From assembly GCF_028641065.1 (NCBI RefSeq), contig NC_073387.1, positions 28,830,001 through 28,894,000 of the forward strand: a stretch of DNA of 64,000 nt, given 5' to 3'. The stretch comes from Leucoraja erinacea. Taxonomy: Eukaryota. Below are positions 1 through 64,000 of the stretch, in pieces; the stretch's first letter is position 1, and each line of letters starts with the position of its first letter. The notes beneath the pieces were generated by a model, which worked only from the letters and a program-made list of their open reading frames with translations, was not told where the DNA came from and did not search any database. The position numbers and the translations under genes were made by a program.

Positions 1-225
1 ATGGTCGAGAAATTGATTTAAATTTGGTGGCCTTGCACCCTGCTTGAAATGGAATTTCAAGTAATAGCCATGAGTCAATTGCCAGCCCACCAGCCGTGAG
101 TGAGCTGCCAGCAGATCAGGTTTGAGGGACTGAACTGGCCACCAATATTGGAATTGGTGGAGAGGTGGAATATTGCGTCAGGGGACCAGCCCTCCCGTGT
201 GAGCATGGGACCCAACTTAGTCTAG
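1..225 (+). mobile_element. 3' end of a non-autonomous Helitron-like element
   Basis: Ends GGGACCCAACTTAGTCTAG followed by T (CTAG|T terminus; hairpin only partly preserved). Positions 20-135 are the reverse complement of about 47035-47160, in the element that carries TCTATA-type 5' ends. Confidence 0.55.
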
Positions 226-784
226 TATTCTATATATATCTGACCATTTGTGTCTCTGCAAAATAAATTCGGAGTGGGGTTTATTAGATCAGCTACAAAT
301 AATTTGCTCATTTAAAAGTAAGTTAGCCAGAAATGAAAATATTGTATTGAGATATGATATTCGGACCATCTGTACAAGCTATAATAAACAGTAAGAACAC
401 TGAATTGATCTGTATGAAAATCAGCAAATAGCAATCATCTTGATCCCAATTAATCTAAAGTTGCTCTGGAAATTTCAAGGAAGATTCAAAATGATGTTTC
501 ATAGCCTCATTAAATGACATTAATTATTATTTTATTTGAATATTAAGCTTCATTTCAGCCCTTCAAAAGTCTTAATTTATGTCTGCAGGAACATATTTTT
601 TCAGGCTGGAGATTTAACTAGAATTTGGTTACCACTGCATTGACATTCTTACCAGTTCCCTACCGCTGTTACAAAACCGCTGTTACATTTGCACAATTAA
701 TATACATTGACAAAGTGTGGCTTGAATCAGCACAAAACCAGAAAGCAACGCATGTTTGAAATACTAACTCAAATTTACGGTAAT

Positions 785-1021
785 GGCCACTTGTCGACAC
801 TTGGCTCTCGTGGACATTTTTCATCATGTTGAAAAATCTTCACGATTCTTCCCGTGCTTACCTGCCGTTAGCGAGTCTTCCCGAGTACCTGCCGTTAGCG
901 CTAAGAGGCGTCCCTGAGCTTCGACGTACCCGCAAAGTTCATTCTCCATGCTTACCACGAGTTTGATTTTTTTAAAACTCGGGAGAGCTCTTGGAATGAA
1001 CTCGTACCGTGGGACAGGGCT
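785..1021. mobile_element. MITE fragment, GTGGGACAGGGC terminal-repeat family
   Basis: Ends GTGGGACAGGGCT like the TIRs at 14001-14013 and 29710-29723. Internal GGACATTTTTCATCATG resembles 13826-13841. Left TIR not seen. Confidence 0.55.
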
Positions 1022-1984
1022 ATTAGTTGCCTGTTGTCATCACTGCAGAAGCCAGTTTGCAAACAGCAACCATCTTTGGTAAATCAAGTTATCCTTTTTT
1101 ATTCTGATTGTTATTTGAGAAATTGTGACGCGTGAAATTTAGCTGTCATACTTCCGAGCTTATTAAAGTACTAAATTGTCTGTAAAATACTTCGGAACAT
1201 CAAGAAAATATATGTACGTTTTTGTTTTTCTTGATCTGCTTAAAATACACTTGATCTCAATTTTTTCATTGTTTGTAGCTAATTTTAACTGACAATACCT
1301 TTCTGAACCTAAATGAAATGAATAATGGAAAGATGAATTCAGGATGGCAGATGGTTAGAATAGGCTAACGAGAATAAATTTAATTCAAGAGCGCAGAAAG
1401 AGCACTAAAGAAAACATGAACATAATGTCGTAAAATCGAATTGAATTATGTTTACTGGAACAGTGTTGAGTTGTTATGACAATTGTTATATGCGGTATGT
1501 GGTATATACTTTAATATTAACATATTTTGGTATCCCTAATATTTGGTATCCCTGATCCTGAACTGAAAAGGAACAGAAATACAGTATTGACAATAAGATT
1601 TAGCTATGGATTGAACCGCCCAAAAATGTAATATTATTGAAAATTTATCATAACTCATTTTTGATTCTCTAATTTATATTCACTATGCATTGATTAAATC
1701 AAAACAATTACACCTAGTGTTAAATCAAAATTTTACTGTAGCAATGGAATTTATGGTTTTGTGGGCAGGTTTGTGGACAATATGAAGGTAAGTGGGGAAG
1801 CAGGTAGTGTTGAGGAGAACTTGAGGCAATCTGCAGAAGTATTTGGACAGAGTGAGAGAGTGGGCAAAAAAAAGAGAAATTGAATACTGGGTATCAAAGT
1901 GTACAGACATGCACTTTGGAAGATGGATTAAAGGCACAGACTAAGGAAGGTTGTGCTAGCAATGAAGTGGGTCGAGAAGAGCTG

Positions 1985-2235
1985 TCAAAGACCCTGGTTT
2001 GATCCTGGCTATGGGTGCTGTCTGTACAGAGTTTGTACATTCTGCCTGTGACTGCATGGGTTTTAGGTGGTGCTCCGCTTTCCTCCTACACTCTAAAGAC
2101 GTACAGGTTTGTAGGTTAATTGGCTTCGGTAAAATTGTAAATTGTCCCTATTGTGTAGGATAGTACAAGTGTACGGGGTGATTGCTGGTTGGTACAGACT
2201 CGGTGTTTCCGCGCTGTATCACTAGTTTATAAGTT
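1985..2235 (+). mobile_element. V-SINE (HE1-like)
   Basis: tRNA B-box-like GGTTTGATCC, then V-domain GGTGCTCCGCTTTCCTCCTACAC...GACGTACAGGTTTGTAGGTTAATTGGC. Confidence 0.8.
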
Positions 2236-2288
2236 TAAAGAGGTTTACGAGAATGATCTTGAGGATGATGTAGGAGGACCATTTGATG

Positions 2289-2374
2289 ACTCTGGGCCTG
2301 TACCAACTGAAGCCTGTACTCTGGGCCTGTACCAACTGAAGCCTGTACTCTGGGCCTGTACCAACTGAAGCTTG
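2289..2374 (+). repeat. 29-bp tandem repeat x3 inside CR1
   Basis: ACTCTGGGCCTGTACCAACTGAAGCCTGT at 2289, 2318 and 2347. Confidence 0.9.
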
Positions 2375-3299
2375 ACAGGATACAGGTGCATCTCATTGAA
2401 ACCTACTGAATAATGAAAGCCCCAGAGAGAATGGATGTGGAAAATATGTTTCCAGTCATTGGAGAGTCTAGGACTGGAGGGCACAGGCCCAGAATAAAAA
2501 GACGTACTTATAGAATGGAGATGAGAAGGAATGTCTTTAGCCAACGGCAGGGGAATCTGTGGAATTCATTGCCACAGATTGGTGCAGGTCATGGCATTTA
2601 CCATTTTTAAAGTAGAGATGGATAGGTTCTTGAATACGAAGGGCGTCAAAGGTTACGGGGAGAAGGCAGGAAAATGGGGTTGAGAGGGAGAAATAGATCA
2701 GCCATGATCAAATGGTGGTGCAGACTCGATTGTCCGAGTGGCCTAATTCTACTCTAACGTCTTATGAACTTATGAACTTATGAGTAATTGGCCTTTGCAT
2801 TTTTGCAATGTTTGCTCATCCAGAGTGACAGAGGCCACTAAATGGTATTCCCAAAGATATATTTTTCTTCCAGTGAATGTTTGATTTCAGCCTTGCAGCA
2901 TGACACTAGACAAGACACCATACTGTTTTTAATCACATTAACAGATACTGACAAGTCTGTTTATAGAACCTCATGTTAAAATGTTATAAATGAGAGAAAA
3001 ATGCATAAAAGAAATAACAGCACTCTGCACGAACAATTGGCAGCACTTTTGCTGCTATTTAGAGCTTTGCATAATTTGATTGAATCTCTAAAACAGTCAA
3101 ATGTTATCACACTCAAATACATCAATGCCAATTATATTTAATAAAATAATGCTTCCTAAGGTAAAACTTTCAAGTAGCATGGTCTTTTCTTATCTCTTCT
3201 GGATATTTGTTCATTAGCTAGAGCTAGGAATAAATGTTGCATCTCAGATTCCATCTGCTTTGCAAAGAGTCTTCGCAAATCACATTTAGATTGCCAGCT

Positions 3300-3532
3300 T
3301 TCGTTTAGTTTAGAGATACAACATAGAAACAGGCCCTTCGGCCCACCGATTCCATGCCAACCATCAATCACCCATACCTACAAACCTGCATATCTTTGGA
3401 AAGTGGGAGAAAACTGGAGCACCCAGAGAAACCCCATGCAGTCACAAGAAGAATGCACAGATAGCACCCTTAATCAGGATCAAACCCGTGTCTCTGGTGC
3501 TGTGAGGCAGCAGCTCTACTGCTGCACCATTG
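3300..3532 (-). mobile_element. V-SINE (HE1-like), internally deleted
   Basis: (TTTAG)n tail and GTGGGAGAAAACTGGAGCACCCAGAGAAACCCCATG (reverse V-domain). Confidence 0.75.
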
Positions 3533-4309
3533 TGTGCACCATTATCAGCCTCATATTTTGTTCATTCCAGAAGTTGATTGCGCCTCGTAACATGAGCAGA
3601 GCTACATGGTGATGACAAAATGGTGCTAACGTGCCACAGAAAAGATTTAACAATTTATCTGAACAATGCCAAAGATTTGTAAAATGACATTCAACCATTT
3701 TCCCAAAGCTCTATATACACCTTAATTATAGTAGATGCTGTAAGATGGAACTTTTCCTGTTTTTCTTTAATCTGTCAACCTGACTACTTGCCAACAAGAG
3801 ACATCACTTGATTGCATTGCAGGTCCTCACCATAAACACCCGACTTACATACAGCCAGTATATATGAGCGAGCATTTGGGAGACCAGCGGGATGGATGGG
3901 GATGGATTTCTCAGCTGCTGTAGGTCTGCAGGCATCTTCCACCCACCAGGAAAGGTGCATGTCCTCTCTCTCCACCACTCCTCAAGTCACAGCAATCAGG
4001 GTGTGGGGGCGCTGAGCAGCCTCTCTCGCTTACTGACTGAGGTCAGTAAGGTCGGCTAACGGCTGCCCTTCACGTATATGATCGCTCTCCCCTCACAGCT
4101 GCTTCTGTTCATTTCTGAATTTAAAACAATTCCGGTTACAAACAGTTCTCTAGACTGAATCCTTGTAGTAACCCAGGCACTTCCTGTCATTTTATTTGTG
4201 ACTTATCACCTTCTCTCAAATAATAAAACTTTGTAATAACAAAGATTCTATGTGTGCTGCATCCAAGCAGAGACTGGAGACGCATGTTTAGAGAGAAAAT
4301 AAGATTATT

Positions 4310-5102
4310 AAGCAAGTTGGGAGAGTGGGCAAAGAAGTGGCAAATGTAATACAGCATAGCAAAGTGTACAGTAATGCTCTTTGGTAGAAGGAATAAAAAC
4401 ATAGTTTACTTTCTAAATGGGGAGAGGTTTGAAAAAGAGGTGCAAAGGGAGTTGGAAGGTAGATATTGTGGTGCAGGATTCCCAAAAGGTTAATTTGTAG
4501 GTCCAGTCGGTAGTAAGGAAGGCAAATGCAATCTTAGCATTTATTTCGAGAGGACTAAAATATAAAAGTAAGATGTAATGCTGAGGCTTTATAAGGCACA
4601 TTTCAGACCGCATTTGGAAAATTGTGAGCAGTTTTTGGCTCCATATCCGAGGAAGGATGTGCTGAGGACACATGAGGTCCAGGAGAGGTTTAGGAGAATT
4701 ACCCTGGGGTTGATTGGGTTAACATATAAGGAGCATTTGATGGCTCTGAGATTTTACGCACTTGAGCTTAGATGATGAGGGGATCTCATTGAAACATACC
4801 CAATAATGAAAGACCTAGATAGAGTGGATATGGAGAGAATGTTTGCAGTAGTGGAAGAGTTTAAGACTAGAGGGAATTGCCTCAGAATAAAAGGATGGAC
4901 CTTTAGAGTGGAGGCCAAGTCATTGGTTATTTTTAAAGTGAAGATTAATAGGTTCTTGATTAGTAAGGGTATTAAAAAGTACAGGGAGAAGGCAGGAGAA
5001 AGAGGGTGAGAGGGAAAATGAGATCAACTATGATCAAATAGTGGAGCAGACTCGAGGGGCTGAATGGCCCAATTCTGCTTCTATGCCTTATAGTCTTATG
5101 GT
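4310..5102 (+). mobile_element. CR1 LINE 3' fragment
   Basis: LRLYKAHFRPHLENCEQFLAPY and DRVDMERMF...RGNCLRIKG are CR1 ORF2 C-terminal motifs, followed by 3' UTR. Confidence 0.85.
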
Positions 5103-5349
5103 TATATTAATTTCAAATCATGGAGACACAAGAGATTGCACATGTGGGGATCCTAAGTAAAATGAAACCTGCTGGAGAAACTCAATGGGTCAAGCAGCAT
5201 CTGTGGAGGGAAGTGGAGAGATGACGTTGCAGTGCATGGTTTATTTTGGCATTTTGTTTTCTGATCAAAGTTCCATTGCATGGTGCTCTCATTGGCTTCT
5301 TGCTCTTCTCTCAACTTATGCCTTTCAGGAATGTGTGGCTGCTCACAAC

Positions 5350-5717
5350 AAATCACAATCACAATAATACTTTATTAGCCAAGTATGTTTTGCAACATAC
5401 CAGGAATTTCATTTGCCAACTCAGTCATACGAATAAAAAGCATCAGAACACACAAAACACATTTTAACATAAACATCCACCACAGATACTCCTCCACATT
5501 CCTCACTGTGCTGGAAGGCAAACAAAAGTTAAATCTCTTCCCTTTGCACTACCATGGTCGGGGGCCTCGAGCCCTCCGTTGACTCCCATAGCCGGAGGCA
5601 TTTTGGGCCCTCCGCATTGGGATGATCAGCTTCTGCATCTGGGGGATGTTAGCTCCCCCGCACCGGGTGATCGGACCCCTCGTCGGCGCTGTTCGAGCCT
5701 CTGCGCCGTTGGAGCCA
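5350..5717 (-). mobile_element. Non-autonomous retroposon with Rex-type tail and CCACCACAG hairpin
   Basis: (ATTGTG)n tail and AATAAA on the minus strand. Hairpin shared with 23052-23080, 49263-49303 and 58190-58218. Confidence 0.55.
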
Positions 5718-6258
5718 TCTGTCTCCTCAGATTCAGGTGAACTTCTACCGCTGCACCATCGAGAGCATCCTTACCAACTGTATCACAGTATGGTATGGCA
5801 ACTGCTCTGTCTCCGACTGGAAAGCACCGCAGAGGGTGGTGAAAATTGCCCAACGCATCACCGGTTCCTCACTCCCCTCCATTGAGTCTGTCCAAAGCAA
5901 GCGATGTCTGCGAAGGGCGCGCAGCATCGTCAAGGACTGCTCTCACCCCAGCCACAGTCTGTTTACCCTCCTACCATCCGGGAGGCGCTACAGGTCGCTC
6001 CGTTGCCGGACCAGCAGGTCCAGGAACAGCTTCTTCCCTGCGGCTGTTACATTACTTAACTCTGTACCTCGGTGATTGCCAGCCCCCCCCCGGACACTCC
6101 TTTGCCCAGGAAAATTGCACTACTATGTATGTACGTATATATATTTATTGCTCATATTCTATGTTCGCTCTTCTGGGAAGATGCTAACTGCATTTTGTTG
6201 TCTCTGTACTGTACACTGCACAATGACAATAAAGTTTGAATCTGAATCTGTATCTGAC
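5718..6258 (+). mobile_element. Rex1/Babar LINE 3' fragment
   Basis: NFYRCTIESILTNCITVWYG...LLPSGRRYRS...SFFPAAV (Rex/Babar ORF2 C-terminus), then AATAAA and (TGAATC)n tail. Confidence 0.85.
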
Positions 6259-7176
6259 TAGCCTCTCCTGACCGCGAGCTCTTGATGGTAAGTCCGCAGG
6301 CCAAGTTTGGAGTGATCCCAGACAAGGGATTGACTCCGATGTTAAGTCCACGCCCTGCGGTGGGGCCCTAACAATTCTGCCAGTCCATTGCATCAGGAGG
6401 ACCCGGCACATGGAAGATTACCATAATCTCACCTCCGCTTGTTCATCTCCATGGCAGCCGCTACTGAACTGGCAATGAGAAAGATCCTTCAACATTGATT
6501 CACTTCGTTTTGGAAATAATGGAATAAGGATCCCAGCAGGAACCACACAGGTCTTATGTGAGTGCATGGAAATAGGTGCAAAAAATGCCAGTTTAGTGTA
6601 GGTAATCATGATATGATCTGATTTCTAAGCAATTGATTAATTGTAGTTGACGTTTCCACACACTGGTTTATTCTCCTCACATATCTGCTTTATCAAAAGA
6701 GAGTTCTTGCCCATCATTCTCTTTCAAGGTAAATTAAAAAATATTCTGAGATACTTGAGGCCCCAGCATCAAACCCTTTCGGTTACTGAAAGTTACCACT
6801 GCCTAGGTTTGATCATTTTCAGTCACAATCACTTCCCAAGATGTTACCTTGTAAGCTTGCAAATTCCAAAGCAACTTGTAAGAAATATTTAATTTAATGT
6901 TCATGGACAGTGTACTGGCTTCCAGACTGAAGCTTTGAGCCTAGGTTGTCACTGAGCAAATACTTCCCCTCAACTTCCCCCAGGTATATGTCAAACCCTG
7001 TTGCATTATCTAATAATTTCCTACTGTACTACAGTAACATAATTTATTCTGGAGCTGCATAGTATTAATGTATGTTTTCCTTAATCCATGCACCAGTTAC
7101 ATTTTTATTCATCTTAAAATCTTCTTACAAATGTTCTATTTATCATGTGTTAATTCCCAAATAAATAAGATTGCTT

Positions 7177-7403
7177 GGTTACACAAAAAAGCTGGAGAAA
7201 CTCAGCGGGTGCAGCAGCATCTATGGAGCGAAGGAAATAGGCAACGTTTCGGGCCGAAACCCTTCTTCAGACTGAAGAAGGGTTTCGGCCCGAAACGTTG
7301 CCTATTTCCTTCGCTCTATAGATGCTGCTGCACCCGCTGAGTTTCTCCAGCTTTTTTGTGTAACCTTCGATTCTCCAGCATCTGCAGTTCCCTCTTAAAC
7401 AAA
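7177..7403. mobile_element. Penelope-like element terminal remnant forming a 189-bp palindrome
   Basis: 7177-7270 and 7272-7365 are 94-bp inverted arms with one mismatch. Flanked by the 15-bp direct repeat AAATAAGATTGCTTG (7163-7177, 7404-7418). Same sequence as the 3' UTR of the PLE at 14443-15405. Confidence 0.85.
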
Positions 7404-8145
7404 AAATAAGATTGCTTGTTGACCTGTAACCAACTCCACAAAAAGATTATATATAATAAATGACAAATTGATTGCGAATCATTTTATCCTGTGCTGTCAA
7501 ATCTAAGCAATACATTAAAAAAAAAATCAACATCTATAGTAGATCAAAATAGGTGTCTGCATCTATAAAACGTATTGCAAAATGCACTGAAAGAACTGAG
7601 AAAAGATTTCTTGGAGAATGGATATGGATGGTCAGCTTTGTATTGTAACCACTTAATGCCAACAACCAATACACAATGCAGGAATCAGGACACATCACCT
7701 TACTAAATCTAGATAATGTTCAACTAATAGTGATTGGAATTGAATGTCAGCATAGCATTGGATGAGTGATCACTCAACCAACATAACAAAGTACATCGTT
7801 GACACCATCATTCACTCCAAGGCTCTTGCCACATGGCTTTATTTGAAGAGACTAAAAAAAGCATCAGCTTCTTTACAATTTATGTAGAGGAGTCTTTTCA
7901 AAGAAAGCAGTGGCGTGAAATTTGTTCAGAACACAAGTCATGAAACTGAAGTTACTGCTGATTGAAAACAGGAGAGAACTTTAATGCTTCGTGTAACTTT
8001 AGTTATATTGATTCAGTTGTCCGTTATATATCTTACTGGATTTCATTAATTATTGACATTATGGAAATGAAAGTTGAGAGAGTTGTCTAAGTCAATATCA
8101 ATCTCAGATAGAACCCAAAGGCAAACCAGTATGGTTGTTTCAACG

Positions 8146-8240
8146 TCTGAAGAAGGGTCTCGACCCGAAATGTCACCCATTCCTTCTCTCCAGAGATGCT
8201 GCCTGTCCCGCTGAGTTACTACAGCTTTTTGTGTCTATCT
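8146..8240 (+). mobile_element. PLE terminal fragment with hammerhead-like motif
   Basis: CTGAAGAAGGGTCTCGACCCGAAATGTC..., flanked by a GTTGTTTCAAC direct repeat. Confidence 0.7.
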
Positions 8241-8751
8241 ATAGTTGTTTCAACATTGTATTTATGTTTTTAGAGCGATTACACTGATGGCAATTACTCA
8301 TGAACATTGATCAAAGGTCACAATCAAGATGTCATGCTACTGAAAGCAGTACTTTGGGTTCAGATCCATCGGGGTAAGCAATATATCATTTTCATGGTCA
8401 AAAAAGGTAAACTGAGATCTCTGTTGGTAACAAACTAACAAAAAATTTACACCGATGAAATATAACACTATTTTGCTACTTGGTTGGATCACATAAGGTT
8501 AGAAAGTCTCGTTGTTTTTTTATGTTAATCAGAGTTCAAATTGCTTATGAATGATCCCCGGAGAATATGTTCAACAAAGAAAAATACAAGCTTCTGAAAA
8601 ATATAAATAAAAACTGAAAATCTTACAATTTATCTTGCTCCATTTTGTCAACATATTCAAAGGAGTAAAAAATTATGGTTTTCTTGCTTGTTATGGCTTA
8701 TTTGTCAGCTATATCTGTTTTTGTACCTTTTTCATCAACATATGGAGCATA

Positions 8752-8827
8752 ATTTTACTTCGGAGTCACGTGAGTGACTACGTGAAGAACCCACCCAGTG
8801 CGCAGGCGCGGCATTACGTCAGCAGCG
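8752..8827 (+). repeat. DIRS left terminal repeat
   Basis: 8752-8788 is complementary to ICR 13232-13268. 8779-8827 is inverted relative to 13446-13495. Confidence 0.9.
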
Positions 8828-8935
8828 CAACAGCGGCAGCAGCTGGAGCCAGGCTCTCCAGCGGCAGGATAAAGACAAGACCTCAGGTAAGTGAGTCTTT
8901 TGTGTTACAGAGAGTCGCTAACGGACGAAAAAGCT

Positions 8936-10162
8936 ATGGCTACCCGAAAGCGACCAACAAAGAGGACTGCCTGTCCAACTCCACCCGAGGAGGGGTCAAT
9001 ATCTGGGCGGCAGCCACCAGCGGCGGAGGAGCTGTTTGAACGCTCCCGCACACCCGACGCCGAGCCGCTCCCTGTGCCGCCGATTGCGACGCCCCGCACA
9101 GGGAGAAAATCAACCCGGAAAACAAACCGGCCGGTGGCCTCCGACTCGTCGGAGGAACGGGAACACTCTCCACCGGCGAAACGGGGAGACGGCCACTTAA
9201 GCTGCATGAGGCAGCTGCTCGAGCAGATGCTCGACGAGGAGATGCAGGCAAGGCATCTCCAAGGAGGACGGGCTATGGCCTCCTCCAAACCATCACCACA
9301 CCCTTCTGTTCCCTCCTTGTTTGAGGTCAGTAAGGGAGGCCAGGACTGGGCTGGCCTATCACAAGGGCAGGCGGACGACAGTGCAAGCATGCCAGGCGAG
9401 CTGGAGGAAGAAGAGCTACTGGGTGTAGTCAGCAGGTATGCGGCGCCCCCGAGGACCGGAATGATGCTAGCGCCAAGAATGGCGGCCAGTATCAACAGGC
9501 TCTCCAATAAGCCATTGCAGGAGAAAGTCATTCAAGAGGCCCTCGACACTTACACAGCGCCGGAAAACTGCGAAGCACTGCGAGTAAAGACCGTAAACGG
9601 CCAGATATGGAGCCAGCTGGGGCAGCATATCAGGACACAAGAGCTGAAGATGCAGCGTATCCTGAAGCTCCACACCGCAGCCATTACCGCCTTTGCTCGG
9701 TCCACGGGGAACGCAGAGCTCTCTACACCTCAGCAGGATGTGCTGGCCCTAATGTGCAACACACAGTATGAGCTCAACAACCTAAGGTGTGAAAACATCA
9801 GGCCTGCCCTCAACCCCAAATACGCGGGCCTCTGCAAAGCTCCGGCGCCAGAAAAGGAGGCGCTACTATTCGGGGCCGACTTGGCAAAAAGGCTCAAGGA
9901 ACTGGAAGAGGCGGCCAAACCTGTAGGCCTCATGAGGGCAGGGCCAGGACCGAGCAGGGTGAAGACACCCAGTTGGCAGCACGCCTCGGCATCCACCAGC
10001 AGGTACCGAGCTGATGAAAGCCTGGTGACCGCTTCCCACTACCCCCAGAGCTCTTTTTTAGAGCGGGGCCCAGAGCGGAGCCGTGGGAAGATACGCCGCC
10101 CCACCACAGCACCAACAAGGACACCCTCGGGCCAAACCCATCGCAAACGCTCCCAGAAATGA
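8936..10162 (+). CDS. gag: DIRS ORF1, gag-like protein (408 aa from first ATG)
   Basis: Uninterrupted ORF with a low-complexity N-terminus, then PENCEAL..VNGQIW..ELNNLRCENIRPAL..LLFGADL resembling DIRS1 gag. Stop overlaps the pol start (ATGA at 10159-10162). Confidence 0.85.
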   Translation: MATRKRPTKRTACPTPPEEGSISGRQPPAAEELFERSRTPDAEPLPVPPIATPRTGRKSTRKTNRPVASDSSEEREHSPPAKRGDGHLSCMRQLLEQMLDEEMQARHLQGGRAMASSKPSPHPSVPSLFEVSKGGQDWAGLSQGQADDSASMPGELEEEELLGVVSRYAAPPRTGMMLAPRMAASINRLSNKPLQEKVIQEALDTYTAPENCEALRVKTVNGQIWSQLGQHIRTQELKMQRILKLHTAAITAFARSTGNAELSTPQQDVLALMCNTQYELNNLRCENIRPALNPKYAGLCKAPAPEKEALLFGADLAKRLKELEEAAKPVGLMRAGPGPSRVKTPSWQHASASTSRYRADESLVTASHYPQSSFLERGPERSRGKIRRPTTAPTRTPSGQTHRKRSQK

Positions 10163-12099
10163 ACATGGAGGTAGGTGGGTCTGGTTCCTGTCGACATACG
10201 CAGACAAAGGGTGTTGTATTAACAGGAAGGCGTTTAAGGTTCTTCAAACATGTTTGGTGCTCCTTTACTAGCAACAAGTTTATACTCAACAGTATCAGTG
10301 GATACAAAATTGAATTTAAACCAGGCATAGAACCGCCGGTTCAGCACATACCCCAAAGGGTATTCCTTCCCACAGAATCAGAAAAGGTAGAAGGACAAGC
10401 TGAACTAGATAGGCTCGTGTCCAAGGGCATCATAGAGAGGGCCAGACACGAGCCATTGGAATTTGTATCGAATATATTTATCAAAACTAAAAAAGATGGT
10501 GGATGTCGCATTATCATTGATTTGACATCACTAAATCAGTCTGTTGAGTATCAACATTTCAAAATGGAGACATTTGTTACTGCCAGACAACTGATCTCCA
10601 AGGGATACTTCATGGCAAGCATAGATATTAAGGATGCTTACTATTTAGTACCCATTCATAAGGATCATTTCAGATATCTGAAATTTATCTGGATGGGGCA
10701 ACTATGGCAGTATAGAGCATTACCCAATGGTTTAACGACAGCTCCCAGATTATTTACTAAAATTCTCAAAGTGGCCATGAAAAAATTAAGAGAACAAAAA
10801 CATTTAGTCATGGCCTATCTGGACGATGTTCTCATATTGGGGCGAACAAGGGAACTAGCTGTCGCAGGAGTTTTAGCTACTAAACAGCTCCTTGAAACAT
10901 TGGGATTTGTTCTACACCCAGATAAATCAATATTGAAGCCAACAACTAACATGGACTATCTAGGCTTCACTATTGACACTATCCGTATGACTGTCACTCT
11001 GCCAAGAGACAAAAAGGCTACATTAACAGAAGCCTGTAACAACTTAATCGCAAAAACACAACCAAGGATCCGGCATGTAGCCAGAGTCATTGGTAGTATA
11101 GTAGCAGCATTTCCAGCTGCACAATATGGCCCCTTGCATTATCAGAATTTACAAAGAGCAAGGACACATGCACTACGTCTAAGTAGGGGGCATTATGACC
11201 GACCTATGGATTTACCCGCTGAAGCCAAATCAGAACTTCAGTGGTGGGTGGATAACATTTGGCACAGTTACAGTCCTATCGCCGTCACCAATCCTAACAT
11301 AGCCATTACAACGGATGCCAGTGCTTTAGGCTGGGGAGCTACTAACTCTATATCCAGCACAGGTGGCAGATGGACTAATTCAGAGGCATCGCTACTACAA
11401 TCACTTGGCATAAATTATTTGGAGATGCTGGCCGCCCTTTATGGGCTAAAAGCATATGTATCCGATATGCGGCACGTGCATGTCAGGTTAATGATTGATA
11501 ACACGACGGCGGTGTCTTACATCCAGCACATGGGTGGCATAAAATCAGTATCATGCGACAAATTGACTACTATAATCTGGCAATGGTGTGTCGAGAGACA
11601 TATTTGGCTATCAGCTGCCTATTTACCAGGCAAGCTAAACACAGTGGCGGACACCAGGTCACGAAAATTCAATGACAACATCGAATGGATGTTAGACCCA
11701 AAAATATTTGCTAGAATTGTTAAGCAATACGGTACGCCAGATATAGATTTGTTTGCGTCTAGATTAAATCACCAGCTACCCATGTATGTGGCTTGGGAAC
11801 CAGACCCAGAGGCAGCAGCGGTAGATGCCTTCATGCTGGATTGGGGAAATTTCTTCTTCTATGCTTTCCCTCCCTTCAGCCTCATCAGCCGGGTACTCCA
11901 GAAAATACAAGCAGACTCAGCTTCAGGTATTCTGGTCGTACCCGACTGGCCTACCCAACCATGGTTCCCAGTCTTCCACGACATGGTGGTAGAGTCACCT
12001 ATGGTTTTTCACAGCCACCCACAACTATTGACTCACCCGGTATCCGGCATAAGCCATCCATGCCATCAAAAATTGAAACTCCTGGTTTGTAGGTTCTGA
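10159..12099 (+). CDS. pol: DIRS ORF2: reverse transcriptase, RNase H and Dam-like methyltransferase domain
   Basis: RT: KKDGGCRIIIDL, IDIKDAY, ALPNGL, YLDD, YLG. RNase H: TDAS..WG, INYLE, IDNTT, NTVAD. MT-like: IDLFAS, YAFPPF, VVPDWPTQPW. Confidence 0.95.
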   Translation: MNMEVGGSGSCRHTQTKGVVLTGRRLRFFKHVWCSFTSNKFILNSISGYKIEFKPGIEPPVQHIPQRVFLPTESEKVEGQAELDRLVSKGIIERARHEPLEFVSNIFIKTKKDGGCRIIIDLTSLNQSVEYQHFKMETFVTARQLISKGYFMASIDIKDAYYLVPIHKDHFRYLKFIWMGQLWQYRALPNGLTTAPRLFTKILKVAMKKLREQKHLVMAYLDDVLILGRTRELAVAGVLATKQLLETLGFVLHPDKSILKPTTNMDYLGFTIDTIRMTVTLPRDKKATLTEACNNLIAKTQPRIRHVARVIGSIVAAFPAAQYGPLHYQNLQRARTHALRLSRGHYDRPMDLPAEAKSELQWWVDNIWHSYSPIAVTNPNIAITTDASALGWGATNSISSTGGRWTNSEASLLQSLGINYLEMLAALYGLKAYVSDMRHVHVRLMIDNTTAVSYIQHMGGIKSVSCDKLTTIIWQWCVERHIWLSAAYLPGKLNTVADTRSRKFNDNIEWMLDPKIFARIVKQYGTPDIDLFASRLNHQLPMYVAWEPDPEAAAVDAFMLDWGNFFFYAFPPFSLISRVLQKIQADSASGILVVPDWPTQPWFPVFHDMVVESPMVFHSHPQLLTHPVSGISHPCHQKLKLLVCRF

Positions 12100-13070
12100 A
12101 CAGGCCTTACCAGGGATTGGGGTTATCAGAACGAACAATCACCACCATGTCGGCGTCCCTGCGAGTCTCTACCAAGAAGCAGTACTTGACCTACATCAGG
12201 AAATGGGAGCAGTACTGCTTGGATGCAGGGACATCATACAAGACAGCCTCGATCACGGACGTGCTGGAATTCCTGGCCCACTTGCACCATGACCAAAAGA
12301 TGAGCTACAGTGCCATCAATGCAGCACGGAGCGCCCTGTCCGCTTACCTTATGCCTACAGGACATCACAGCATTGGATCCCACCCTCTGGTTATAAAACT
12401 CCTCAAAGGGATTTATAATACTAAACCCCCTACACCCAGATACACCCATGTATGGGACATAAGTGTAGTTTTGTCACACCTTAGAGGTTGGCCTCCGGTG
12501 GGATCCTTGAGTCTGGAGCAGTCCACTCTCAAGACCCTCATGCTTATGGCGCTCGTCTCTGCGCAAAGGGTTCAGTCACTGCATCAACTAAGACTGGACA
12601 ACATGGTAACCACCCCAGACTCCATTACATTTACAATGCCGGGGTTGGTAAAACAAAGCAGGCCAGGTATGCCCAACTCTCCGCTAATCTTCCGGGCCTA
12701 CCCTCCAGAACCTAGGCTGTGTGTAGTGACCCATCTATACAACTACGTAGACACAACCCAAACGCTTAGAGGGAGTGAAAAAGCCTTATGGGTCAGCCAC
12801 AAAAAGCCTTTTGGACGGGTTACCAGCCAGACAATATCTAGGTGGTTGAAACAGGTCTTAAAAGCCGCGGGGATTAACACGGATGTTTTTAAATCCCATT
12901 CTATCAGGGCAGCGTCCACGTCAGCGGCGGAACGGATGCAGGTTCCCATAGACCACATCCTTAGTACAGCGGGATGGTCAAGGGAATCAACGTTCCGAAA
13001 ATTTTACCACAAACCGCTGATGGAGAAGGACTTGTTTGCGGACAAAATTTTAGAATCTGCAAACTTATAA
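12093..13070 (+). CDS. DIRS ORF3: tyrosine recombinase
   Basis: Frame open from 12093, first ATG at 12147. N-terminal STKKQY..W domain. Catalytic R (AQRVQSL), HSIR, AGW and Y (FRKFY). Confidence 0.93.
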   Translation, partial: VLNRPYQGLGLSERTITTMSASLRVSTKKQYLTYIRKWEQYCLDAGTSYKTASITDVLEFLAHLHHDQKMSYSAINAARSALSAYLMPTGHHSIGSHPLVIKLLKGIYNTKPPTPRYTHVWDISVVLSHLRGWPPVGSLSLEQSTLKTLMLMALVSAQRVQSLHQLRLDNMVTTPDSITFTMPGLVKQSRPGMPNSPLIFRAYPPEPRLCVVTHLYNYVDTTQTLRGSEKALWVSHKKPFGRVTSQTISRWLKQVLKAAGINTDVFKSHSIRAASTSAAERMQVPIDHILSTAGWSRESTFRKFYHKPLMEKDLFADKILESANL

Positions 13071-13106
13071 TTTAAAGCCCAGGGGAGCTATTTTTTGTTA
13101 TTGTTA

Positions 13107-13112
13107 AATAAA
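13107..13112 (+). promoter_or_regulatory. Candidate poly(A) signal of DIRS transcripts
   Basis: AATAAA about 37 nt after the YR stop, followed by T/GT-rich sequence. Confidence 0.4.
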
Positions 13113-13231
13113 CATTTTTGTTTCAAAAAACTAACAAACTCGTTGGTCTTTAGATACCACTTCCTCCCTCGATGAACTTCAGCAGTGAGTGATATAGCTG
13201 TTACACGGTTTGAAATCACAGACCTTTGAAG

Positions 13232-13344
13232 TCTTCACGTAGTCACTCACGTGACTCCGAAGTAAAATAGTGAGATTAAACGAGTACTTACCAGTACGAA
13301 GTTTGATCTGTATTTTATGAGGAGTTACGATGAGGGATTACGTG
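13232..13344. repeat. DIRS internal complementary region (ICR)
   Basis: 13232-13268 is the exact reverse complement of 8752-8788. 13266-13344 is the exact reverse complement of 13490-13568. The two halves share AAT at the junction. Confidence 0.95.
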
Positions 13345-13445
13345 CCCTCCGCTCCCACCCTCGTTGTATAGATCAAACTCGAGCTGATGTCTCTTTAATC
13401 TTTACTATCTTTACTTCAATATTGTGTCTACCTGTGATTCCACAC

Positions 13446-13568
13446 CGCTGCTTGGAAGTATGCCGCGCCTGCGCACTGGGTGGGTTCTTCACGTAATCCC
13501 TCATCGTAACTCCTCATAAAATACAGATCAAACTTCGTACTGGTAAGTACTCGTTTAATCTCACTATT
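13446..13568 (+). repeat. DIRS right ITR plus right extension
   Basis: Inverted copy of the left ITR, followed by an extension complementary to the ICR. Ends ...CTCACTATT. Confidence 0.9.
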
Positions 13569-13776
13569 AAACATGAAATACAAATAAGCTGTGGTCTCCT
13601 TACCTGAACATAAACGTAATTTCTTAATTTAGATTTCCTTGATAAGCCACAGCTGACACAGATATAACCTGGCTACAATGATCATCTTTGCTTACTATTC
13701 ATAATAATTAAACTTTATTCTGTCATGAATGCCCTAGAAATGGTCATTTGTACAATGCTGAAAATGATTTTGTTAA

Positions 13777-14013
13777 GGGCCTGTCCCACTTTCACGACCT
13801 AATTCACGACCTTTTTTTACTCGTGAACATTTTTCATCATGCTAGTAAAAACGCCCCGACCTACTTGATGTTACGAGTACCCACGACTAGCATCACGGCC
13901 TGCTACGACCTGCCTGCGACCTCCTACGACCTCGTGACGACCATGCTGCAAGTATGAGTCAAGGGGAAACTCGGCAGAGGTCGTGAATTAGGTCATGAAA
14001 ATGGGACAGGCCC
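13777..14013. mobile_element. Complete MITE (non-autonomous DNA transposon)
   Basis: TIRs GGGCCTGTCCCACTTTCACGACCTAATTCACGACCT and AGGTCGTGAATTAGGTCATGAAAATGGGACAGGCCC, with TTAA on both flanks. Superfamily uncertain (Harbinger or Kolobok-like). Confidence 0.85.
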
Positions 14014-14442
14014 TTAAATCAGCTATGCTCATGGAAAAACAGTAGCTTGAGCCTTTCATTGAATCACATTTGACAGGAGTTTGACCAAACAGTGGCCTCA
14101 TGCAATGCTCAAGACATCGAGTTCCGCTAACTGCTATAAACTAAGCTCCTTATCAAAGGCCAAGGGCAGTTAAATCTAGCAATTTCTTCAAGTAAGAGGA
14201 ATAAATAAATAATATCACACTTCTAATTTAACGAATTGCAATGTTTATAATAAAATACAGTCAGGTGCTTGTAAATGACCATACTGCAATTCCTAAGAAT
14301 AAAGTCCCTTAACGATGGACATCAGTGAACTAAATGGAACTTTACCACAATCTTGTAATTTGATGGTTATAAAGACAAAGCTTTAATTCCAGTTGTTTAC
14401 TTCCTTCATTATACATTCACTATCTATCGTGCGATGAGGTGT

Positions 14443-15405
14443 TTAAGAAGGAATTGCAGATGCTGGAAAATCGAAGGTAGACAAAAGTGCTGGAGAAACT
14501 CAGCGGGTGCAGAAGCATCTATCGAGTGAAGGAAATAGGCAACGTTTCGTGCCGAAACCCTTCTTCAGACTGGTGTAGGGTGGGGAGAAGAAAGAAACAA
14601 GGAAGAGGAGGAGCCTGAGGGCTGAGGGAGAGCTGAGAGGGGGAGGAGACAGCAAGGGCTACCGTAAATTGGAGAATTCAATGTTTATGCTGCTAGGGCG
14701 CAGACTGCCCAAGCGGAATATGAGGTGCGGCTCTTCCAATTTCCGGTGGTGCTCACCCTGGCCATGGAGGAGGCCCAGGACAGAGAGGTCGGATTCAGAA
14801 TGGATGGAGGAGTTGAAGTGCTGAGCCACCGGGAGATCAGGTTGGTTAATGCGGACCGAGCGGAGGTGTTCGGCGAAATGATCGCCAAGCCTATGCTTGG
14901 TCTCACCGATGTAGATCAGCTGACATCTAGAGCAGCAGATGCAATAGATGAGGTTGGAGGAGATGCAGGTGAACCTCTGCCGTACCTGGAATGACTGCTT
15001 TTGTCCTTGAATGGAGTAGAGGGGGGAGGTAAAGCGACAAGTGTAGCATCTCTTGCGTTTGCAAGGGAAAGTACCCGGGGAGGGGGTGGTGCGGGAGGGA
15101 AGGGAAGAATTGACCATGGAGTTATGGAGGGAGCGGTCTTTGCAGAAAGCAGACATGGGGGAGATGGGAAGATGTGGCTAGTGGTGGGGTCACGTTGGAG
15201 GTGGCGAAAATGACAGAGGACTATTTGTGGTATGTGACGGCTAGTGGGGTGAAAGGTGAGGATTAGCGGGACTCTGCCCTTGTTGTGAGTGCGGGGATGG
15301 GCAGAGAGGGCAGTGTTGCGGGGTATGGAAGAGACCCTGGTGAGAGCCTCATCTATAGTGGGGGAGGGGAACCCCCATTCCCTGAAGAATTAGGACATTT
15401 CCCTG
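14443..15405 (-). mobile_element. 5'-truncated Penelope-like (Neptune-type) element
   Basis: GIY-YIG ORF plus 3' UTR with hammerhead-like motif. 14-bp TSD GTGYGATGAGGTGT (14429-14442, 15406-15419). Confidence 0.9.
14659..15156 (-). pseudogene. PLE GIY-YIG endonuclease domain fragment
   Basis: PCKRKRCYTC Cys motif, NLIYCICCSRCQLIYIGETK..L..F.EH, VAQHFN, RKLEE..LIFRLGSL..INIE. Confidence 0.9.
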
Positions 15406-15711
15406 GTGTGATGAGGTGTGTCAGGTAGAATTGAACTGATATTGTTGTATTAAATGTCAAGCACATTTTCCCACCAATCACTTCAAGCTTTCGAACAGCT
15501 TGGTATATGCTAGGAAAATTGATAGACAACAGTTGATTAAAAGTGCGAATGAAGATTTTGGTCATTTGAATTTTCTTAATAGAAATAAATCATGCTGTGG
15601 AAATATGTAATTATGCAATATGGTGAGTTCAAACCTATTTAATAATCACAATGAACCCATTATCTCATTTACTTTTTATTTAAAATCTTGGGCCATAGAT
15701 CTTAAAAATAT

Positions 15712-16205
15712 GTGTAGGAAGGAACTGCAGATACTGGTTTACACCGATGATAGACACAAAATGTTACTCAACTAACAAGCTACGAACTAACAAAATATTT
15801 ACACTGATGAAATATAACACTATTTTGCTACTTGGTTGGATTACTTAAGGTTAGAAAGTCCCACTGTTTTAATGTTAATCAGAGTTCAAATTGCTTATGA
15901 ATGATCCCTGGAGATTATGTGCAAAAAAGAAAAATCCAGGTTTCCGAAAAATAGCTTTTAGTAACTCAACGGGACACGCAGCATCTCTGGATAGAAGGAT
16001 TCGGTGAAGTTTCGAGTCGAGATACTTCTTCACACTGAGAGGCAGGGGAGAGGGAGACACAGATATAAGGAAAAGTAAGGTGTGAAAACGAGACATCAAA
16101 GGAGATGCATGCTCACGGAAAATGTAGAATGGACCATTATTAGCTAGTGAAAGTGACAATGAAACATACAGAGATAAAATTTAATCGGGGGGACAGTCAG
16201 ACTGA
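15712..16205 (-). mobile_element. PLE 3' terminal fragment interrupted by a roughly 190-bp insert
   Basis: GGAAGGAACTGCAGAT..TAGACACAAAATG, then insert, then AGTAACTCAACGGGAC..CATCTCTGG. Homologous to 30920-31310. Confidence 0.7.
15785..15953 (+). repeat. Diverged direct copy of 8433-8603
   Basis: Shared ATGAAATATAACACTATTTTGCTACTTGGTTGGAT and ATGTTAATCAGAGTTCAAATTGCTTATGAATGATCCC. Confidence 0.9.
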
Positions 16206-17694
16206 TGGATACTCTGTTACTGTGTAAATCAAGGTCAATAGATCAACAGATTTGAAAAATATGTAGGGAATCGAGGGTAATGGGATCAGTGCAGAAAATT
16301 GGCTCTGTGGTATGATTAGCATGATTTTATTGACCTGAACAGGCGTGTTGCTAAACAGCATCAATAACTTCAACATGTTTTATTATCATAAATATACCTG
16401 TCATACCACAGTCATGAAAGCCTACTATGGTATGTGCATACATTCAGCCCATATTGCAACAGAGCAAAATCAGTATTTAAATTCTATTTAATGAATAATG
16501 TGATTGTAACCATGTGAGTTTAAACTGAACTCAATTCTTTCTCTCTGTAACACCACCCTTCAGAAAGGGATAAATTAATAAATTATTAGAAAAATAAATT
16601 ATCTTTTTCCCTTGAAACAAAATAAAGCCTGTTCCCAGAAGCAAGGGTTTATGACACATAACATGGCCATTTAACCCATCATGTTAATGTCAGCCCAAAA
16701 CAAATTTGTAACTAAAAAACATTTTAAGCTCAAAAGATGCTGATCAACGTTAATTGATGTTTGAACAAAGTCCCTACAGATATTAGAAATAATTTTCTAT
16801 TTACTAGTGTTTGAATGATACCATGAGTGTGCATTTCAGTGCAGGAATGAAATAAATACCGGATTTAATTAAGAGATTATGGGATTATTTTTTTTGCTAG
16901 CTTCACTGATTGTTTGACAAATTATTCACTTCCTATATAATTTACATCAGCTGATTCCATTTGCACCAATAATTCAAATCTAACCCTTGTATCCAACAAA
17001 TTAAAACACAATAAGAATGAAAAGCAGGTATCGATAATGGGAGCTATAACTCCACTCTCTGCCATAAAACTTGCGTGTTTCTTAACGTCCTTTTCAAAGC
17101 AATTAGGTTTTTCTTGCTTGTTCTGACTCCAGATATGTGGTTAATTCTTAAATTATCCCTAAATTAGCTATTTTTTTCAGTAAAATCAAATCTGCAGAAT
17201 AAAATTAAAAGCAGACTAATTATCAAGTCTTCTCCTTTCCATTGGAGTCTTCAATAACAAATGCAATATCTGAATTATTCGTCCCTGAAAAATCTTCTTG
17301 ACAAATATCTTCGACGTTGCACTTGAATTGAGAAAACTGCTCCTCATACTAATCAAGCAATGGTGTGATATTATCACACTATGGAGTTATAGCTTCCCGG
17401 CAACATAGACTCATCCAACACAATCTCAAATAATCCCAGTTCCATAGGCAGGCAGACTCACAGCTACAGACAATTGGGGATGAGAGTCATCTCCATTGAC
17501 TGTGGATCTCATGTGGATAAATATGGGGGGGAGATATGGGGGGAGAGGGGGGAGGGGGGGGGGGGGTCAGGGTGGGGGGGGGAGGAAAAAGATAAAGCAG
17601 GAGAGGAAGTACGGAAGAGAAAGTGAAATCCCTACTGACTGTACCTTTTTTCACAGGCTCGGAGGAAACCTGAGACCGCCAGCACCTCCTTCAT

Positions 17695-17925
17695 TTTTTT
17701 CACACAAAGAATGGTGGGTGTACGGAATGAGCAGCCAGAGCAGGTAGTTGAGGCAGGCACTAATGCAACGTTTAAGAAACAATTAGACAGGTACATGGAT
17801 AGGAAAGGTTTAGAGGGATATGGACCAAATACAAGCTGGTGGGACTAGTGTAGATGGGACATGTTGGGCGGTGTGGGCAAGTTGGGCTGAAGGGCTTGTT
17901 CCCACTCTGTATGACTGTATTACTC
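17695..17925 (+). mobile_element. CR1 LINE 3' fragment
   Basis: TTTTTCACACAAAGAATGGTGGGTGTACGGAATGAG...GGGCTGAAGGGCTTGTT..CTGTATGACT. Confidence 0.75.
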
Positions 17926-19336
17926 TATTATGTGCCCAGATGTCACACTCATCAATTTCATTCTCTGCAGAAGCTGTCTGGTGAATATTTCTAGCATTTT
18001 CTACTTTCATTTCAGATTTGTATCACCCACAGTAATTGGGTTTTGTACTGATTAACTCTGCTTCATTTCATTGGATCTGTTTCTTGATTAGTTCTTCAAC
18101 ACAATGTTCCAGAAAACTTACATAATTGATTCTAAGAACTGGCTCCCCAAAGCCACCTTTGCCAATTTGATTTACTGAGTATTTATGAAGATTAAAGACC
18201 TCCAGGATTATATCATTAGTTTTGTTCTCTGTACCTTGAATACTAATCTATAAAATGATTACAGTTGGGAGCTTTCTACAAATCCCCTGAGGTTGTGCAT
18301 CCTTTGTAATTCTGTGGCTCCATTTATACTGATTCAACATCCTGACTTTCAAGCATGTTACTTTATCTTATCCTTTAACACTGGGGCTATCACCTCCTAT
18401 TCCATTTTGCCTTTAGTATCTATCACACAAGTACCTGATCATTGCCAAGTTTGGGTGCACTCCAAGTCAACAAAAAGCCACGTCAAGTTTTAATATCAGA
18501 GGAACATCAGTGATAATGAAAATAAATGAAGAAACAATTCTCATGGAAGGAAATTAAATCTGCAATTCATGCCAACGGCTTTATCTTTAGTTTTCTCTCA
18601 GCCAGGAAGATTAATTGAAACCAAATCACAAATGAAACAGGACTCCACAATTATCAAAACTCTCAAAACTAGAAACAAGCCTGAGGATTTGCAGTTCAAA
18701 TAAGTTTTCAAATATTTTTCTTTTAACTTCTTTCCAAGTCTTTTTGCCAGCCAAAGTTGCTAAATCCACACCCTTTGTTAATCTAAATTTCAGAATTTGA
18801 AGAATTACGAGTTGCTTTGTAAAACTCAAGTTGAAAAATGCATTTCACGCATGAAAAAGGAGAAACAAAACATGTTTGTTCAATTAAGAAGACATATAGT
18901 AATGATTCCGAATACCGGCCGATCAACAGTGAATTGTAATCCTCTGATTGATTGTTGATTAGTACCTGATAGCGAAGAGTACCTGAGAGACGGGAACCCG
19001 TTTACTTCTTGAAAAGTAATCCAAATACGAAGGGTACCCCTAATTCTGTAGAACTTAGAGAGGAGGGATAGAGGTCCCCCTATAGAAGTCCTGTCTTAGG
19101 AGAAGTATAGTAACATTCAAGAGGAAAAGTATTCATTTAAGGAGTAGTACCCCTCAGCAAAGTGTAACCTAGGAAGGGGAAATCTTCGGTATCAAAGAGA
19201 GAGGTTCACTGATTGATAACAACGTGACGCGGCGACGAGATTGAGTGTTTGTAAACTGTGCGCTAGTGCTTTAAATCATTTTTGTAAATTGTAAAAATCT
19301 AGCTTTTTGTATTGTTATCGGATCCGAATTGTGTAA

Positions 19337-20050
19337 ATATTCTGTGTATATAAATACATTTCGAGTGTATTAAGATTTATAAAGTTAAGATTTAGAGTCC
19401 GTGACCGCTGTGTATTGCTGCTTGTGCAAGTGTTTACCGATTTTGATAATTGAAGCAAAAGTTGTTTGAATTAAATATTTGTAATTGTTAAGATCGTAGT
19501 ATTGTTAGAATCTGAGTCATGGTGGTTCGATCAGGGGTTGTACTCTTTCGATCGCTATGTTGGGGAGGAGTCATTCCACTGACCGATTGCGCCATGAGGA
19601 AGATTTATTAGAATGTGATTTATTGGATGCTTGGAGTTTATATTGGGGTGTGTCTTAGGTTATTTGTAATCGGGGGGATATTTTCATTTCTGATTATAGT
19701 TCTATTAGCGTGGTTTGGATTTGTCTGTCTGTGCGAATTTAAAGTGGATTGAGTGAGAGAGAGATTGATGCATGGAAGAGACTGTGATTGAGAGTTAGAC
19801 TTGGATTAAGAAACCAGAGATCCTTTGTTTGAAAATTTAGTTGAATGAAGTGATTGTGATCTAACTGATAAGAGAGTTGGGAAAGCGACTGAATAAGAGT
19901 GAGTCGTTTGAATAATTGAATAGGAACAATTGAGTGAGTGATTGAGTAACTGTTGAAATATTCTGTGTATATAAATACATTTCGAGTGTATTAAGATTTA
20001 TAAAGTTAAGATTTAGAGTCCGTGGATCGCTGTGTATTGCTGCTTGTGCG
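19337..20050 (+). repeat. About 95-bp direct duplication within the ERV-like leader
   Basis: ATATTCTGTGTATATAAATACATTTCGAG...GTGTATTGCTGCTTGTGC at about 19337-19428 and 19957-20049. Confidence 0.85.
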
Positions 20051-20190
20051 AGTGGGTGTAAATCTGAGAGACGATTAGCCATTGTGTGGGAGAGACTCCA
20101 TTGACCTTGGAGTCTGGAAGGAAGGAGTGAGTTTGAATAGGTGTTAGTGTCTGGAATTTTATTTTGTATTTTATCTATTGTGCAGGAAAA

Positions 20191-21507
20191 ATGGGGAATG
20201 TCTCAGAGAAGGACCGATCAAATAGGTCAGGAAGCCCGATAAGGATAATTTGTGAGAAGCTTCCACATGAAGCAGACAAACTAAGAGGATTATCTGGATA
20301 ATTAAATGCAGTTTTGAAGAGCGAACATTGGCCATTGGGTGGACTAAAATCTGTAATAGGAATAAATTACATAGAAATGATTGTCAAAAAATATGGAAAT
20401 AGTGAAGAAGGAAATGAGCTAATTGGAATATGGAGAATGTTCTTTACTAGAAGGAAAATAAATAAAGAGATTGTTTTGCTGTCCACCTTTAGAATGGCAG
20501 CATATAAATTAGGGATTAGAGGGGAACACGAGAGAACTGATCCTTCTCGCGACATTCCAGAACAGGGACAGGAAGAACTAGTAAGCCAACAGCAGGAGCA
20601 GGAGCAGGAGATTATACCATCTTCTAAAAGGGAAACTACTGAAAAGGCTCTTAAAGGGGAGGTGCCAACAAAAATTAAATTCATTAAATTTGGTAAGAGT
20701 GCAGCAGTATCTGTAGGCCTCGAAGGGAGAGAGGCTCACTATATACCAGGGTGGGCAGAATTTTTTGGAGTAGAGCCACAGCATTCCTCACAGCACTCTC
20801 ATGTTCCCAGTTCAGAGACACCATGTGCAGCTTGCGAGCAGGGCACATGGGAGGAGTCAGCGTTATCTTCAGCTCCTCCCACTAAATTCAAATCTGAAGT
20901 GTATAAACTGGGGAAGGATCCTCTAGCTCCTATGATTGCTCCACCAGTGGAGGACAGTAAGGGAGATCAAGGAGCTAGAAGAAAGGTTCCATCAACATGG
21001 GTGCCTAAATTAATTAGAAAATCTACTAGTGGGAAAATGAAGGAATCCTTCCTGAGGTACAGAGATAGAACAAATAGCTTTTCTGAGGGTGAGATAGGAG
21101 GAGGATATAGAGGGATTGATCCGGACACTGATAATATTATTATGTCGGAGCAATTCCCTGACGATGGGGGCTTAGAACGGATTCCCCGTAGACCGTTTGT
21201 TTGTAGGGAGATACCTACTCCACCTTTGGTATTAAATGTCCCCCTGACCACAGAGGTTCAGACTTTAATGCAGTCTGATCCAGCGGCAGCTCAGAGATCT
21301 ATATTAAAGATTCAAAAAAGGGAAAAAAGGATGGAGGAATACAAGGAGGAGGAAGATCTCAAAGCTTGGATAGATCTCCCATTCCGAGAACCGACTTTTC
21401 CTCGGTTTGGCTGGAGAGGTTATAGAGCGGTCCGGCCCGATCAGTGCTACAACTGTGGGGGATGGGGACATTGTAGTCGGTCGTGTCCTGTGAGGGAGTA
21501 CTATTGA
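20191..21507 (+). pseudogene. gag: Retroviral gag-like ORF with one premature stop (TAA 20299-20301)
   Basis: Starts MGNVSEK (Met-Gly). Matrix-like WPLGG motif, Pro-rich middle, C-terminal CX2CX4HX4C knuckle CYNCGGWGHCSRSC. ATG 20191 is in frame with track ORF 20314-21507. Confidence 0.75.
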
Positions 21508-22282
21508 GAAGGAAGGGGGCAAAGAAGAGGGCCATGGGCTTTCAGAAACCAGTGGATTCTGAGAGGTTACCGGGACTCTTGGGACCCCGTGGCCCTCTTC
21601 TGGCAAGGAGATCAGGGGGCAGGGACATTTTGGCAATCAAACCCATTTTGGTAGCCCTAACCTGCCGGTTAATACCCCCTATTAAATTTGAAGGCGTCCT
21701 CACATGGCCTGAGAAACAGTATTATAAACCAGAAAGGACATCACCCCTTCCAAATTCTAGGAGGAGACACAAGAATCTAATTCTCGAGAAACCCTCACTG
21801 AAAGGAAGAAGTAAGAAAGGGAAACATAGTAGCTGGCGTGAGAAGGAATGGTAACTAAGGAATGGAAATGGCACTAGGGAGAAGAAACAAACTTATTGTG
21901 CAGGAGGTACGGGAGTGGGGAAAGAAGTTATTATGCTAATGTGTTACTGAGGTTATGCCTGCAGGACAGTATATCGACAACATACTATCCTGGGGAGTGA
22001 GGTAAAGAATATACAGACCCCTTGAGAACGGGCAGAAGACAGCAAAGGTAATGTAGCTCCCCAGAAACAGGAATCAACTAGCAGGAGGAAATTATACTGT
22101 CCTGCCTCTTTAAGACAAATTTGAGAAGGCCAACAGACAGAGAAAGCTGCTCCTCAGTATCCCTACTCCCTTTAAACTGACATCAGAAACGAAGAAGAAG
22201 ACCTACCTTAGTGCCCAACTTTAACTTCATCTAGCTTTTGAAGCTAGAAAAGGAAGGAAAGTAAGGACACTATCTAATTGGT

Positions 22283-23210
22283 GGGGGCGCTGCAATGGTG
22301 GCAGCCCTGTCAGCAGCGCGTTAGTTAATTTCAACTTTTTTTTTTTTTTTAGTATGTTTTAAAGTATGTTTTTAATGTTTCTTTGTGTGTTTTGTGTTGG
22401 AGGTAGTGTGGGGGGTGAGGGGGAAACCGTTTTGGTCGCCTCCTCCAAGGAGAGGCAACTTTTTCCAGGTCGCCTCCCCCGAGGCCTAACAGCGAGGATC
22501 GGCACGGCCTTTCCCAGAGACGCGCCCGGGGCTCAGGGCTCCGGCGGTGGGTGCAGCATGTACTGTCAATGCGGAGCGGGCAAGCCCTCGCTGGGGCTCG
22601 CTGGAGGGGAGCGCTCCATTTTGCTGGCCCACAGCAGCCGGCAGCCTGAAGCCGCGGTCTGCACAGCTCCAGCTGGCACGGCGTCTACAGCCCGGGATCC
22701 CTCGGGGGGGGGGACCCGGGGTAAGAAGAAGCTTCCACCGCCAGCCCGTGGCCGTCTTCTACCGCGGGCGCGGTATGGACTTAACATCACCCTGGAGGGG
22801 AGCTTCGACTGCCGGCCCTGTGGTCTGCGGTGCTTCTGGCTGCGGTGTGGAGGGAACTTTAAATCTTCGGCTGCCGGCCTGCGGCCTACACCAACTTAAA
22901 GCCGCGGTCTGCGGTGGGGGAAGAGCCGACTCTGGACTTACCTGGACTCGTACCTTGTCCTTACCATCCAGACGCCCGCAGCGGCGGCTGCGGAGGGTTG
23001 AGGTCCCGACCACGGGGGAAAATGGAGGAGGACTGGCCAAATTGTGTGCCTTCCACCACAGTCATGAATGCTGTGGTGGATGTTTATGTTAAATTTTTAT
23101 TGTGTTTTTGTGTGTGCTCTTCATCATTTTATCGCTGCTGACATATCCATTTCACTTGCACTTTTTGTGCAATGTGACAAATAAACCGTATTGTATTGTA
23201 TTGTATTGTA
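22283..23210 (+). mobile_element. GC-rich non-autonomous retroposon with Rex-type 3' tail, inserted in the ERV-like element
   Basis: GC/CpG-rich body, 10-bp stem hairpin at 23052-23080, AATAAA and (TATTG)n tail. Same architecture as 48424-49392. Confidence 0.65.
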
Positions 23211-23396
23211 ATCGTCCCTAAAGAAACAACACCGACAACCTATAACAGCTATTGGGACAAGCTCTTTAAATAACTGAATTTGAAAAAATATTCCTCTGTG
23301 GTTTGGGGTAAAATACCTAATTTATGTCTAAATTATGATTATTAGAGATAAATTGATAACATTTTGGATTTGGTCTCGAAATTGTATGGTAATGAA

Positions 23397-24050
23397 TTGG
23401 AGGGACTCTAAATGTTGAGATTTGGAACAGACGTGGAATTTGGCTTAGGAATATTTGGAGTTTGATTATTAATTTATATTGTTATTGTCTCATCCCCAGA
23501 CAGGCAGCCAAAGATGGGAAGGATTATTCAGAGAACATCAGGAAGAATGGAACTTGGGAAGATCTGGTAACATGGAAATTATTCAGGAAATATGAGAGTT
23601 GGAATTAAAGTTGGAATTAAAGTTGGAATTAAAGTTGGAATTAAAGTTGGAGGGACTCTAAATGTTGAGTCAATTTGGAACAGACGTGGAATTTGCCTTA
23701 GGAATATTTTGAGTTTGATTATTAATTTTTATATTGTTATTGTCTCATCCCCAGACAGGCAGCCAAAGATGGGAAGGATTATTCAGAGAACATCAGGAAG
23801 AATGGAACTTGGGAAGATCTGGTAACATGGATCTAAATTATTCAGGAAATATGAGAGTTGGAATTAAAGTTGGAATTAAAGTTGGAATTAAAGTTGGAAT
23901 TAAAGTTGGAATTAAAGTTGGAATTAAAGTTGGAATTAAAGTTGGAATTAAAGTTGGGATTAAAGTTGGGATTAAAGTTGGGATTAAAGTTGGGATTGGA
24001 GTTGGGATTGGAGTTGGGATTGGAGTTGGGATTGGAGTTGGGATTGGAAG
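23397..24050 (+). repeat. About 250-bp tandem duplication ending in 12-bp minisatellites
   Basis: TTGGAGGGACTCTAAATGTTGAG... at 23397 and 23647. GTTGGAATTAAA arrays at 23597-23650 and 23857-24050. Confidence 0.9.
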
Positions 24051-25172
24051 TGGTCAAAAAGGGACTGTGAGCAGCAGGACTTCCCTTTAAGAGATCAGAC
24101 TAGAAATTACCCAATAGTTAAGAACTAATATAAGGGAGAATCTCTAGACTGAGAGCGGAGCCAACATAGTAAGGAGCCAACATAGTAAGAAAGAGGTACT
24201 GGAGGAAAGACCTAGTGAATAAGAGGGAGAAAACTCGAATGGGTGTAGGAATGGCAGAACGGATGCATATTTAACCAATGGATCTAAATTGTTTAACCCT
24301 AGATGGTAAAGTGGCTTCTATTATCAAGGTGGAATGAAATTGTCCCTGGATTCAGCATTCTTAATTGGATTTATGATGAAATTGTCAGCATATGGAAATT
24401 GATTGTTTAAATTTGAACAGCAAGGAATTCCACAGGAATTGGAATGGAATTGTGTCATCGGCCACAAGGCTGTGGAATGAGAAGGGTGAGATGGAATCCT
24501 GAAATTTAAATTGTAAATTGAAGGCTGAGACTAAATTTGGTTAAATTGGAACATTTATCATGGTTTGCTTTAAATTAGAGTCACGCCTGTAGGGAAATCT
24601 GGACTGAAACCAGCTGGAATTTATATGAGAACCCATCATCAGATATACATATTATAACATTGTGTGAATATGGAGAGGGCTGAATAGTGTTGATCCTAAG
24701 GTAGTATATTAGGGATTTGGGCCATTCGGTTAATTTGAAAGTGCTCTCTGTAGAACTGGGACAAGTAGCAGAGTGGTGCCAGTTTGCCTAGAGCCTAGGT
24801 CCAAGTTACAGGAAGAGAATGGGAACATCTGCAGACCCTGACAATTAGGTGCAAAATGCATAGATTGGATTGAACAAATGCAAACCAGACATACACTTTG
24901 TAAATAATTGTAAATAATGTTGCAAAGCTTTACTTTACTGAAGAAGGGTCTTGACTCGAAAAGTCACCCATTCCTTCTCACCAGAGATGCTGCCTGTCCC
25001 TCTGTGTTTTTGAGTCTATACTCCAGGTTTTTGAGTTCCTTCTTACACATCCCTTCACCTCATTCATTGGGTTCCACATAAATGTTATTGGCTACACTTT
25101 ATGAAGGTATGCCTTGTCTCCAAGTGGCTTATCAGTAAGTATGATTTAAGGGGAGGAGTCATAGGAGGAAAA

Positions 25173-25560
25173 TGTTATGGCAGCCACCCCGAATTCCTGT
25201 ACAGGAGAATTCAAGGTAATTGTCTACTGTGACAAACAAGCCATATGGTGCCTGGGACAGATAGGGTAATCAAAATCAGAACTTGAAAATGTTCTAGGCT
25301 GAACTCTGGAAGGTTCAAAAGGTAAAGAAATTGAGGGTGGTGGTGACTGCCACCATTATTACAAAATGTTGCCACCATATCCTCCTGACAGCATGAATCA
25401 TGCCAGCAAGTGTCTTTTAGACTTGAGCCTATTAAGGCACAGGTGATCTGACAAACCCTTTCTCTGTATGTCCAACTTGGGAATTTGATCTCCTGAGAAC
25501 TGCTTTTCTCTGATATTCTCTCTCCTGTGGAACAGCAGAGACCACGACTGGTTTACCGCG
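25173..25560 (+). repeat. Putative LTR
   Basis: TG start directly after a polypurine tract. TATA-like CCTATTAAGG near 25428, followed by a CT-rich segment. 3' end not defined. Confidence 0.4.
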
Positions 25561-25921
25561 AGCAGGCAAATCTATATTAGAATTGTTGTTTCTCCCTGTG
25601 GATTCTGTTTGACTTGCTGCGTATTTTCAACATAATGTGTTTCTTGTCAGATTTCCAACTGTTGCAGTATGGATCCAGCTGCCCTCAAGAATGCTTCTAG
25701 ATAAATTCTCCTCTAACTTTACACCTAAAGTATATTTGACACCTGCCATTTGTCCAATGGATGGAAAATAAATTGAAAATAAGTTGAAATTAGAAATGAT
25801 AATGCTAAAATCTGGTAATCTTCAGCATGAAAATGGCACTTGAACATCCAATATTTGTAAACAAATCTCATTAAAAATATAGTATCATTAATAGTTTTAT
25901 TAATGTTATTTTTTGGCTTAT

Positions 25922-26964
25922 AGTAGGTATGTTGCAAAACCTACCTGAATCGTCGTTGAGAATCTGCCCCAGGCCGTGTGCGCAATTTTGGCGCTGTTTA
26001 GAGGGGGCAGGTTTAAAATGCGATTTTTACTAGGCTGTTGCAATCGAAAATGTTCAGCCTAGTAAATCATTAACGAAAAATCGCTGAAAGACCCCGTCGA
26101 AAAAGGTATTATTAGTTTTTATGGCCTTGTATAATAGTTATAATAGTTTAAAAATCACTCTCTAAACCCGCGACCTCTCGCAACCCCAGGGTTTTATAAA
26201 GCAAACAATTAAAGGTATGTACCTTATTTTTACATTAAAAGGGGCTTCTTAAGAACCCTGTATATAAAGTTTTCTATAGCGAATAGTTCATTTTGGGCTC
26301 TTTATATCCCGCAGTACTTTTCTGGGCATTTGAGGCACAAATCCAGCGCAATGTGAACGTTCTAAACCAGCGCGTTCACGGGATCCCACTAGAAAGCTGA
26401 TTTAAAATGGACTTTAATTTACAGCAATTGAACACTAAATTCCTTCCATTTGGCCTATAAATTAATGTAAATGAGATTTTAAAATCATGTTTTATTGTGA
26501 ATTATTTATGAATATTATTTGGACACTTGGGCTATTTAAAAACGTTAATCATTTATTAAGAAATGGATAGATGTTTGGATCTAGTAATTGAAGTTTGAAA
26601 TTAGCTACACTTGGGTAACTAACTAATTATATGCTTTAATTTCAGGTCATCCAAGTTAGATTATTTTATGTTTGTTTCAGAATGGTTCAATCTACGATAA
26701 CTGAAAATTTCATTCAGTTCTCTTAATTTTTAAGAAGGTTATGGCCTTTTGACAGCACACGATCACAGCTTTTTTGTTATGTCCATAGAAAATCAATAGG
26801 GAACAAGATGCTAATTTCCGAATATGAAAATGGCCATAACTTTTTAAATACTTGAGATATGAAAGTGAATTAGGTGTCAAATTAAACTTCTTTTTATGCT
26901 TTATCTGATGGGATAAATTACAGACTTGATTTTTTAAATCTCAAAATTTTGTAACATTGCTACT
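25922..26964. mobile_element. About 1-kb non-autonomous DNA transposon
   Basis: Imperfect TIRs AGTAGGTATGTTGCAAAA and TTTTGTAACATTGCTACT. Right half is homologous to 49720-50525. Confidence 0.7.
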
Positions 26965-28929
26965 CATAGGATATGTGTTTAGATAATTCGAGTTTGTTGC
27001 CATGTGCACAAGTTTGGTGAGGTACAGGTATAATGAAAACCTTACTTGAAGCAGCATCACAGGCAGATAGACCCAGTCAACACACACAAACATAAATTAT
27101 ACATAAAGTTCACATAAATTATACAAGTAAAAAAAACCTTGCAAAAACAAGACATTCAGACAAACAAGACAATTCACTATTATCATTTGTTGAGAGCGCT
27201 TTGTGTTAACCTACGATCTTCATATGTCTAGGAAGATAACTTGACTGGATCCAAAGTCTCTGCAAATGTTGTTTTCAAACAAGAATATAAAAAGTCCAGA
27301 AGAAAAGAAAATACAAATTGTAAAATTAATTATGAAATGGCTGAAAACATAATCAACTCGAAACATTCCATGTGGAAATTTCTTAGAAATTTTCTTTCAA
27401 GTCTAGCAAAGATCTTACATACAGATTTATGTTATGAGGGTTGTATTCCAGCTACCTTAGTTAATCTTCTGTATCGAAATTAAAGATGTTGTCGAACAAT
27501 GGAGGAATTGAGGTTTGGGGTGGATCAGTCATGATTATATTGAATGGTGATACGGGCTTGTAGAGACAACTGATCCACTCTTGTTCCTCTTTTCTTGTGT
27601 TCTTTCATGTGATATAGCTTATTAACAAGCAGCTAACCTGTTACCCGTAGTCCATTGACAGTAGTCCATTATTCATTTTAATGGCAAAGTAATTAGTCAT
27701 TCCTATCTGTAGGCCATGCACCATATGCCATGATTACATGTTACTTGACTTTTTTCACCCAAAAGTTTTGAATTTCCACTTAAGAATTAAGGTTAGAACC
27801 ATCTTTTATAGTATCTATTCTGAGTTCCTGTTGGCTAGCTGAAAAAAATATAACATATTGCCCAAGCATTTGTGCTATTTGATGTGGTTTTAACAGCATA
27901 ATCTTGATGAAATTGACCAAAACATCACATGGAATGTTAAGGGAGATCTTGTAAAATGTGTAATCATTTATTCCAAAACATTATGCCCAAAAGTTGCCCT
28001 GGCAATGAATTTACCTGCTGCTTCAGGTCCAAAAAAGACATATTTCTACCAATTGAGCCCATTATCCAAAATGTGTTTTTTAAATCTAAGCTTTCTCTCT
28101 AAGCAATGTGGGTAAGTTTAAATATATATATATATTAATAGCAAACTTAAAAAATAGATATATAGTTGTAATTTACATTTTTGAAGCAACTTAAAACAAG
28201 ATTAGACAAATGACAACATCAAAAATGATTATATTCGTAATTAACTCAACTTCACTTAGGTTAATAATATTGCAACAGACACATTGATATGCCCTTCCTC
28301 TTTTTATCCTGTCTAGTTGCATTTTCCCTTGTGGGATGCACCTCACTGCTCATCTGCTGATGTAAAGAAAAAAAAACTGTTATGTTCCATTACATTAATC
28401 AATTGTGCTGGTTCAAGAAACATCTATATAATTAAAAGTCTCATCTTGACCACTTCCTGGCTGTGTTGTATATTGATTTTAGAAAAAAACGCTGCCATAT
28501 ATCGCTATGATATTTTTCCATCTTACTCACAGTCCTCCTCCGTTGAGCAGGCCCCGAGAAGGAGAATACAAGGTCAATACAAGGACAAAGTAGCACATCC
28601 ACCAACCTAACCATTCTTTGGCTCCACCATCAAAGAACCATGTCTACAGCGCATCCTGTAGTTAAGCCCCTATTTGCACTATGGCAATTTCTTGAGGTTT
28701 TCTTTTTTTACTGGTGACTACAATGTTTACACCACATATTCTGTTGGGCTGTCACCAAGTATGGTGAGTATTGTCCCATCAGGTTGTCCAAAGTAAACAT
28801 AGTGACTTTTTCTTGGTAACTCTCCCCATGTATTTTCCAAAAATTTTCAGAAAGCTTTTCGGCGACAGTCCACCAACCTGATTCTTTGCTCCACCATCAA
28901 AGAACCTGTCTTCTCCTACAAAAAGTAGA

Positions 28930-29723
28930 GCCCCTGTCCCACTTAGGCGGGTTGTCGCCTGGGATAGGCTGTGGCCAATGGTTGCCGGGGTGTCACCTGT
29001 ATGGTGAGTAGTCTCCTCAGCCGTCCAAAGAATTGTAGCGCTTTTCTAATCGTCGCTGTATTTTGAAACGTTCAAATATTTTCAGAAAATCTCCTGAAGT
29101 AGATGCTGTCATGGGTTGTCGCCAGGATGATGGAGAAGTCCATGGAATTCTCTGCCACAGAAGGTAGTTGAGGCCAGTTCATTGGCTATATTTAAGAGGG
29201 AGCTAGATGTGGCCCTTGTGGATAAAGGGATCAGGGGGTATGGAGAGAAGGCAGGTGCAGGATACTGAGTTGGATGATCAGCCATGATCATATTGAATGG
29301 CTGTGCAGGCTCGAAAGACCTCCTGCACCTATTTTCTATGTTTCTATGTAGGTTGTCGCCAGGATGGCCTAGGTTGTCGCCGGTGCTGACTTTGGTAAAT
29401 TCCATTGGCGACTACCTACGTCAAGCTATGTCAACCGGCGACAGGTACCGGCGACTGAATTGTCTTACCTTGTCATTATTTTGTCGTGGGTGGAAGTAGG
29501 TTGTCGTAGATGTGGTCATAGGTGGATGTCCTAATGGGTCACCAGCTGTTGGTAGCTTGCCGTAGCATGACTTCGACTAGGTGGTAGGCTGCTGTAGACA
29601 TTGTCGTAGACATTGACGTAGACATTGTCGTAGGGGGTCCAGTCGCCGGTTGTTCGGCGACTTGCTATGACTATGACCGTCGCCAGCCATCTGCGAAAAT
29701 ATCACCTAAGTGGGACAGGCCCA
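28930..29723. mobile_element. MITE of the CCTGTCCCAC TIR family containing a CR1 insertion
   Basis: Left end CCCCTGTCCCACTTAGG, right end CCTAAGTGGGACAGGCCC. CR1 3' end nested at about 29138-29350. Confidence 0.75.
29138..29350 (+). mobile_element. CR1 3' end
   Basis: Near-identical to 60686-60910, with (TTTCTATG)n tail. Confidence 0.8.
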
Positions 29724-30919
29724 TTCACCAGTATGCCCTAAAGACAAATCGCAAACAACAACTTCTACTACAATGAAGGACTTTAAACACATGGGAACAC
29801 AATATCCTGACATGGAAATATATCACCTTAGTCGCCACTGGGTCTAAGTCCTGGAATTTCCTTTCCATTAATATTATGGGAGTACTTTCATCACAAAGAC
29901 TGCAGCAGTTCAAGAAGACAGCTCACCAACACTTTCAAAAGACTAATTGGCTATGGGCAATAAATGTTGGTTTGCCAGCAATGACCGCATCCTGAAAATA
30001 AATTTTAATGTAATCATGATCTCCACTTGACAACCCAGACCTTCAGATATACAGAAATTCTATCCTTCCTCACTGACATTTTAAGATGCTGCAATAGATG
30101 ACTTGAAAGGAATGAATTATATGCACAGTATGTGGTGTCCTTCTTGAAGACTGTTGACATCACAATGTGATTATGTGACTGGTCACTGCTTCCTCAAGCA
30201 ATATCAATTTCATCTCCGGAGATTAGATTCAAACTCAATTTCTGAACTTAATCTCTGTTGTCCTAAACTCTACCTGTGGGCCAACCAGTTTGGAATACAT
30301 TTTTGTTATCACTCAATTTGGCTGCCACAGATACATCTCAAGTGTGCCACAGATACTTCTATTTTCTGCAAACTATATTATGTTTAAGATCTGCAAACTC
30401 TGCGTTATAATGCTAGGATCTCATGAATTAGAGCTGAATGCAAAATATTATTTCACATGAGAGTTATAAAGAAATATTCTCTTTGAGGTTTATTAGTGTC
30501 CTGTGCTTGGTAATTAACTTTGAGTTATAGATTTATGAACCTCATATGTGAAAATAGATATTGAGTTATTTTCCAGCAATTAATTTTCAATAAGATTGCA
30601 ATAATTATACTAAATTTAATCTTTAATTTGAAATGTCACTAGACATTAACTCAAAGTGTCTAGATTTTGCTAACGGATGAGACATTAACTGTAAAGTCAG
30701 AGAGAGGGTTCAACTTGGTAGCCTTTGATAATAAGCACAGGGATTGTGAACAGGATTAACTCGCATCCTTCCAGTACAATTTCAACCTACTTTGTGTTGT
30801 CTACTTTATGATTGCATCATCCATCCTGTATCAAGGTGCCATTCATCGACTCAATGGGTGACAGCAGGTGTCAAGTTGTGCAAAATTGATACCTTTTAAA
30901 GGTAACTTGAAAAGAAGGT

Positions 30920-31310
30920 TGTGCAGGAAGGAACTGCAGATGCTGGTTTACACCGAAAATGCTGAAGTAACTCAGGCAGCATCTCTGGAGAGATGGAATG
31001 GGTGACATTTTGGGTCAAGACCCTTCTTCAGACTGAGAGCCAGGGGAGAGGGAGAATAGAATTATGGAAAGGTAAGGTGTGAAAACGACAGATCAAAGTA
31101 GACGATGCTCAAGGAAATGTAGAATGGTTCATTGTTCGCTGAGGGGAAGGTGACAACGAGGTATACACTCAGAAAAAATAATCAGGAGGACAGTGAAACT
31201 ATTCTCAGCACTAGGGTGGGGGAGGGGCAAAGAGTGAGGAAAAGCATGGGTTACTTGAAGTTAGAGAAATCAATAATCATCCCGCTGGGTTGTAAGCTGC
31301 CCAAGTGAAA
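30920..31310 (-). mobile_element. PLE 3' terminal fragment
   Basis: GGAAGGAACTGCAGATGCTGG...CCCTTCTTCAGAC..., ending in the GIY-YIG C-terminal remnant (GGTTGTAAGCTGCCCAAG). Confidence 0.75.
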
Positions 31311-31404
31311 AAAGGGTTTTGGCAGGTATGATAAGAATGACACTGCATGGAATGAATGGCTTCCATGGTTTTTAAATGCTTTCCAGATATTAAATGATAT
31401 GGAA

Positions 31405-31668
31405 GATTGACCCGGGTTCAATCATGATTATGGGTGCTGTCTGTATGGATTTTATACATTCTCCCTTCGGTTTTCTCCGGATGCTCCAGTTTCCTCCCAC
31501 ACTCCAAAGACGTACAGGTTTGATGCTTAATTGGCTTCGGTAAAATTGTAAATTGTCATTAGTGTGTAGGATAGTGCAAGTCTACGGGGTGATCGCTGGT
31601 CGGCGCAGATCTGTTGGACCAAAGGCCCCGTTTCCTCGCTGTTTCTCTAAAGTCTAAAGTCTAAAACA
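31405..31668 (+). mobile_element. V-SINE (HE1-like)
   Basis: GACCCGGGTTCAATC, V-domain and (CTAAAGT)n tail. Confidence 0.8.
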
Positions 31669-32022
31669 TCTAAACACAAGTTCAATTGAAATATGAGCTA
31701 TGTGTTTAAAATGTGGAACGACAAAGTCCAGACAAAGCTTGTGATAACATTGGAATTGGCACATTTTACAGAGTAACACATTGCCATTTCATTTAATTAA
31801 GTCTGAAGAAGGGTCCAGACTTGAGACTGGAATTTAGAAGAAATCTGGCAATTCTGTGTTTGTGGCTCGGTCAGTGATTTTGTAGACCAGATGATTAACA
31901 GTGTACTAACGATTGCTCAAACATATATTAAACCAAGGTTTATTGGTTTATAATTTCTCTTGCATGAAATTAAGTGTTCTATGACTTGTGTGTAATTGTT
32001 CCTAACTATTCAAACCAGCCTT

Positions 32023-32338
32023 GTCTGAAGAAGGGTCTCAATCTGTGGAATTCCCTGCCACAGATGGCAGTGGAGGCCAAGCCAATGGATGGATTTAAGA
32101 GAGAGTTAGATAGCACTCTAGGGGGCTAGTGGAATCAAGGGGTATGGGGAGAAGGCAGGCACAGATGATTGATTGGGGACGATCAGCCGTGATCACAATG
32201 AATGGCGGTGTTGACTCGAAGGGCCGAATGGCCTCCTCACCTATTTTCTATGTAACCTGAAACATCACCTATTTCTTCTCTCCAGAGATGCTGCCTGTCC
32301 TATTGCTGAGTTACTCCAGCATTTTGTGTCTATCTTCA
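32023..32338 (+). mobile_element. PLE terminal fragment split by a CR1 3' end (about 32040-32252)
   Basis: GTCTGAAGAAGGGTCTC, then CR1 AATCTGTGGAATTCCCTGCC..CTATTTTCTATG, then ACCTGAAACATCACCTATTTC. Confidence 0.75.
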
Positions 32339-33855
32339 TGTACTTTTGTTAGTCCTGTTTCCAAGTGATGCGCCATTCAATGATACAGTGAAAGTATCAG
32401 AACAATATTAATATTCACTGAATATAAAAGAATAATAACTGAGAAATATACGACTTGTTAGGTTTTCAGCTATGTAGCTGACTGTTTTGAATCATTGCAA
32501 GTAAATTAATTTCTTGATGCCTTTTGTTTCTGTGACTGTTTTAAAAGATCGAATTAGAGCAAGGAGACATTTCAATTTGAGTTTGAGGGACACGGCAAAA
32601 TGAAAGGTAATCAGCACAGCACACATGGTGTCACATGACTGTCCCACTGCAGATTTATCCTTAGTCTTTCCCACAATAACATTACTTGCTACAATAATGC
32701 AATCTGATGCCAAACAAAAATCAATTAATAATTATGACAATCGCAAGACTAGTTGTTCTAAATCAAATAGTTTAGTTTAGTTTAGTTTATTGGCACGTGT
32801 ACCGAGGTACAGTGAAAAACGTTTGTTGCGTGCAGCAGATATACAATACATGATTACAATCGAGCCATTTACAGTGTATAGATACATGATAAGGGAATAG
32901 CGTTTAATGCAGAAATGTTACTATAGGAATTGAGATTTAAGAATGTGGAGCGATTGTAATATGAGCTTGTAGATCTGCTTCTGTGGCTAGCACGCAAATA
33001 GTCACCTGGGTTGGGCGCCATCTTGGAAACAATCATATTTGTTACACTAAATACTGAAGATGTTTCACTCCCAAAAAGGTTTCCAGAGATCATGCTGCAT
33101 TAAGGCTTGTGGAAAATCTTACAAAGTTATCAAAAACAGGTTAAGCTTTGCTCCTACATCACTGTCCATATTATTCTATTGCTAGCCGTGAGTGAGTGCT
33201 GCTCATGTAACAGAAATTGCCAACCCTTTCCCCTTTTAGACAATAGACAATAGGTGCAGGAGTAGGCCATTTGGCCCCTCGAGCCAGCACCGCCATTCAA
33301 TGTGAATATTGGTAGCCCTCAGTAAATAACAACTTGCATTATTACAAGCCCAAAACATCTGTCTACAGTCCTGATTTGATATAACGGTACAACAACTTAG
33401 TACCATTCAAGTGTATTAAGTGTAATGATTTGTAAAGCATCTTTTGAATCTATTTTTTAGAGTGATCATGACCTACGAAAATTACTCCCAGTGAATGACT
33501 TAAGAATTACAGGACTGACCTGAAGAAGAGAATCAATTTCAAAATAAGATAAAATATAATGCAAAGTTTGATTATGTCCCCTTGTACGCAAAGAAGGGCT
33601 CATGAATGGTGTCATCCAGAGATGACCGCTGAATGTTGTTGCGTAGAAAGCACTTCCCTTGCCACTACTGTTCAAATGCACCCACTGCCTGAAAGCTACT
33701 GCCGTATATAGACTCCAAAACCTCTGATGACATGAAAAGCAAGAAGCAGTTTCGGCTGCAGCATTCAAATGTAGCAAAGGCAGAAACTGCTATTAGATAC
33801 TCCAATATGTTGACAGCTGTAAACTCAAACATGGAAATGGTCACCATATATATAT

Positions 33856-33956
33856 ATAGGTCTGAAGAAGGGTTTCGGCCCGAAACGTTGCCTATTTCCT
33901 TCGCTCCATAGATGCTGCTGCACCCGCTGAGTTTCTCCAGCTTTTTTTGTGTAACC
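33856..33956 (+). ncRNA. PLE-derived hammerhead-ribozyme-like motif
   Basis: CUGAAGA-A-GGGuuucggCCC-GAAAC-GUU, with a 6-bp helix I (ATAGGT 33856-33861 pairing with GCCTAT 33890-33895). Flanked by an ACCATATATATATA duplication. Confidence 0.5.
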
Positions 33957-35084
33957 ATATATATATACTTGTGTTGCAGCTAGACTCCCCCAAATCTCCT
34001 TCTGTTTCAAACAGTCGGGACCATGTGCATGTTTGTTCATCTTTGTAAGTTGCCCCATAACTCTCATCTGAGTCTTCTGAGCAGAGCCAGTGTGAAAACT
34101 TGTCCTTGGGAGAATCACCCTTTCTATCTTGTCAGATTGTAGTCCATTCATACTGGGTAACCTGCCAATACAGGTCCCACATCTAAACTACTATTGTGTG
34201 CTCAAGGTGCGACAATCCTGTCACTTTAGTTCTCAGTTAGACAGCCAGACAATGATCTCCAGCAACACAACTCAGCCTGTGAACCAATGTGAAGCCTTAT
34301 GGAGGTCCACTTCAGTCAGTGGATGCAGGTATTCTTCTACGTGATAAAAAGTGTAGCATTAGCATCATTTATGTGTGTTTGAGAGCCCTGCCATGGCTGA
34401 ATAGTTTGAAGTGTAAAGATTCAGATTGTGTGCTGGAGTAAGTGTGGGATTGTTGAAATGCAACTGTTGATAGATGAGATTTGCTGTTGGGATCGAGATC
34501 TCATTAAACCTTTGGCATTGCACCTCCACACACTGCTATAGTTCAGTTGCTTCCACAATTACCCCAAGGATGCAATACATGCAATGCCAAGGTTAATGTC
34601 CCATTTCATAGACATACCCTGCAATAATAAATTGGAAATAGTTGAATGTCTTCAAATTTAACTTTGTTTCTCTTTCCACACTCGCTGATGCTGCCTCAGC
34701 AGTTGTGTTTCAGCATCTTTTGCTTCAGATTTCCAGACTAATGCTTTCTAAAATGTTCAAGCACTCCTGTGTCTGCGCTGCCATCAGTTTTGTCAGAGCT
34801 TTCCGAGCTGCAAAATGTCTTTGAGCACAAGTAAAATTCAGCAGTCACTTTCTTTAACAAAGCACTGTCATGAGCTGAATTAGTAGCAAGTTACTTTCAG
34901 CTGATGCTAAGATGTAATTTGCATTTGTGTGAGAAACATCATGACTTGCCATTGACTTTAGTCCATGTTTGAGATGTGTGGATGAAAATCACCCACTAAT
35001 AGCAACCTTGCCAGGGGCCCTCATCTGAGTGCATGCTCTCTTTCACAAATAAATTATGTTAGCTTCAGACTGCTATAGTTCACA

Positions 35085-35535
35085 ACGGGTGGTGAAAACC
35101 GCGCAGCACATCATCGGTGCCCCGCTCCCTGCCATGGATGCCCTCCACCGAAAACGGTGTCTGAGACGGGCTGGGAAGATCATCAAAGACCCCTCACATC
35201 CCAAGCATGGACTGTTTGCCCTCCTCCCATCAGGGAGGCGGTACAGGAGCCTCGGGTCACGTACTAGTAGGATGAGGAACAGCTTCTACAATAATACAAT
35301 CACATTGCTGAACTTGGAGTCCCGCCGATAGATTTGTCCGGTCCCTCCGTCCCCATTGTTTAATTATTCTGTATTTTTTGATTATTCTGTATCTTCTCTC
35401 TTTCTATTTTTTATTTTTTTTATTTTATTTTTTTAATTTCTTTATGCACAACTACTACGGACTGACGAAAACTGCATTTCGTTGTACTCATACTTGTATT
35501 TGTGCGATTACATTAAAGTTGAATTGAATTGAACT
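35085..35535 (+). mobile_element. Rex1/Babar 3' fragment
   Basis: QRVVKTAQHIIG..KDPSHP..LLPSGRRYRS, with (TTGAA)n tail. Confidence 0.85.
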
Positions 35536-35544
35536 TCCGAGGAT

Positions 35545-36103
35545 CCTCCAGTGCTTCTACTCAGCGGCTGTGGAAAGCATCTTGTCCGGAAATATTACAA
35601 TCTGGTTTGGGAATTGCTCTGCCCAGGACAAGAAGATTCTGCAGAGAGTAATGTGTTTGGCCGAACGCACTATGGGAACTTCAGGAGGTGCTACTCCAGA
35701 GCCAATAAGATCATGGGAGACCCCTTCCCCCCCTGCAAAGGACTGTTCCAGCTGCTACGTTCAGGCAAACGCCTCCGCCTCCGTGGCCATGCTGTGAGAG
35801 CGGAGAGGTTGAGAAGGAGTTTCTTCCCAGAGGCCATTAGGACTGTAAACTCCTATCTCACCAGGGACTAACTTTACTGTACCACTCCACTGCTTTTTTT
35901 TAAATTGCTGTTTTTTTCCCTTTTTCCTCCCGCCCACAATATTTAATATGTAAAAGAATATGTGATTCTGTTCCATTCTGTTTGTAGTTTGTTCGGTTGT
36001 TTGTTTGTTTGTCTTTTTGCACAAAGTCCGCGAGCATTGCCACTTTTCATTTCACTGCACATCTCGTATGTGTATGTGACGAATAAACTAGACTTGACTT
36101 GAC
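35545..36103 (+). mobile_element. Rex1/Babar 3' fragment (second subfamily, frameshifted)
   Basis: ESILSGNITIWFGNCS and LFQLLRSGKRLR..RLRRSFFPEAIR, with (GACTT)n tail. Confidence 0.85.
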
Positions 36104-36257
36104 TGGGGTATACTGATGATGGCTGGGCTAATCCAAACCTAAATAAACTGCCCATGTCACATTTAGCTGGGTATACCTCTTTCTGACATGGAAAACGGTG
36201 AAAGGGCAAAATTGGAACTCGCTTTATTTTTCAGCACTGTCATTCAATAAAAATTGA

Positions 36258-36371
36258 AATTTTATTGCTCATTGCAAAGTAAGTTATCAATTCATTTGGC
36301 CTGCACTATGAATTGATAATTTTATTGCTCATTGCAAAGTAAGTTATCAATTCATAGTGCAGGCCAAATGA
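36258..36371. repeat. Interlocked direct and inverted micro-duplication
   Basis: 38-bp direct repeat (36258-36295, 36318-36355) and 28-bp perfect inverted repeat (36292-36319, 36344-36371). Confidence 0.9.
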
Positions 36372-37669
36372 CAAAATTAGTTATGGATTAAACAAACATT
36401 CCAGTCTGACCAATTCTGAAATCACCAAGCTGCTACAAAACACTAAAAGCCAAATATGGACAATTTCACAGAGAATTCTCAAATTACCTTTATGAAAAAT
36501 GGGAAATTTTGAAGTTTGTATAATGACTCTAAATTATTCTAAAATGAATTAATATTTAGTAGACTGTCTCACAAGATAATCAGTAACAATAATATTAAAG
36601 AGGCCCTTCCTTGCATAATTCATTATAATTGAGTTCACAAATTCAAAGCTTAAATTGAAATAAGGCTGAGTCAATGATAAGGCCTGTGCTAAAGTTTAAT
36701 GGGAACTACAGTGCTTAAAGAACACTCCTTCTAAAAATCATACACGTTTAGCTAATACAAACCATAAATAAAAGTTGTACTATTATATAATTTCAGTAGG
36801 GTCTGATATGAAGAAACCTAGAACTAAAATTAATATAAAATTAAACTCCAGACTCATTTTAACATATGCTTCCAAAAATAAATAGCAAAATATAGTGACC
36901 TTCAAAATATATTTGTATATTTAGATCAAATTCCACTTGTCATGGAAGTTACATTTTTATTGTATTGCCAGATTTCTTTACTGAAAGAAGCACCAACATA
37001 AGTTTAATTGTTGGTTGGTTTATTACCACTACAATTTTAAAGACAGAGGTCCACCTTAATGCGCTTGGTGTATTGAATAAACTCAGCGTGACGGATGAAA
37101 GGTGAGTAAAGGTAAAAGTTGTGTTCCAACATGGTGTAGGATACCTCTGCTTCCACCTGGTGGCTTCTAATTCAAAGAGATATATTATAAGAATTATACG
37201 CAGAACTCGAGCATTTCTGAGAAATATTGATGTACAATGTAAATGCAGTCTGCAGCAAAGTTATTGCCAGGAGTCTGGTCATTGTCATGTTGTAGTTTCA
37301 CTGCTTTCTTGTTTTATAACTGTATGCTAAGTAGTATTCAGGGGAAATATATTTATAAATCACCAGAAAAAGAAAAAAAAGACAAAACAAGTTAAGCTGC
37401 ATCTGAGAAGAAAGAAAAAAGAAGCAGTTGAAGCTAACCTGTAAGATTAGTTCTGTTTCTCTCTTCTTGGTACTGCCAGACCTGTTGAGCAATGTCTGTC
37501 CAATAACTTTAAAAATGAGTAGTCTCATATATTATGGAGGAACTGAATAATTCATAATAATAATTAAATGCTCAAACTTCACCTTGTTCCCAACATACAT
37601 TTTCTGCAAAAGAAAAAGTGAAAACCTTTGCTGCTATCCAGTCATGCATACCATCATGAATGTTTAATT

Positions 37670-39880
37670 TTCATATGTCCCGGATGGGACAATGAAATTC
37701 TTACTTCCTGCAGCACAACAGAATATGTGAATATGAAAGCATAGTACATAATGGGAGAAGAGAAAAAAAACAAAAGGTTCAATAAATAACAAATATAGTG
37801 CAATAAAAATATAGACTTTTGCAGTTCAGAACTCAGAGCTTATTACGTGTTGTGTTTAATAGCCTGGACGTTACAGTTTTCAGGCTCCTGTACCTTCCTG
37901 ATGTCAATGGTGAAATGAGTGGGTGGCCAGGATAGTGTGGATCTTTGATGATTTTTGCTGCCTTTTTGAGGCAGCGACTATGATAGATCTCTTCGACGGT
38001 GGGGAGGTCAAAGCGTGTGATGGACTGGGCAGTGGTCACAACTTTTTGTAGTCTTTTTCGCTCCTGGACGTTCAAGCTGCTGAACCAGGCCATGATGCAA
38101 CCAGTCAGAACACTCTCGACTGTGCACCTGTAGAAGTACAGGAGAATCCTCTTCGACGCACCAAATCTCTGTAATCTTCTCAGGAAGCAGAGTCGCTGAT
38201 GTGCCTTCTTTATAATTGCATCGGTGTGCTGGGTCCAGGAAAGATCTTCGGAAATATGCACTACCAGGAATTTGAAGTTATTGACTCTCTCCACCATCGT
38301 CCCATTGATGTGAACAGGATTGTGGGTCCTCATCCTTCCCCTACCAGAGTCCACAATCAGTTCCTTGGTCTTACTGATGTAGAGAGCTAGGCTGTTGTGC
38401 AGGCGCCATTTGGTCAGTCGGTCGATCTGAATTCTATACTCTGACTCATTCAACAGAGTATAACATATTCGTCCAACAACAGTGGTGTCGTCGGCGAACT
38501 TGATGATGGAGTTTGCACTATGTCTGACTACGCAGTCATGGGTATAGAGTGAGTAAACCAGGGGGCTGAGCATGCAGCCTTGAGGTACTCCCGTACTAAT
38601 TGTTACTGAGGACAAAGTGTTTCCGCCAATTCGAACAGACTGGTCTGTGGATGAGGAAGTCGAGGATCCAATTGCAGAGGGATGCGCAGAGACCCAGTTC
38701 CGTGAGCTTGGTAACCAGCTTTGTTTTTTTTTTAATCAAAAAATGTATTCAATTATTAAAAAATAATATTTACACTACAATAAAACAAACCAGAACCCAC
38801 CACCAAAATATAATACAAATACATATCCTTAATAAACTATTATACAACTATGTTACAATCCTTATTGAGGATGCATTCAACACCCTGCGGCTTCCAGTGG
38901 ACCCGGAACCCCCTCAGGTTGCCTGTGGACAGGGCGTATTCCGGACGTAACCCCGGAAAAGGGGCAGGCAGCCGGCTCGGATAAAGCCCTCCACCGCTTG
39001 GCGCCTTGACTCGCGGATGGCCAGCTTGGCCAGGCCCAGGAGCAACCCAACCAGCCCTACCCTCTCCCCTACGCACAGGGTGTCCAAAGATGAGGATGGT
39101 GGGTGAAAAATGCAGCCAGAAGGCAAGGAGCCACTGTTTCAACACAAAGGTGTTGAAACAGTGGCTGCAGCCTCACACACTCCATGTACACGTGGTACAC
39201 AGACTCTTCCAGCCCGCAAAAGTGGCAGGCGGCTGGCGAGTCTGTGAACCGCGAGAGAAACAGGTTGCAGGGAACTCCTCGGTGCAATACCCTCCACCCC
39301 AGGTCCCCAATGTAGAGGGGGAGAATCCCTGCATAGAAGGACTCCCACCAGGGGACCCCCTCGCGACCGGAAGGCAACACCGACCGCCACTTGGTGTCCG
39401 GACGGTGGACCAGGGCGAGTAAGTGCAGGGTGTGGAGGAGGAGCCCGTACAGGACTCTCCTCCCTGCATCTCAGAGGGAGGTGAAGGTGTCGAGGAAAGG
39501 CGACTCAAGTTGTGTGGGACCGGCTCCCGGGAAGGATTACGATGCCTGGGGCTGATGAATACATCCGGCTGAATGGGGGTTTGCTCAACCGCAAGTACTC
39601 CACACGTTTGAGTCCCCCCTTGGTAACCAGCTTGGAAGGGATGATGGTATTAAACGCCGAGCGGTAGTCTACAAACAACAGCCTGACTAAGTGCTTTTAT
39701 TGTCCAAGTGGTCCAATGCGGAGTGGAGAGCCAGTGAAATTGCATCCTCCGTTGACCTGTTGTGGCGGTATGCGAACTGTAGTGGGTCGAGGTTCTTGTC
39801 GAGGTAGGAGTTGATGTGCACCATAATCAACCTCTCAAAGCACTTTATCACCACGTTAGTGCCACTGGTCGATAGTCATT
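37670..39880 (-). mobile_element. Rex1/Babar LINE fragment (RT C-terminal half) split by a Tx1-like insertion
   Basis: ORF 37833-38615: STGVPQGCMLSP..KFADDTT..SKTKELIVD..FYRCTVES. Continues at 39619-39880. Confidence 0.88.
38722..39618 (-). mobile_element. L1/Tx1-clade LINE 3' fragment
   Basis: DLGWRVLHRGVPCN..CHFCGLEESVYHVYMEC (zf-RVT-type CCHC). A-rich tail. 15-bp TSD CTTGGTAACCAGCTT (38707-38721, 39619-39633). Confidence 0.85.
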
Positions 39881-41579
39881 GATAGTCATACACAAGTACA
39901 ATAGGTCGTGCAAAAAATAAAAATCTGAATAAAGTACTATGGCATTATAGTGTTACAGTTGCAGAGAAAGCACAGTTAGTAGCACACAATTAACCTATGA
40001 GAGGGTTAATGCTGGATTTGGGAATTGTCCTGCACAAGGCTGCAAGAATTTGCAGAGAGTTGTAATCTTTTCATCAAATTGCTCAGTAAACATTGGGATG
40101 ACCTCAGGGAGCTTGGGTTCAGCCTGTCAGAGATATATTCTTTAACCTATCTATCCTTCCCTCACCCTCCCTGCTACTTAAGACTAACTTATTTACTCAC
40201 CATTCCTGTTCTGCTGAAGGATCTTTGACTTGAAGCATAAACTAGAAAATACTTGTCTTCCGAGAAGCCAATGATACTGACCTTTTTGACAAATGGGAAC
40301 TATTTTAATATCCTTTACTTGCAATTAACTTCTCACAGTGCTGTCAAAGCAAAATAAAAATATAGGTCTCCACGAGAAGACTAGTTAAGATTATACACCA
40401 GATACTTCTTGGAAATAATTTCTGAGCATTGTGGGCTGAGGTCAGAATGTTACTGGGGTTGCAAAGTGTTAAACAGGTTAGTTTGTTGTGCCTGGATAAA
40501 ATGCTTTCACTCCTTCTGATTCATCATCATTATGCTGATGGATTGGCCCCTTGTGGTTCTTTAACCCAATGGGTTGCAGAGACCCAGTACACATTGCTCT
40601 TAAAAGGCTTCAACATCCAACTCATTTCATCGTATTGGGTTACAGGAGCAATCCATTTCCCAGCTTGCTATAGATGGAAGTGACGAGTGGGTGCCTGTTT
40701 CAGAATTGTAACGTTTTAACTTACCACCAATCCAAAACTCACATATTTTAAGGTTAATATTTGCCCCTTTGCCTGTATTCTAATCATCATTGATTATGCA
40801 GCGTGTAGGGTGAAGGATCTCCTGGATGATTGAATATCTCAGTCTTGTTAACCTTGTTAGACACTGCCAGAGATTTCAATTATTAACAGCCAATATCGTG
40901 GCCCGCTTAAATCCCTGTGTTGGCAACATTTATCATAGTATTTGGATATATTTGCCATGGGATATTTGCAAAGAGGTCTCATCAAAATACAATTTAATGT
41001 TGCTGGATTTAGAGCTATTATTAGAAACATGTTGTCATTAGTTACATTTATTTTATAATTTATGAAGGCTCCTGATCCGAAACATCATCTGTCCACATTC
41101 TCCAGAGATGCTGCTTGACCCATTGAGTGGATTGTCACTGGTTTGTTTTATTGTTGCCTGCATTCTGGTAGCTGTTAGATTATGATGAAGAGCTTTTGGA
41201 AAGCAGGGCATTTCAAATAAAATGTACAATACAGGGATGAAAACATTGAACAAATGTCAACAACAGTAGGTAAAACTATGATGACACTGTTGTTGTGGCC
41301 AAAAAAAGGTCTATACAATTCATAGCTCTTCTATCCTTTTGTCTCACATCTGTCTTTTCATCTCTGGCCTTTGTCCAACCATCTGCCTAGACCCCTCCTC
41401 TATTCCAGCTTTCTTCCCCTCCCACCACAATCATTCATAAGAAGGGTCAGGACGCAAAATGTCGCCTGTCCATATTTTTAACAGGCTGTCTTAACCTGCT
41501 GAGTTACCCCAGCTCTTTTTTTGTCTTTTTTGTAAACCAGCATCTGTAATTCATAGCTTCTATAAGAGCACAACAACTC

Positions 41580-43635
41580 GTCAAGTCAAGAGAGTTTATT
41601 GTCATGTGTCCCAGATAGGACAATGAAATTCTTGCTTGCTGCAGCACAACAGAATATTGTAGGCATAAATACAGATCAGATCAGTGTGTCCATATATGAC
41701 AGAATATATATATAGACACACATAAATAAACAGATAAATTGCAATAGGCTGTTATAGTTCAGTTTGTTTGAAGTTGTGTTTAATAGTCTGATGGCTGTGG
41801 GAAAGAAGCTGTTTCTGAACCTGGATGTTGCAGATTTCAAGCTCCTGTACCTTCTACCTGATGGCAGCGATGGCAGCGACCTTCTACCTGATGGCAGAGA
41901 TGAGTGACTGGCCAGGATGGTGTGGGTCCTTGATGAAGCTGGGAGATGTTTTGAGGCCGCGACTGCGATAGATCAATGGTAGGGAGGTCAGAGACGATGA
42001 TGGACTGGGCAGTGTTTTCAACTTTTTGCAGCCCTTTCCGCTCCTGGACGCTCTGGTTGCCGTGCCAAACCACATTGAAACCGATCAGCATGCTCTCTAC
42101 TGTGCACCTGTAAAAGTTCGAGAGAGTCCTCCTTGACAAAACGACTCTCCGTAATCTTCTCAGGAAGTAGAGGCACTGATGTGCTTTCTTTATGATTGCA
42201 TCAGTGTTCTGGGACCAGGAGAGATCTTCGGAAATATGCACGCCCAGGAATTTGAAGTTCTTGGCCCTTTCCACCATCGACCCGTTGAAATAAACGGGAC
42301 TGTGGGTCCCCATCCTCCCCCTTCCGAAGTCCACAATCAGATCCTTGGTTTTGCTGGTGTTGAGAGCCAGGTTATTGTGCTGGCACTATTTGGTCAATCG
42401 GTCAATCTCACTTCTATACTCTGACTCGTCCCCATCAGTGATACGTCCCACAACACGTATGGAACGTAACAGTGGTGTCATCGGCGAACTTGATGATCGC
42501 ACCATGTCTGGCTACTCAGTCATGAGTATAGAGTGAGTACAGCAGGGGGGTGAGCATGCAGCCTTGAGGTGCTCCCGTGCTGATTGTTATCGAGGATGAC
42601 ACATTTCCACCAATATGGACAGGCTGTGGTCTGTGAATGAGGAAGTTGAGGATCCAATTGCAGAGGGATGCACAGAGATCCAGATCTGAGAGCTTGGTAA
42701 CCAGCTTGGAGGTGATGATGGTATTAAATGCCGAGCTGTAGTCAATGAATAACAGCCTGACATATGAGTTTTTATTGTCCAAGTGGTCCAGATCGGAGTG
42801 GAGACCCAGTGTGATCGCATCCACCATTGATCTGTTGTGGCTGTAAGTGAACTGCAGTGGGTCCAGGTTTTTGTCAAGGTATGAGATGATCTGCACCATG
42901 ATCAGCCTCTCAAAGTACTTCATAACAACAGATGTTAGTGCCACTGGTCGATGTTAGTGCCACAGGTGGGAACCTCAGACCTCAGAAGTGAGAGGTTGAA
43001 AATGTCCGACAAAACTCCAGCCAGTTGGTCCGCATAGGTTTTTAAAAGACGCTCGGGTATACCATCAGGTCCAGGCTCTTTCAGAGGGTTTACCCCTCTG
43101 AAGGATCTTCTGACGTCGTCCTCGGTGACTGTGACCAAAGTACCATCACGGCAAATGGGGGCTTGGGAAGGCACACCAGTGTTCTCCCTATCAAAGCGTG
43201 CGTAAAATGCATTGAGCTCGTCAGGGAGTGATGCTTCGCTGACATTTGAGCTGCCTCCTGATTTTGCTTTGTAGGAGGTGATTGCATTCAAGCCCCGCCA
43301 CAGTTGCCGAACATCTGTCTCATTCATTCCTGCTTGGAGCAGAAGTCCCCTTTGGCCTTTTTGGTGGCCTTACCAAGGCCGTATCTGGAATTCTTGTAGA
43401 CCTCTGTATCTCCAGACCTGAATGCCCGGGATCTAGTCTTCAGAAGAATTCGGCTCTCATGGTTCATCCAAGGCTTCTGGTTAGGAAACACTCGGAAGGT
43501 TTTTGTTGCGATGCAGTCCTCCACACATTTCTTTATGAAGTCTGTAGCGACTGTGGCGTATTCATTCAGGTCCGTTGCCACGTCCCTGAACATTGCCCAG
43601 TCTACAGACTCCAAACAGTCCTGGATTGTTCCTCT
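41580..43635 (-). mobile_element. Rex1/Babar LINE, about 2-kb fragment with frameshifts
   Basis: [59 protein letters not shown], with (CTTGA)n tail. Confidence 0.9.
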
Positions 43636-44129
43636 GCTTGGAAACAAAGAAACAGCAAACTGCTTCTTGACAAAAAAAGTTACTTGATACTAATCTCTAA
43701 TGAGATTTGTCCAGTACATTGCTCTTACAAATAAAATAGCGTGGATGGTCAGTTCTTAAATATAAAATAATCTATTATCATTTTTAGAAGGAGAATTTTG
43801 GCTGAGAAATCAACATGTTGATTAGAATGTAATATTATTTTTGAAATGTAACATATTTGCCTGATTTATTGACAGGTTAAGAATTGACTGATAATTATTA
43901 GTCACGTGGTAAATCATCTTTTTTAAATCTTCCGATGCACAATTCAATTTGGAACATGAAATTCAGTAATTCACATTAACATCTGAAAATGCTTGAAGTA
44001 CTTAGCAAGCCAAGCAAGAAGTAAAGGAGTCAATGATTTGGGTCAAGAACTCTTCATCAAAATTGGAAGAGTGAAAAGACAGCATGTTTGAGAGAACCAA
44101 GGGAATCTCTGTGATACTGTGCAGGCTAT

Positions 44130-44448
44130 AGTTTAGTTTAGTTTAGTTTAGAGATACAGCACGGAAACAGGTCCTTCGGCCCACCAAGTCCATGCCGACC
44201 AGCGATCTCCGCACATTAACACTACCCTACACACACGGGACAATTTTTACATTGATCCCAAGCCAATTAACATACAAACCTGCACGTCTTTGGAGTGTGG
44301 GAGGAAACCGAAGATCTTGGAGAAAACCCACGCGGTCACGGGGAGAATATCACAAACACCGTACAGACAACACCCATAGTCGGGATTGAACCTGGGTCTC
44401 TGGCGCTGAAAACGCTGTAAGGCAGCAACTCTTCTGCTGCGCCACTGC
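44130..44448 (-). mobile_element. V-SINE (HE1-like), near full length
   Basis: tRNA-like head (GTGGCGCAGCAGAAGAGTTGCTGCC..GGTTCAATCC), V-domain and (AAACT)n tail. Confidence 0.85.
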
Positions 44449-44639
44449 ACAGTAATTACTGTACAAAACCAGCAATTCCCAGAGGAAAGAAAATGGATTA
44501 TCTGAATTTAAATTCAATGCTAAGTTCAATCTACAAAAGAAAAAGAGTACTTTGACCAAAATGTTGTTAGTTTCTCTTTGTACTATTACCCAGATGGAAC
44601 AAGAATAGAGTTTCTCTGATCCTTACCTATCGTTCCACT

Positions 44640-45600
44640 AGCCTCTGCATCCGGCATTTAAATTCTCCAACATTTCTGCCATGTTAAATGTGATCTTACC
44701 TCCAGTTCATCTTCCCATCTCTACCTTTTCCACTTTCTGCAGAGACCACTCTCTCCACAACTTCCTGGCTCATTCATCCCGTCTCACCCAAATCATCCCT
44801 CCCCATGTTATTTCCCCTACAACCACCACAGAAGATGCAAAATCTGACCCTATAACTCTTTCTCACTTTCATCCAGGAATCCCACCAGCCCTTCCAGGTG
44901 AGATAGAGGATCACATGCACCTCTTCCAATCTCATTCATTGCATTCAGTCCTCCCAATGTGGCCTACTTTACATCGATGGGACCGAACAAAGACTAGGCA
45001 ACCATTTTGCCAAACATTTGCCCTCTGTCACTAAGGCCTTTGGAGTTACCAGTTGCCAACCATCATAACTCTTCTCATTCCCATATCGATCATGGCATCC
45101 TCCATTACCAGACTGAAGCCACGCGAAAACTGGAAGAACAGCACCTTATATTCCGTTTGATTACTGTACAATCCAATGGTATAAACATTTAATTCTGCAT
45201 TTTCAAGTCATTCCTCCCAACTCCTTTCTCTGTCCATTGCCCCACCCCCACTTCCAGCCCTGTGCTAATGCATAGCTCCCACAAACCAGTTTCCTTTATT
45301 ATAGCAAACAGCTAACAATGGCCAGTTTCCTTTATTATCATTACTTTTTATCATATATTTTATTCATTTCTTCTATAACTCTCTACATCACCATCTATAT
45401 CTATTGTTTCCCTTTCCCCTGACTCTCAGTCTGAAGAAGAATCTCGACCAGAAACGTCATCCATTCCTTCTCTCCAGGGGTGCTGCCTGTCCCATTGAGT
45501 TACTCCAGCATTTTGTGTCTATCTTCCACTTATCACTTGCCAGGCTTTGTTCCATTGAGTTCCTCCAGCAGTTTGTTTTTGCTCAGATTTCTGGAGTTTC
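44640..45600 (+). mobile_element. Degenerate PLE fragments (GIY-YIG remnant plus 3' terminus)
   Basis: FCRDHSLHN and LPVANH..TRKLEEQHLIFRL. CTGAAGAAG..CAGAAACGTC at about 45431. Confidence 0.75.
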
Positions 45601-46939
45601 TCGTGTCATCAAATCGGTCAGGTCATGTGGTATCTTTCAGTGATATTTATTTCCATTAACTGATTTCAAACTGAAATCAAAACCTGTTTAAATATCATTT
45701 TGGTTCATCAGCACTCTTTTCACATTAAGCAAGACTATTCAGTTTTGCCAAGTTTTAAATAATCATTAATTGCTTCAAAACCAGATGTTAAACAATTTAA
45801 AGTAAGTCAAAATTCCGAACCTCACACTGCCAAGTGGATTGTCATCTAGGATAAACATTTTGAAAAAGAGTAACACTGTAACTTGGAAGTAAATTTGGGT
45901 TATTCATTTATCATAATGGATGCTGATTTAAATGATTACAAATGACCCCATTACTTTCGGAAGCAGGATATGGAATGTAAGCATTTGTAATAATAGGACC
46001 AGAATATATATAGAGAAATGTTTTGCTGTTGCTATTCAAAGCCCTGTTCAGGTCACATCTGGAGTACAGTATACAGTTCTAAGCAGTGCACACTGAAAAC
46101 GATATATTTGCCTCAAAGGAAACATAGCCAGGATTCACCAGGAAATTCCCAGGGTTAACATGAGAAAAGAGCGCAAAGGCTTGCCGAGCTTTCTCTCAAA
46201 TATGAAAAGGTTAAGGGATAATTAGAGTGAAGTTTTAGAACATTAAAAAGAACTGACAGGCAATATCAATTGTTTTCAACTGGCAGTAAAGTCTAGGATG
46301 GAAACGTAACCAGGTCATTCAGAGGTTACTTTTACACTAGGGATGGTTGAAATATACAATTCTCTCCAGTTAAAAGCAGCTAACTCAATTAGTGACTTTG
46401 TCTGAGATTTATAGATTTTTGCTAGCCAAGGAAATTAAATGCTATTTTGCTATTAAAGACTGATACTATGTCCCAATCAACTGTGATTACATCAAATGAT
46501 CATTAGTGCTTAAGGCTGAATGGCCAGTTCCCATTCCTGCATTATTAATTTCTGCTCCATGCTTTACAACTGCAGGATTGAGTTTATTCAATGAATTACT
46601 TTAGATTATTTTAATAATTTTAATGGAATTATTATTTGAAGTGCATATTTTTATTTACAATACTTGTCAATCCAACATTTTTATTGACAATACTTGTCAA
46701 TCCAACACCAAAATATGTTTAAATGACAATAAATTCTATTTGATCTGATCTGATCTGATTAAGTTACAGCACACAAATATTCTATTGAAGTGAAGGATAG
46801 GATTCTGCTTTTGTGTATTAATCTATGCTTATAAAATTACATTTTTCAGAGTAGCTTCTTGGCAATCATTATAACTGGTCATACCCTCTACTTACTGACT
46901 CATGTTTATCAAGTAATGAAAAGCCAAGTACAGCAATGG

Positions 46940-48164
46940 GGGGCATTCTGGAGTGCTAGTATGGGTGTTGTGGGCTGAAGGGACTGGTTTCCAGAGGGCT
47001 AGTATGGACTGTGGGCTGAATGGATTCTTGGGGTGGTGGCTCAGTCACTCAAGCCTGTTGTGCTGGCAGCTCACTCACTCACGGCTGGTGGGCTGGCAAT
47101 TGACTCACGGCTATTCCTTGAAATTCCATTTCATGCAGGGTGCAAGGCCACCAAATTCAAGTGCAGTTTCTTACCACTTCAAGCAGGGTGCAAGGCCACC
47201 AAATTCAAGTGCAGTTTCATACAATTTCAAGCAGGATGCAAGACCACTAAAGACAGCGAGTCATGACCTCTCCCTCCTCCATCTTGCAGAGACTGAGCCA
47301 TGCCCACACTTCTGTGTTTTATCATCCCTCCCTCTCTCCCACCAGAAGGGTCATGGCCTTCATGGTATGATTGACAGGAGAGAGAATCTCACCAGTTTTT
47401 AAACACTAATAACTCTTTTACTTTTCATCGATGGGAAAAATCCTTGGCACCTGATGAGCGGAGGGGGACTCTGAGTAAGGTGGCCACAAATCACAGCCGT
47501 ATGTGGTAGCATTTTTTCTAAAATCAATATAAGGTGCAAACAGGAAGTGATCAAGATTAGACTTTTAATTATATAGAAGTCAAGGCAACTTTAATTAGGC
47601 AAGGCAACTTGAATTAGGCAAGGCAACTTTAATTAGGCAAAACACAGCTTTAGCATTTCCAAACCAAAGGCAACACAGCTTTAGCGTTTCCAAACCAAAG
47701 GCAACACAGCTTTCACATTTCCAAACTAAAGGCAACACAGCTTTCACATTTCCAAACTAAAGGCAACACAGCTTTAGCATTCCCCAAACTATATTTTCAA
47801 ACCACATTAAGGGCACTAACAGGTCAGTAAAACCACTCACAGTTTAGTAGACATGTGCTCAGTGTTATTCACAGCTCAGACTGAGAGACGTGACCCTCTC
47901 ACTCCCCCATCTTGCAGAGACTGACTGAGGCACTCAACACTTCCGGGTTTTATAGTGGCCTTCAGGAGAGAGAATCTCAACATTTTTTAAACACTAATAA
48001 CTTTATTTTTTCATCAATGGGAAAAATCCTCTTGTCCTGTGCAGCGGAGGGGGGACTCTGAGTAAGGTGGCCAAAAATCACAGCCGTAAGTGGCAGCGTT
48101 TTTTTCTAAAATCACTATACAGAACAACAGGAAGTGGTCAAGATCAGACTTTTATTAATATAGA
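46940..48164 (-). mobile_element. Non-autonomous Helitron-like element with two 5' termini and internal minisatellites
   Basis: Minus-strand TCTATATTAATAAAAG at 48164 and TCTATATAATTAAAAG at 47577, each heading a related roughly 300-bp block. Homologous to the CTAG-ending piece at 1-225. Confidence 0.6.
47580..47785 (+). repeat. 18-bp x3 and 31-bp x5 tandem repeats
   Basis: AGGCAACTTTAATTAGGC units and AACACAGCTTTAGCATTTCCAAACCAAAGGC units. Confidence 0.85.
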
Positions 48165-48423
48165 CAATGCAGGCTATGGGAATGTGGGATAATTGGGCCC
48201 TAAACAAACAGGTTTCTACAGATGATGGGTTAAACCGAAGATGGACATAGAAATCTGGCGTAACTCAGCGGCTTAAACAGCATCTCTGGAGAAAAGGAAT
48301 AGTTGACGTTTTGTGTCGAGACCCTTCTTCAGATACTTCATTGCTTGATTGCACATGTACATAATCCAGAAATTGCCATTTCATTATGTATTTCAGAAGA
48401 ACAAACACCCATGTCACCGATAG

Positions 48424-49392
48424 ATGTGGCGGCGCTGTTAACAGCTGCGGCTCGCCTGCAGTCCGTCTGTCTTTACTTTTTTCTGTTGTTTTTTTTGTCT
48501 TGTTTTGGTTAAGTTTTAGTTTGTTGGGTTGTGTTAGAGGGGGTGAAACATGTGCTCTGTCTCTTCCTTCAGGGGAATGCGACTTTTTCGTGTCGCATCC
48601 CCCTTCTCTGCCTCAGTCTGTGCTGAGGCCTAATGGCGGAGCTGGCGGCCTCCAACCTGCGACCGACCCCGAAACTCCGGAGGCAGAGCCAGCCAGGACT
48701 TACCAACGAGAGGCTGGCCGTCTTCGGGGCTAAGGCAGCGGTGGCCCGACTTGCTGGTGCGGCGTTCTGGCTTTCAGCGGCGGCCTGGAGCTGATGCAGT
48801 GGGGCTCGGAGCTGAGACTGCAGGACCCAGAGCTGGGGCAGCGGCCTGGAGCTGGGGCAGCGGCCCGGAGCGGAGACTGCGGGACCTGGAGCGGAGACTG
48901 CGGGACCCGGAGCTGGGGCGGCGGCCCGGAGCTGGGGCGGCACTGCGGGCCCGGAGCTGGGGCGGCGGCCCGGAGCGGAGACTGCGGGACCCGGAGCTGG
49001 GGCGGCGGCCTGGAGCGGAGACTGCGGGACCTGGAGCTGAGGCGGCGGCCTGGAGTGGGGGCGGTGGCCCGGAGCTGGGGCGGCGGCCCGGAGCTGGTGC
49101 TGTGGCGGGCCATCTCGGAGCGGCGACGGCGTTCCGGCTTTCAGCGGCAGCAACATCACCACGGAGGTCCGCTGGACTGGAGACCGGCATCTTCGGCCTG
49201 GATCGATCGCCTCAGCGCAGAGGGAGAACAAGGAGGGAAGAGATGGAGACTAAGACTTTGCCTCCATCACAGTGAGGATGTGCTTGGTGAACTCACTGTG
49301 GTGGTTGTTTAATTTGTGTTTATTGTATGTTTTGTTATTATTGATTCTGTGTATGACTGCAGGCAACATAATTTCGTTCCGACCGAAAGGTC
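48424..49392 (+). mobile_element. GC-rich non-autonomous retroposon with internal minisatellite (about 48780-49100)
   Basis: Head, T-rich linker and hairpin as in 22283-23210. GGAGCTGGGGCGGCGGCCC and GGAGCGGAGACTGCGGGACCC units. Runs into the assembly gap. Confidence 0.65.
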
Positions 49393-49534
49393 NNNNNNNN
49401 NNNNNNNNNNNNNNNNNNNNNNNNNNNNNNNNNNNNNNNNNNNNNNNNNNNNNNNNNNNNNNNNNNNNNNNNNNNNNNNNNNNNNNNNNNNNNNNNNNNN
49501 NNNNNNNNNNNNNNNNNNNNNNNNNNNNNNNNNN
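49393..49534. other. Assembly gap
   Basis: Run of N. Confidence 1.
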
Positions 49535-50528
49535 TTTTTTAAATTGCGAGACAATCTCATAATTATATAAAAATAAAACGCGACTTTCAACGCCTACAAC
49601 GTGATGGAACAAAACACGGTGTAGTCGTTTATTTTACATATAAACTTGCTTCTTGGGATGACTTTAATCAATCAATTATATTTTGCGTGGATGGTTCTAG
49701 ATTAATTTATGGGAATTAAGCATTAAATTCCTTCCATCTGGGATATAAATTCATGACAGTGAGATTTAAAAATCATGTTATATTGTGAATTCTTGTATGA
49801 ATGGGATTAGTTTGTTATTTGGATACTTAGGCTATTTAAAAAAAAAATCCTTATCTTTAGAAATGGAATCTACATGACATTGAGGAAAAACAAGGTGCAC
49901 AGAGTTGCTTATTGGTTACAATCTGAGGAGTATGATGATGCTACCGATTATGATATGTCAATGTACCAGCTAGCAACTGATCTTCTCCATAAAGACTTGG
50001 TCTATTGCTAGAAATTGTAACTTATTTACCTATCTGTTACGGATTTACAGCATATAAAACAATAATATTAAAGTTCTGATCTTGAGAATATCACATTTTT
50101 GAATTTTCTAGGCAGTCTGGGTGTTTATTACTATTTCTGTCACAACGGTCAATTTTGTAATTACAATTAGGTCATTAACTAATTATATGCTTTAATTTCA
50201 GGTCATCTAAGTAAGATTCATCTAAGTTTGATATTTGTTTCAGAATGCTTCAATCTATAGTAACTGAAAATTTCATTCAGTTCTCTTGATTTTTAAGAAA
50301 GTTATGGGCTTTTGACTGTCCTTGATCACAGCTTTTGTATTAAGTCAATGGAAAAGCAATAGGGAACAAGATGCTATTTTCTAAGTATGAAAATGGCCAT
50401 AACATTTTTAATACTGAAGATATGAAAGTGAATTAGGTGTCAAATTAAACTTCTTTTTATGCTTTATGTGATGGGATAAATTGCAGACTTGATTTTTAAA
50501 ATCTCAAAATTTTGGAACATTGATACAT
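49535..50528. mobile_element. DNA transposon related to 25922-26964 (right part)
   Basis: Shared TAAATTCCTTCCAT...GATATGAAAGTGAATTAGGTGTCAAATTAAACTTCTTTTTATGC...CTCAAAATTTT, with an extra internal segment. Confidence 0.75.
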
Positions 50529-50649
50529 TGTTCGAGAAGGGGGATGAGGGCTAAAAGTGGATAACTATAGACTATAGATAACTATAGATAACAAGTGTTC
50601 GCAAGGTGCTGGAGTGCATAATCAATGAAGAAATAGTCATTATTTAGAA

Positions 50650-51290
50650 AAGCTTACGGGCAGCATCTCTGGAGAGAAGGAACGTAAATGCTGTGTGAAG
50701 AAGGCTCTCGACCCGAAACGCCACCCGTTCCTTCTCTCCAGAGATGTGGCCTCTCTCTCTCTCTCTCTCTCTCTCCCTCCCTCCCTCACTCTCACACAGG
50801 CATGAATGGAGGAACTCCGCGGGCCAGACAGCATTTACGGAGGGAAATGGACAGACGACCCATTCTTCAGGCTGCCTTATGTCCCCCCCCCCCCCCAAAA
50901 CTCCCACCCACTCCCACCCACACACGCGAATGCTGCAGAAACTCAGCGGGTGCAGCAGCATCTATGGAACGAAGGAAATAGACAATGTTTCGCCCCGCTG
51001 CACCCGCTGAGTTTCTCCAGCATTCGCGTGTGTGGGTGGGAGTTGGGGTGAGGGGGGGGGGGGGGGNNNNNNNNNNNNNNNNNNNNNNNNNNNNNNNNNN
51101 NNNNNNNNNNNNNNNNNNNNNNNNNNNNNNNNNNNNNNNNNNNNNNNNNNNNNNNNNNNNNNNNNNNNNNNNNNNNNNNNNNNNNNNNNNNNNNNNNNNN
51201 NNNNNNNNNNNNTTGAAGACAGACACCAGTTGCTTGGAGCAACTCAGCGGGACAGGCAGCATCTCTGGAGAGAAAGAACACGGTCAATGT
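50650..51290. mobile_element. Cluster of inverted PLE terminal fragments around a gap
   Basis: GCAGCATCTCTGGAGAGAAGGAAC and GTTCCTTCTCTCCAGAGATG are inverted. 50905-50955 is inverted relative to 50995-51045. Confidence 0.65.
51067..51212. other. Assembly gap
   Basis: Run of N after poly-G. Confidence 1.
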
Positions 51291-51699
51291 GAGACACAGT
51301 CTTTATTCATATTTGACAAAATAAAAAGACGACTTCTTGCACATATTGAGAGAAGGTGCATCACACCAAACAACATTTGTCTAAAAAAACACAGATTATT
51401 CTTCAGCTCATTAAAGAGCTCGGGTGAAAAAAACGAATAGAGTGTGTGACAACAAAGTAACATCATTTGTGCCACGTGATTAACTACACTACAGTCCACG
51501 ATGTTGATTCGGGAAAGATCGGGAGACGGACAAGTCACTCGCACAAATGACAGAATTGCCGAGTACCGTGGGAACTCTTTACTCTACCCCCGTTATATCG
51601 TGTGATATCGTGCTAGACCACGACCACTCCACTCTGGCTACATCTTGCGTCAAGTCGCCCCGTGAAAACTAGCCTTTATTGCACAGAAGCCAGAGAGTC

Positions 51700-52710
51700 A
51701 GACTAATTGGGTATTTTCAGGCTGGAAGGATGTAACTGGTGGAGTAGCCAAGGATCATTTCTTGTCCTTCAATTATTTACAAGTTATGTCATTGACCTAA
51801 AAAGAAGGCAGACTTATAGGTATCCAAGTATTCTGAAGGTATGAAAATAGGTGGGTTGGCCATGTTGCAATTAGGGTATTGGAACTGCAAGAGAAAACAG
51901 TCAGGTTGAATGGGTGGGTAAAACAGGCAAAAAACTGTTTCATTTAGAAAAATATGAGATCATGCAGTTCGGTAAGAGGATTCAAAAGGCAGACTGGAGA
52001 ATGATTGCAGAAGGGTATTGCGTTCTTGTGTATGAATTGCAAAAAGTTAGGAAGCAGATGCAGATGCAAATGACACTTGCACTTTATCGCAAGAAGGTTG
52101 GACCTGAGAAATAATAAAGTATTGTACAACTGTGAAGCTACCCTTGGAGTACTAAGCATTCTTTTGTTTCCTTTGTATAAAGGAAATATATTTTGTGTAT
52201 ACAGTATACACAAGATGTATAAATTTGGAAGCAATTCAGAAGAAAATCATTTGAGTGATTGCTGGAATGTGAGAGCTGTCCAATCACAAGCAGCACAAAC
52301 ACTGAGAAATAGTTTTTTAGAGTTTAGAGAATTATGAATTCATTGAACCATATAATACCTAAAGAAGTTATGATCACGACATTGAAACACTTCCAGCAAT
52401 GGGGTAACTCAAACAAGGGTGCATAATTACAAGATTAGTGGACAATTATTTAAAACAGGGATGTGTAAGAATCTCGTGCGTGGGATGGCTAATCTCTGTA
52501 ATTATCTATCCCAAAGGTTTTGGGAAGCTAGTTAATTGAGGGTAATTAAATAGGAAATATTTATTTGAAATAACAAGGAATTGAGGGGAACACCATGGAA
52601 GTGGAGATGGGGTATGGGACAGGTCAACACTGATGAAATTGAATGGTGGGCATGCTTGAGGGCCCTGCAGTCCATTCTGGTCTTACTTTCTTCTGATCTT
52701 ATGTTCTTGG
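51700..52710 (+). mobile_element. Highly degenerate CR1 LINE
   Basis: TTTTCAGGCTGGAAGGATGTAACTGGTGGAGT (RT region), EKYEIMQFGKR, and a CR1-like 3' UTR. Confidence 0.55.
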
Positions 52711-53825
52711 GTACATTAATGGCTCTTAAATATACCAACCAAGGCAATCATTTTAGGGAATATAATCAGTAATATGGGTTATTGGCCCAGGAGGTGATAT
52801 AAAAGTTTACAGTTAGATTTACAGAACAACATATGCAAAAATGTTCTTGCTTCCAGTCAGATTTGATGGGATAAGCAGCGGCTAGAGCTCAGCCCCTACA
52901 GAATGGCGGTGGTGGGGGATAGAGGAGAGAAGCAGTGTTGGTGAGTGGGCAGGGAGCTCATCTCCCGTGCCCTAAAAGATGCCCTGGATGTTTCACGTTT
53001 GGCTCCAACCCAGTGCATGGGGTTGCACTATGAGGCGAGGGATGGTACATTTGCAGTCAACGTGTCCGGATCGATGTATTGGTGGAGTGGACCACTGGAG
53101 GCCCTGCAGCAGCCTGGAGCTCAATTGGATCGGGCACCTCTCCAAGAGGCAGAGCGTGCGGATCAAATGTTCTGCAGCGGCACGGAACGATGAACAAAAC
53201 TTCCCCTGCAACTCTGACCGAGTGCCTCTGCCAGGACAAGAGACATTTAAAGTCAAATAAAGATTCCATACTTTAACAATTTGGAAATTTGAAGAATGAA
53301 AGGTGACACTGGAAATATGACATATCTTGTGTACTGCCTCAGTGTAACCTGCTATTGTTACACTCATGTTCTTAAGTATGATTGTGTTTATGTACAGTAA
53401 GATTTTTACTGAGCTGTATTCAAAAGAGGAGTTTCTTGGGTACATGTGACATCAAAGTACCACTGAACCATTGAAAGTTGAACAATTTGTACAAAACTGT
53501 AACAATAACATCACAGCATATTTTTTTTATTCAAAGCATTATCAGTTAAGAATAAAATTACAGAAACCTACCATTTTTCAATAGTAACAGCAATAATATA
53601 AAGTGCACTCTTAGTTAACTTTCAGCTTGCATTACACCTTAGATAAATGATCAGAAGTGCATGAATATTTATTGTGAAATTTGATGGAAGGTTTGTATGT
53701 GTTTTTCTAATCCTGCTGAAAGTTTTAAATTGACAAAAATAAATGAGCTACAGTATTCAATCTGATTATACCTCTAAACTATCAACATGAATTAATCCCA
53801 ATGAGAAGCAGTTAACTCTGTAATG

Positions 53826-54245
53826 AAGGTACACAAAAATGCTGGAGAAACTCAGCGGGTGCGTTGAGGGGCGGAATATGAGGTGCTGTTCCTCCAATTT
53901 CCGGTTCCACAACACTGGAAATTGGAGGAACAGCACTTCATATTCCGCCGGGATAGCCTGGGGCCGGCGGGCATGAACATTGAATTCTCCCAATTTTGCT
54001 AGCCCTTGCTGCCTCCTCCCCTTCCTTAACCCTCGAGCTGTCTCCTCCCATCCCCCCCCCCTCGGGCTCCTCCTCCTCCCCTTTTTCATCCCTTCTCCCC
54101 CCCCCCACCCCCTATCAGTCTGAAAAAGGGTTTCGACCCGAAACGTTGCCTATTTCCTTCGCTCCATAGATGCTGCCTCACCCGCTGAGTTTCTCCAGCA
54201 TTTTTGTCCACCTTCTGTTTTCCAGCATCTGCAGTTCCTTCGTGA
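53826..54245 (+). mobile_element. PLE 3' end with inverted 5' fragments
   Basis: Inverted copies of RKLEEQHLIFR and of the terminal repeat. CTGAAAAAGGGTTTCGACCCGAAACGTT at about 54120. Confidence 0.8.
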
Positions 54246-57019
54246 AAATTCTGTAATGAAGTTGCTTTTAAAGCCAATCAGTGAACCAGAAAGATTAAAG
54301 ATGAGATTAAAATTTTATTAATAATTTGTTTTCCATCATACTTTGTAATGATCTTCTAAGTGACATAATCAGCTAAGATTCCAGAAATGGAAGGCAAATA
54401 CATCAACATTTTGAGTAATTTGAAACAAGCCAGTTTTGTTATAGTTTATTTTTTCAACGAGTTACTGAGCTGAATAGTATTGCCTCACTATTCTAAATAT
54501 TATTTTCATTTTTCATTATCATGACTCCAAATAAATGTACAAGATATCATTCACAACATACTTTTTGCTATATGGTTATGATTGAAAAGTTATTTGTTTT
54601 ATGTTCTGAACAATTTTAACCAGATTCAGGAATTAAATAACCTTTACCTTTTAAAAAAAAAGTAAATAAAAACTAAACCAGTTATTGAATAAAATGGAAA
54701 AAAACATACAATTAATGAAAGTAATTTAAATGTTAATTTAGTGTTTCATATTAATCACCATTATTTTTATTACATTAATACATACTGAATGACAGTTTAT
54801 TAGCAACAGGAAATTATCAGTTATGAATTACATAGCAATTTCCACATTTTTACATATTTATTGGGAGAAAGCAGAATGGGATATTGATTTTGGATGATCG
54901 GCCATGATCATATTGAATGGAAGTGCGGGCTTGAAGGGTCGAATGGCCTATTCCTGCACCTATTTTCTATGTTTTCTATGTTTCTATTATTGTGGATGAA
55001 TCGATCATGGATGCATTTTACAAATAGATCTAAGTAGATCAAGTGCAAGGTTGACGTTTAGTTAATAAATTGTAGGAATATTACTTTAAATGGACATGCT
55101 CTTTCTTTATACATATCTGTGACATTTTTACTGTCCATCTGTTCTCTCCTATATAACCGCAAATAGCACACAAGGTCAAGTTATGGAGTTGTTCATGGAT
55201 GCTACTCCATGCTAGTTCATTGTTAACTGATGGGATTGCCATGAGTATGACAAGGGAGATTTGATTCAGTAATAAATTATAATAAATGCTGCCATGCTAT
55301 GGTTCTTTACCCAGAGAATAATTTACAAAACATGAAATATTCTGACATGTGGAGAAGGTACACAAATGATGTGGGAAAGCTGGACTAGTAAATTAGGGAG
55401 AAAGAACATGTTGAAAGGATTAGGTGAGCGTGGGGAGAGGAGGCTCCGGTGGAATATAAACTAGTCAGGCTCAATGGACTGTTTCTGAGCAGCAGTTACC
55501 ATGTAATTTTATTGTAGAATACTACTGAGAGCCATTAAACTCACCTAAAAGAAAAACAAACTTTGGCCATCCCCAAGTAAGGAATGTCATCTGTTTATAT
55601 AGGCTTCCAGTCAGACTCTGAAAGGTGATTTTGCCTTTGAGTCGAAAATACACGAAAGGGTTACCATACCTCCACAGTGTTTTAGTGAATGACAATAAAA
55701 GTGTAAATGATTGATAAGAAAGAAAAAAATACTTAATGAGAGAAAATATTACTCTGCCATTCTTAGGAATGAACATATATACATTTGTCAGACTTGAATT
55801 TAATAATATAAGTGTGCTCATGTGCGTCCATAAATTGGGCATACATAAACCAGGGACAGCCTGCAAACAACATTATTAGTTAGGTATTAATTTCATTTTG
55901 CTCTTCAAAGCCCCATAATCCAATCATTGTTATTATTTGAATATTCCACTCATAATTCAGAGAGACATAACACAAATTGTTAGCTGGACAAGGTTCCATT
56001 GAACATTAACCCCAATGATGGTTAAATTAGCACCTCCCACATATCCAGGTTGGGTTGTAAAATATGATAAAGTACCCAAAATAATCTGTGATTGAGGGAC
56101 CAACTGCAGAATGGTGGAAGTTAATCCAGTTACATATTTACAAATTATCTCTCAGTATTTCTTGGATACATGCATTTTGAAGTCAATTGTTTCAATCTGA
56201 CTTTTGTCTATGAAAGTACATGCTCATTGACAATGTGTTCTGATTCATATTCATATCCATATTCTAATCAATGAAATTTGAAAAGCTACAGATTGCTCTC
56301 AGGTGGAAAATTGAATTGCAGGTGAATTCAATTATCATTGCTCATAAATGGCACATGTTCCATGTATCATTATTATTGATTTCCCTTCTGATGAAATGAC
56401 ATTTATATGCTTCAGCATTTAAGTGGGAGGATTTTTTTCTCTGTTGACTTTCTGTTTGGAATTAAGTCTACATCAGTTAATTTCAAAACAGTAGACTGCT
56501 GTGCCTTTGATGCCTGTCATCAGTTGACAAGGAGGTCCAGCAAAGTCACTAATGTTCTATTTCACAGGAAATGTTATGAAGAAATAGCACTGCACATTTT
56601 GCCTATGTGCTACTCTTTCTGTTGTACTTGAGAACATTCTGATTCTCCCACCTAAAATGTTACATGGATGTGTCAACTAAACCAGAAATCCTTGAACTGG
56701 CAGTCAGGCATCAATATCATCAGGGTTATGTGTTTATGGTAAAGTTGCAGAATGTTTTCCCCTTTTAATGATTTAATGAAGGGAGCATATCAAATTCCGG
56801 TTAACCATTAGTATCAGGGAATGCCCACAAATAATTATCTCTTCAGTCAAACAAGCATTGTCTGTTTTTTTTTAAGATGGATTGGAGCTAACACTTAAAA
56901 TCAGACAGTACATACAGTCTGCTCAACATGCATTTGAACTTTAAAGGGATAAAGATCAATTTCTTAGTTTCAAATAAAATTCTGCATTGTTGCATATTCC
57001 TCACATGTATGATGCAATG

Positions 57020-57130
57020 AAGAAGGAGTAGGTGACAGTCTGAAGAAGGGTCTCGACCCAAAACGTCACCCATTCCTTCTCTGCAGAGATGTTGCCTGTC
57101 CCGCTGAGTTACTCCAGCATTTTGTGTCTT
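57020..57130 (+). mobile_element. PLE terminal fragment with short inverted 5' piece
   Basis: GAAGGAGTAGGTGAC is inverted to GTCACCCATTCCTTC around CTGAAGAAGGGTCTCGACCCAAAACGTC. Confidence 0.7.
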
Positions 57131-58067
57131 CAGTGATTATTTATATCTCCAAACTCAATGCACAATTTCCCCAAGAAAGACAATGCTTCCAATATCTCAG
57201 TAGAGGTGGCAGAGGTAATGGAAAAGGTGAAAGTTGATGATTAAGAGCTGATATGTCATACTTTGCCTAATGAAGGACCTGATTCCCAAGTAAGTTACGA
57301 CTTTTTTTAAAGCGCTACCTTTAAGAACATTAGATTAAAAGATTATTACGACACAGGCAGGGAGGAAGACGCTATACAACATGTTGTGGATGAAAGAATG
57401 AGGTTCAATGAAAGGTTGGAAGGGATATTAAATGAATCATTTTTTCTGATTGCTGGTTGAGGCAGAAGAGGGATCCTGAGGAATTAGGATTGGTAAATAG
57501 TGTGTACATTTCAGCTTTGGTATAGTGAGCATCAAAGCATGAGATAGCATGTCTCATGGATTGTCATGTAATACAATCAGATAAAATGATTATAACTGAA
57601 GGGGTTAATTACAATTTTTGTTGTGCAGCAACATTATGGGTTAGACTTTGTAGAGTTAAGAGACAGCTCTGATTTTAGAATTGCTTAAAAAAACTTAAAC
57701 TGGTATGTGTACACATTCCTCAAAAGAGCAACATGTTTTGATGAATGTAGACAGATTGCTCAAATTTGCAACTGTGTTTTTGTTAGCTGTTGATTTTTTG
57801 AGTGAAATCACGACATCGTAATTATCGTGATATCTGCTGAAAACAGTTTAGAGGCCAAGACAAATATAATGTGAACTGAAAATTGAGTCCATCTTGAAAT
57901 GTTGATAGGGCCATGTTTTATTGGATGAATGCAGCAATCCACTTGTCAATAATCTGGACAATTCATTTTTTGCTGGGATAATGTTCTGACCAAAATTAAA
58001 TAACCATATCAAATAATCCTGGCAGTAATATATAATTTAAGACTAATACCAGATCAGTTACGGTTAT

Positions 58068-58262
58068 AACAATACAATACAATCAGTTTTATTCGTCACA
58101 TTGCACATAAAGTGCAAGTGAAATGATTTTGCCAGCAACTATACAATGAAAAATAACACACAAAACACACTAAAAATTTAACACAAACATCCACCACAGC
58201 ATTCATCACCGTGGTGGAAGGCACAAAAATTGGCCAGTCCTCCATTTTCCCCAGTCCTCCTC
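58068..58262 (-). mobile_element. 3' end of the hairpin/Rex-tail retroposon family
   Basis: Reverse complement of about 23030-23210, with (ATTGT)n tail. Confidence 0.7.
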
Positions 58263-58906
58263 CATTAACTAATGAACAGAAGACAGAGGATAGGAATAGA
58301 CATGTTTTATTTAGGTCATGAAGCCGTAAACTGTGGTGCTTCAGCGATTGGTGCTGTGGACCCAGCTGTTCAAAATCTGGATCAATGTTTTGGATAAGAC
58401 CAAGTTTATTATATTCAGTTTGGCTGGTGATATAAAGTTGGGTGGAAGTGAGCTGAGGGGAAGATCCAAAGAGACCTAGCGGTGTAGGCAGGCTGTACGA
58501 ATGGGTGATAACTTGGCTGGTGAAATGTTAAGAAAGGTCTCGACCCGAAACATCACCCATTACACTCTCTCCAGAGATGCTACCTGTCCCGCTAAGTTAC
58601 TCCAGCTTTTTGTGTCTATCTTTAGTGCAATGTTATGTGGGCTCACCTATCATGGTAGAAAACTATCAGGCCACTGAACTCCACGAACTCCAACTAAACT
58701 TGAACTATGAACTGCCTTGGTTGCACTTGCGACTTCGGGCTTTGTTTTGTTCTTTGGTCGATATGATTTATTAAAATTTATTTATTGACCTTTTTTTAAT
58801 GTATGTTTATTATATTATCTATTGAGTATTGCGTTTAAAACCTGTTGTGCTGCTGCAAGTAAGAATGTCATTGTCCCATTCCAGTACATATGACAATAAA
58901 ACAATC

Positions 58907-60304
58907 TTGACCCTTGACCCTTGAGAAAGGAAGGTAAGATTGAAAGATGTTTGCGAGGACTCCATTCATCAGATGTTAATGTGCAGATACAGCAGATACA
59001 ATGGTCTTCCTTCTTTGTCCCGCTCTGAGGAGTCACCCTCCCCTGCTGGGTAAAGGACTACACAAGTTTCTAAACAGTCCATGTGAATGCCAACCCGCAA
59101 CCACTGCCTACTGCCCTCACCCCCACCCCTTCTAACAATAGTTAAGGTTGTATGCTTATATCCATGTTCACTGGACACTCCTGAATATTTAAGAATTGCT
59201 ATTTGGAAAGGGTACATTGGGGAATTATTATCCCCTAACCTTTGAATATTATAATAAAGAGAAAATTGGAGAATTTAAAAATAAGATATTATCAATAGAT
59301 AATCTGCCAAATTAATTGAAGAATTTCTTCCAAGCTGTCATGAGATACAGCATGGAAACAGGCCCTTCGGCCAAGCAATCCCCGCATATTAACACAAGCC
59401 TACACACACTAGGGACAATTTTTCTTGTACACCTATACCAAATATACAAACCCAAGCCAATTTACCTACACACCTGTACGTCTTTGGAGTGTGGGAGGAA
59501 ACCGAAGATCTCAGAGAAAACCCACACAGTCACGGGGAGAAAGTACAAACTCCATACAGACAGCGTCCGTAGTCGGGATCGTACCTGGATCGCTGCTGCT
59601 GTAAGCACTGTAATGCAGCAACTCAACCACTGCATCACCGAACAGACCTGTTTGAAAGTTTCCAGTGTGATTGTATCTAAGGCATTACTAGATTCAAGAT
59701 CTGTATCCAGCTGAGTACACTCCAAGTAATACACTCCATATTAGTGTTTTGCATTAGTAGAACCATTGTTCTAAAACTGTGATAACAAAAACTGATTACC
59801 ATTTGCAGATTTCAATCATAACACTATATTGAGTAGTTAAGTGCATCTGTCTGTCTTATACCATTGTGCCAAGTACTTTGTTGGTTTCCGATAATATTTG
59901 ACTAGTGATATTAATAATGTTTTATTACATTCTGTATTAAATGAATGATAATGAATTTACATTTTATTTCTAAGTGTACTCTCAGCAGGAAGAGGTTTTG
60001 AGATATGCAATAAAATAGTTTCTACTCAAATAGAATACGTGTTGTGGGCTATGTAGCCGAACAAACATTAAATAAAAAATATTCTTCCTCACATGGACCT
60101 TATTGAACAACTATATACCAACTTTAAATACATTTAATTCTTGGTCATTGTTATCTACAATGAGTCAGTTTTGTTCTCATTCATGATTGAATATATTGAA
60201 TGAATGCTCAAATGCATTGACCCTTGACCCTTGAGAAAGGAAGGTAAGATTGAAAGATGTTTGCGAGGACTCCATTCATCAGATGTTAATGTGCAGATAC
60301 AGCA
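58907..60304 (+). repeat. Exact 88-bp direct duplication (58907-58994 and 60217-60304)
   Basis: TTGACCCTTGACCCTTGAGAAAGG...GTGCAGATACAGCA is identical at both sites. Confidence 0.92.
59340..59640 (-). mobile_element. V-SINE (HE1-like)
   Basis: GTGTGGGAGGAAACCGAAGATCTC..ACAGACAGC..GTAGTCGGGATCG. Confidence 0.8.
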
Positions 60305-60911
60305 TTATCTACTGCAGTTGTACAGGGTCTTGGTGAGACCACACCTGGAGTATTGCGTACAGTTTTGTTCTCCAAATCTGAGGAAGGACATTATTGCCAT
60401 AGAGGGAGTGCAGAGAAGGTTCACCAGACTGATTCCTGGGATGTCAGGACTGTCTTATGAAGAAAGACTGGATAGACTTGGTTTATACTCTCTAGAATTT
60501 AGGAGATTGAGAGGGGATCTTATAGAAACTTACAAAATTCTTAAGGGGTTGGACAGGCTAGATGCAGGAAGATTGTTCCCGATGTTGGGGAAGTCCAGGA
60601 CAAGGGGTCACAGCTTAAGGATAAGGAGGAAATCCTTTAAAACCGAGATGAGGAGAACTTTTTTCACACAGAGAGTGGTGAATCTCTGGAACTCTCTGCC
60701 ACAGAGGGTAGTTGAGGCCAGTTCATTGGCTATATTTAAGAGGGAGTTAGATGTGGCCCTTGTGGCCAAGGGAATCGGAGGGTATGGAGAGAAGGCAGGT
60801 ACGGGATACTGAGTTGGATGATCAGCCATGATCGTATTGAATGGCGGTGCAGGCTCGAAGGGCCGAATGGCCTACTCCTGCACCTAATTTCTATGTTTCT
60901 ATGTTTCTATG
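60305..60911 (+). mobile_element. Young CR1 LINE 3' fragment with open ORF2 C-terminus
   Basis: LQLYRVLVRPHLEYCVQF..IEGVQRRFTRLIPG..RLRGDLIETYK..RVVNLWNSLP, with (TTTCTATG)n tail. Confidence 0.92.
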
Positions 60912-61084
60912 CCTCATGTTATTGCAGGTACTATTTTAAAGAAGATTGGTTGATAAAATTGGAAGCTCAAAGACTTATTAAACTTCATTTGGATTCTATT
61001 CACTGGGCTATTTAATGCTTTTGGGGAAGGACATTGTGATCCCTCATAAACACCATTTCCCATCTCCCACTGAATTCTGTCTTT

Positions 61085-61223
61085 AATTTGTGTACTAGTC
61101 ATGTCTCTACTATTTATTTCATTCCGCTTACATGTTTTTCCTCTACTTGCTAAATTTTTGTAAGGTGTCCTTGAAACTCTTGAAAGGCGCCCATAAATAA
61201 AATTTATTATTATTATTATTATT
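61085..61223 (+). mobile_element. L2-type LINE/SINE 3' end
   Basis: TGTAAGGTGTCCTTGA..TGAAAGGCGCCCATAAATAAA followed by (TTA)n. Confidence 0.55.
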
Positions 61224-62807
61224 TCAGATTTTAAAATGCAACATGTGTTGAGCCTGAAGCAGCAAAACCAGAATTTAAATCATATTATCCTGAATTTCCA
61301 ATTTTATTAATTTTGGACAATGTAGGCACTTTAGAACTTTAGCTCTCCTCAGACACCAAGCATTTTTGTGTTGACAAAGTGTTGCCCATACAATAGGAGA
61401 CAGGGCCATCATTTGACCTCCATAGCCAATATTCTGTACTGTTTATTTCAGCAGATTTGAATATTTAGGGATGGATAGCTTTGTTTCTTTAGTTCAGAGA
61501 TACAGTGTGGAAACAGGCCCTTCGACCCACCTAGTTCATGCCAACCAACGATCACCTGTGCACTAGTTGTATCCTACACACTAGGGACACTGTGCCACCC
61601 TATAAGTGTGTTGCAGAACATTCAATGTCATTGCCCATGTGAAAATACTAGTAACAATGTCCTTCCAATCAGATATGTTGACATGATGTAACTTGGCAGT
61701 GCGGATTGTCTCTTTGTTCAGTTTTCACCACTATTTTTGGAACCTGCTGTTACCTCAGGAAAGGAACCCACTAGATTCACGGCAATGAAGGTTACTTTAA
61801 AAGTAATTGTTTTGTCTGATGTCTTGTTCTGAAAGGATCAAAATCCCTTGGCTTAATTCAGCTTTTCAAAATTAAAGATTCATGGGCATCCACTGTTGAC
61901 TGAAAATCTACTCATTCTTAACAACAACCAAAGTAAGTGTCACAAATGCCATACATTATACACCATTTTCCTTTTTTGCATTAAAGGAATATATTGAAAA
62001 TATGAATAACTTGCTAAATGTGGTATGGTCGATAAAATTATCTAATTTTTTTAAGCTATCTTTCAGCATTACTGGTTTAATCACAATTAGGTGCAAACTA
62101 ACTCAGTTTTTATTGCAAAGTCTGGGTTTTCAATTGATCCAAAATAAATTAAAGTTTGAATGCGTGATATTTGACTGGAAACTGAAATAATCATTCAATT
62201 TGTATCACTCATGTCTGTGCATGTCTGTGTGCTTAATTTATTTAATTTGTAATTTGTTTATAATTATTTTGATTTTGGCTGTGTGTTCCAAACTGTCATG
62301 ATTTAATTCAGACCAATTATATTTATCAAGATAATAGTTCTCTCTTTTTCTTGTAATTAAGTTATGAGCAGAATTTTACGTGTTTAATATATTGAATTGT
62401 TGTTTCTTAAATAGTTATATATTTAAAAATTCTGTATGATCTAATATTTAAGATTTAAAAGTGGAGAACCTCAACAGAGGCTGCAAACTCCAACAGTTTT
62501 TATTATCTCAGCCTTTTGCCCATCTACCTTGAGTGGATTTTGCAATTATATATAAAGGCAACAGCATTGACAATAAAGGACAGGAAAACAAATGAAGAGA
62601 TTGGGACACAAATTAAACGATTAAGCCACCAAAAATAAAAATGAGGAATATAAATTAAAATGGTGAAGCATTTTAAAGCCATAAAGAAAATAACTATCAA
62701 TAAAGTTACCATTACACGGAAATATACAAAATAAACTCACAGCAATGGCAGAAATATTAATTATAGAAAACAAACACTGGCAGGCAAGGAATAGCAGGTA
62801 TTTAAAT

Positions 62808-63135
62808 TTAGTTTAGTTTACTTTAGTTTATTTTGGAGATACAGTGTGGGATCAGGCCCTTGGCCCCTGAGTCCATACCAACCTGCGACCCCCGCACATT
62901 AGCACTATCCTACAGGCACTAGGAACAATTTACATTTGTACCATGACAGTTAACCTACAAACCTGCACGTCTTTGAAGTGTGGGAGGAAACCGAAGATCT
63001 CGGAGAAAACCCATCCAGTCATGGGGAGAACGTACTAACTCCAGACAGATAGCACCCATAATTGGGATCGAACCGGGGCTCAGGCACAGCAAGCGCTGTA
63101 AGGCAGCAACTCTCCCGCTGTGTCACCGTACTGCG
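62808..63135 (-). mobile_element. V-SINE (HE1-like)
   Basis: (TTTAG)n tail, V-domain and tRNA-like head. Confidence 0.8.
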
Positions 63136-63334
63136 AGGCATAAAAGGATATGCATCTAATGGAAGCAAATGGGATTTGTGTGGAAGGGCAAAAATGACAT
63201 CGTGGACAGAATGGCCAGTTTCTATGCTTTAATACTCTATGATTCTTTGACACTCAAAAAGTAAGCAGCATTTGTGGAAAACAGGAGTTAATATTTCAGG
63301 TCTATGTCTCTGATATGTGAACTTTGTTTCCCTC

Positions 63335-64000
63335 TCAATCAATGGTTCAATGGTTCGTTATTGTCACGTATGCACTGCATGGTGAAATTCTTGCACCCAT
63401 CACCATTTACAAAAGAAAAATAAAAAGTCCAAAGTCTGATCAACATGCTGGGTGTACTGGAGCACCCCCAACCCTGGCTGCTGCAGGGCCTCCTCTGTAC
63501 TGGCATGCCCCCAACCCAGGCTGCTGCAGGGCCTCTTCCATTGTCCTCGACCAGCTTGGCGCATCAACCAACGTCCCTCTCCTCGCCCGACTCCCACTGT
63601 GTCCATGGGGGTATTTGAAGGGACTGGAGGCAATTCCCCGATCCCTCTCCTAATGGCCAGTCCTTGTGTGGGGCATCACCAACGACTGCATCACCTACAT
63701 CATCAGCGGCTGCCTCTTCCTTGACTCTGTGGTCGTCGGGACCAAACTCGGTGGCTTCGGGGCTGCCCCCCATAGGCAGCGAGCCACTGGGTCCTCTTTC
63801 ACAGCATCTTACATGCCTGCCCCATGCATGTGGCCATGGGCAGCCCATCTTTGGTCCATCTTTATTCTCGGCGGCTGCCGGGTCAGTCCTTGTTTGGCAC
63901 CATGGTACATCCCGGGAGCTTTTTGCTGTCACCACCGCGCACATGATGGAAGCTTTCTGTCTCTGCCTCGTACATCCCGAGATCTCCCGAGAATTTTTTA
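63335..64000 (-). mobile_element. Unclassified GC-rich retroposon
   Basis: (TCAATGGT)n tail on the plus strand, similar to the tail at about 53455-53475, plus a GC-rich body. Confidence 0.35.

Follow-up and report, generated by a model that had tools for sequence, protein, structure and literature searches.

The window, a 64,000-nt stretch of DNA from a skate-like genome, very probably holds a full-length DIRS1-like tyrosine-recombinase (YR) retrotransposon of the short-ITR, non-overlapping type, one of many copies, which inserted at an ATT after its haplotype split from an empty haplotype and has gathered about 0.2% differences since. As an element it is typical of its class; what the analysis adds is a testable model for its expression, in which a -1 frameshift and the splicing out of RT-RH-MT would feed both enzymes.

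Termini and internal complementary region

The element spans 8752-13568 (4,817 bp), and its gag, RT-RH-MT and YR frames are all open. In the terms used in the sections of PMC3266345 covered here, its ends and internal complementary region (ICR) are laid out as follows.

8752..8814, forward strand: left terminus, with ATT (8752-8754), divergent ITR (8752-8778) and conserved ITR core (8779-8814)
13232..13344, forward strand: ICR, with left half (13232-13268), right half (13266-13344) and circular-junction AAT (13266-13268)
13460..13568, forward strand: right terminus, with ITR core (13460-13495), divergent ITR (13496-13522) and right extension (13523-13568), the last letters being ATT

The left end (8752-8788) is identical to the ICR (13232-13268) at 37/37 positions and the two ITR cores to each other at 36/36, values that were re-computed and agree with the preliminary description. 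The right end (13490-13568) likewise matches the ICR (13266-13344) at 79/79 positions, although by that source's nomenclature these 79 nt, previously named the right extension, are made up of a 46-nt right extension and 33 nt of the right ITR. The terminal repeats are inverted and non-identical and carry a right extension, and the ICR is complementary to both ends, its halves sharing a 3-bp junction. These halves overlap on AAT (13266-13268), and each end of the element carries an ATT (8752-8754 and 13566-13568). The DIRS1 identity and the circle-junction logic put forward earlier are supported. Membership of the Ngaro or PAT-like groups, with their split direct repeats, was rejected: there is no long direct repeat, and the repeats are inverted. 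No second copy of the element was found within the window.

Coding frames and domains

The element has a gag-like ORF, an RT/RNase H ORF and a YR ORF.

8936..10162, forward strand: gag-like ORF from ATG 8936 (stop-free frame 8891-10162), 408 aa, resembling the gag of related DIRS elements
10018..12099, forward strand: pol ORF, with leader, RT, RNase H and methyltransferase-like domain
12093..13070, forward strand: tyrosine recombinase frame, 325 codons, first ATG at 12147 (codon 19), with R159, K187, H269, R272, W295 and Y305

All three were confirmed as stop-free and as retaining their motifs. Pfam searches matched pol to RVT_1 (E 1e-16) and, weakly, to Dam (E 0.098), and YR to Phage_integrase (E 8e-9); gag gave no real Pfam family match, the hit to 'Exotoxin A targeting' (E 0.063) being treated as noise, and its look-alike clusters are mostly from molluscs or arthropods, with a recognition value below threshold and hence weak. 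Along pol lie YLDD (10816), TDAS (11311), NYLEM (11413), IDN (11494), DLFA (11746) and YAFPP (11860), and YR keeps the motif residues R159/H269/R272/Y305. RNase H was called from motifs, RT_RNaseH being matched by 5/30 alignment members. The methyltransferase domain follows RNase H and shows both the DLFA and YAFPP motifs; among the aligned relatives, 22/30 match Dam and 26/30 match PCIF1_WW. At 10228-10230 the window pol departs from a glycine kept in 28/29 relatives.

Filled and empty insertion site

Read contigs from three DNA runs, X2 from organism A and X3 and X4 from organism B, a close relative, were compared with the window. A search for the empty allele, as the preliminary description had suggested, located it in 2/2 organism B runs, where one 532-nt contig spans both flanks through a single ATT.

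8460..8754, no strand assigned: left flank including ATT, part of the 532-nt empty-site contig of organism B
13574..13799, no strand assigned: right flank, in the same 532-nt contigs

An orthologous empty site keeping one ATT thus exists in a close relative. The depth of the empty-site contig (28.7 in X3, record 11; 36.4 in X4, record 18) compares with 26-29 and 26-48 for neighbouring unique contigs. The single ATT was as predicted, but the site is longer than predicted: 11 letters rather than 5 separate ATT from window position 13574, that is, 6 extra letters to its right. ATT therefore stands at both ends of the element and once in the empty contigs, with 6 unexplained letters close beside it. 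In the flanks, the window differs from organism B at 32/2,008 and 33/2,008 positions (1.6%). From organism A (X2), the left junction (8535-8774) was recovered with 0 differences. The pair of filled and empty alleles, from a cartilaginous fish, would agree with the trinucleotide model of integration and might be used as a marker. To the left of the element, at 8145-8240, lies a very high-copy palindromic repeat.

Age and family copies

Contigs within the element reach depths of 503 and 926, against 11-48 in the flanks, so the family is multi-copy. In each of the three DNA runs the window copy departs at 10 or more sites (0.2%) from 93-100% of the family depth, a private divergence of 0.21% (CI 0.10-0.38%). 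RNA depth ranged from 1 to 35 reads for each strand and bin; 38/38 informative read-sites at the private positions show the family letter and come from other copies, leaving 0 of 38 attributable to the window copy. The exact ICR/terminus identity dates the insertion weakly, because in DIRS1 elements this match is theoretically 100% (PMC3266345, in the part covered), because it is also present in related elements, and because 0 differences in 116 ICR/terminus positions bound divergence only below 2.5%. The earlier wording of the element as very young was therefore too strong, exact ICR matching being normal for DIRS1 and the copy standing at least 10 differences from its multi-copy family; calling it active also went too far, given the 38/38 RNA read-sites from other copies. 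It is a fairly recent complete copy, one of many in a family that two close relatives carry.

We considered whether the copy might be very recent, still active and polymorphic within the window's own species, which one DNA run represents; this is possible though unlikely. Every frame is open, the flanks of the empty allele diverge by the same 1.6% as the heterozygosity reported for little skate (PMC10115646), and second alleles in X2 match organism B at 8400-8515 and 14153-14184. Against so young an age stand the at least 10 differences found in three DNA runs, some of which could come from a low-copy source, and the uniform family letter in RNA; of nine coding differences, 4/9 are synonymous (p 0.26 against neutrality), which leaves room for the recent reading. 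In X2 the contig across the left junction continues into the element without a break, at a depth of 37.9 that is close to the two upstream alleles added together (25.8 + 15.4). The contigs listed for X2 include no empty one, though there is a hole in X2 at 13615-13660.

Predicted frameshift and splicing

We prefer the reading of a fairly recent family copy, whose expression may depend on the following predicted signals.

10054..10060, forward strand: TTTTTTA heptamer, predicted slip site, in gag phase, a -1 shift leading into the pol frame
10171..12092, forward strand: predicted intron of 1,922 nt holding RT-RH-MT, with donor GAG|GTAGGT at 10170|10171 (phase 0) and acceptor TTTGTAG|GTT at 12092|12093
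11864..11879, forward strand: second in-phase acceptor, after FPPF, scoring 14 against 10 for the pol-end acceptor; P0001 and P0118 have FPPFC here and lack it

For comparison, 88 loci were taken in addition to the window; 2 without an FPPF anchor were dropped and the 86 kept form 58 families at 80% DNA identity. Donor and frameshift counts cover 44 families, the other 14/58 having fewer than 45 codons before RT. Gag lies in the +1 frame in 37/44 families, and 28/37 have an in-phase slip heptamer, TTTTTTA in 19, against a background of 24 in 9,176 codons. This suggests that TTTTTTA is the site of a -1 frameshift yielding Gag-Pol. No significant stimulatory hairpin was predicted downstream of the slip site (z -1.13).

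A phase-0 donor precedes RT in 42/44 families, compared with 28/528 control windows; splice scores are simple consensus counts and the families are related, so that such counts are not independent. Acceptor counts cover 45 families (13/58 were excluded as short or without YR in the expected frame; the 2x2 acceptor table has n=26). An acceptor scoring at least 9 occurs in 43/45, and one within 10 codons of the stop opening the YR frame in 33/45, against 136/1,265 control stops, with the proviso that acceptors coincide with protein motifs (FPPF, CR) that themselves produce pyrimidine tracts. No splice joint was among the 15 joints listed, at the RNA depth given above.

Conserved slip site, donor and acceptor probably mean that Gag-Pol is made by -1 frameshifting and Gag-YR by splicing out pol. 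A single promoter would give Gag; the frameshift at TTTTTTA on unspliced RNA would give Gag-Pol (about 1,054 aa); and once RT-RH-MT is spliced out the same frameshift would give Gag-leader-YR (about 737 aa). We put at about even the broader proposal that non-overlapping DIRS1 elements of marine animals share a so far undescribed scheme, with RT-RH-MT as a facultative intron: one -1 frameshift would feed both enzymes, unspliced RNA would serve for Gag-Pol and as genome, spliced RNA for Gag-YR would carry the recombinase into the particle, and the acceptor would have shifted between FPPF and the pol end in evolution. The YR/pol overlap would vary among families because of that shift. The passages covered of the literature do not address how DIRS pol and YR are produced from one transcript, and we found no description in them of splicing or slippage in DIRS elements, though an earlier one may exist.

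Sea-urchin RefSeq models (P0329, P0333) have a leader ending PLPKE joined directly to VMRQ of YR, where unspliced sea-urchin calls read MLQVMRQ; a search for unspliced pol with the sea-urchin leader found none. In the Strongylocentrotus purpuratus models XP_011683648.1 and XP_030847864.1 a DIRS gag or leader is directly joined to YR where the junction is predicted in the window; both were generated automatically and are labelled 'uncharacterized protein', with no mention of a retrotransposon, and the sea-urchin YR cluster is 48% identical to the window YR.

The TAG of the acceptor (12090-12092) also closes the YR frame, and this frame would end there if the acceptor at 11879|11880 were used. 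YR could then be functionally dead, either because TAG is a nonsense codon in a longer overlapping YR frame or because the FPPF acceptor wins and leads into that stop. Upstream of TAG the frame continues for 109 codons without a stop (under synonymous recoding the chance is 0.02 for that length and 0.07 for 70 codons), the sister subfamilies P0118, P0279 and P0281 have Q at the TAG position, and 22/43 families have the FPPF acceptor. We nevertheless regard a dead YR as unlikely. The FPPF acceptor is absent from 9/9 loci fetched from the window's 23-row clade in a quick version of the tree of related loci; the frame is closed upstream in 14/16 families with a pol-end YAG; a TAG serving also as acceptor is common in relatives; and 12090 is not among the near-100% differences listed, a hint that other copies share the TAG.

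We are equally doubtful of a YR produced without a splice to gag, whether translation starts internally at ATG 12147, re-initiates, or reaches YR through a second frameshift near the end of pol. ATG 12147 has a good context, and the YR of Ngaro is probably reached by frameshift (Poulter and Butler 2015, as quoted in the part of PMC13003380 covered). However, the YR-frame stop is separated from the pol stop codon by no more than four bases (12093-12096), 18/45 families have no Met ahead of the first YR helix, and the conserved phase-0 donor would be left unexplained.

Two further splice candidates were rejected: a leader splice from donor CAG|GTAAGT (8887|8888), present in only 4/22 families and so not general, and the longer skate YR calls P0279 and P0281, which represent the genomic frame read through without splicing. 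With the slip site, donor and acceptor conserved, the junctions are predicted to the base and can be checked in skate, sea urchin or oyster RNA-seq.

Model of integration

Following the established models, we infer that the ends are repaired on the ICR and that the element passes through a circular form. YR would have recombined the ATT of the joined element ends with a genomic ATT after the window haplotype split from the empty haplotype seen in organism B, and the copy would have gathered roughly 0.2% differences since. No circle joint was among the 15 joints listed from read contigs, which cannot tell a circle junction from the ICR. In the account of Dictyostelium DIRS-1 in the passages covered of PMC7192593, mainly linear single-stranded cDNA was found and inverse PCR did not amplify the circle junction. 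Outward PCR for circles may accordingly fail even with an active element. It is highly improbable that the common ancestor already carried the element here and that excision, YR-mediated or recombinational, removed it from organism B: YR reactions are reversible and the 6 extra letters could be a footprint, but private divergence (0.21%) is lower than flank divergence, roughly 0.8% for each lineage, and the right match restarts at 13574 instead of 13569, as an indel in the flank close to ATT would produce.

Comparison with known elements and origin

The closest published descriptions are of the molluscan LgDIRS1/3 and AcaDIRS1/2 (Piednoel et al. 2011, PMC3266345, in part), which share with the window copy the ATT start, ATT end and AAT junction, the lack of a long ORF overlap, a conserved ITR of 31-36 nt, a right extension of 46-49 nt and a length of 4.7-5.8 kb. 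Divergent ITR, core and extension measure 27/36/46 in the window (ICR 37-79), 35/31/48 in LgDIRS1 (39-86) and 36/32/48 in AcaDIRS1 (45-88); the window copy differs in its vertebrate host and slightly shorter ICR halves (37-79 vs 39-45 and 86-88), and is likened to them by published description, not sequence. Dictyostelium DIRS-1 has the same ITR and ICR layout, gag, RT/RH, YR and trinucleotide integration model but ITRs of about 300 nt and a long YR/pol overlap (PMC7192593, in part). Teleost and Xenopus DIRS-like families are also vertebrate DIRS1-like elements with an MT domain and ICR, but the passages covered of PMC3266345 and PMC9210276 give them ITR cores of 102-148 nt and ORF2 and ORF3 that overlap at length, and the Xenopus gag is of LAP2alpha type; no such feature was seen in the window.

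Skate P0001/P0158 (90% identity in pol, 85% in YR) and the Leucoraja erinacea model XP_055488383.1 (79% identity across 45% of pol and 73% across 82% of YR) share architecture and protein family with the window; they are separate subfamilies, with CAG not TAG at the pol-end acceptor and FPPFC not FPPFS. Outside skates, the closest pol proteins show 61-62% identity, and those relatives that carry a name come from echinoderms, bivalves and arthropods. The skate family may have been acquired from an invertebrate clade. We make no claim of horizontal transfer, because annotation of vertebrate genomes usually masks transposon ORFs and because DIRS elements are counted as ancestral in vertebrates (PMC4350176).

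Structure of the element

The measurable claims of the preliminary description of the DIRS1-like copy at 8752-13568 were all borne out on re-measurement. The internal complementary region (ICR) pairs exactly with both ends (8752-8788 with the reverse complement of 13232-13268, 37/37; 13490-13568 with that of 13266-13344, 79/79), the core of the inverted terminal repeat (ITR) is identical between 8779-8814 and the reverse complement of 13460-13495 (36/36), ATT is read at both ends, and AAT at 13266-13268 is common to both ICR halves. The three frames are free of stops:

ATG 8936 to stop 10162: gag, stop-free frame, 408 aa
10018-12099: pol, stop-free frame
12093-13070: tyrosine recombinase (YR), stop-free frame

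A profile search of the element gave Pfam matches to RVT_1, to Phage_integrase with its N-terminal SAM-like domain and, weakly, to Dam, which is matched in 22 of 30 aligned pol proteins. The catalytic motifs are present. Because a glycine near-invariant among relatives is replaced at 10228-10230, and an in-phase acceptor at 11879/11880 is stronger than that at 12092/12093, "intact" here denotes open frames, function being predicted.

An empty site in a close relative

Of 24 runs listed by a search, four were compared with window 7410-14440: DNA run X2 (organism A), DNA runs X3 and X4 (two samples of a close relative, organism B, from a single study) and RNA run X24. X2 is from the window's species and perhaps from the source of the window, since six contigs show 1 difference from the flanks in ~1,790 letters and the left junction is present. 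The site is empty in organism B, with a single ATT kept, because X3 and X4 each have one 532-nt contig whose two pieces match 8460-8754 and 13574-13799, bridging both flanks at a depth like that of nearby unique contigs. The two pieces are separated by 11 letters rather than the predicted 5. Since the right one begins at 13574 instead of 13569, the extra letters would be read most simply as a short indel in the flank, a few bases away from the ATT.

None of the contigs listed for X2 represents the empty site. The insertion may be heterozygous in X2, given that coverage is missing at 13615-13660 and depths span 11 to 41; the junction contig has a depth of 37.9 vs 25.8 and 15.4 for two upstream alleles. 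At 8370-8545, X2 has two alleles, 11 letters and one gap apart in 175 nt; the gap and five listed substitutions of the non-window allele recur in organism B.

Age of the copy

The copy had been called very young; judged by its sequence, it is young relative to the A/B species pair but older than brand new. Over 2,008 flank letters, 32 and 33 substitutions separate the window from organism B (1.6%), which equals the heterozygosity reported for little skate in PMC10115646. Both organisms carry multiple copies of the family, with single-contig depths up to 503 and 926, summed depth not being copy number. At least 10 element positions (8974, 9195, 9577, 9788, 10014, 10843, 11437, 11459, 12458 and 13181) differ from 93-100% of read depth in all three DNA runs, giving a private divergence of 0.21% (CI 0.10-0.38%), roughly one quarter of the flank divergence per lineage. 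Of the nine private differences in coding sequence, five change the amino acid. With the epaulette shark rate given in PMC10587355 (7e-10 per generation), this divergence would amount to millions of generations, with the rate taken from another species and a rare source copy perhaps contributing. The absence of mismatches at 116 ICR positions bounds divergence below 2.5% and has a probability of 0.61 at 0.21% divergence; both ICR halves also match at 100% in three related elements (L002, L024 and L077).

Expression model

From conserved signals, the protein output is most likely explained by a scheme in which Gag would be made from the gag frame, Gag-Pol would arise by -1 frameshifting, and that same shift on transcripts with pol spliced out would yield Gag-leader-YR. 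In the element, TTTTTTA at 10054-10060 lies in gag phase with pol in the -1 frame, a phase-0 donor at 10170/10171 lies directly past the gag stop, and the TAG of the acceptor at 12092/12093 closes the YR frame. These signals were sought in 88 related loci (37-58% pol identity), which with the window form 58 families. A donor in phase 0 with at least 5/7 consensus positions within 126 nt before RT occurs in 42 of 44 families vs 28 of 528 windows within pol. In 37 of 44 families gag occupies the +1 frame (4 unassigned, 3 other); within the overlap, 28 of these 37 carry an in-phase slip heptamer, TTTTTTA in 19, the background being 24 in 9,176 gag codons. An in-phase acceptor scoring at least 9 precedes the first YR helix in 43/45 families, after the FPPF motif in 22 and at the pol end (+75 to +77) in 14; it lies at most 10 codons from the YR-opening stop in 33 families vs 136 of 1,265 control stops. 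The YR frame is closed upstream in 14/16 families with a pol-end YAG vs 3/10 without, for which p = 0.0085 is too generous because the families are related. A third acceptor position, ~51 codons past FPPF, is seen in four families (L033, L047, L061 and L087). In two RefSeq sea-urchin models, a leader ending in E joins the residue after the CAG of the unspliced calls, and one of them starts with gag.

Several observations weigh against the scheme. The splice scores are simple consensus counts devised in this analysis, the acceptors overlap protein motifs, structure prediction gave no significant fold downstream of the slip site, and no unspliced counterpart of the sea-urchin leader turned up in a search for one. 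X24 reads, from ~5% of the run, cover the element in both directions (1-35 per strand per bin), and the joints listed include no splice-junction read. Use of the acceptor at 11879/11880 would stop YR at 12090-12092; that site is lacking in the related sequences P0001 and P0118, and all nine fetched loci of the element's clade in a quick tree are without a site of its type. The gag stop shares bases with an ATG of the pol frame (ATGA, 10159-10162), so pol or YR might also be reached by a second route, stop-restart translation. A leader-splice donor was rejected as a general feature: the element has a perfect CAG/GTAAGT at 8887-8893, yet of the 22 families that have a left end, only 4 carry a strong leader donor.

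The frameshift and splicing scheme was not found in library literature searches or in passages of PMC4157794, PMC6681497, PMC2685390, PMC9210276, PMC3266345 and PMC13465315; a frameshift was proposed for Ngaro YR by a key review, as quoted in PMC13003380. The element itself is ordinary, the empty allele is solid and the expression mechanism is directly testable.

The suggested activity of this copy is hypothetical: all 38 informative X24 read-sites, at nine private positions, carry the family letter and match other copies. An AATAAA lies at 13107-13112, past the YR stop and ahead of the ICR; if used, it would yield an mRNA without the ICR, which codes but cannot replicate.

Movement and family placement

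The element would most likely move through end repair on the ICR, end-joining on a trinucleotide and YR recombination at a genomic ATT. In the model summary of PMC7192593, the outer ends are missing from the transcript, cDNA rebuilds them on the ICR, and the ends join on a trinucleotide that YR recombines with the same genomic trinucleotide. In the experiments described there the ICR was essential, cDNA was mostly linear and single-stranded, and the circle junction could not be amplified. The filled/empty pair fits the last step, YR trinucleotide recombination.

By anatomy the element belongs to the DIRS1-like superfamily, following the definition in PMC3266345. Its part sizes (divergent ITR 27, conserved ITR 36, right extension 46, ICR 37-79, no long ORF overlap) resemble those of the mollusc elements LgDIRS1 and AcaDIRS1 and are unlike those of the fish and frog elements tabulated in that source. 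Among the best 120 pol and best 120 YR proteins, the named vertebrate matches are Leucoraja erinacea models only, so a skate is the probable host; among the matches listed, the nearest form a sister subfamily (90% pol, 85% YR) and the next are at ~60%. Seven related loci in bacterial MAG records (L081-L087) and one in a viral-collection contig (L088) are DIRS1-like elements with spliceosomal-type signals, and because of these signals are most likely misbinned DNA of animal hosts.

Other features of the window

14662-15389, 37836-38735 and 41840-42385, minus strand: broken retroelement remains, with a weak GIY-YIG match (Penelope-like) and LINE-like RT pieces
20302-21504, plus strand: 401-codon stop-free frame without a Pfam match
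23597-24045, 47581-47789 and 48777-49097: tandem arrays with units of 12, 19/31 and 19-40 nt

The window includes 288 N. Short palindromic repeats at 7172-7402, 8145-8240 and 14440-14581, with many more copies, have extreme depth in all four runs and form a MITE- or SINE-like family.

Follow-up and report, generated by a model that had tools for sequence, protein, structure and literature searches.

An intact DIRS1-like element lies at positions 8752-13568, on the forward strand of the window (the whole 64,000-nt stretch of the Leucoraja erinacea contig NC_073387.1 that was analysed), and has at least 28 near-identical copies. It probably makes Gag-Pol by a -1 frameshift, and its tyrosine recombinase (YR) as a Gag-linker-YR fusion translated from an RNA spliced between a donor (D2) and an acceptor (A2). 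What was observed are the motifs, frames, conservation and co-variation; from these we infer the slip and the splice, and also the fusion proteins and their packaging. Translation of unspliced RNA would yield Gag (408 aa) or, with a slip at 10054-10060, Gag-Pol (1,054 aa). Since D2 sits past the gag stop, an RNA deprived of the predicted 1,922-nt D2-A2 intron (10171-12092), which carries the RT, RNase H and methyltransferase (MT) coding sequence, would still code for the whole Gag, and the same slip would then yield a Gag-linker-recombinase of 737 aa. Both Pol and the recombinase would thus be linked to Gag, in a fixed low proportion, and enter the particle with it. Some members of the skate lineage may in addition make a free M-E-recombinase from the ATG at 10165. 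For animal DIRS1-like elements at large we lean, with some reserve, towards a common plan in which one -1 slip serves two enzymes, the choice being made by keeping or removing a pol-sized intron with its donor held directly past the gag stop: genomic RNA would give Gag-Pol, and spliced RNA the Gag-linker-recombinase. The long pol/YR overlaps of many families would be the translated tail of the acceptor.

The left inverted terminal repeat (8752-8814) begins with ATT, and the right inverted repeat with its extension (13460-13568) finishes with ATT. The halves of the internal complementary region (ICR, 13232-13344) overlap in AAT at 13266-13268, which corresponds to the 3-bp circular junction. 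ORF1 (8936-10162, from the ORF list, 408 aa) is gag-like and belongs to no Pfam family; a match with PF09102 (E 0.03) is below the cut-off and was taken as chance. The pol ORF (10159-12099, in a frame open from 10018) contains a reverse transcriptase (PF00078, E 9.7e-17, above cut-off), an RNase H-like region with no Pfam match, where TDAS and NYLE are visible, which we take to be RNase H motifs, and a Dam-like MT stretch with a match to PF05869 below cut-off (E 0.0076), the relatives aligned there carrying PF05869. The YR frame (12093-13070, 325 codons) matches PF00589 above cut-off, and its first ATG, at 12147, is codon 19. Of the catalytic R..HxxR..Y residues, R159, R272 and Y305 are invariant among 25 sequences and H269 nearly so. 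A candidate polyadenylation signal (AATAAA) is found at 13107-13112.

The first-pass annotation had proposed two introns bounded by four splice-like motifs, all of which are present in the element with the phases it gave: D1 (CAG/GTAAGT, cut at 8886/8887, motif 8884-8892), A1 (..TTTTTTAG, ending at 10061), D2 (GAG/GTAGGT, 10170/10171, motif 10168-10176) and A2 (..TTTGTAG/G, 12070-12092), in which the TAG doubles as the stop at the upstream edge of the YR frame. D2 is in phase 0 of the pol frame, 12 nt past the ATG at 10159 and 11 nt past the first base of the gag stop. The leader (8752-8936) and the gap between A1 and pol (10062-10158) are indeed free of ATG. With splice-site weight matrices, D1 and D2 rank 1 and 3 among the 214 GT sites of the element, and A1 and A2 rank 32 and 22 among its 349 AG sites, so the acceptors by themselves are not above chance. 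Two features had been missed: a better-scoring acceptor at 8910 (A0), which ranks 4, and the slippery nature of A1, a heptamer phased for a -1 shift from gag to pol.

This heptamer, T TTT TTA at 10054-10060, is the predicted frameshift site. The programmed -1 frameshift sites of HIV-1 and MMTV at gag-pol and gag-pro are U UUU UUA and A AAA AAC. Relative to gag, pol is read in the -1 frame in the two intact skate families examined; the same holds for 17 of the 19 metagenome loci that match gag, and the other two look broken. An in-slip-phase heptamer is found in 17 of 24 family representatives (T TTT TTA in 10, A AAA AAC in 7) and an out-of-phase one in 1 of 24, while about 2.1 are expected in any phase. 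From the heptamer to the gag stop the -1 frame is open in 20/20 families against 4.8 expected under synonymous recoding, a count somewhat inflated because the representatives of multi-copy families were chosen for an open pol frame; the same test of the overlap gives 12 families open in the +1 frame, with 12.0 expected. In this element the putative transframe linker (10060-10170, 37 codons of the pol frame) overlaps the gag tail and is open from the heptamer to D2. Most of the diverged families have no pol ATG near the start of pol. An intact heptamer is missing in copies of two skate families (L162 and L163/192/197), as well as in L161, all with D2 and A2 present. Segment folds at the putative frameshift site, for nested base pairs, gave z from +0.4 to -0.8; across 20 families the region folds more stably than its flanks (p 0.002), though shuffled sequences do as well (mean z -0.3).

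As an acceptor, A1 does not survive the family comparison. Among the 17 families with a heptamer, 7 have A AAA AAC with no AG, and in one more a T follows TTTTTTA and the AG is lost. Besides, 2 of the 5 skate families with an intact motif carry an out-of-frame ATG directly after it. From these comparisons A1 seems better read as a -1 frameshift heptamer than as an acceptor, and the earlier proposal that D1-A1 splicing is the route to pol is not upheld. D1 itself, a strong leader donor here, can be seen in 23 of the 25 skate copies whose left end is recognisable (6/6 families); most metagenome relatives have a weak D1 or none. A0, a pyrimidine tract plus CAG ahead of the gag ATG (8893-8910), follows D1 by 24 nt in this element and by about 25-65 nt in other skate families; the spacing is too short for an ordinary intron here and too short to splice in three families. 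D1 is a skate-lineage feature with its own nearby acceptor, and the ATG two codons ahead of D2 belongs to the same lineage.

An unlikely alternative is that D1-A1 splicing drops gag and lets pol be translated from its own ATG, that D2-A2 splicing of the same RNA then gives a free M-E-recombinase, and that in skates the heptamer has a dual use or is chiefly an acceptor. The wide presence of D1 in skates agrees with it, as do the G that follows TTTTTTA in all skate copies having it and in 9 of 10 representatives, the good-context ATG ahead of D2 in 5 of 8 skate families, and the short D1-A0 spacing of three families, where D1 may need a farther acceptor. On the other hand, the low rank of A1, its replacement in 7 families and the out-of-frame ATGs behind it all argue against this route, some families have D1 yet no ATG before D2, most metagenome relatives are weak in D1 or lack it, the D1-A1 junction is in neither the reads examined nor the genome, and splicing alone leaves the fixed -1 phase and the open linker unexplained.

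By family comparison D2 is deeply conserved and in phase 0. Within 150 nt ahead of the pol anchor, the best donor is in phase 0 in 18 of 24 families and scores at least 4 in 16 of 24; only 4.5% of 264 control windows reach that score (p 1e-9). In 16 of the 17 families with a heptamer, the phase-0 donor lies 5-38 nt past the gag stop, a count that uses the second-ranked donor in L082, L096, L103 and L114, while the spacing of this donor to the RT anchor ranges from 15 to 114 nt. L126/L142 have no credible D2. Stop codons up to about 50 nt ahead of a junction escape nonsense-mediated decay, so that with donors in this position Gag would remain whole and the spliced RNA would be spared.

The mini-exon MNME of the first-pass annotation did not hold, since the ATG at 10159 is missing in 7 of 29 near-identical copies and the one at 10165-10167 is kept in 29/29; any mini-exon would be M-E. 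The ATGA gag/pol overlap, offered as a reinitiation route, is lost in 7 of 29 copies and hence is not conserved. Nor is the pol ATG supported as a general start for YR, being absent from most relatives. The pre-D2 ATG (A at -3, G at +4) lies 2 nt past the gag stop codon in this element and less than 20 nt past it in family 2. Its closeness, good context and full retention in near copies would suit a scheme in which D2-A2 is spliced and the skate recombinase, with some Pol, starts from it by re-initiation, giving a free 327-aa protein with no D1-A1 splicing. We consider this improbable. Re-initiation after an ORF of 408 codons is inefficient unless a special signal is present, the overlap is not always retained, and the ATG is missing in 3 of 8 skate families and in most relatives.

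At the other end of the predicted intron, the evidence comes from 29 families (39 representatives minus 10 with a broken pol frame, including six skate copies); a first metagenome query was too diverse to reveal patterns. The YR frame is open for at least 64 codons upstream in 20 of the 29 families, when 2.15 are expected, and 17 of these 20 have a phase-0 YAG 64-76 codons upstream, three having no such distal YAG. The serine at this distal acceptor is coded by AGY in 15 of 17 cases, against a 30% background. The corresponding position here is 11856-11879, in the FPPF motif of the MT; its use is predicted in many relatives, and the site reads AG in this copy, and TG in the other skate families and the two older copies that were checked. 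Most families with a proximal AG have a closed YR frame and the distal Ser changed to Cys. In skates, a YAG occurs at A2 in 8/8 families and at the mapped place in 41 of 47 loci, at least 2 of the misses being one-base mapping offsets. The proximal acceptor requires only 2 changes on a quick tree, so its 2x2 table (p 0.002) amounts to about one event. As at A2, the acceptor TAG of L086, L098, L099, L101 and L127 also serves as the stop that bounds YR. The GT-AG consensus of D2-A2 is conserved in place and phase across families, which suggests that an intron removing RT-RH-MT does feed the YR frame, as first proposed. Conservation of the four sites and their phases therefore stands for D2 and A2 and fails for D1 outside skate and for A1 as an acceptor, and the first-pass annotation as a whole is partly supported.

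A direct splice from D1 to A2 was rejected as a general route, because in most copies of two families the first ATG past A2 is out of frame. The same ATGs speak against the idea that no functional splice exists, YR being expressed instead through read-through, another frameshift out of pol or an internal promoter at Met19, and the motifs serving other ends such as U1 binding or coding constraint. Its attractions are that YR is in the -1 frame relative to pol, that a Met recurs at YR codon 19-20 in many families, that no junction read or spliced copy appears in the data searched, and that a frameshift into YR was proposed for Ngaro by Poulter and Butler 2015, as quoted in the accessible part of PMC13003380. 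Yet a TAG shuts the YR frame 2 codons before the end of pol in this element and at the start of the long pol/YR overlap in five relatives, no constant slippery site was found at the pol/YR junction across families, and the AGY bias and the enrichment of phase-0 donors count against it as well. Moreover, a predicted model of YR aligns from residue 5-7 on with residues 20-341 of Cre (Z 21.9, rmsd 4.0, 296 aligned), so a start at Met19 would lose the first helices, those matching the Cre N-terminus; the earlier claim that YR needs residues upstream of Met19 is backed to this extent. We therefore hold this explanation to be scarcely more credible than re-initiation.

The Gag-linker-YR join predicted by the frameshift-plus-splice plan is present in public gene models of a sea urchin and a beetle. 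In Diadema, XP_071483612.1 and XP_071502116.1 run from gag through an FFRP linker to YR from its residue 1, with no RT. At three Callosobruchus loci the models come in pairs, one for a 380-aa Gag and one for a Gag-linker-YR of 686-710 aa; for the pair that was tested, 55/55 linker codons are those of the gag tail read in the -1 frame. These models enter the -1 frame via small, probably invented introns.

RNA was searched in three raw runs chosen by species label and one contig set, 4 of 24 listed, reading 5-25% of each run and calling a junction from at least 3 reads with 2 starts and a 2% share. The 10170>12093 joint was absent from 1,006 + 2,941 + 3,190 reads of the three runs and from 52 contigs of the fourth, and neither of the junctions expected by the first-pass annotation (8886-10062 and 10170-12093) was seen in the 7,137 reads, which come mostly from diverged copies and unspecified tissue. 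Read depth near D2 was about 13-49. Reads at least 99% alike number only 679 of the 7,137, and both strands are represented, so passive transcription of old copies may account for the reads. The sole short-range joint (8881>9332, 3 reads) has non-canonical CT..GT ends and no exact genomic match. Exact probes for both junctions found no spliced genomic copy, none of the internal deletions listed for copies joins these sites, and no relative was found in the viral contigs searched. The single match of a degenerate multi-family D2-A2 probe has no DIRS match and looks like a host exon. One copy (L178) has its leader joined to a point shortly ahead of the pol ATG; as the GT is retained and the join lacks an AG, it is a deletion rather than a splice product.

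If true, the plan places a frameshift site and one intron at exact coordinates and predicts proteins of 408, 1,054 and 737 aa. It would explain the absent start codons, the TAG ahead of YR and the pol/YR overlap of about 70 codons, and it suggests how a Cre-like recombinase could enter particles. The annotated N-termini of DIRS YR and Pol would then probably be wrong, and animal genomes would add many natural -1 frameshift cassettes.

The resemblance to the HIV-1 and MMTV frameshifts covers both heptamers, the phase, the overlapping gag tail and the transframe linker. The differences are that the integrating enzyme here is in a third frame, outside Pol, and that the stimulatory stem-loop or pseudoknot of the viral sites has no clear counterpart in the nested-pair folds of this region. 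With the DIRS1-like superfamily (Piednoel et al. 2011, PMC3266345) the element shares the gag, RT-RH-MT and YR ORFs, inverted termini, ICR and 3-bp circular junction, with ATT ends and AAT junction. The DIRS order accounts for about 2% of the zebrafish genome (PMC9341512), and in X. tropicalis about 1% of the genome is DIRS (PMC9210276). PMC3266345 records ORF overlaps, and splic-, intron and translat- never occur in its text; no expression route for DIRS is given there or in the accessible text of PMC9210276, PMC7192593 and PMC3950715. The frameshift-plus-splice plan was not found in the papers searched; Poulter and Butler 2015 and PubMed 11606703 may mention frameshifting or splicing in DIRS1. 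In murine leukemia virus, as the available portion of PMC10496198 describes, the SD' RNA (P50/P60) arises from a splice that skips most of pol and joins Gag to integrase sequence, and P50, part of Gag plus the last 116 aa of integrase, is packaged. Alternative splicing past most of pol and fusion to Gag are thus common to both, whereas P50 involves no frameshift and is accessory, and here the whole recombinase would rest on slip plus splice. Ngaro, judging from the same portion of PMC13003380, is a sister group with overlapping ORFs for which frameshifting was proposed. That proposal concerns the pol-YR overlap, whereas here the slip is placed at gag-pol and the splice at the entry to YR.

An intact DIRS1-like retrotransposon lies at positions 8752-13568 of the window, with ATT and inverted termini at its ends (8752 and 13568), an internal complementary region (ICR) whose two halves overlap in AAT, a gag ORF (8936-10162), a pol ORF ending at 12099 with a reverse transcriptase (RT) match, and a tyrosine recombinase (YR) frame (12093-13070). 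A ~175-nt repeat flanks the insertion (8430-8603 and 15782-15953; 90% identity, 7.35 kb apart), and at 7177-7365 a short interspersed repeat forms a nearly perfect palindrome of 94 nt. On the minus strand, adjoining the element (14659-15389), are two open frames resembling a Penelope-type RT tail and a GIY-YIG endonuclease fragment. The first-pass annotation had described four splice-like motifs, donors D1 (CAG/GTAAGT, 8886/8887) and D2 (GAG/GTAGGT, 10170/10171) and acceptors A1 (ending at 10061) and A2 (12092), and all of them, with their phases and ATG-free stretches, were recovered when the window was re-read. By splice-site weight matrices, D1 and D2 rank 1 and 3 among 214 donors, and A1 and A2 just 32 and 22 among 349 acceptors. 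The second-ranked donor is in the right terminal extension (13540-13548), has its complement in the ICR, and would stand ahead of an acceptor at 8910 on a circular or tandem form.

The host is most likely little skate, since a protein carrying the NCBI label Leucoraja erinacea matches the genome at 100%. At least 29 full-length copies with 96-100% identity are present in the skate's own genome (29 of 29 scored candidates; 11,899 candidates in all). D1, A1 and the AG of A2 are invariant in these 29; the TAG of A2 is CAG in 2, and the ATG at 10159 is missing from 7 and that at 10165 from none. Since conservation among such similar copies tells little, diverged families were collected. From the own genome, 60 more stretches were taken, 40 of which clustered with 7 earlier loci into 8 skate families (80% YR identity), two being single copies. 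The best 80 of 116 metagenome loci (pol ~40% identical; hosts presumably animals), together with two skate references, gave 45 families. Each test was restricted to families with the required region intact.

A1 is very likely a -1 frameshift site, with a slip predicted from its sequence. In the gag frame it reads T TTT TTA G, and pol, which is -1 relative to gag, is open from that point. T TTT TTA is a heptamer of the HIV-1 type, as A AAA AAC is of the MMTV type. Of the 24 representatives whose pol start is intact, 10 carry T TTT TTA in this phase and 7 carry A AAA AAC; an out-of-phase heptamer occurs in 1, with ~2.1 expected in any phase. The two classic heptamers interchange and one has no AG, which is unlike the behavior of an acceptor. 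This, and the absence of an ATG near the pol start in most relatives, argues against the earlier proposal that A1 is the acceptor for pol. Between heptamer and gag stop, the -1 frame is open in 20/20 cases (17 representatives and 3 skate families; 4.8 expected) and the +1 frame in 12/20 (12.0 expected). Neither heptamer is in phase in L104, L113, L116, L142 and L148, and no intact one was found in the copies examined of L161, L162 and the L163 family, which are decayed. In two related families (L091, L112), gag and pol form a single open frame without heptamer, so a slip is unnecessary. Folding around the heptamer established no stimulatory RNA structure.

Conservation of the proposed sites extends to metagenome relatives for D2, which all 8 skate families also have, but hardly for D1, which 23 of the 25 skate copies having a left end carry and which is strong in 1 of 13 metagenome leaders examined. 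Skate copies inspected by eye have a pyrimidine tract and AG ~25-65 nt after D1, before the gag ATG; D1 may be a leader intron donor where length allows, or a U1 site. TATA-like and initiator-like words, which recur in skate families ~20 nt before and just after D1 (window 8868-8910 and L164-L200 leaders), mean that some transcripts possibly start beyond it. D1-A1 splicing is possible in skate, although two families there have an out-of-frame ATG after A1.

Within 150 nt ahead of the pol anchor, the top-scoring donor is in phase 0 in 18/24 families and scores at least 4 in 16/24, versus 4.5% of 264 control windows. D2 lies 5-38 nt after the gag stop in 16/17 heptamer families (L126, without D2, is the sole exception), with 15-114 nt to the RT anchor. 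D2 holds up as a conserved signal, and its position tracks the gag stop, not the RT anchor. Spliced RNA would still encode the whole Gag and, under the 50-nt rule, should escape nonsense-mediated decay. An ATG two codons ahead of D2 is found in 5/8 skate families and, among metagenome families, only in L112, immediately before D2, so it cannot serve as the general YR start previously suggested.

The putative acceptor of YR occupies two alternative positions, proximal (A2) or distal, at the FPPF-S motif of the methyltransferase (MT). Every skate family, along with five or six from the metagenomes, has a YAG at or beside A2, and in these the YR frame closes 0-33 codons upstream. Most other families have none, and the frame is open for at least 64 codons upstream in 20/29 (2.15/29 expected from synonymous recoding of pol; 10/39 representatives with broken pol were left out). 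Seventeen of these 20 frames reach a phase-0 YAG in or beside FPPF-S, its Ser being AGY in 15/17 (30% elsewhere) and Cys in most proximal-acceptor families; in five families with the distal site the acceptor TAG is the stop bounding the YR frame. L091 and L112 keep phase-0 D2 and the distal acceptor. The 2x2 table of acceptor states (3, 7, 17, 2) gives p 0.002, which is overstated because the proximal state requires just two changes on a quick tree; the open frame across deeply diverged lineages is the stronger sequence argument. Families L124-L133 and L150 (proteins P0149 and P0152, 927-928 aa) have very long open YR frames, 560 codons upstream in L124, with no clear D2 or acceptor, and probably use a different expression route.

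The predicted junctions were not seen among 7,137 RNA reads and 52 contigs (679 reads at least 99% alike; both strands; tissue unspecified), and junction searches and inspection of internal deletions found no spliced genomic copy. Three reads of run X19 skip 450 nt (window 8881-9332), from 5 nt ahead of D1 to 1 nt beyond an AG; the skip is non-canonical, with no exact genomic match. One locus considered as a splice product, L178 (G000:C2:18055600-18062000), was rejected as a deletion: its leader is fused directly to 13 nt before D2, gag is gone, and the ATG and pol are kept. A numerous family-2 lineage (L031-L069, e.g. G000:C11:37009150-37010175) shares a ~1,050-nt deletion from RT core to MT, retains D2, A2 and the heptamer, and is a non-autonomous derivative.

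We consider that the D2-A2 splice is probably used, and lean towards a Gag-linker fusion as the main form in which the recombinase is produced. Predicted gene models, two from sea urchin in RefSeq and others at three beetle loci, run from gag through the -1 linker into YR, with RT absent. In the AlphaFold model of YR (pLDDT 86.7), helices span residues 4-8 and 13-20, and the alignment of the model to Cre 20-341 begins at residue 5-7. A start at Met19 (12147) would be too late, and the model supports a requirement for upstream residues. The first-pass interpretation is supported in part: D2, the YR acceptor and the residues before Met19 are kept, and the D1-A1 route to pol and the pol ATG as general YR start are not supported.

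The family is a known one, DIRS1-like. In the portions covered of the literature searched, main reviews excepted, no description was found of this expression plan, nor of a frameshift heptamer or splice signal in DIRS1 (PMC3266345, PMC13003380, PMC7192593, 10.64898/2026.05.21.726589, PMC9210276, PMC6681497, PMC8547959, PMC4495291, PMC9940879, PMC3950715, PMC9341512, PMC4157794, PMC10496198). Of these, PMC4495291 infers that the domesticated gag sequences within TMPO and ZNF451 carried in a splice acceptor, and PMC13003380 quotes Poulter and Butler as proposing a frameshift for the YR of Ngaro.
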